In this document: positions 1 through 4,320 of the stretch, piece after piece
Layout: the number at the start of each line of letters is the position of its first letter
How positions within the stretch are numbered: the stretch's first letter is position 1
DNA from: a virus
Lineage: Duplodnaviria; Heunggongvirae; Uroviricota; Caudoviricetes
Length of the DNA: 4,320 nt
Direction: 5' to 3' (one strand)
Virus record (IMG/VR): IMGVR_UViG_2663762945_000005
Span: 1-4,320 of that record
Position numbers and translations under genes: made by a program
The notes under the pieces: generated by a model
Told to the model about the DNA's origin: nothing
Seen by the model: the letters and a program-made list of their open reading frames with translations, nothing else
Database searches by the model: none

Positions 1-92
1 AATTATCTTTAGTAATCACTAAACAAGCAAATACTTGACTTAATGGTTTATTAAACACTAAACTCACAAAAAAACACTAAACCGAGGAAGGT
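1..92 (+). promoter_or_regulatory. Putative early-right promoter/operator region upstream of the cro-like gene. Candidate -35 TTGACT (35-40), 18-nt spacer, candidate -10 TAAACT (59-64), RBS GAGGAAGG (84-91).
   Basis: AT-rich non-coding leader. TTGACT is a 5/6 match to the sigma70 -35 consensus and TAAACT a 4/6 match to -10, keeping the conserved T1, A2 and T6. Three direct copies of cactaaac (17-24, 56-63, 75-82; the last two extend to aaacactaaac at 53-63 and 72-82) lie in or beside the promoter elements. Imperfect palindrome tttagt-aatc-actaaa (8-23) and perfect palindrome gttta-t-taaac (46-56). Confidence 0.45.
8..23. promoter_or_regulatory. Candidate operator: 16-bp imperfect inverted repeat TTTAGT-aatc-ACTAAA.
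   Basis: The arms at 8-13 and 18-23 are exact reverse complements, separated by a 4-bp centre. It sits just upstream of the candidate -35, the usual place for a repressor operator in an immunity region. Confidence 0.35.
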
Positions 93-395
93 ATGACATT
101 AAAAGAGTTTATTAAATCATTAAGGGTTGGTGATGCTAAGAAATTCGCGGCCAGACTTGGTGTATCGCCATCTTACTTATCGCAAATGGCGTCTGGACGA
201 GCAGCTATATCTCCAACCCGCGCCCTTATGATCGAATCTGCGACGGAAGGCCAAGTAAGTAGGGTGGAGCTACGACCCCATGATTGGGAGCTTATTTGGC
301 CTGAGTATGCGAGCGGCATTCGTTTGGGGCAAACACATGTAGTTCATGCTGAAGGTGATTGTAGTGCATGCTTATCTGATGGAGTTGATTCATGA
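93..395 (+). CDS. Cro-like HTH transcriptional regulator (YdaS-family-like), 100 aa.
   Basis: ATG at 93 preceded by RBS GAGGAAGG. Predicted HTH segment AKKFAARLGVSPSYLSQMASGRAAISP. First gene of a rightward operon directly after an operator-like region; stop TGA overlaps the next gene's ATG (ATGA at 392-395). Confidence 0.7.
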   Translation: MTLKEFIKSLRVGDAKKFAARLGVSPSYLSQMASGRAAISPTRALMIESATEGQVSRVELRPHDWELIWPEYASGIRLGQTHVVHAEGDCSACLSDGVDS

Positions 396-817
396 AAATC
401 AAGCATGAACACATCCGCATGGCGATGAATGTCTGGGCGCATCCGGACGGCGAAAAAGTACCGGCTGCGAAAATTACCAAAGCGTATTTCGAGCTGGGAA
501 TGACGTTCCCGGAACTGTATGACGACAGCCATCCGGAAGCCCTGGCCCGTAATACCCAGAAAATTTTCCGTTGGCTGGATAAAGACACCCCTGATGCTGT
601 TGAAAAAATGCAGGCTCTGTTACCGGCGATCGAAAAGGCGATGCCGCCTTTGCTGGTGGCCCGTATGCGCAGCCACAGTTCTGAATATTACCGTGAGATC
701 GTCGAACGGAGGGATCGGCTGGTGAAGGATGTCGATGATTTTGTTGCGTCAGCGGTTGTTTTGTATGACCAGATGAATCGCGGCGGCCCGGCAGGGAATG
801 CTGTGGTGATGCACTAA
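392..817 (+). CDS. YdaT-family protein (CII-like regulator of Rac-type prophages), 141 aa.
   Basis: N-terminus MKIKHEHI matches my recollection of the E. coli Rac prophage YdaT N-terminus. RBS GGAG at 381-384. Translationally coupled to the upstream cro-like gene through the ATGA overlap. Position equals the cII slot. Confidence 0.7.
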   Translation: MKIKHEHIRMAMNVWAHPDGEKVPAAKITKAYFELGMTFPELYDDSHPEALARNTQKIFRWLDKDTPDAVEKMQALLPAIEKAMPPLLVARMRSHSSEYYREIVERRDRLVKDVDDFVASAVVLYDQMNRGGPAGNAVVMH

Positions 818-839
818 AAGCACGGTGTTCGGGGGTTTT

Positions 840-1802
840 ATGAGCAGCAAGCTTCATGGTCTTGTCTGGGAAGGGTGCGCCTTCACCGGCATGATCTTAT
901 CCAGGGTGGCGGTTATGGCCCGTCTTGCAGACTACAGCAATGACGAGGGTGTGTCATGGCCTGCCATTGAAACTATCCGGCGTCAGATCGGTGCAAGAAG
1001 TGAATCCACAGTGAAATCGGCTATTGCAGAACTGGCGAAAGAGGGCTGGCTGACGAAGGAAGAGCGTAAGGTCGGTGGGCGTAATGTAAGCAATATCTAT
1101 CGGCTTAATGTGGAAAAACTCGAAGCAGCTGCGGCGGCGGCGCGTGAGTCATATAAACCGAAAAGAAAAATTAGCCCGGCAAAAAATGACCCGTTAACAG
1201 TTGACCCGTCAAATATTGCCCCCTCAACGGTTGACCCGTCAAATTTTGATGGATCAACTGTTGATAAAAAACTGCCGATTAGGGGGGCGATGATTGACCC
1301 CGATCCGTCAGTATTAAAACCTGATCCATCAGATAAAAGATCTTCTTGTCCGGACGCTTCACAACCGGACCCGCAGACGGCTGAACAGGATTTTTTAACC
1401 CGACACCCTGACGCGGTTGTGTTCAGTGCGAAAAAACGCCAGTGGGGAAGTCAGGAAGATTTGGTGTGCGCACAGTGGATCTGGGGACGAATCGTGAGTC
1501 TTTACGAGCAGGCGGCCAGCGATGATGGCGAGATCACGAGACCGAAAGAACCCAACTGGACAGCATGGGCCAATGACGTTCGCACAATGCGGATGCTGGA
1601 TGGCAGAACTCACAGACAAATTTGTGAAATGTTTGGGCGTGTCCAGCGGGATTCGTTCTGGGTAAAAAACATCATGAGTCCGGGAAAACTCCGGGAAAAA
1701 TGGGATGAACTGGTTATCCGCCTGGGGTGTTCGCCTGCGCAACGTTGCGTGAATCACATTTCTGAACCGGACACTGAAATACCGCCGGGATTCAGGGGGT
1801 GA
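840..1802 (+). CDS. Phage replication initiator (lambda O-like): N-terminal winged-HTH DNA-binding domain, repetitive linker encoded by the iterons, C-terminal domain.
   Basis: N-terminal HTH-like segment ILSRVAVMARLADYSNDEGVSWPAIETIRRQIGARSESTVKSAIAELAKEGWLTKEE. The linker carries the repeated peptide TVDPSN, encoded by the DNA iterons. It lies directly upstream of a DnaC-like gene. I prefer ATG 840 (GGGGG at 831-835) over the ORF-track GTG at 825. Confidence 0.8.
   Translation: MSSKLHGLVWEGCAFTGMILSRVAVMARLADYSNDEGVSWPAIETIRRQIGARSESTVKSAIAELAKEGWLTKEERKVGGRNVSNIYRLNVEKLEAAAAAARESYKPKRKISPAKNDPLTVDPSNIAPSTVDPSNFDGSTVDKKLPIRGAMIDPDPSVLKPDPSDKRSSCPDASQPDPQTAEQDFLTRHPDAVVFSAKKRQWGSQEDLVCAQWIWGRIVSLYEQAASDDGEITRPKEPNWTAWANDVRTMRMLDGRTHRQICEMFGRVQRDSFWVKNIMSPGKLREKWDELVIRLGCSPAQRCVNHISEPDTEIPPGFRG
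1196..1342. repeat. Iteron array of a putative phage replication origin, embedded in the initiator gene: five repeats at about 30-bp (roughly three helical turns) spacing, with a GATC cluster.
   Basis: aacAgttgacccgtcaaat (1196-1214) and aacGgttgacccgtcaaat (1226-1244) match at 18 of 19 positions, with a perfect 14-bp core ttgacccgtcaaat. Degenerate copies: aactgttgat (1256-1265), ttgaccccgatccgtca (1294-1310), ctgatccatcaga (1321-1333). The core is near-palindromic (TTGAC..GTCAA). GATC at 1252, 1302, 1323 and 1339 gives four sites in 91 bp. Confidence 0.75.
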
Positions 1803-1808
1803 CGTGTC

Positions 1809-2555
1809 ATGAAAAACATTGCGGCAGTTGGGGTTCTTGAACGTATTCGCAGACTTGCACCACAGGGGGCGGTTCCACCGTACCGGACGGTGGAGGAGTG
1901 GCGGGAATGGCAACTTGCTGAAGGACGAAAACGCAGCGAGGAGATTAACCGCCAGAATCGCCAGTTGCGGGTGGAAAAAATCCTGAATCGTTCGGGCATT
2001 CAGCCTCTGCACAGCAAATGCTCGTTTGCAAATTATCAGGTGCAGAACGACGGGCAAAAATACGCGCTGAGCCAGGCCAAATCCATAGCTGACGAACTGA
2101 TGACCGGGTGCACGAATTTTGTGTTCAGCGGTAAAACCGGCACCGGGAAAAATCACCTTGCAGCGGCGATGGGCAACCGGCTGATGGTGAAGGGGCGCAG
2201 CGTGATTATCGTCACCGTTTCTGACGTCATGAGCGTGTTGCATGACAGCTACGACAACGGCAAATCCGGGGAAAAATTTTTACAGGAGCTTTGCGGGGTT
2301 GATTTGCTGGTCCTGGATGAAATAGGCGTTCAGCGGGAGACGAAAAACGAGCAGGTGGTATTGCACCAGATAATTGATCGCCGGACAGCATCACTGTGCA
2401 GTGTCGGGATGTTAACAAACCTGAATCATGCCGCAATGAGTACGCTTCTTGGTGAGAGGATTATGGACCGCATGACCATGAACGGTGGTCGATGGGTGAC
2501 GTTTAACTGGGATAGCTGGCGTCCAAATGTCAGCAATATGAGGGTTGTGAAGTAA
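1809..2555 (+). CDS. DnaC-type replicative helicase loader (phage P-analog, AAA+ ATPase), 248 aa.
   Basis: Walker A FSGKTGTGKNHLAAAMG (DnaC-type GTGKNHL). Walker B DLLVLDEIG (2301-2327). Sits immediately after the initiator gene, with ATG 7 nt past the upstream stop. Confidence 0.9.
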   Translation: MKNIAAVGVLERIRRLAPQGAVPPYRTVEEWREWQLAEGRKRSEEINRQNRQLRVEKILNRSGIQPLHSKCSFANYQVQNDGQKYALSQAKSIADELMTGCTNFVFSGKTGTGKNHLAAAMGNRLMVKGRSVIIVTVSDVMSVLHDSYDNGKSGEKFLQELCGVDLLVLDEIGVQRETKNEQVVLHQIIDRRTASLCSVGMLTNLNHAAMSTLLGERIMDRMTMNGGRWVTFNWDSWRPNVSNMRVVK

Positions 2556-2576
2556 TTTTGTTCGGAGGAAATTTTA

Positions 2577-3347
2577 ATGGAAACCGTATCTGACGCACTG
2601 AAAGCACTGAAAAAAGCCTCTTCACATGTGGTGGCAGCTCGCCTTGGAATCAGTCGTGAAGAGGCTGTCAACGAGCTGTGGGAACTCAAAAGAAATGGCG
2701 TCGTTGATAAAACTGGTCACACCTGGTTTCTGGCTGGCGAAGGTGAATCCCGGGTAACCGAAGAGCGGCCAGTAAAATCTGAAGCACAGGATATGCTGAC
2801 CGGGGAGGTCGAACAAAAAGTTACCGCAGACATGATGATTGAGTTTATCGGTCAGGATGGGGCTAAAACGTGTGAGGAACTGGCGGGTAAGTTCGGTGTC
2901 AGTACTCGCAAGGTTGCTTCCACGCTGGCGGTGGTAACCGCAACGGGGCGGCTGGCACGCGTTAATCAGAACGGTAAATTTCGTTACTGCATGCCGGGCG
3001 ATAATTTACCAGCAGAGCCGAAAGCCGCGCTGGTAACGGAAAGTGATGGTAAGGCCTTTCCTCAGCCAGCAGGTGCTGCGTTACCAGTCCGGGAAGCCGC
3101 AACACAGGAAAAAATTAAAACAGAAACTGTGGCGGACATTGTGCAGTCGTTGCCATCGTTTACCGAAACGCAAGCAGATGAGCTGATTTTTCCGTCCCTG
3201 CGCAGGGCAAACCTGGCGCTGCGCAGGGCGAAAAGTGATGTTCAGAAGTGGGAGCGAGTCTGCGCCGCGCTGCGGGAGCTGAACAAGCACCGGGATATTG
3301 TTCGACAGATTACTGATTCTTCCCGCCGTGTTGTATCGGAAAAGTGA
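2577..3347 (+). CDS. Hypothetical protein, 256 aa, with two tandem winged-helix-like segments, an Ala/Pro/Glu-rich linker and a C-terminal helical region.
   Basis: Strong RBS GGAGG (2564-2568) 8 nt before ATG 2577. Two segments of similar pattern, SSHVVAARLGISREEAVNELWELKRNGVVDKTGHTWFL and KTCEELAGKFGVSTRKVASTLAVVTATGRLARVNQNGKFRYCM. Codon usage matches the neighbouring genes. No function assignable from sequence. Confidence 0.7.
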   Translation: METVSDALKALKKASSHVVAARLGISREEAVNELWELKRNGVVDKTGHTWFLAGEGESRVTEERPVKSEAQDMLTGEVEQKVTADMMIEFIGQDGAKTCEELAGKFGVSTRKVASTLAVVTATGRLARVNQNGKFRYCMPGDNLPAEPKAALVTESDGKAFPQPAGAALPVREAATQEKIKTETVADIVQSLPSFTETQADELIFPSLRRANLALRRAKSDVQKWERVCAALRELNKHRDIVRQITDSSRRVVSEK

Positions 3348-3362
3348 TTGCCGGAGGCGCTT

Positions 3363-3785
3363 ATGGCAAAAGTATTTACACAAGAAGAGCGAGAAAAAAT
3401 TAAAGGGCAGGTTGTTGAGCTAGTACGCCGGAGTGGGCGCGAGACGTTACGGCAACTGGAAGCCAAGACAGGTGCGACAAGATATCTGATGAGCGTTCTT
3501 GCCAGAGAGCTGGTTGCCAGTGGCGATGTATACAACTCTGGTTACGGGTTATTCCCGTCTGAACAGGCTCGTAAGGACTGGCAAAATGCCCGCAAAAAAC
3601 TCTCAAGGGCAAAGGTGAAGAAACCTGCAGTGGTTGATCCGGACCTTATCTGGTCGTTACCAGACGGCGAAATACGCCGCTACGACAGGCGCCTAAACAT
3701 AATCTGTCGCGAGTGCCGGAAGAGTGAAGCTATGCAGCGTGTACTGGCTTTCTATCAGGGTAATTTTCAGGAGGCGGTACTGTGA
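3363..3785 (+). CDS. Hypothetical small protein, 140 aa, with an N-terminal HTH-like segment and a C-terminal CxxC motif.
   Basis: GGAGG (3353-3357) 5 nt upstream of ATG 3363, which I prefer to the ORF-track TTG at 3348. HTH-like ETLRQLEAKTGATRYLMSVLARELVASGDV; C-terminal IICRECRK. Stop TGA at 3783-3785. Confidence 0.65.
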   Translation: MAKVFTQEEREKIKGQVVELVRRSGRETLRQLEAKTGATRYLMSVLARELVASGDVYNSGYGLFPSEQARKDWQNARKKLSRAKVKKPAVVDPDLIWSLPDGEIRRYDRRLNIICRECRKSEAMQRVLAFYQGNFQEAVL

Positions 3786-3842
3786 GTGAAATTAGCTATC
3801 AGGCTTCAATTACCGCTGGCATTCGCATCAAAGGAGAGGAGC

Positions 3843-4199
3843 ATGGAAATAAAACCAGAGGATGAGTTAAGCAATATCGTTTTATTTCCGGTAAAAGAGG
3901 ATGACCCTCGTAATCAGGTTAATTTTCTTTATGAGCCATCGGAAAGACCATATTGCCATCACGCCTCTGTTCGGGTTGACGAAAAAGAGCGTCAGGTCCG
4001 CTGTAAAATCTGCGGTGCAGTTGTGGAGCCGTTTGACTGGATGCTCTCTGTGGCGAAAAGAGAAACCAGACTGGCAGATGATGTAAGGCTATTGCGCCAG
4101 GAGGAACAGGAAAGGCGGAAAAATATAGAAAAGTTAATTCAGATTGAGCGTAACGCGAAAGCGCGGATACGCAGGGCGACAAAATCCAGAACTGAATAA
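3843..4199 (+). CDS. Hypothetical small protein, 118 aa, with a putative zinc-binding motif and a basic C-terminal coiled coil.
   Basis: RBS AGGAG (3832-3836) 6 nt before ATG 3843. The alternative in-frame GTG at 3786 abuts the upstream stop but has a weaker 11-nt spacing to AGGAGG (3769-3774). Motif YCHH-x13-C-x2-C; C-terminus rich in R/K/E (LRQEEQERRKNIEKLIQIERNAKARIRR). Confidence 0.6.
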   Translation: MEIKPEDELSNIVLFPVKEDDPRNQVNFLYEPSERPYCHHASVRVDEKERQVRCKICGAVVEPFDWMLSVAKRETRLADDVRLLRQEEQERRKNIEKLIQIERNAKARIRRATKSRTE

Positions 4200-4249
4200 A
4201 TAAATTTAGCGCTGTAAATAAAATCTAATCCTTAACTGGAGGTATATTT

Positions 4250-4320
4250 ATGTTAAATACACAGAAAGCCATTAATGCGGAAAAATATAACGAGTGGGCA
4301 AGAAAATTCTCTGAGCAGAT
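4250..4320 (+). CDS. 5' end of a further hypothetical gene (MLNTQKAINAEKYNEWARKFSEQ...), truncated by the window edge.
   Basis: RBS CTGGAGGT (4237-4244) 5 nt upstream of ATG 4250. Open to the end of the window, same strand as the operon. Confidence 0.5.
   Translation, partial: MLNTQKAINAEKYNEWARKFSEQ

Follow-up and report, generated by a model that had tools for sequence, protein, structure and literature searches.

Comparative sequence analysis of a CP-933P-type paaR2-ydaS control region favors inverted repeats as the unit recognized by its two regulators

Introduction

Published experiments have already characterized the control region between paaR2 and ydaS of the Escherichia coli O157:H7 cryptic prophage CP-933P. 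This 97-bp region was studied by Jurenas et al. (2021, mBio; PMC8630535). Two promoters, PR933P and PRM933P, were predicted and both starts were confirmed by 5′ RACE (PMC8630535). Transcription from PRM933P begins at the paaR2 start codon, which makes the paaR2 mRNA leaderless, and the basal activity of this promoter is the weaker one (PMC8630535). Electrophoretic mobility shift assays gave specific multi-step shifts with both PaaR2 and YdaS (PMC8630535). In DNase I footprints, PaaR2 protects a continuous stretch of ~78 bp and YdaS protects stretches of 27 and 32 bp, with the PRM side filled first (PMC8630535). In GFP fusions, PaaR2 and YdaS each repress both promoters, and low PaaR2 appears to activate PRM933P while repressing PR933P (PMC8630535).

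The same authors reported four 18-bp inverted repeats at equal spacing, built on the half-site GTTTAGTAA; IR1 lies over PRM and IR3 over PR (PMC8630535). IR2 and IR4 lack a left half, and three overlapping 'pseudosymmetrical operators' were also proposed. The authors noted a 'striking balance' of direct and inverted repeats and left the precise binding sequences to future work (PMC8630535). A PL-like promoter beyond parE2 was reported to match PR exactly in its −35 and −10 elements and to carry three similar operators (PMC8630535). PaaR2 is described there as an octamer in solution that has no peptidase motif, and its N-terminus was sequenced as MQKKE (PMC8630535).

A viral sequence sharing this region was compared with its relatives. 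Transcription starts, binding, footprints, and repression are taken from the work of others, and sequence identity, site positions, and inverted-repeat conservation come from the present analysis.

Results

The window analyzed is a 4,320-nucleotide stretch of viral DNA. Positions 1–92 are 100% identical to the last 92 bp of the 97-bp paaR2-ydaS intergenic region of O157:H7 strain Balcarce_24.2 (locus L001, 4001–4092; full region, 3996–4092). The remaining 5 nt (GTGGT) lie to the left of position 1 and are absent from the window. Window 1–92 is the published paaR2-ydaS control region of the E. coli O157:H7 cryptic prophage CP-933P/Sp12. In E. coli, 552 complete genomes, O157:H7 strains included, match at least 80% of window 1–1200 at identities up to 99.7%.

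The initial annotation had expected a divergent repressor gene just upstream, and the paaR2 start codon is found at L001 3995, 5 nt upstream of window position 1. In matching genomes, outside the window, the product of the upstream leftward ORF begins MQKKEIRRLRLKEW, with MQKKE as its first residues. Because this translation equals the N-terminus sequenced in PMC8630535, the upstream gene is paaR2. Three leftward genes are found to the left of the region in Balcarce_24.2: a 123-aa gene, a 63-aa gene, and a ParE/RelE toxin gene. To the right are the same genes as in the window, and the gene order is parE2-paaA2-paaR2 / ydaS-ydaT-O-like-DnaC-like.

The first window gene, ydaS (93–395, plus strand), matches Pfam YdaS_toxin (6e-12) and HTH_3 as well as PDB 8c7k (2e-62). 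Its product is the Cro analog and binds the control region in mobility shift and footprint assays (PMC8630535). Positions 1–92 are thus an operator and promoter region upstream of a Cro-like gene, as had been proposed, and both regulators footprint there. The next genes are ydaT (392–817) and an O-like HTH gene (840–1802) downstream of it. A DnaC/IstB-like ATPase gene, a DUF1627 gene, and a DUF977 gene complete this set.

Several features were observed outside the control region. The ydaS and ydaT genes overlap as ATGA (392–395). A perfect YdaT box, TTGATTCATGAAAATCAA (TTGATT-N6-AATCAA), spans the ydaS stop and ydaT start at 385–402 and is the sole match in the window; it corresponds to the OM operator already published for YdaT, which lies close to the PRE933P promoter (PMC9986795). 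Inside the O-like gene (1195–1270), TTGACCCGTCAAAT occurs at 1201–1214 and 1231–1244 with a degenerate third copy, AACTGTTGAT, at about 1256–1265, giving a period of 30 bp. The TTGACCCGTCAAAT repeats encode a repeated TVDPSN peptide, and a repeat search reported the stretch at 1195–1270 as a 33-nt imperfect inverted repeat. Its repeats resemble the origin iterons inside a lambda-type O gene. After the DUF977 gene, window 3786–4199 holds an ORF with a weak zinc-ribbon match, and the O157:H7 counterpart (L001 7812–8396) is a DUF551 gene. This different gene suggests that the window may come from another mosaic prophage sharing the immunity region. The immunity and replication module is located in mosaic prophages that differ further right.

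The PaaR2 product is 123 aa in length, has no Pfam S24 match, and matches PDB 7nkv at 5e-41. Structures of its N-terminal domain (7nkv, 8c3k, and 8c3l) are named 'Phage repressor protein CI'. The YdaS structures 8c7k and 8co2 are named 'Cro', and the title of 8c7k reads 'Phage antirepressor protein Cro'. In a literature search, no relevant paper citing the PaaR2 or YdaS structures in the PDB was found. Over the HTH, PaaR2 and YdaS align with 37% identity (E value 8e-5 in a single comparison). They have a common motif, SYLSQ(L/M)xSGRA, at residues 26–36 of both proteins (about window 168–200 in ydaS). From these alignments, the DNA-reading heads of PaaR2 and YdaS appear to be paralogs, and the homologous HTH fits competition for the same sites.

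Direct copies of CACTAAAC at 17–24, 56–63, and 75–82 and palindromes at 8–23 and 46–56 had been listed in the initial annotation, and all are present in the sequence. The three copies are the sole exact matches on both strands of the 4,320-bp window (0.10 expected), and three copies were reached in 0/200 shuffles of the window. When the 92 bp were shuffled alone with dinucleotides preserved, a complex 8-mer was present three times in 2/5,000 shuffles. The copies extend to 11 nt as AATCACTAAAC, AAACACTAAAC, and AAACACTAAAC, and the third matches 53–63 at 11/11 positions. Both palindromes are exact, with 6-nt arms at 8–23 (TTTAGT-AATC-ACTAAA) and 5-nt arms at 46–56 (GTTTA-T-TAAAC). Alone, the palindromes were not significant in local shuffles of the AT-rich 92 bp: a palindrome with 6-nt arms was found in 15% of shuffles, and the observed number with 5-nt arms was reached in 3%. 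Their weight therefore derives from conservation and published footprints, not from shuffle statistics. Palindromes this short turn up singly often enough in local shuffles to suggest functionless chance repeats in AT-rich intergenic DNA. However, that explanation is practically inconceivable given the rarity of the threefold 8-mer, the invariance of the arms across two proteobacterial classes (below), and the specific binding published for the region, where footprints already refute it (PMC8630535).

The sites at 7–24 (CTTTAGTAATCACTAAAC) and 46–63 (GTTTATTAAACACTAAAC) are each one mismatch from GTTTAG-N6-CTAAAC (2 matches versus 0.08 expected), and the two palindromes are better described as parts of these 18-bp sites. 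A fourth, degenerate copy of the repeat, TGACTTAAT, which the initial annotation had not listed, is located at 36–44 over the −35 hexamer. Across the 9.2-kb O157:H7 locus, there was no significant overall enrichment of CACTAAAC with one mismatch (11 versus 6.5 expected), nor of the 18-bp pattern with three mismatches. In that locus, only the OR cluster and the PL-like cluster of half-sites stand out.

Every 18-mer was scored against the published half-sites GTTTAGTAA and TTACTAAAC, out of 9+9. The coordinates were reconstructed from the text description in PMC8630535. IR1 (7–24; CTTTAGTAA and TCACTAAAC) matches at 8+8, holds the palindrome at 8–23 and repeat copy 1, and fills the PRM933P spacer. 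IR3 (46–63; GTTTATTAA and ACACTAAAC) matches at 8+7, holds the palindrome at 46–56 and repeat copy 2, and covers the PR −10. IR2 is weak and placed with low confidence at about 27–44 (2+6). Its right half, TGACTTAAT (36–44), overlaps the PR −35, and its left half is unconserved. IR4 (65–82) matches at 3+7, with a right half, ACACTAAAC (74–82), that contains repeat copy 3 and a left half that is a run, CACAAAAAA. It lies around or just past the inferred ydaS transcription start. These scores fit the published scheme of four equally spaced 18-bp inverted repeats in which IR1 and IR3 are good and IR2 and IR4 lack a left half. IR1–IR4 together span 7–82 (76 bp), an extent that would fit the ~78-bp PaaR2 footprint.

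The right arms of IR1, IR3, and IR4 account for the three direct repeats. Right halves begin at 16, 36, 55, and 74, with start-to-start distances of 19–20 bp. In E. coli, conservation is higher in the right arms than in the left: three perfect CACTAAAC copies compare with CTTTAGTA and GTTTATTA. This asymmetry is not explained by pure dimer-on-palindrome binding by itself. The regulators, or the PaaR2 octamer, might instead read head-to-tail (A/T)CACTAAAC copies as primary units, with inverted symmetry secondary. The better-kept right arms would suit such a mode, as would three perfect 8-mers and a 6/9 fourth copy in a regular 19–20-bp register (16–24, 36–44, 55–63, and 74–82). So would the continuous ~78-bp PaaR2 footprint over an IR2 and IR4 without left arms, and the balance of direct and inverted repeats noted by the authors (PMC8630535). 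The relatives described below make it quite unlikely.

The initial annotation had placed a promoter at −35 35–40 and −10 59–64, and three lines of evidence agree with it. In a consensus scan of the plus strand, TTGACT (35–40) and TAAACT (59–64), separated by 18 nt, form the only strong promoter-like site upstream of ydaS. TTGA is invariant in distant relatives, the following C is at least 90% conserved, and TAAACT, made of the right arm of IR3 plus one T, is invariant as well. The published 5′ RACE agrees with the predicted PR933P (PMC8630535). The 5′-end mapping, footprinting of both regulators, and reporter fusions that had been suggested for this region are thus available in the work cited above. 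The ydaS transcript is predicted to start near 71, giving a leader of ~22 nt, and a ribosome-binding site, GAGGAAGG, is present in the sequence at 84–91 on the plus strand.

A leftward repressor promoter is a further feature that the initial annotation had not listed. Based on the sequence and the published start at the paaR2 start codon, the candidate PRM933P −10 is GATAAT (2–7, minus strand; reverse complement of ATTATC), 7 nt upstream of the A of the paaR2 ATG. The candidate −35, TTGCTT (25–30, minus strand), matches the consensus at 3/6 positions and is 17 nt from the −10, back-to-back with the PR −35. With these hexamers, IR1 exactly fills the PRM spacer. AAGCAA, in the PRM933P −35 region, is kept in several distant relatives. 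The weak −35 would fit the published weaker basal activity and the activation by low PaaR2.

Beyond parE2 and outside the window, a PL-like promoter was found on the minus strand of L001 (TTGACT-17-TAAACT, 3048–3020, with the −35 at 3048–3043). Its hexamers equal those of PR, in agreement with the identical PL and PR elements reported in PMC8630535. Operator-like sites GTTTAATAAACATTAAAC (3021–3038) and GTCAAGTAAAAACTAAAC (3043–3060) were observed in the same region, L001 3014–3060, which is consistent with the published PL933P and OL1-3.

A search for YdaS relatives returned 13 genome loci, mostly from Betaproteobacteria, and 80 viral contigs. Genera among the loci are Massilia, Achromobacter, Caballeronia, Paraburkholderia, Pararobbsia, Formosimonas, and Nitrosomonas. 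Nearly all loci have a divergent gene with a PaaR2-like start, M..[ED]IRR..L..W...P.KEKSY[FL]SQL. The regular expression found no such start in a few loci, and the product of one of these (L004, MEKDKIVALRRQRLKEW...) was recognized by eye.

Among 23 non-identical intergenic regions from Enterobacteria and Betaproteobacteria, two GTTTAG-N6-CTAAA(C/T) sites are present, one beside each gene. TTGAC lies between both sites, and the right-hand site supplies TAAACT through its right arm. In the arms of the two sites, information content averages 1.5 and 1.8 bits, versus 0.5 and 0.6 bits in their 6-bp centers. Because sites for this profile were chosen by pattern match, arm conservation is somewhat inflated, and a motif-free alignment was used as a control. 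In this alignment of 17 whole intergenic regions from diverged relatives, the same arm columns are invariant: TTTA(G) and (C)TAAA of IR1, TTGA(C), and TTTA.T and TAAAC-T of IR3. A further invariant column is the G in the AAGCAA / TAGTAT block between IR1 and the −35. IR3 is the most conserved block in relatives. A weak middle site, AATTAG-N6-CTTGAC, in the betaproteobacterial regions has 4 mismatches and overlaps site A (IR1) by 3 bp, and was not counted as an operator.

Betaproteobacterial prophage loci L003, L005, L007, L009–L014, L081, L083, L086, L087, L092, and L095 have minimal switches of 70–72 bp, in which the intergenic region ends at locus position 1500, or 512 in L087. Each ATG is 7 nt past a TAAACT from the outer operator arm, and no Shine-Dalgarno sequence is present. 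These features suggest that the CI-like and Cro-like mRNAs would both be leaderless. In the 70–72-bp betaproteobacterial versions, no counterpart of the third copy (the IR4 half-site), the ydaS leader, or its ribosome-binding site was found. In Massilia L007, the PaaR2 homolog (774–1430, minus strand) is 218 aa in length and has a Peptidase_S24 domain. It is paired with a YdaS-family Cro (1501–1830) and a CP76-family CII (1897–2340), and a second S24 protein adjoins. This set suggests that the PaaR2-type N-terminal domain, Cro, and operator form an old module. The E. coli PaaR2 N-terminal domain would thus belong to a classic cleavable-CI lineage, with a swapped C-terminal domain.

Of the repeat pattern, the two inverted-repeat sites recur in related immunity regions, but the third CACTAAAC copy was found only in the enterobacterial relatives sampled. 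In another enterobacterial lineage, whose YdaS is 74% identical, the equivalent place holds a half-site, CTAAAT or CTAAAG, within otherwise different sequence. Among 55 near-identical CP-933P-type loci, substitutions and changes in the length of the A run (6–8 A) cluster at 64–73, the unconserved 'left half' of IR4, and positions 74–82 are invariant in 15 sequence variants. Variants of the IR3-IR4 linker (64–74) include TCAC, TCGC, TCTC, TCGA, and TTGC, one A-to-G change in the run, and runs of 6, 7, or 8 A. One of them turns the PR −10 into TAAACC.

These comparisons favor dimer recognition of inverted repeats. Distant relatives have two sites only, which are symmetric and invariant in both arms, and the third copy that would extend a head-to-tail array is confined to enterobacterial relatives. 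Among near-identical prophages, the length of the A run separating IR3 from IR4 changes by ±1, so the register of direct copies is not strictly kept. PaaR2 and YdaS are small HTH regulators, which commonly bind inverted repeats as dimers. Half-sites in one orientation that have no conserved inverted partner, as expected of an asymmetric operator, are limited to IR2 and IR4, in E. coli. The initial suggestion that direct repeats indicate a binding mode unlike the lambda palindromes is therefore not supported for the core sites, as the copies are right arms of inverted repeats whose inverted unit is conserved. It is weakened without being refuted by experiment, since the authors left the use of both direct and inverted repeats open (PMC8630535).

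The third copy (75–82) might not be an operator, and might instead be a duplicated remnant or a ydaS leader RNA element gained with the Shine-Dalgarno-containing leader in the enterobacterial lineage. It lies downstream of the inferred start, within the ~22-nt leader. Nothing comparable is present in the 70–72-bp relatives, themselves leaderless, and its 11/11 match to 53–63 is as expected from local duplication. However, protection past IR3 is required to account for the ~78-bp footprint of PaaR2 and the 32-bp stretch of YdaS (PMC8630535). The half-site in the diverged enterobacterial lineage keeps the same relative place, and 74–82 is invariant beside a variable 64–73. A non-operator role is thus unlikely.

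Discussion

The analyzed region is very probably the right operator region of a CP-933P-type lambdoid cryptic prophage, in which 18-bp inverted repeats shared by PaaR2 and YdaS operate a bistable switch. Two back-to-back sigma-70 promoters would be located within 97 bp, with PR933P driving ydaS-ydaT rightward and the weak PRM933P driving a leaderless paaR2-paaA2-parE2 transcript leftward. PaaR2, the CI analog, and YdaS, the Cro analog, would compete for GTTTAG-N6-CTAAAC sites. PaaR2 on IR3 and its neighbors IR2 and IR4 would block the −10, −35, and start site of PR. Occupancy of IR1 would block PRM, the side that YdaS favors. The half-only IR2, at the PR −35, and IR4, at the start site, are probably filled cooperatively through contacts within the PaaR2 octamer. 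PaaR2 would turn PR off at low and PRM off at high concentration, and YdaS would turn PRM off first and PR later, resulting in a bistable switch. The placement of a dimer at each site and the filling of half-only sites are what we infer from these data.

In a broader and doubtful, though possible, version, octameric PaaR2 would use the 19–20-bp head-to-tail register (16–24, 36–44, 55–63, and 74–82) to set four dimers abreast, holding IR2 and IR4 through one half-site each and protein contacts. Such a mixed inverted- and direct-repeat operator would be an enterobacterial derivative of an older 70-bp switch, with two sites and leaderless in both directions, that is shared with S24-type CI repressors of Betaproteobacteria.

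That this bistable prophage switch also governs the paaA2-parE2 toxin-antitoxin pair of O157:H7 is already published. Two modest findings are added here: the cross-class conservation of a two-site inverted-repeat core, and a third repeat confined to the enterobacterial relatives sampled. The operator arms, −35, and −10 form an old module in enterobacterial and betaproteobacterial prophages, which argues for the inverted, not the direct, repeat as the recognition unit. The comparison of intergenic regions shows the extra half-sites and the ydaS leader as probable later additions. The conserved core could guide mutagenesis or co-crystal work to define where PaaR2 and YdaS bind.

The CP-933P OR region is the same element as window 1–92: the sequence is identical, and flanking genes, leaderless paaR2, repeats, and promoters are the same. 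Lambda OR also has divergent PR and PRM promoters in a short intergenic region and a leaderless repressor mRNA. In both systems, two HTH proteins whose site preferences are opposite compete for one set of inverted-repeat operators, further operators accompany a PL-like promoter, and the repressor is oligomeric (an octamer). However, four abutting 18-bp sites, two of them half-only, are present here versus the three 17-bp pseudo-palindromes OR1–OR3 of lambda, which are bound by CI and Cro and set apart by AT-rich spacers. The CP-933P half-site GTTTAG is unrelated to that of lambda, and the CP-933P −10 lies inside an operator arm. Unlike in lambda, PaaR2 has no S24 autocleavage domain, and homology between PaaR2 and YdaS is detectable. 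In function the region resembles lambda OR, but it is not a member of that group by sequence or architecture.

The Rac racR-ydaS region of E. coli K-12 has the same layout of a repressor gene divergent from ydaS-ydaT and the same YdaT box at the ydaS-ydaT junction. In contrast, CP-933P YdaS is reported to be only 26% identical to Rac YdaS (PMC8630535), and Rac YdaT also binds the intergenic region, which CP-933P YdaT does not. Betaproteobacterial regions encoding CI (S24), a YdaS-type Cro, and CII (CP76), such as Massilia L007, have GTTTAG-N6-CTAAAC arms in two sites, a TTGAC −35, and a TAAACT −10. Their Cro and repressor N-terminal domain are homologous to those of CP-933P. They differ in an intergenic region of 70–72 bp without a third or fourth site or a leader, a repressor that carries Peptidase_S24, and a CII of the CP76 family rather than YdaT.

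Follow-up and report, generated by a model that had tools for sequence, protein, structure and literature searches.

The window, that is, the whole 4,320-nucleotide stretch of DNA analysed here, carries the right part of a repressor–cro intergenic region followed by a series of rightward genes (Table 1). The product of the first gene, ydaS, matched Pfam PF15943 (6.1e-12, 45.6 bits against a cut-off of 30) and also HTH_3, and shares 98% identity with the CP-933P structure 8c7k in PDB ("Phage antirepressor protein Cro"); two substitutions, T37A and A58V, distinguish it from the CP-933P protein, and the PDB 8co2 construct spans YdaS residues 1–76 only. The product of the second gene, ydaT, matched Pfam PF06254 (2.8e-10, 40.9 bits against a cut-off of 21), and its residues 2–141 match PDB 8bt1 (CP-933P) with 100% identity and 3c4r with about 84%. 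Three observations back the ydaT start at 392: a Shine-Dalgarno sequence, the lengths of the homologues (almost all of the close homologues listed have 141 aa), and the crystallised protein, which has the same start. Other cro alleles all contain purine-rich, Shine-Dalgarno-like runs at the corresponding position.

Homologues of the O-like protein encoded downstream of ydaT are annotated as "DNA replication protein O / primosomal protein I", and iteron-like repeats were found at approximately 1196–1262 inside the O-like gene. The ydaT stop codon (TAA, 815–817) lies 22 nt from the O-like ATG at 840, as a previous reading of the sequence alone (hereafter the sequence-only reading) had noted, and the RefSeq annotation of a 98.3%-identical relative gives the same O-like start. 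The spacer between the two genes is identical in 69 of 80 viral contigs, and 7 more differ in G-run length only. The relative, an ST131 prophage (L001), stands in here for the window's own upstream flank. In L001, cro is the first gene behind PR and is divergent from a repressor homologue 97 nt upstream, which is the position of a Cro-type gene, and the order is repressor-relB/relE, cro, ydaT, O-like, DnaC-like, DUF1627, DUF977 and then a Q-like gene. Judged from the window ORFs, Pfam and the L001 annotation, the locus thus has the synteny of a lambdoid immunity-replication region, with a repressor, divergent cro, a gene of cII function, an O-like gene, a helicase loader, nin-like genes and Q. 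Matches to the window were found in 4,728 of 5,426 complete E. coli genomes, indicating very common prophages, and the 3′ end of the window (3814–4320) is 99% identical to Stx2a phages.

Table 1 Genes and sequence elements of the window
Feature	Position	Strand	Basis
Right part of the 97-bp repressor/cro intergenic region	1–92	+	promoter scan, repeats, published primers
ydaS, Cro analogue, HTH_XRE/YdaS-family repressor, 100 aa	93–395	+	Pfam, PDB identity
Published PRE933P reporter fragment, leftward promoter	302–420	−	primers F-PRE/R-PRE
Shine-Dalgarno sequence GGAG of ydaT, within the cro 3′ end	381–384	+	7 nt before ATG; read from sequence
YdaT-box/operator OM, TTGATTCATGAAAATCAA (TTGATT-CATGAA-AATCAA)	385–402		exact match to published TTGATTN6AATCAA
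TGA in three frames (386–388, 393–395, 406–408), in and just after the box	386–408	+	read from sequence
ydaT, CII functional analogue, POU-like HTH tetramer, 141 aa	392–817	+	Pfam PF06254, PDB 8bt1
ydaT/O-like spacer, 22 nt, with GGGGG Shine-Dalgarno sequence at 831–835	818–839	+	fold, composition and promoter scans
O-like replication initiator, HTH_36/DnaD_N-like N-terminus	840–1802	+	Pfam, homologue annotations
DnaC/IstB-like helicase loader	1809–2555	+	Pfam IstB_IS21 7.3e-19, Bac_DnaA; 6 nt after O-like stop
DUF1627/YdaW-like	2577–3347	+	Pfam, PHROGs; gap 21 nt
DUF977/LygF-like	3363–3785	+	Pfam, PHROGs; gap 15 nt
Zinc-ribbon protein	3843–4199	+	Pfam, PHROGs; gap 57 nt

Repression of the PR promoter

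A promoter scan placed a PR933P-type promoter in the intergenic region (−35 TTGACT at 35–40, −10 TAAACT at 59–64); operator repeats lie at 8–31 and 47–70, with copies of AAACACTAAAC at 53–63 and 72–82. The published PR933P cloning primers map to approximately positions 1–70 with one mismatch. Footprints of PaaR2 and YdaS on the PR region have been published, and PR933P is repressed by both proteins (PMC8630535). The sequence-only reading had the replication genes transcribed constitutively from the early promoter; because PaaR2 and YdaS repress PR, this is wrong, and such expression is better described as immediate-early and lacking a delayed-early checkpoint. PR, which is repressed by the CI analogue PaaR2 and by YdaS, would drive a single, tightly packed polycistron comprising ydaS, ydaT, the O-like initiator, the DnaC-like loader and further early genes. 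The idea of one read-through transcript is borne out by published work for its first part, since gfp placed after ydaT was expressed from a plasmid carrying the immunity region only; for the second part, we infer that the O-like and DnaC-like genes are co-transcribed with cro. No transcript data on co-induction of the ydaU/ydaV-type (O-like, DnaC-like) genes were found in the Rac papers searched.

The YdaT operator at the cro–ydaT junction

The Cro-like and CII-like genes overlap by ATGA at 392–395 (ATG at 392–394, TGA at 393–395), with both ORFs as originally called. Since the 4-nt ATGA is the commonest overlap type among bacterial operons, the overlap alone is unremarkable. A description of the junction as a mere lack of room is incomplete: the junction carries the YdaT-box, or operator OM, which straddles the end of cro and the beginning of ydaT and is contained in the PRE933P fragment. 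The box matches the operator of the family, (T/A)TGATT-N6-AATCAA over the gene's own start codon, exactly. Binding of YdaT to OM has been demonstrated by DNase I footprinting and ITC (PMC9986795), and in Rac, too, this box covers the ATG of ydaT (PMC11879457). The box started at ATG−7 at every 141-aa YdaT locus examined, and this register is common to Tritos, 673R7, Rac-SA53, pPE4, K-12 Rac and a Klebsiella phage. As a lone pattern its occurrence is within chance, at least one match with three or fewer mismatches being present in 186 of 200 shuffles of the window; the weight lies on the exact match at the exact position, which is the published site.

The primers F-PRE and R-PRE (supplement of PMC8630535) match the window at 420–401 (reverse complement) and 302–320. 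The promoter that they delimit, PRE933P, is silent by itself and switched on by YdaT (PMC8630535). Published work on the identical protein shows that YdaT, which needs tetramerisation for DNA binding, activates a leftward PRE-type promoter serving the repressor operon; given the sequence identity, the protein encoded here would do so from the box at 385–402. The two CP-933P papers differ in where they place PRE relative to OM. A −10/−35 candidate on the minus strand (332–304) was weak and situated at the extreme edge of the published fragment, and was not adopted.

Absence of lambda-type nutR and tR1

Lambda has nutR and tR1 between cro and cII, as the sequence-only reading correctly stated, in a 118-nt gap annotated with rutA, nutR and rutB. 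Its argument that there is no room for them between the Cro-like and CII-like genes holds for the window, where the genes overlap by 4 nt and neither a boxB nor rut-like composition was detected. In seven further YdaT-type loci the cro-to-ydaT gap lay between −17 and +22 nt, and in mEp237 and HK639 it was +2 and +29 nt, as against +118 nt in lambda. Diverse YdaT-type loci were drawn from a phage collection; searches for homologous proteins and viral contigs listed only close relatives (at least 73% identical). Such tight cro–cII spacing with no nutR characterises the YdaT-type lineage as a whole and is ordinary there.

The further claim that the window contains no hairpin followed by a T-run is essentially right. 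The terminator scan gave one weak match against 4.4 ± 2.3 in shuffles, a deficit that is not significant; this match (158–170) is a 5-bp stem within cro and was rejected, given that shuffles yield more matches. The best T-run-anchored hairpins, including 796–835, folded no better than shuffles (z −0.7 to +0.2). The hairpin at 796–835, followed by GGGGGUUUU, was rejected as an attenuator before the O-like gene (z = −0.70, with 49 of 200 shuffles folding as well); furthermore, its stem lies 5 nt from the 4-U run, its loop holds the ydaT stop, and the G-run is the Shine-Dalgarno sequence of the O-like gene. As an argument on tR1, the missing hairpin is invalid: because lambda tR1 is Rho-dependent, with rut sites annotated there, the absence of a hairpin and T-run says nothing about a tR1 analogue. 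The apt tests for such an analogue are untranslated space and rut-like composition, with C in excess of G.

A scan of C and G content in 78-nt windows, a compositional proxy only, detected no rut-like C-rich/G-poor signature at the cro/ydaT junction (C 15–26%, G 24–28%) or at the ydaT/O junction (C 15–22%, G 35–37%). In the lambda control, the 78-nt segment with the most pronounced C-rich/G-poor composition in the PR operon coincided exactly with the rut region of tR1 (31% C, 9% G). In the ydaT/O spacer there was neither a terminator nor a rut-like stretch nor an oop-like antisense unit, and no minus-strand promoter or terminator was found after ydaT by the scan that recovers lambda p_oop and t_oop. 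No lambda-type boxB was detected in the window or in the PR operon of the relative (10 kb) with a pattern of lambda/P22 type only, which recovers lambda nutR and nutL, and boxA matches in the window were at chance level only. Rfam gave no match on the window. This null is uninformative, since Rfam has no nut or put models and was also blank on lambda (nutR, nutL) and HK639 (annotated putL-like RNA), and the custom boxB pattern validated on lambda was therefore used instead.

Of the marks of lambda-type antitermination, neither a nutR in an untranslated spacer nor a rut-like region of a Rho-dependent terminator was found. With no untranslated cro–cII spacer, the lineage would have neither nutR nor Rho-dependent tR1, and the CII analogue and, by extension, the replication genes would be immediate-early. 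Early-right expression would be gated at PR only, with the addition of convergent PRE transcription once YdaT accumulates. Intragenic Rho termination could still occur in the operon under poor translation.

Antitermination and the route to Q

The upstream flank, represented by L001, was searched for an N-like gene with profile libraries and an arginine-rich-motif heuristic, and no recognisable N was found in the PL operon. The PL ORFs comprise DUF1391/YdfA-like, DicF, DicB, DUF1482 and unknowns; none was assigned to a transcription-regulation PHROG, and no genuine ORF among them carries an N-terminal arginine-rich motif as expected of N. A novel antiterminator protein could lie among those of unknown function. 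The proposal that N-type antitermination does not act at cro/ydaT is sustained insofar as no signs of N, boxB or nutR were present; we infer, beyond this, that it is wholly absent in the lineage. The text-searched CP-933P and Rac literature on ydaS–ydaT contains no mention of antitermination, nut or transcription terminators.

Antitermination might exist in another form or place, as a cis-acting put-like RNA, a nut site embedded within a gene or a non-homologous analogue of N from the PL operon, and RNA polymerase modified in this way would pass later terminators, for example that after hokD, toward Q. In L001, the Q-like gene (phrog_753, at 20654) has an STnc100/tR′-like terminator downstream, and a strong plus-strand terminator (L001 18845–18862, after hokD/sok) separates it from the replication genes, so that something must deliver transcription to Q. 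A precedent is HK639, which combines a CII distantly related to YdaT and tight cro–cII spacing with an annotated putL-like antiterminator RNA in the PL operon, and several PL ORFs in L001 have no known function. However, no intergenic gap from PR to 4199 exceeds 57 nt, and with transcription assumed to start about 7 nt after the −10 the cro leader measures only some 28 nt, so that a put RNA of about 70 nt would not fit outside coding sequence. The negative boxB result across 10 kb of the PR operon and the failure of any junction structure to beat shuffles likewise make such a mechanism unlikely. Even if true, it would restore no terminator between cro and ydaT.

YdaT as a regulator of the operon

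Bound to the box over its own start codon, YdaT might also act as a roadblock or autorepressor, standing in for tR1 to limit ydaT and the replication genes once it accumulates. The box falls within the unit transcribed from PR, directly on top of the ydaT Shine-Dalgarno sequence and start, and the footprint widens to about 95 nt at high YdaT concentration. In addition, the YdaT-activated PRE is convergent with PR, and in Rac basal reverse-promoter activity cuts PydaST output approximately twofold. We nevertheless hold this role to be quite improbable, as YdaT supplied in trans had little effect on Rac ydaT′-lacZ with either a wild-type or a mutated box (PMC11879457 Fig. 5C).

That YdaS and YdaT form a type II toxin-antitoxin pair, with the 4-nt overlap as stoichiometric coupling, is scarcely tenable: the Pfam names "YdaS_toxin" and "YdaT_toxin", the RefSeq label "toxin YdaT family protein" and the toxicity of Rac YdaS and YdaT on overexpression point in that direction, but CP-933P YdaT, identical to the protein here, showed no toxicity, both proteins bind DNA as regulators, their structures having been solved and their operators mapped, Rac YdaT toxicity is reported together with its activation of host rcsA and not as a classical toxin activity, the synteny fits a lambdoid immunity region, and a genuine pair, relB/relE (equivalent to paaA2/parE2), is located on the repressor's other side. 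The sequence-only reading had favoured Cro and CII analogues over a toxin-antitoxin module, and this is published for these very proteins: PaaR2, YdaS and YdaT are analogues of CI, Cro and CII, and the choice between toxicity and regulation is already answered by CP-933P YdaT, which is non-toxic and activates PRE933P (PMC8630535). The lingering "toxin YdaS/YdaT" annotations mislead; the Pfam names are historical, and the two genes are to be read as Cro and CII analogues.

The junction as a possible module joint

In the regulatory reading, in which YdaT acts from the junction on PRE, the same short stretch has a second property. Because TGA occurs in all frames within 386–408, an upstream cro in any frame ends between −4 and +17 nt of the ydaT ATG. 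At least nine different cro alleles are joined to ydaT alleles that are at least 96% identical, and the overlap is always 4 or 17 nt, owing to this three-frame TGA island. ATGA and GCATGA are invariant in 15 of 15 aligned junctions, and between phages with different cro alleles similarity starts abruptly at GATTC-ATG, in the box. The island of about 28 nt is a recombination joint fusing different repressor–cro immunity cassettes to the ydaT–replication module.

We tentatively propose that the island (GATTC-ATG-AAAATCA(A/G)GCATGA(A/G)CACATC) may be a dedicated joint, combining the operator, the ydaT start and a three-frame stop trap, by which cassettes can be swapped with the coupling kept, in a lineage without a delayed-early checkpoint where Q is reached by an undescribed route. 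If this is true, the coupling would be both transcriptional and translational for any swapped-in repressor–cro immunity cassette, and a nutR/tR1 spacer could not be reconciled with the module-joint design. Taken together with the absence of any recognisable N, the design would also mean that abundant E. coli prophages run their early-right operon without a delayed-early checkpoint and reach Q through the hok/sok terminator by a route new to description.

As a whole, the window is likely to be the start of the PR operon of a CP-933P/Sp12-type, Rac-like lambdoid E. coli prophage, with no nutR/tR1 and with a junction that is a cis-element. The genes, structures, operator and Cro/CII-like roles are already published for a virtually identical locus, including the protein identities, YdaT binding, PRE activation, YdaT non-toxicity and ydaS–ydaT read-through into a downstream reporter. 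The present analysis adds the box position, the mosaic joint, the compact spacing in relatives, and the lack of any nut, rut or terminator signature. The gain for discovery is small, and consists of two modest gains, the annotation reading and the apparent absence of the checkpoint. Such common E. coli prophages appear to do without the N-dependent temporal checkpoint of lambda, and its textbook cascade should therefore not be carried over to them.

Comparison with known systems

The locus is essentially the same as that of CP-933P/Sp12 of E. coli O157:H7 (paaR2-paaA2-parE2/ydaS-ydaT; Jurenas 2021, PMC8630535; Prolic-Kalinsek 2023, PMC9986795). The OM box and the gene order are the same, the PR and PRE primers have at most one mismatch on the window, and a relB/relE-type pair adjoins the repressor in the ST131 relative. 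In contrast, the window is not an exact copy, over its full 4.3 kb, of any complete E. coli genome searched.

Rac of E. coli K-12 (racR-ydaS-ydaT-ydaU-ydaV-ydaW) shares the synteny with compact gaps (22, 12, 6 and 22 nt), a YdaT-box (ATGATTCATGAAAATCAA) over the ydaT ATG, activation by YdaT of a reverse promoter for the repressor, and a PL operon without an annotated N gene. Rac ydaST is bicistronic, ydaT having no promoter of its own, and the 29-fold activation of the reverse promoter depends on the box (PMC11879457). On the other hand, Rac YdaT is only about 31% identical, its cro and repressor are other alleles, and its ydaS and ydaT lie 22 nt apart, whereas they overlap in the window; Rac YdaT also binds the racR–ydaS intergenic region and host rcsA, and is toxic when expressed.

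HK022 and HK639, which are N-less and use RNA-based antitermination (HK639 as annotated in NC_016158), resemble the window in having no N/nutR between cro and the CII-type gene, and in HK639 the CII is distantly YdaT-related and the cro–cII gap is only 29 nt. HK639 differs in its annotated putL-like RNA downstream of pL; none comparable was found here, and the PR operon leaves no non-coding room for one.

Lambda differs in its 118-nt cro–cII spacer (rutA, boxB/nutR, rutB) and Rho-dependent tR1, undetected here, and in N after PL, oop after cII and tR2 after ren, none of which could be detected. YdaT and lambda CII have unrelated structures, and the YdaT site is an inverted repeat, whereas that of lambda CII is direct. 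What the two systems share is the order repressor, Cro, CII-function, O and P, divergent PRM and PR, a CII-type activator site with a PRE-type leftward promoter at the cro/cII boundary, ori-like repeats within the O-type gene and, in the relatives of the window, Q-type late control downstream.

Identity and context of the locus

The Cro-like protein was assigned by Pfam to the YdaS family (PF15943) and the CII-like protein to the YdaT family (PF06254). YdaT residues 2–141 are 100% identical to PDB 8bt1, YdaS is 98% identical to PDB 8c7k with two substitutions, and the published PR933P and PRE933P cloning primers align to the window sequence with no more than one mismatch. In CP-933P, PaaR2 behaves as the counterpart of CI, YdaS of Cro and YdaT of CII (Jurenas et al. 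2021, PMC8630535), a Cro/CII reading argued earlier from synteny (Jobling 2018, PMC5917428), and the YdaT structure was solved by Prolic-Kalinsek et al. 2023 (PMC9986795). This locus has been described before, and the regulatory reading favoured from sequence alone is established in print for these very proteins.

E. coli chromosomal prophages match the whole window, with matches in 4,728 of the 5,426 complete genomes; at full length, the best of them (98.3% identity) come from ST131 strains. One of these, L001 (NZ_CP015074), is a lambdoid prophage inserted adjoining potC. Its leftward part holds int, xis, exonuclease, DUF1482, dicB, DicF and small ORFs, and a PL promoter with the hexamers of PR is followed by relE/relB and a 123-aa repressor. 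Rightward, 97 nt past the repressor, come cro, ydaT and the O-like, DnaC-like, DUF1627 and DUF977 genes, and hokD/sok and nin-like genes lie further downstream, together with a Q-like antiterminator gene and an STnc100/tR'-type terminator. Unlike its L001 counterpart, which is an annotated pseudogene, the window's DUF977/LygF-like gene is intact.

Features of the window and of L001, with ORFs taken from the ORF map
Sequence	Feature	Coordinates	Remark
Window	24-nt direct repeats	8-31; 47-70	around PR
Window	AAACACTAAAC	53-63; 72-82	variant at 14-24
Window	PR	35-64	
Window	Cro-like ORF	93-395	100 aa
Window	Weak terminator match	158-170	5-bp stem inside cro
Window	PRE933P reporter fragment	302-420	leftward
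Window	YdaS codons 77-100	322-392	
Window	Exact OM	385-402	
Window	YdaT-like ORF	392-817	141 aa; stop 815-817
Window	Best T-run hairpin	796-835	rejected
Window	O-like ORF	840-1802	ATG at 840
Window	Iteron-like repeats	1196-1262	GTTGACCCGTCAAAT at 1200-1214, 1230-1244
Window	DnaC-like ORF	1809-2555	
Window	DUF1627 ORF	2577-3347	
Window	DUF977 ORF	3363-3785	
Window	Stx2a-phage similarity	3814-4320	
Window	Zinc-ribbon protein ORF	3843-4199	
L001	Predicted PL leader	10930-11015	C-rich
L001	PL-type promoter	11020-11047	minus strand
L001	DUF977 pseudogene	15363-15785	internal stop
L001	hokD/sok cassette	18453-18862	ends in strong terminator, 18845-18862, + strand
L001	Q-like antiterminator gene	20654-21208	
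L001	STnc100/tR'-type terminator	21785-21989	

nutR, tR1 and N

The sequence-only reading held that cro and ydaT overlap, leaving no room for nutR or tR1. The ORF map agrees on the geometry: ATGA is common to both genes (ATG 392–394, TGA 393–395), 22 nt separate the ydaT stop from the O-like ATG, and the intergenic gaps over 4.1 kb are all small (−4, 22, 6, 21, 15 and 57 nt). The ydaT start is backed by GGAG at 381–384, by the crystallised protein and by homologue length, 141 aa being that of almost all close YdaT homologues among the matches listed. The lambda cro–cII gap holds rutA, boxB (nutR) and rutB. A missing hairpin and T-run had been taken as evidence against tR1; this criterion is the wrong one, because tR1 is Rho-dependent. 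Three tests were applied instead, rut-like composition, boxB and an N gene, with lambda as positive control. In a 78-nt composition scan, the most C-rich, G-poor stretch of the lambda PR operon coincided exactly with the rut region of tR1 (C 31%, G 9%). No rut-like signature was found at the cro/ydaT junction (C 15–26%, G 24–28%) or the ydaT/O junction (C 15–22%, G 35–37%), and the sole C-rich stretch of the window, at about 1297, falls within the translated O-like gene. A boxB pattern (5-bp stem, GNRA-like loop) picked out nutR and nutL in lambda with no other match close by; it had zero matches in the window and in 10 kb of the L001 PR operon, and boxA-like matches were at chance level. The L001 PL-operon ORFs were unknown-function PHROGs or DicB/DicF, none with an N-terminal arginine-rich motif. 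Composition, boxB, boxA and N-gene tests thus bear out the absence of nutR/tR1 at cro/ydaT, and neither an N-like gene among the L001 PL ORFs nor nut sites in the boxB scan of window and L001 were recognised. The empty Rfam result for the window carries no weight, because Rfam was also blank for lambda and for HK639 with its annotated putL-like RNA. A text search of three papers, PMC8630535 and PMC11879457 among them, found no mention of the missing nutR.

The terminator scan of the window gave one weak match, in keeping with the earlier statement that no terminator is present; shuffles gave 4.4 ± 2.3 matches, so this count is not significantly low. In a hairpin search anchored on every T-run, the best candidate, followed by GGGGGUUUU, folded no better than dinucleotide shuffles, and this and four other segments showed no excess stability (z −0.70 to +0.23). 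Run on lambda as a control, the promoter and terminator scan picked up tR2 as well as both the promoter and the terminator of oop; the window showed no counterpart of them.

Two side observations concern composition and repeats. The L001 PL hexamers are identical to those of PR (TTGACT/TAAACT), and the predicted leader of the PL transcript, ccaacccaccccgccccacagaacgc, which precedes a DUF1391/YdfA-like ORF, is markedly rich in C; Rho might load there on the leftward transcript, as at a rut site. Within the O-like gene, the GTTGACCCGTCAAAT copies sit in an imperfect inverted repeat of 33 nt, and the iteron-like repeats adjoin the window's most C-rich stretch (~1297–1374); by analogy with lambda, the initiator gene probably contains the replication origin here.

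Control of the early operon

Transcription of the replication genes had been called constitutive, wrongly, because PR is regulated by PaaR2 and YdaS and a convergent PRE is fired by YdaT. In CP-933P, PR933P and PL933P are repressed by PaaR2 and YdaS, both footprinting the 97-bp intergenic region, and leftward PRE933P is silent unless activated by YdaT (PMC8630535). The repeats at 8–82 overlap and extend past the −10 element and agree with the mixed direct and inverted operators described for PaaR2/YdaS.

We propose that, once PaaR2 repression is lifted, PR would transcribe cro, ydaT, the O-like, DnaC-like and following genes as one unit, meeting no delayed-early checkpoint; control would sit at PR, via PaaR2 and YdaS, and YdaT, as it builds up, would bind its box and fire convergent PRE. 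For ydaS–ydaT, read-through is answered by published reporter and RT-PCR data: the Rac pair is bicistronic, ydaT lacking a dedicated promoter (Wons et al. 2025, PMC11879457), and gfp downstream of ydaT was expressed from a plasmid with the immunity region only (PMC8630535). That the transcript extends into the replication genes is suggested by the short gaps (22 nt and 6 nt) and by the lack of any promoter, terminator or rut signature. A cryptic antitermination system elsewhere is unlikely. The strong L001 terminator past hokD, downstream of the replication genes and upstream of the Q-like gene, speaks for it, and the searches turned up no N, nut or put element; such a system would still place no terminator between cro and ydaT. 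That a YdaT roadblock replaces tR1 is more doubtful again and is disfavoured by Rac data, YdaT in trans hardly altering ydaT'-lacZ expression (PMC11879457). A toxin-antitoxin pair is highly improbable, being refuted by the literature, which also answers the toxicity question raised earlier: CP-933P YdaT is not toxic (PMC8630535).

The cro/ydaT junction as operator and joint

The junction is also a cis-element and a mosaic joint, which the sequence-only reading overlooked. The high-affinity YdaT operator OM, 5'-TTGATTN6AATCAA-3', was footprinted at the ydaS/ydaT border (PMC9986795), and its exact sequence, TTGATTCATGAAAATCAA, lies across the ATGA overlap. In Rac, the box ATGATTCATGAAAATCAA covers the ydaT ATG, and 29-fold activation of the reverse promoter requires it (PMC11879457). 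Among 80 viral contigs with YdaT at least 96% identical to that of the window, at least nine unrelated cro alleles (71–114 aa) precede ydaT, all ending 4 or 17 nt inside it and none leaving a spacer. In an ATG-anchored alignment, similarity begins sharply at GATTC-ATG. The first ~22 nt of ydaT are kept between CP-933P-type and Rac-type genes (~31% protein identity), while both flanks diverge. This island has TGA in all three frames (386–388, 393–395, 406–408); therefore any upstream ORF stops there. The overlap results from this conserved joint and is no isolated quirk of the window. Residual interest lies in the YdaT-box island as a possible module joint and in the transcription route to Q.

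The C-terminal 24 residues of YdaS (77–100) are outside the crystallised construct 8co2 (1–76), and their codons fall inside both the PRE933P fragment and the YdaT footprint in its extended form; this tail may be chiefly regulatory DNA that is translated, which would fit the range of cro allele lengths. The last 500 nt of the window share 99% identity with several Stx2a-converting phages and phage ArgO145, which match the rest poorly; a further mosaic boundary seems to lie near the zinc-ribbon ORF start.

Comparison with relatives and lambda

From the cro stop, ydaT starts at −4 nt in the window, Tritos, vB_EcoS-673R7 and pPE4, −17 nt in Klebsiella phage ST405-OXA48phi1.2, +10 nt in Rac-SA53 and +22 nt in K-12 Rac; the distantly related CII genes start at +2 nt in mEp237 and +29 nt in HK639, and lambda cII at +118 nt. 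No N gene is annotated in these relatives within the stretches covered. Short spacing with no nutR thus characterises the lineage and is ordinary for the group, and the absence of nutR is lineage-wide and unsurprising. The original observation is confirmed, its interpretation partly supported. HK639 carries an annotated putL-like RNA in its PL operon in place of an N gene.

Follow-up and report, generated by a model that had tools for sequence, protein, structure and literature searches.

The replication origin of phage lambda, ori-lambda, lies within gene O, and lambdoid origins have also been described from phi80, 82, 933W and Stx phages (PMC7466680). The phage named 'P27' in that work, whose O protein is of the lambda type, should not be confused with phiP27, the source of a homolog used here (L17). 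We analyzed a window of 4,320 nt, the whole stretch of DNA under study, in which nucleotides 1171-1347 probably serve a lambdoid (Rac/Qin-like) E. coli prophage as its origin of vegetative replication, located in the linker-coding part of its own O-like gene; judging from its sequence, this would most likely be a fresh example of the well-known lambda-type arrangement, in a common E. coli lambda-like prophage. As in ori-lambda, the candidate origin is inside the initiator gene, between a presumed DNA-binding N-domain and a presumed loader-binding C-domain, and comprises several dyad-symmetric iterons (five contiguous dyads plus two or three further sites) with an A+T-rich region on the promoter-distal side. 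The array occupies nt 336-425 of the gene, nearly the same position as the iterons of lambda (349-435), and in-frame copy-number variants are tolerated both in lambdoid origins and in origins of the window's type. A first-pass annotation of this DNA had proposed a lambda-style origin inside the O-like gene and, at the level of sequence, the homology of the C-domain, the position of the array and the A+T-rich segment to its right agree with that proposal.

A second relative is the oriJ region from the Rac prophage of strain K-12 (ydaS-ydaT-ydaU-ydaV), whose gene order is the same as that of the window, where YdaS-like and YdaT-like genes precede the initiator, a YdaV-type loader and then DUF1627/DUF977; additionally, allele L098 of the window's initiator gene sits beside racR. 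YdaU from Rac belongs to DUF1376 and resembles the window's initiator in the tail alone, and we found no 15-bp array in ydaU from K-12 Rac. The literature that we searched (including that on SfII, SfIV, SfV and oriJ) held no experiment on, nor description of, such an origin type; a search with the iteron sequence retrieved only primers, and the paper on the Eru replication region of Stx phages contains no text on iterons or origins.

The O-like initiator gene and its neighbors

The coding features are as follows:

840-1802, plus strand: O-like replication initiator gene, 320 aa (open reading frame; start codon as in the RefSeq CDS of L001)
840-1154, plus strand: N-terminal winged-helix domain, residues 1-105, presumed to bind the iterons (AlphaFold topology H-H-H-H-E-E-H, pLDDT 70-88)
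1377-1730, plus strand: helical C-terminal domain, residues 180-297 (AlphaFold; homologous to the lambda O C-domain)
1740-1799, plus strand: C-terminal tail QRCVNHISEPDTEIPPGFRG, identical in 15 of 20 positions to the extreme C-terminus of host DnaT
1809-2555, plus strand: DnaC/IstB-like AAA+ helicase-loader gene, 80% identical to YdaV from K-12 Rac

The product of 840-1802 matches PHROG 391 ('replication initiation O-like', E = 7e-115) and also PHROG 277 ('O-like'); in RefSeq its homologs are named 'helix-turn-helix domain-containing protein' and nothing more. Pfam identifies HTH_36 at residues 25-71 of the initiator and, besides it, one weak DnaD_N match; the N-domain had no match to Pfam Phage_rep_O and did not align to residues 1-144 of lambda O. 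Likewise, a Foldseek search of the initiator model against the PDB retrieved only generic winged-helix dimers of the MarR/PadR/Fur type (E of 4.5e-3 or weaker), and no specific initiator relative. An HTH_36 winged helix in place of the Phage_rep_O domain of lambda O, that is, an N-domain from a different family, fits the different iteron sequence and, as far as sequence can tell, agrees with the initial proposal of an iteron specificity distinct from that of lambda.

Residues 109-179 (nt 1164-1376) are predicted by AlphaFold to be a disordered linker (pLDDT < 50), and the array together with its downstream sites (1171-1347) falls entirely within the nucleotides coding for it; the earlier placement of the repeats in linker-coding DNA was therefore correct. 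The C-domain, in turn, is 35% identical to residues 145-270 of lambda O over 141 residues (E = 2e-25), and the C-domain of lambda O contacts the helicase loader. The loader gene that follows the initiator in the window is DnaC/IstB-like, not of the P type found in lambda, and the initiator ends in the DnaT-like tail, which is also carried by YdaU from K-12 Rac. Close relatives that share this N-domain and type of iteron show O-P pairing, with a lambda P homolog (Phage_lambda_P) directly downstream.

The iteron array and the constraint on its DNA

The repeats are organized in two blocks, unlike those of lambda, with no strand assigned:

1186-1257: iteron block A, made up of five 15-bp units arranged head to tail, in each of which a 12-bp dyad is joined to a 3-bp spacer
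1258-1278: A-rich spacer CTGTTGATAAAAAACTGCCGA between blocks A and B, read from the sequence, which shifts the 15-bp register by 3 bp
1279-1331: iteron block B, from motif matches plus equivalents in homologs

Tandem Repeats Finder reported an array at 1175-1264 (score 89-94). The dyads of block A are ATGACCCGTTAA (1186-1197), TTGACCCGTCAA (1201-1212 and again 1231-1242), TTGCCCCCTCAA (1216-1227) and TTGATGGATCAA (1246-1257), this last one with an inverted center; their site type is TTGAC-CC-GTCAA, of the general form TTGA-SSSS-TCAA, and degenerate units flank the block at 1171-1182 and 1261-1272. The first-pass annotation had described two repeats with a perfect 14-bp core and three degenerate copies, making up five iterons at a 30-bp spacing, or about three helical turns. 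The two perfect copies exist, but their core spans 15 bp (GTTGACCCGTCAAAT, 1200-1214 and 1230-1244); similarly, the degenerate copies are present at 1186, 1216 and 1246, but interleaved with the perfect ones instead of 30 bp apart. The spacing has to be corrected to 15 bp (approximately 1.4 turns), which is the period in the window and in all 20 homologs examined, and a 30-bp super-period is limited to the window's allele. In comparison, lambda has sites of approximately 19 bp (ATCCCTCAAAACGAGGGA) spaced by 20, 24 and 23 bp, as opposed to the 12-bp dyads seen here, and spacing is 21-24 bp in the L101, Min27 and ST64B types. At a center-to-center distance of 15 bp, simultaneous occupancy of all the sites is not obvious.

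Block B contains a weak site, TTAGGGGGGCGA (1279-1290), followed by TTGACCCCGATC (1294-1305), which overlaps CGATCCGTCA (1301-1310), and by TGATCCATCA (1322-1331); CGATCCGTCA and TGATCCATCA bear GATC, at a distance of 21 bp. The motif TGAYCCRTCA, with up to one mismatch, has 7 matches in the window against 0.95 expected, a number reached in none of 200 shuffles, and six of the seven fall inside 1187-1331. All homologs have equivalents of block B, consisting of TTAAGGGGTCAA or TTAACCCCCCAA and then GATCCGTCA two or three times, and 1322-1331 reads TGATCCGTCA in 80 of 80 close relatives. The window's copy carries minority variants at 1219 and 1328, each of which weakens a site, and because of these its own prophage may be decaying.

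A 15-bp array is found at the same place, in 2.5-8.5 copies, in every homolog examined, from Escherichia, Citrobacter, Klebsiella, Yersinia, Erwinia, Mixta, Edwardsiella, Serratia, Morganella and Scandinavium, and among 5426 complete E. coli genomes 1515 have the module at full length, those of ST131, O157:H7 and EPEC lineages being among them. The encoded peptide itself repeats (NDPLT VDPSN IAPST VDPSN FDGST in the window) and the array differs among alleles by 15 or 30 bp, like slippage-prone coding repeats, as would be expected if the repeat were driven only by the protein: a flexible, Pro/Ser/Asp-rich pentapeptide linker originating from slippage, with DNA similarity as a by-product and no role in cis. 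Also in line with this, the number of GATC sites is what the peptide alone would give, and 31 distinct near-identical E. coli alleles showed no depletion of variable sites in the linker (5.6 per 100 nt, vs. 4.0-4.3 in the domains). These alleles come from a scan of viral contigs with the full protein, which gave only copies that were 98-99% identical and was used for SNP and allele frequencies, not for divergence.

The comparison of homologs, which had been suggested at first pass, argues clearly against a repeat driven only by the protein, and linker DNA is conserved beyond what the protein requires. Third-codon bases are better conserved than any other positions of the units, even though the residues vary. 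In units from seven genes that are phylogenetically related and under concerted evolution, and whose counts are therefore not independent samples, an A occupies unit position 12, the third base of a codon, in 45 of 45 units with Ser, Pro, Leu or Ala as the residue, and a T occupies position 3 in 43 of them. The information content of the units is symmetric about the dyad and minimal in the 3-bp spacer, so that conservation tracks the dyad and not the codon position. In 14 gene pairs subject to the same relatedness, conserved residues had a codon identity of 0.82 in the linker (array, 0.72; nt 1290-1349, 0.91), as opposed to 0.48 (N-domain) and 0.52 (C-domain), despite the linker having the lowest amino-acid identity of the three gene regions. 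Furthermore, synonymous recoding of the same peptide yielded 0.98 ± 0.92 motif matches vs. 6 observed, with none of 5000 recodings reaching 6, and the inverted-center units from Edwardsiella and other genera (TTGAGGGGTTAA vs. TTGACCCCCCAA) alter the peptide from IDPPN to VEGLT but keep the dyad. Considering this, we give almost no weight to an explanation based on the protein only.

The A+T-rich segment, the recombination joint and the candidate origin

Two more features, again without strand, lie at the 3' side of the repeats:

1308-1347: A+T-rich segment, 70% A+T, proposed unwinding region, overlapping the 1322-1331 site and two GATC sites
1335-1370: conserved joint AAAAGATCTTCTTGTCCGGACGCTTCACAACCGGAC where alleles recombine and the module of N-domain plus iterons meets the C-domain module

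No 40-mer in the gene, or in any other coding part of the window, is less stable than the A+T-rich segment (-45.6 kcal/mol vs. a window mean of -55.6, sd 4.1; that is, 2.4 sd above the mean). By protein alignment this segment corresponds to the A+T-rich region of lambda, which reaches 75% over 44 bp vs. 70% over 40 bp in the window. DNA similarity to alleles with other N-domains begins at query position 463 or 496, corresponding to 1302 or 1335 in the window; allele L100 diverges from approximately 1357 on. Where the N-domain is unrelated, alleles possess different iterons of their own in that place, and recombination joints lie directly behind the sites; allele L101, for instance, has the same C-domain with an unrelated N-domain and its own iterons. 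N-domain and repeat type are co-inherited.

An origin and a regulatory array look alike at the level of sequence, and the repeats could be genuine protein-binding sites without being the start of replication, either as an autoregulatory or copy-control array (acting by titration or handcuffing) or as targets of some other protein of the phage or the host, with replication starting elsewhere in the prophage, of which the window covers only 4.3 kb. The A+T-rich segment is only moderate and 15-bp packing is atypical of lambdoid origins, both of which would suit such an array. Nevertheless, the repeats are positionally equivalent to ori-lambda with respect to a homologous C-domain, alleles with unrelated N-domains combine iterons of their own with an A+T-rich repeat at this spot, and the highest synonymous conservation occurs in the A+T-rich part adjoining the sites, so we consider a purely regulatory array improbable.

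Other candidates were examined in the same region. An Rfam scan of the window gave no RNA family, and an RNA explanation was dropped; on the opposite strand, no open reading frame of at least 40 residues overlaps 1196-1342. DnaA boxes, of which the minus strand has a perfect TTTTCCACA at 1109-1117 and a further one, with a single mismatch, lies at 1259-1267, were rejected, their counts being at chance level; the box at 1109 is not conserved in homologs.

Returning to the reading of 1171-1347 as a replication origin, we infer initiator binding, unwinding and helicase recruitment at this segment. Binding of the iterons by the initiator and initiator-dependent replication are supported indirectly by the constraint on synonymous sites and by the joint inheritance of N-domain and repeat type. 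Dimers of the N-terminal winged-helix domain would bind the 12-bp TTGA-SSSS-TCAA dyads, every 15 bp in block A and at the further sites of block B; the resulting nucleoprotein complex would destabilize the adjoining 70% A+T segment at 1308-1347, and the lambda-O-like C-domain and the DnaT-like tail would bring in DnaB via the neighboring DnaC-like loader.

GATC sites and possible Dam/SeqA control

Dam/GATC-dependent origins include those with the 13-mers of E. coli oriC, P1 oriR, and Vibrio cholerae ori2 with its RctB 12-mers. Origins of this type have their GATC sites clustered within or next to the unwinding region and, in ori2, inside initiator-type sites. The sites in the window, read from the sequence and without strand, are:

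1252-1342: GATC sites at 1252, 1302, 1323 and 1339

These four sites are where they had been reported, as a cluster of 4 out of roughly 12; the window has 14 GATC sites, and the cluster is marginal on its own (scan statistic under uniform placement, P = 0.027). Neither is there any excess over synonymous recoding of the same peptide (4 observed, mean 4.26, P = 0.7); the Asp-Pro-rich peptide would by itself yield such a count. Two of the sites 1302, 1323 and 1339 sit inside initiator-type sites, in or adjoining the proposed unwinding region. The window thereby resembles oriC, P1 oriR and ori2 in having GATC in or beside the proposed unwinding region and, as in ori2, inside initiator-type sites; it differs from them in having only 3-4 GATC sites, with no enrichment over the peptide-preserving null.

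As an addition to the reading of this locus as an origin, and in line with the Dam/SeqA-sensitive control suggested at first pass, Dam methylation and SeqA might gate firing through the sites at 1302, 1323 and 1339. The three are kept in homologs from Erwinia, Mixta, Edwardsiella, Serratia, Morganella and Citrobacter, and the Klebsiella and Yersinia class keeps 1302 and 1323; they are fixed at synonymous positions across genera, where conserved positions hold two or three copies of GATCCGTCA and a single AGATCT. Over 21 homologs, GATC amounts to 20 per kb there vs. 4 per kb elsewhere in these genes. With arrays delimited by Tandem Repeats Finder, since delimiting by the first GATCC would bias the upstream class, Asp-Pro is encoded as GAC-CCN in 26 of 26 cases in the arrays, where GATC therefore never forms, and as GAT-CCN in 43 of 49 in the downstream block. 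In many relatives a methylase of the Dam type is also encoded no more than one or two genes away from the initiator, although lambdoid phages often have Dam genes for unrelated reasons, and GATC is conserved in and beside the A+T-rich part in the window's type but absent there from the origin of lambda. Conversely, besides the marginal clustering and the lack of excess over the peptide-preserving null, the conserved T may reflect recognition of a site variant by the initiator and not methylation, the E. coli allele L099 has lost the middle GATC site, and the spacing between sites varies among homologs (12, 18, 21 and 24 bp), not all of these distances being suitable for SeqA binding. We thus regard Dam/SeqA control as plausible but tentative, its chances being somewhat below even.

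A broader reading would join these elements into a widespread, uncharacterized class of enterobacterial prophage origins with two kinds of sites, a GATC-free, 15-bp-packed array and GATC-bearing sites in the unwinding region, whose firing would be gated by host or phage Dam together with SeqA; the initiator would recruit DnaB-DnaC via its copy of the host DnaT tail, swapped for a lambda-O-type tail when the partner is P. Taken as a whole, this reading appears rather unlikely.

The concept of an origin within its initiator gene is a textbook arrangement, and the departures from the lambda model reside in the 15-bp packing, the partition of GATC and the DnaT-like tail; Dam/SeqA gating, if true, is not known for lambda-type origins. 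The arrangement exemplifies the way in which a DNA element acting in cis can mold the sequence of a disordered protein linker. Defining this putative origin would give work on prophage induction, replication and incompatibility a cis site to test, together with better annotation.

Prophage setting and the O-like initiator

In the window lies the early-right operon of an E. coli prophage of the lambdoid (Rac/Qin-like) kind. Its genes are:

93–395, Cro/YdaS-like gene
392–817, YdaT-family gene, in the cII position
840–1802 (+), O-like replication initiator gene, 320 residues
1809–2555, DnaC/IstB-like gene
2577–3347, DUF1627 gene
3363–3785, DUF977 gene

The best chromosomal matches, e.g., in ST131, are 98.3% identical to the window and are flanked by a left arm of the integrase/exonuclease/dicB type and a right arm of the RusA/Q type; a full-length O-like gene is found in 1515 of 5426 complete E. 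coli genomes. The DUF977 gene of the closest chromosomal match, L001 (9363–9785; window 3363–3785), contains an internal stop and is annotated as a pseudogene, a hint that some copies of the prophage are decaying. Upstream of the Cro/YdaS-like gene, AA(A/T)CACTAAAC occurs three times within 8–82 (at 14–24, 53–63, and 72–82), with a promoter-like TTGACT-18-TAAACT at 35–64 amid these copies; the immunity module probably has its rightward operator/promoter region here.

An AlphaFold2 model of the O-like protein, built on a 21-sequence alignment, predicts three segments:

Residues 1–105, winged-helix N-domain
Residues 109–179 (nt 1164–1376), disordered linker
Residues 180–297, helical C-domain

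In a Foldseek search, the modeled N-domain matched only dimeric winged-helix regulators of a generic kind (MarR, PadR and Fur types), a likeness that fits the binding of short palindromes. The C-domain is 35% identical to residues 145–270 of lambda O (E = 2e-25), and the protein matches PHROG 391, "replication initiation O-like," along its full length (E = 7e-115). In the classical lambdoid arrangement, as in lambda and Stx phages, the origin lies in the middle of gene O (PMC7466680). The first-pass annotation proposed this same layout for the window, and the C-domain homology, the position in the gene and an A+T-rich segment to the right all argue for it. Block A (five 15-bp units, 1186–1257) lies at gene nt 336–425, and the four lambda iterons, spaced 20, 24, and 23 bp, at gene nt 349–435. 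Immediately right of the sites, 1308–1347 (70% A+T) is the least stable 40-mer of the O-like gene and of any coding part of the window, and the protein alignment equates it with the A+T-rich region of lambda (75% A+T).

The repeat array and the constraint on its DNA

Tandem Repeats Finder delimited an array at 1175–1264 with a period of 15 and a super-period of 30 (score 89–94). It contains two perfect copies of GTTGACCCGTCAAAT (1200–1214 and 1230–1244), agreeing with the two repeats already recognized in the first-pass annotation; the five iterons at 30-bp spacing described there are, instead, five sites set 15 bp apart, after which comes a second block (block B, 1279–1331). Each 15-bp unit comprises a 3-bp spacer and a 12-bp dyad:

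1186, dyad ATGACCCGTTAA
1201, dyad TTGACCCGTCAA
1216, dyad TTGCCCCCTCAA
1231, dyad TTGACCCGTCAA
1246, dyad TTGATGGATCAA

The 10-bp core TGAYCCRTCA, with up to one mismatch, has 7 matches in the window versus 0.95 expected, a number reached in 0/200 shuffles; six of them are inside 1187–1331, among them one in inverted orientation at 1247 and two more at 1301 and 1322. The site sequence differs from that of lambda, as had been claimed. The window carries minority variants at position 1219 (C; A in 66/80 close relatives, giving TTGACCCCTCAA as the consensus of site 3) and at position 1328 (A; G in 80/80, giving GATCCGTCA). A perfect DnaA-box consensus, TTTTCCACA, is on the minus strand at 1109–1117, around 70 bp left of the array, and a box with one mismatch, TTATCAACA, at 1259–1267 (minus strand), inside an A-rich spacer; the number of DnaA boxes in the window is no higher than chance, and the box at 1109–1117 is not kept in other genera.

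A 15-bp-period array of 2.5 to 8.5 copies occupies the equivalent gene position in all the homologs collected, which came from phage records (PhiR49_1, Klebsiella phage 1 LV-2017, Eeyore, phiP27, Kp4866-6, vB_EcoS-716R3, and YeP2), genomes of Erwinia, Mixta, Edwardsiella, and Scandinavium, other assemblies (Citrobacter, a Salmonella-like contig, Serratia symbiotica, and Morganella) and divergent E. coli alleles. Such a repeat could be driven by the protein only, with the DNA periodicity following from a repeated peptide. However, among 45 units from seven genes sharing the N-domain type of the window, the third-codon base at unit position 12 is A in 45/45, whether the residue is Ser (21), Pro (16), Leu (7), or Ala (1), and that at position 3 is T in 43/45. 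The information profile of these units is mirror-symmetric around the dyad, with its minimum at the three spacer positions (mean 0.52 bits vs. 1.22 within the site), and mean information is nearly equal for codon positions 1, 2, and 3 (1.19, 0.97, and 1.07). The centre is inverted in some units (those of Edwardsiella, Pantoea-like and other genes), with TTGAGGGGTTAA in place of TTGACCCCCCAA; this changes the peptide from IDPPN to VEGLT while retaining the dyad. Likewise, codon identity is far higher in the linker than in either domain:

Codon identity at conserved residues and amino-acid identity in 14 pairwise gene comparisons; codons were scored only where the residue is conserved
N-domain: codon 0.48; amino acid 0.76
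C-domain: codon 0.52; amino acid 0.70
Whole linker: codon 0.82; amino acid 0.62
Array within linker: codon 0.72; amino acid 0.57
nt 1290–1349 within linker: codon 0.91; amino acid 0.78

For the window alone, 5000 synonymous recodings of the peptide gave 0.98 ± 0.92 motif matches, against 6 observed, and a lag-15 identity of 0.47, against 0.65 observed (P = 2e-4). Because of these unit, codon-identity and recoding results, a repeat driven only by the protein is disfavored, and the array DNA is more conserved than the protein requires, the comparison that the first-pass annotation had suggested. A caveat to this DNA-level constraint is that a set of 31 distinct, nearly identical alleles from E. 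coli shows no depletion of variable sites in the linker; the minority variants of the window at 1219 and 1328 belong to the same caveat.

The GATC-bearing block

The four GATC sites previously listed (1252, 1302, 1323, and 1339) are correctly placed, although the window contains 14 in total rather than roughly 12. Judged on the window alone, the clustering is weak: uniform placement gives P = 0.027 for four sites in 91 bp, and the four are no excess because synonymous recoding of the Asp-Pro-rich peptide averages 4.26 (P = 0.7). Three of the four fall within iteron-type sites (1247–1256, 1301–1310, and 1322–1331).

All homologs examined contain GATCCGTCA two or three times, at spacings of 12, 18, 21, or 24 bp, followed in the class of the window by AGATCTTCTTG; GATC density is 20 per kb in that downstream gene part versus 4 per kb elsewhere in the same genes. 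Within the arrays delimited by Tandem Repeats Finder, Asp-Pro is GAC-CCN in 26/26 cases, whereas Asp before non-Pro is GAT in 10/25 (Fisher P = 2.6e-4); downstream of the array Asp-Pro is GAT-CCN in 43/49, with a boundary set by GATCC, such that the Tandem Repeats Finder-delimited count is the unbiased version. These codon splits, and the site conservation across homologs, indicate that the choice of C or T is position-specific and conserved, and its basis could be Dam/SeqA control or just the existence of two initiator-site classes. The lambda origin, in contrast, has zero GATC.

Most relatives (L002, L003, L004, L012, L094, L095, L104, and L105) contain a gene for a Dam or MethyltransfD12-type DNA adenine methylase within one or two genes downstream of the initiator, which is suggestive of a Dam link, though not specific; neither the window nor the 17-kb L001 context has such a gene. 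Modulation of the putative origin by GATC methylation or SeqA is a tentative proposal that we consider somewhat doubtful.

Modularity, loader partner and proposed mechanism

In the E. coli allele L100, the N-domain and linker match those of the window nearly exactly and divergence starts from about 1357 on, whereas allele L101 has the same C-domain with an unrelated N-domain and, at the equivalent place, five iterons of other sequence at 23–24-bp spacing, then an A+T-rich triple repeat. Iterons of their own, at 21–24 bp, also occur there in Min27 and ST64B, whose HTH_36 N-domains are more distant. Megablast similarity to other alleles starts at 1302 or 1335. Together, these patterns indicate that the N-domain is co-inherited with its repeats and that the pair recombines with C-domain modules, the conserved joint being at about 1335–1370, as expected for an initiator and its cognate origin. 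Array length among E. coli alleles changes by whole units (two are 15 bp shorter and one is 30 bp shorter). At 1349–1369, CCGGAC occurs twice, 15 bp apart (1349 and 1364), inside the block TGTCCGGACGCTTCRCAACCGGAC, which is conserved even where the N-domains of the alleles are unrelated, and coincides with the joint.

The final 20 codons of the O-like ORF (1740–1799) encode a tail, QRCVNHISEPDTEIPPGFRG, identical at 15/20 positions to the extreme C-terminus of the host replication-restart protein DnaT (compared entries PDB 2ru8, 6aep, and 9zbt), which probably accounts for the annotation of homologs as "primosomal protein I." K-12 Rac, host of oriJ, has the gene order of the window and a loader, YdaV, 80% identical to that of the window, but its initiator YdaU is unrelated except for the tail, which it shares with the window protein, and it lacks the 15-bp array. 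Tail type co-varies with the helicase-loader partner (L006, L007, L009, L104, and L105 vs. the window, L098, L100, and L108). Tails ending in ...WENTL, ...WEDVL or ...WRDVL, resembling the lambda O end ...DWIYG..., are followed by a homolog of the lambda loader P in 5/5 cases checked, and for ...GFRG tails the loader gene that follows is DnaC-like or absent; L106 has P next, yet a different tail ending. P homologs immediately follow the initiator in relatives with the N-domain and iteron type of the window (Erwinia, Mixta, Edwardsiella, Serratia, Morganella, and the Salmonella-like contig).

We consider it likely that the site cluster is an origin with initiator-binding iterons. Initiator dimers would bind the dyads of blocks A and B, the resulting complex would open the A+T-rich 1308–1347, and DnaB would be recruited via the DnaC-like loader by the lambda-O-like C-domain and the C-terminal tail; the components of this mechanism are backed by sequence evidence, and we infer the three steps themselves. 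The module differs from lambda and Stx-phage origins in N-domain family, site sequence, 15-bp packing of the sites, the conserved GATC-bearing block, and loader and tail type, and none of the papers searched describes such an origin. The arrangement, being lambdoid, is already known and not conceptually surprising; the module is useful for annotation and offers a few testable peculiarities.

Follow-up and report, generated by a model that had tools for sequence, protein, structure and literature searches.

The bacteriophage lambda protein Ren (NP_040633) was reportedly defined genetically by Toothman and Herskowitz in 1980, through resistance to Rex exclusion. Its gene lies in the pR operon directly after the replication genes, in the order O-P-ren. 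In a two-hybrid assay, Ren was reported to interact with the Rex proteins, and the same source considers its involvement in replication likely (bioRxiv 10.1101/2021.04.19.439022). A second relevant locus is the Rac prophage of Escherichia coli K-12, with the gene order ydaS-ydaT-ydaU-ydaV-ydaW, in which YdaW is a truncated pseudogene product of the DUF1627 family. YdaW appears in a list of E. coli transcription factors whose function is unknown (PMC9308461), and the K-12 YdaW fragment is found among the prophage 'blockers' of retron-Sen2 RcaT toxicity obtained in an over-expression screen (bioRxiv 10.1101/2020.06.22.160242). This screen match is the sole functional hint for the DUF1627 family. 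A third point of reference is the set of small late-nin genes of lambdoid phages, which occupy the slot from ninG/rusA to Q.

Here we describe a block of three genes in a 4,320-nt stretch of viral DNA (positions 1 to 4,320 of IMG/VR record IMGVR_UViG_2663762945_000005; hereafter, the window), all features of which are given on the plus strand. The block lies downstream of a Rac-type operon, ydaS-ydaT-ydaU(O-like)-ydaV(DnaC-like). An initial annotation, made from the sequence alone, had singled it out as the best candidate in the window for an undescribed module. Our result in this respect is mainly negative, as the candidate dissolves into three very common, catalogued families, and the block is therefore no priority as a new system. 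We consider it fairly likely that it consists of three separately inherited accessory genes of the pR (early-right) operon of a Rac-type lambdoid prophage rather than of one system, the first gene being linked to the helicase loader, the second of the Ren type, and the third a stray gene of the nin/ea region.

Gene calls and layout of the block

The DnaC-like helicase loader, a ydaV homologue that lies outside the block (1809..2555; NF009043, 1.3e-152; phrog_50, 8.5e-82), is followed after a gap of 21 nt by ORF1 (2577-3347, 256 aa), which has a GGAGG sequence at 2564-2568, 8 nt ahead of its ATG. ORF2 (ATG at 3363, end at 3785, 140 aa) begins 15 nt after ORF1 and has GGAGG at 3352-3356; ORF3 (ATG at 3843, end at 4199, 118 aa) begins 57 nt after ORF2 and is preceded by GGAGAGGAG at 3833-3841. 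The three genes are co-oriented, intact, and provided with good ribosome-binding sites, in agreement with their initial description as a co-oriented set behind a helicase loader. A start of ORF3 at GTG 3786, which would reduce the gap to zero, was rejected because homologues from other genera begin at the N-terminus of the 118-aa form. Identical starts have been annotated by RefSeq in an ST131 prophage that is 98.3% identical.

Profile matches rule out chance open reading frames, and ORF1, ORF2, and ORF3 are genuine genes. All three belong to already known, catalogued families that are common in Rac-like E. coli prophages, which bears out the caveat, attached to the initial annotation, that genes of this kind frequently turn out to encode conserved phage proteins without a known role. 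NCBIfam contains no family for ORF2 or ORF3, and a sequence search of all PDB chains with the three proteins yielded nothing below E=0.07. No significant match was found to the defence models of PADLOC-DB, where ORF2 had no match at all and the weak hits were at the level of the winged helix only (Csa3/CARF, 1e-3; MTase, 0.03).

At the nucleotide level, no promoter-like or terminator-like site was detected inside the block, the base-composition profile showed no sharp boundary, and Rfam gave no match at E<=0.1 over the whole window. A repeat search in and around the block found no operator-like repeats, the only repeats being the ori iterons at 1196-1262, within the O-like gene.

ORF1 is a full-length YdaW inherited with the DnaC-like loader

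ORF1 (2577..3347) matched PF07789 (DUF1627) with an E-value of 2.9e-98 and 326.4 bits (cut-off 28.1), covering profile positions 1-155 of 155, and phrog_630 with 5.4e-133. Over the 150 aa retained in K-12, it shares 55% identity with the Rac ydaW fragment, and its position after ydaV corresponds to the Rac gene order. These matches and the synteny identify ORF1 as a full-length member of the YdaW/DUF1627 family, whereas the K-12 pseudogene lacks the linker and the C-terminal helices.

The AlphaFold2 model of ORF1 (mean pLDDT 80.8) comprises two confident winged helices (residues 1-53 and 81-140; pLDDT >94), which had been anticipated as two tandem winged-helix-like segments, and a long C-terminal helix. 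Winged helix 1 (aa 1-53; 2577..2735; H4-11, H16-23, H27-39, E43-46, E49-52; pLDDT 94-97) has an acidic third helix, REEAVNELWELKR; residues 18-48 weakly match HTH_Crp_2, and L34 and W50 are invariant across 36 diverse homologues. Winged helix 2 (aa 81-140; 2817..2996; H84-94, H99-106, H110-122, E127-131, E134-138; pLDDT 95-97) is of the ArsR/MarR/Ren type, with STRKVASTL as its third helix and profile matches that include HTH_PafC, HTH_11, and FeoC. Both winged helices are contained in the K-12 fragment of the retron screen. The C-terminal region is modelled as two long basic helices (aa 208-255; 3198..3341; H208-237 and H239-255, pLDDT 88-96), with the conserved motif EIRRTKxxLxxLExLR and an invariant R216; this segment also occurs on its own as phrog_1888 and phrog_29124. 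Judging from the model, the C-terminal helices probably serve in oligomerisation or partner binding.

Fold searches returned generic tandem winged helices, and the top structural matches to the two-winged-helix part were the tandem winged-helix adaptors ScpB, the SelB C-terminus, ESCRT-II, and DDRGK1/UFL1, in several of which the winged helices bind protein or RNA and not operator DNA; MarR and ArsR regulators were also among the matches. The resemblance to the adaptors is at the level of the fold only (9-18% identity, TM ~0.2) and implies no homology; the TM value is low because the linkers are flexible. Unlike the adaptors, ORF1 has a disordered linker of ~27 residues between its winged helices and a long helix after them.

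The neighbourhood of ORF1 homologues points upstream. The DnaC-like gene abuts ORF1 in 46 of the 51 close loci, and it also abuts the ORF1 homologue in 33/41 loci of a clade ~28% identical to ORF1, in which the gene downstream differs nearly every time. In identity to the window, the DnaC-like gene co-varies with ORF1. Prophage L195 is 99% identical over positions 1-1800 of the window, after which 1800 joins 3353, so that dnaC and ORF1 behave as one indel, and the two genes are absent as a single 1.55-kb cassette from near-identical prophages. A further 19 ORF2-anchored loci (14 with full flanks) carry an O-like gene and ORF2 but lack both dnaC and ORF1. DUF1627/YdaW and the phage DnaC-like loader are thus acquired and lost as a pair. 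ORF1 is nevertheless facultative and not tied to one loader type, because the DnaC-like gene stands directly ahead of ORF2 without ORF1 in loci L241-L244, and in PPompW phages the gene upstream of DUF1627 is a lambda-P-like loader. A search of IMG/VR with two divergent DUF1627 representatives gave no match.

From this linkage we infer that ORF1 may act together with the replication module; for example, winged helix 2 could bind DNA, while winged helix 1 and the C-terminal helix, which probably drives oligomerisation, could bind the loader, the O-some, or another partner. A role as an ordinary MarR/ArsR-like phage transcription regulator of downstream delayed-early or host genes, with no link to replication, seems decidedly unlikely to us. 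The recognition-helix pattern of winged helix 2 is classically ArsR/MarR-like, the weak matches extend to HTH_11, PafC, FeoC, MntR, and ArsR, and regulators appear both among the fold matches and in the published listing of YdaW (PMC9308461). Against this, every HTH family score of ORF1 lies under its curated cut-off, there are no conserved operator-like repeats or promoters near the gene, and it is the upstream loader that is conserved while the downstream gene is hypervariable.

ORF2 is related by sequence to lambda Ren

ORF2 (3363..3785) matched PF06163 (DUF977; 1.5e-29, 103.2 bits, cut-off 22.1) over profile positions 1-134 of 134. The link to a characterised protein came from phrog_142, annotated as 'Ren-like exclusion protein', which is matched both by ORF2 (4.2e-48) and by lambda Ren (1.6e-41). 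Residues 112-131 of ORF2 (3696..3755), NIICRECRKSEAMQRVLAFY, form a C-terminal Ren signature of which 12/20 positions are identical to residues 73-92 of lambda Ren (BLASTP, E=4e-7), and N112, E117, C118, R119, S121, M124, R126, L128, and Y131 are invariant in the family alignment (A4). Both proteins have an N-terminal winged helix and the C-terminal motif ECRxSxAMxRVLAxY. They differ in length, ORF2 having 140 aa against 96 in Ren, and a basic insert of ~35 aa separates the winged helix of ORF2 from its motif. In the alignment the two are ~30% identical overall, and lambda Ren itself reaches no Pfam DUF977 match at E<=1. By sequence, proteins annotated as DUF977 or 'LygF' are long-form relatives of lambda Ren.

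The genomic position is likewise that of Ren, immediately behind the replication genes of the pR operon, with the difference that ORF2 follows an O-like/DnaC-like module and lambda ren follows O/P. In all anchored loci, ORF2 lies behind an O-like, DnaC-like, or DUF1627 gene. The placement of the block in a ren/nin-proximal slot thus proved apt, and homology to a characterised gene of that slot, together with the identity of ORF1 as Rac YdaW/DUF1627, speaks against an undescribed module.

The HTH-like N-terminus and CxxC ascribed to ORF2 are both present, as a winged HTH and as C115 and C118. A zinc site at the CxxC was considered and rejected, there being just two cysteines, of which only C118 is kept in lambda Ren and the first is replaced by Phe; the motif is probably not a metal site. 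The name 'LygF' was also discarded as a functional label, since it is merely a locus name inherited from annotation, presumably from a Salmonella Enteritidis-specific region. A literature search for it retrieved solely Salmonella genome announcements and unrelated papers on lysozyme g.

Winged helix 2 of ORF1 shows some similarity to this family. Residues 84-137 matched phrog_142 with 6.2e-6, and an hhalign comparison of winged helix 2 with the ORF2/Ren profile gave E=2e-4 at 47% probability; direct BLASTP of ORF1 against ORF2 was not significant. Because the profile comparison reaches only this probability and BLASTP is not significant, paralogy of ORF1 and ORF2 is not claimed.

By analogy with Ren, ORF2 would be a small protein with a winged helix whose task is to shield early replication from abortive exclusion of the Rex type, or to modulate replication in the face of it, probably by contacting other proteins. 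An extension of this idea to both genes would make ORF1 and ORF2 counter-defence proteins and not replication accessories, that is, Ren-type winged-helix decoys that block the sensing of phage replication, or the response to it, by abortive-infection systems of the Rex-like or retron type. We regard this as possible but unlikely. It draws on the reported genetic definition of Ren, on the weak resemblance of the ORF1 and Ren winged helices, and on the use of the same post-loader slot by DUF1627 and Ren-like genes, either of which can occur alone. The published data that favour it are the contact of Ren with Rex proteins (bioRxiv 10.1101/2021.04.19.439022) and the listing of the YdaW fragment as an RcaT 'blocker' (bioRxiv 10.1101/2020.06.22.160242). 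However, the retron screen concerned a truncated protein with 55% identity to ORF1, ORF1 travels with the loader gene instead of with variable cargo, and the winged-helix similarity stands at the 47% probability given above.

A bolder form of the proposal, which we think rather improbable, is that a single unrecognised 'post-loader' class of winged-helix counter-defence proteins exists in two versions, YdaW/DUF1627 and the Ren-like protein, which mask replication proteins or intermediates from sensors of the Rex-like and retron-Sen2 type. Such a class would explain the interchangeable slot, the RcaT block by the YdaW fragment, and the Ren-Rex contact and, if real, would be the reason why these genes sit beside phage replication genes. 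Our preferred reading keeps the two genes apart, with ORF1 belonging to the loader and ORF2 to the Ren type.

ORF3 belongs to the phrog_1621 family

ORF3 (3843..4199) matched phrog_1621 with 1.5e-56 over residues 1-117, and its homologues form 150 clusters, all from Enterobacterales and all unnamed. The model (mean pLDDT 74.5) has a disordered N-terminus, a small predicted zinc ribbon, and a long basic helix. The CHH/CxxC motif and basic coiled coil of the initial annotation find their counterparts in C38, H40, C54, and C57, which are invariant in 28 sequences of 44-73% identity, and in a single helix spanning residues 63-117 (4029..4193; pLDDT 81-95), which has 17 invariant positions within L84-R110 and a near-invariant basic end, IEKLIQIERNAKARIRR. 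The putative zinc-ribbon knuckles C38-x-H40 and C54-x2-C57 (3954..4013) flank a modelled hairpin of strands 43-46 and 51-54, as in the generic zinc-ribbon pattern. The match to the TFIIB-type zinc ribbon PF08271 (21.5 bits, below the cut-off of 29) is a resemblance only, and Foldseek against the PDB gave generic zinc-ribbon matches only, with the TFIIB B-ribbon 1pft on top (E=0.28).

Conservation also bears on the proposal that ORF1, ORF2, and ORF3 are decaying relics of a cryptic prophage and no longer serve a function. K-12 ydaW is truncated, ORF2 is interrupted by a stop codon in its ST131 copy, and many database entries are fragments; all the same, we consider decay extremely improbable. 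The three genes are intact in the window and have strong ribosome-binding sites, even at identities as low as 22-45%, homologues from different genera all retain W50 and R216 in ORF1 and, in ORF3, the helix and the zinc ligands, and the genes are also found in inducible or sequenced phages.

ORF3 lies in a mobile cassette (3815..4320), together with the start of a 70-aa gene at 4250, which shares 99.0% identity over 506 nt with the Stx2a phage ArgO145. The 70-aa product was read in L195, and the ArgO145 copy matches phrog_4659. In ArgO145, the cassette is part of the early-left operon, downstream of an Ea22-like gene. In a Klebsiella phage, the homologue of ORF3 directly follows NinG. The same arrangement was found in 7/12 non-Escherichia genomes; in one of the 12 the homologue follows RusA, and in another an HNH gene that itself follows NinG. 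No Ren-like gene was present in the flanks of the non-Escherichia loci. Outside Escherichia, the phrog_1621 gene normally neighbours ninG or rusA, exactly in the slot of the small late-nin genes, where it often abuts the NinG stop codon, although ORF3 has no detectable similarity to named nin proteins. It has moved behind the Ren-like gene in the window, and the Stx2a phages have it in the ea22 region. ORF3 can thus be described as a wandering gene of the nin or ea region, and its zinc-ribbon and coiled-coil-like helix would suit a small oligomeric factor that binds nucleic acid or protein and acts independently of ORF1 and ORF2.

Mosaic inheritance of the three genes

The initial annotation had proposed that the three genes might be exclusion, anti-defence, or host-takeover cargo placed after the replication genes, and a single module of three co-functioning proteins would accord with several features: the genes share one orientation, lie close together, and have neither a promoter nor a terminator inside the block, all three proteins are predicted to bind nucleic acid or protein, the contiguous triple recurs in the anchored sets, and most of the block is present in 205 complete genomes. 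The distribution of the genes nevertheless already largely refutes this reading, which we hold to be very improbable, and no defence match in PADLOC supports it.

In the phage collection, ORF1 and ORF2 were each found in 24 records, and 21 records had ORF3. ORF1 and ORF2 shared 12 records, ORF2 and ORF3 shared 4, and ORF1 and ORF3 none; all three were together in 0 of 50,697 phage records. Among anchored IMG/VR loci, counted where at least 3 kb of flank was available on both sides, ORF1 was adjacent to ORF2 in 27 of the 52 anchored on ORF2, ORF3 was adjacent in 21, and all three were contiguous in 4. The 47 loci anchored on ORF3 had ORF2 adjacent in 22 cases and ORF1 present in 16. Over the three anchored sets, the contiguous triple occurred in 2, 4, and 8 loci. 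Some part of the block is present in 4624 of 5426 complete E. coli genomes, and at least 80% of it lies in one place in 205.

Identity patterns place recombination joints at ORF1|ORF2 and at ORF2|ORF3. ORF1 at 98-99% identity pairs with ORF2 at 53-99%, and ORF3 is 98-100% identical irrespective of the preceding gene. The dnaC+ORF1 pair and ORF3 are separate indels among prophages that are otherwise 99% identical, and in the closest E. coli relative ORF2 is a pseudogene and four other genes lie between ORF2 and ORF3. Each gene is also found apart from the others: DUF1627 occurs without a Ren-like gene in the PPompW phages and in a divergent clade, roughly half of the anchored loci have the Ren-like gene but no DUF1627, and ORF3 resides in other operons, beside Ea22, NinG, or RusA. 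The co-occurrence and adjacency across diverged relatives and backbones that would mark a multi-gene module were not observed. As these are catalogued genes that phages shuffle independently, the block is not a new three-gene system.

For those who study lambdoid prophages, the useful outcomes are the linkage of YdaW to the loader, the kinship of DUF977 with Ren, and the usual ninG/rusA neighbourhood of phrog_1621. DUF1627, DUF977, and phrog_1621 are found in the majority of E. coli genomes, and each could be assayed cheaply, as a well-defined target, for a part in replication or anti-exclusion.

Among close relatives, ORF2 follows ORF1 in 51/51 loci, all of them copies from a single lineage at 98-100% identity, within which ORF1 and ORF2 may form a functional pair.

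Prophage setting of the three genes

The window, 4320 bases long, comes from a Rac-type lambdoid E. coli prophage and is its early-right operon. Its closest match, a prophage of ST131 strains with 98.3% identity across 98% of the window, is flanked by integrase/excisionase/dicB genes and by RusA/DUF1133 genes. The first gene encodes a Cro of YdaS type (93-395) and the second a YdaT/CII-like protein (392-817); they are followed by an O-like initiator (840-1802) and, directly before the three-gene block (2577-4199), a DnaC-like helicase loader (1809-2555), the same order as racR/ydaS-ydaT-ydaU-ydaV-ydaW in the K-12 Rac prophage. Although the two genes at 93-817 have Pfam matches to YdaS and YdaT, both 'toxin' families, PHROGs groups them with repressor/Cro-like and CII-like regulators; 'toxin' as an annotated name is probably misleading here. 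Within the O-like gene, iteron-like repeats at 1196-1262 (TTGACCCGTCAAAT...) make up an imperfect inverted repeat of 33 nt, very likely the phage replication origin, and lambda O likewise harbours its origin within the initiator gene. The extreme C-terminus of the O-like protein (its residues 300-320) weakly matches the C-terminus of primosomal protein DnaT (NF002770, E=0.004) and phrog_11896 'primosomal protein', which hints at a possible route for recruiting a DnaC-type loader.

The three genes, ORF1 (2577-3347, 256 aa), ORF2 (3363-3785, 140 aa counted from ATG), and ORF3 (3843-4199, 118 aa counted from ATG), lie on the plus strand and are present as described in the initial annotation. Each has its own ribosome-binding site, a GGAGG-type Shine-Dalgarno sequence, and the upstream gaps are 21, 15, and 57 nt, respectively. 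Their starts are identical in the RefSeq annotation of the ST131 relative, and the N-terminus of ORF3 is the same in homologues from other genera. Because the profile E-values are so low (2.9e-98, 1.5e-29, and 1.5e-56, respectively), these are without doubt genuine genes. By sequence, all three proteins are members of already catalogued families, with database protein clusters 96-98% identical to them that hold hundreds to thousands of member sequences; that they are decaying junk is extremely improbable, even if the ORF2 homologue of the closest E. coli relative, a DUF977/Ren-like gene, is a pseudogene with an internal stop. Since no promoter-like or terminator-like site was found within the block, the genes are read within the pR transcript; no Rfam family was found there either.

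The three genes do not form a module

Four agreeing lines of evidence, from a phage collection, IMG/VR loci, E. coli genomes, and patterns of identity and indels, demonstrate that the three genes are not a module. They count against the undescribed three-gene module proposed initially, a reading to which we now give very little probability. In the phage collection, ORF1 and ORF2 were each present in 24 records and ORF3 in 21; 12 records had both ORF1 and ORF2, 4 had both ORF2 and ORF3, and no record held ORF1 together with ORF3, or all three. IMG/VR loci were compared with each gene as the anchor, provided that the flanks reached 3 kb or more on either side. Of the 52 ORF2 loci, 27 had ORF1 upstream, 14 had an O-like gene as the immediate upstream neighbour, and 21 had ORF3 directly downstream; ORF2 was adjacent in 22 of the 47 ORF3 loci. 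The three anchored sets contained contiguous ORF1-ORF2-ORF3 at only 2, 4, and 8 loci. Some part of the block was found in 4624 of 5426 complete E. coli genomes, and at least 80% of it at one place in only 205 of the 5426, a count that takes in copies interrupted by other genes. In the closest E. coli relative (Ecol_745, ST131; 9363-11107), four small genes, one of them DUF4014, separate the homologues of ORF2 and ORF3.

ORF1 at 98-99% identity is paired with ORF2 at anywhere from 53 to 99%, and ORF3 is 98-100% identical regardless of the upstream sequence. A prophage 99% identical to window 1-1800 (L195) passes directly from 1800 to 3353 and, further on, from 3800 to 4180, so that dnaC plus ORF1 constitute one 1.55-kb indel and ORF3 another; exactly 1801-3352 and 3801-4179 are missing, as two clean cassette indels. 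An O-like gene with ORF2 and without dnaC and ORF1 was seen in 19 ORF2-anchored loci (14 with full flanks). Across prophages the genes were thus found unlinked, ORF3 also occurring in Ea22 and NinG/RusA settings. The block does not qualify as a conserved module, and none of the three genes significantly matched a PADLOC-DB defence-system model. It is no new system and is of low interest: the initial annotation correctly described what are ordinary mosaic prophage accessory genes.

ORF1, a YdaW/DUF1627 protein encoded next to the helicase loader

ORF1 is assigned to YdaW/DUF1627, matching PF07789 across the entire model and phrog_630 across its entire length, with 55% identity to the 150-aa fragment retained in the K-12 ydaW pseudogene. 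At the 50% identity level this small family numbers 152 clusters in a set of 1.84 billion representatives, and many of the clusters are fragments. An AlphaFold2 model built with 36 diverse full-length homologues of 22-66% identity (mean pLDDT 80.8) predicts a winged helix (residues 1-53), an acidic disordered linker, another winged helix (81-140), a long disordered linker rich in Pro and Ala with a conserved S-[IL]-P-x-F-T motif, and two long basic helices (208-255), bearing out the two tandem winged-helix-like segments noticed at first. Fold searches yielded only generic tandem winged-helix proteins (ScpB, SelB, ESCRT-II, DDRGK1), MarR/ArsR regulators, and uncharacterised phage proteins. The second winged helix has the usual ArsR/MarR-type recognition-helix pattern, and the third helix of the first reads as acidic, which would fit protein binding. 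An ordinary transcription regulator is an unlikely reading.

ORF1 goes together with the helicase loader: it is directly adjoined by a DnaC-like gene in 46 of 51 close loci, and in 33 of 41 loci of a DUF1627 clade only ~28% identical to it. In this divergent clade the remaining upstream genes are other replication genes, the downstream gene is nearly always different, and no Ren-like gene was detectable with a profile that does detect lambda Ren. The DUF1627 of PPompW phages, 62% identical, lies after a lambda-P-like loader, and no Ren-like neighbour was found. Because DnaC-like genes can directly precede ORF2, as in four loci (L241-L244), ORF1 is a facultative accessory. Within the replication module it probably serves as an accessory associated with the loader; its second winged helix would contact DNA and the first, with the C-terminal helices, would serve partner binding or oligomerisation.

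In IMG/VR loci L262-L299, ~190 nt downstream of the divergent DUF1627 genes, there is a conserved non-coding spacer, and the otherwise unrelated ORFs downstream all appear to start with a common 'MERVSGGK'-like leader, suggesting that the edge of the replication module carries a conserved element, either a junction or a regulatory one (terminator, promoter, or recombination site).

ORF2, a long homologue of Ren

From its sequence and position, ORF2 is identified as a long-form Ren homologue. Its matches are PF06163 (DUF977) and, at 4.2e-48, phrog_142 "Ren-like exclusion protein", which lambda Ren (from NC_001416) matches at 1.6e-41. Compared directly, the C-terminal motifs of ORF2 (NIICRECRKSEAMQRVLAFY) and lambda Ren (NLVFKECRQSAAMKRVLAVY) are identical at 12 of 20 positions (E=4e-7), and a joint alignment matches both this motif and the N-terminal winged helix; ORF2 differs in an additional basic segment of ~35 residues. 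The helix-turn-helix-like N-terminus noted initially thus holds, but the CxxC reported with it is not conserved, its first Cys being Phe in lambda Ren, and is probably no metal site. Phage records name such proteins "LygF" (a locus name carrying no function), "YdaW family", or "Ren-like". Lambda ren lies directly downstream of O and P (NC_001416), and ORF2 occupies the same position, after whichever replication genes are there. Rex exclusion reportedly acts on ren mutants, which are sensitive.

ORF2 would probably work in a Ren-like mode, as a small winged-helix protein modulating or protecting early replication against Rex-type abortive exclusion, probably via protein contacts. Lambda Ren has been described as "likely involved in DNA replication", and reported two-hybrid contacts link the Rex proteins with O and Ren (bioRxiv 10.1101/2021.04.19.439022). 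The contact with Ren also speaks for the main rival, in which ORF1 and ORF2 would both serve in counter-defence, as does the K-12 YdaW fragment, which an over-expression screen lists as one of the prophage "blockers" of RcaT toxicity from retron-Sen2 (bioRxiv 10.1101/2020.06.22.160242). We consider this rival improbable, though likelier than a transcription regulator, a true module, or junk.

ORF3, a wandering zinc-ribbon/helix protein

ORF3 is a predicted zinc-ribbon/helix protein of phrog_1621, a PHROG without known function, with 150 homologue clusters, all unnamed. Among species-representative genomes the family is confined to Enterobacterales (Escherichia/Shigella, Kluyvera, Erwinia, Photorhabdus, Pantoea, Yersinia, Phytobacter, Leclercia, and Enterobacter). 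The Cys/His and CxxC motif recognized at the outset proved invariant (C38, H40, C54, C57), together with a C-terminal helix stretch (IEKLIQIERNAKARIRR), across homologues of 44-73% identity. In the model (pLDDT 74.5), a disordered N-terminus is followed by a small beta-hairpin ribbon and then by one helix (63-117). Its sole structural resemblance was to the TFIIB B-ribbon (E=0.28); ORF3 scored under the cut-off for PF08271 and does not qualify as a TFIIB-ribbon member.

ORF3 is a wanderer among phage positions. Window 3815-4320 is 99% identical over 506 nt to the early-left operon of Stx2a phage ArgO145 (3973-4478 of that locus), where the gene comes after an Ea22-like gene. In a Klebsiella phage, as in 7 of 12 non-Escherichia genomes, it immediately follows NinG, often abutting the NinG stop codon, and lies ahead of YlcG/Q; in one further non-Escherichia genome it follows RusA, and in another a NinG-following HNH gene. 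As a probable zinc-ribbon oligomer, ORF3 would bind nucleic acid or protein and act alone, with a historical association with junction nucleases.

The segment common to the window and ArgO145 includes the start (4250) of a 70-aa phrog_4659 gene extending past the window. E. coli-type ORF3 or DUF1627 also appeared at 78-98% identity in records of unrelated hosts, namely a Collinsella MAG (L245), an Ursidibacter contig (L250), and Actinobacillus phage vB_Apl-pPE4 (PP818812), which probably reflects contamination or host misassignment.
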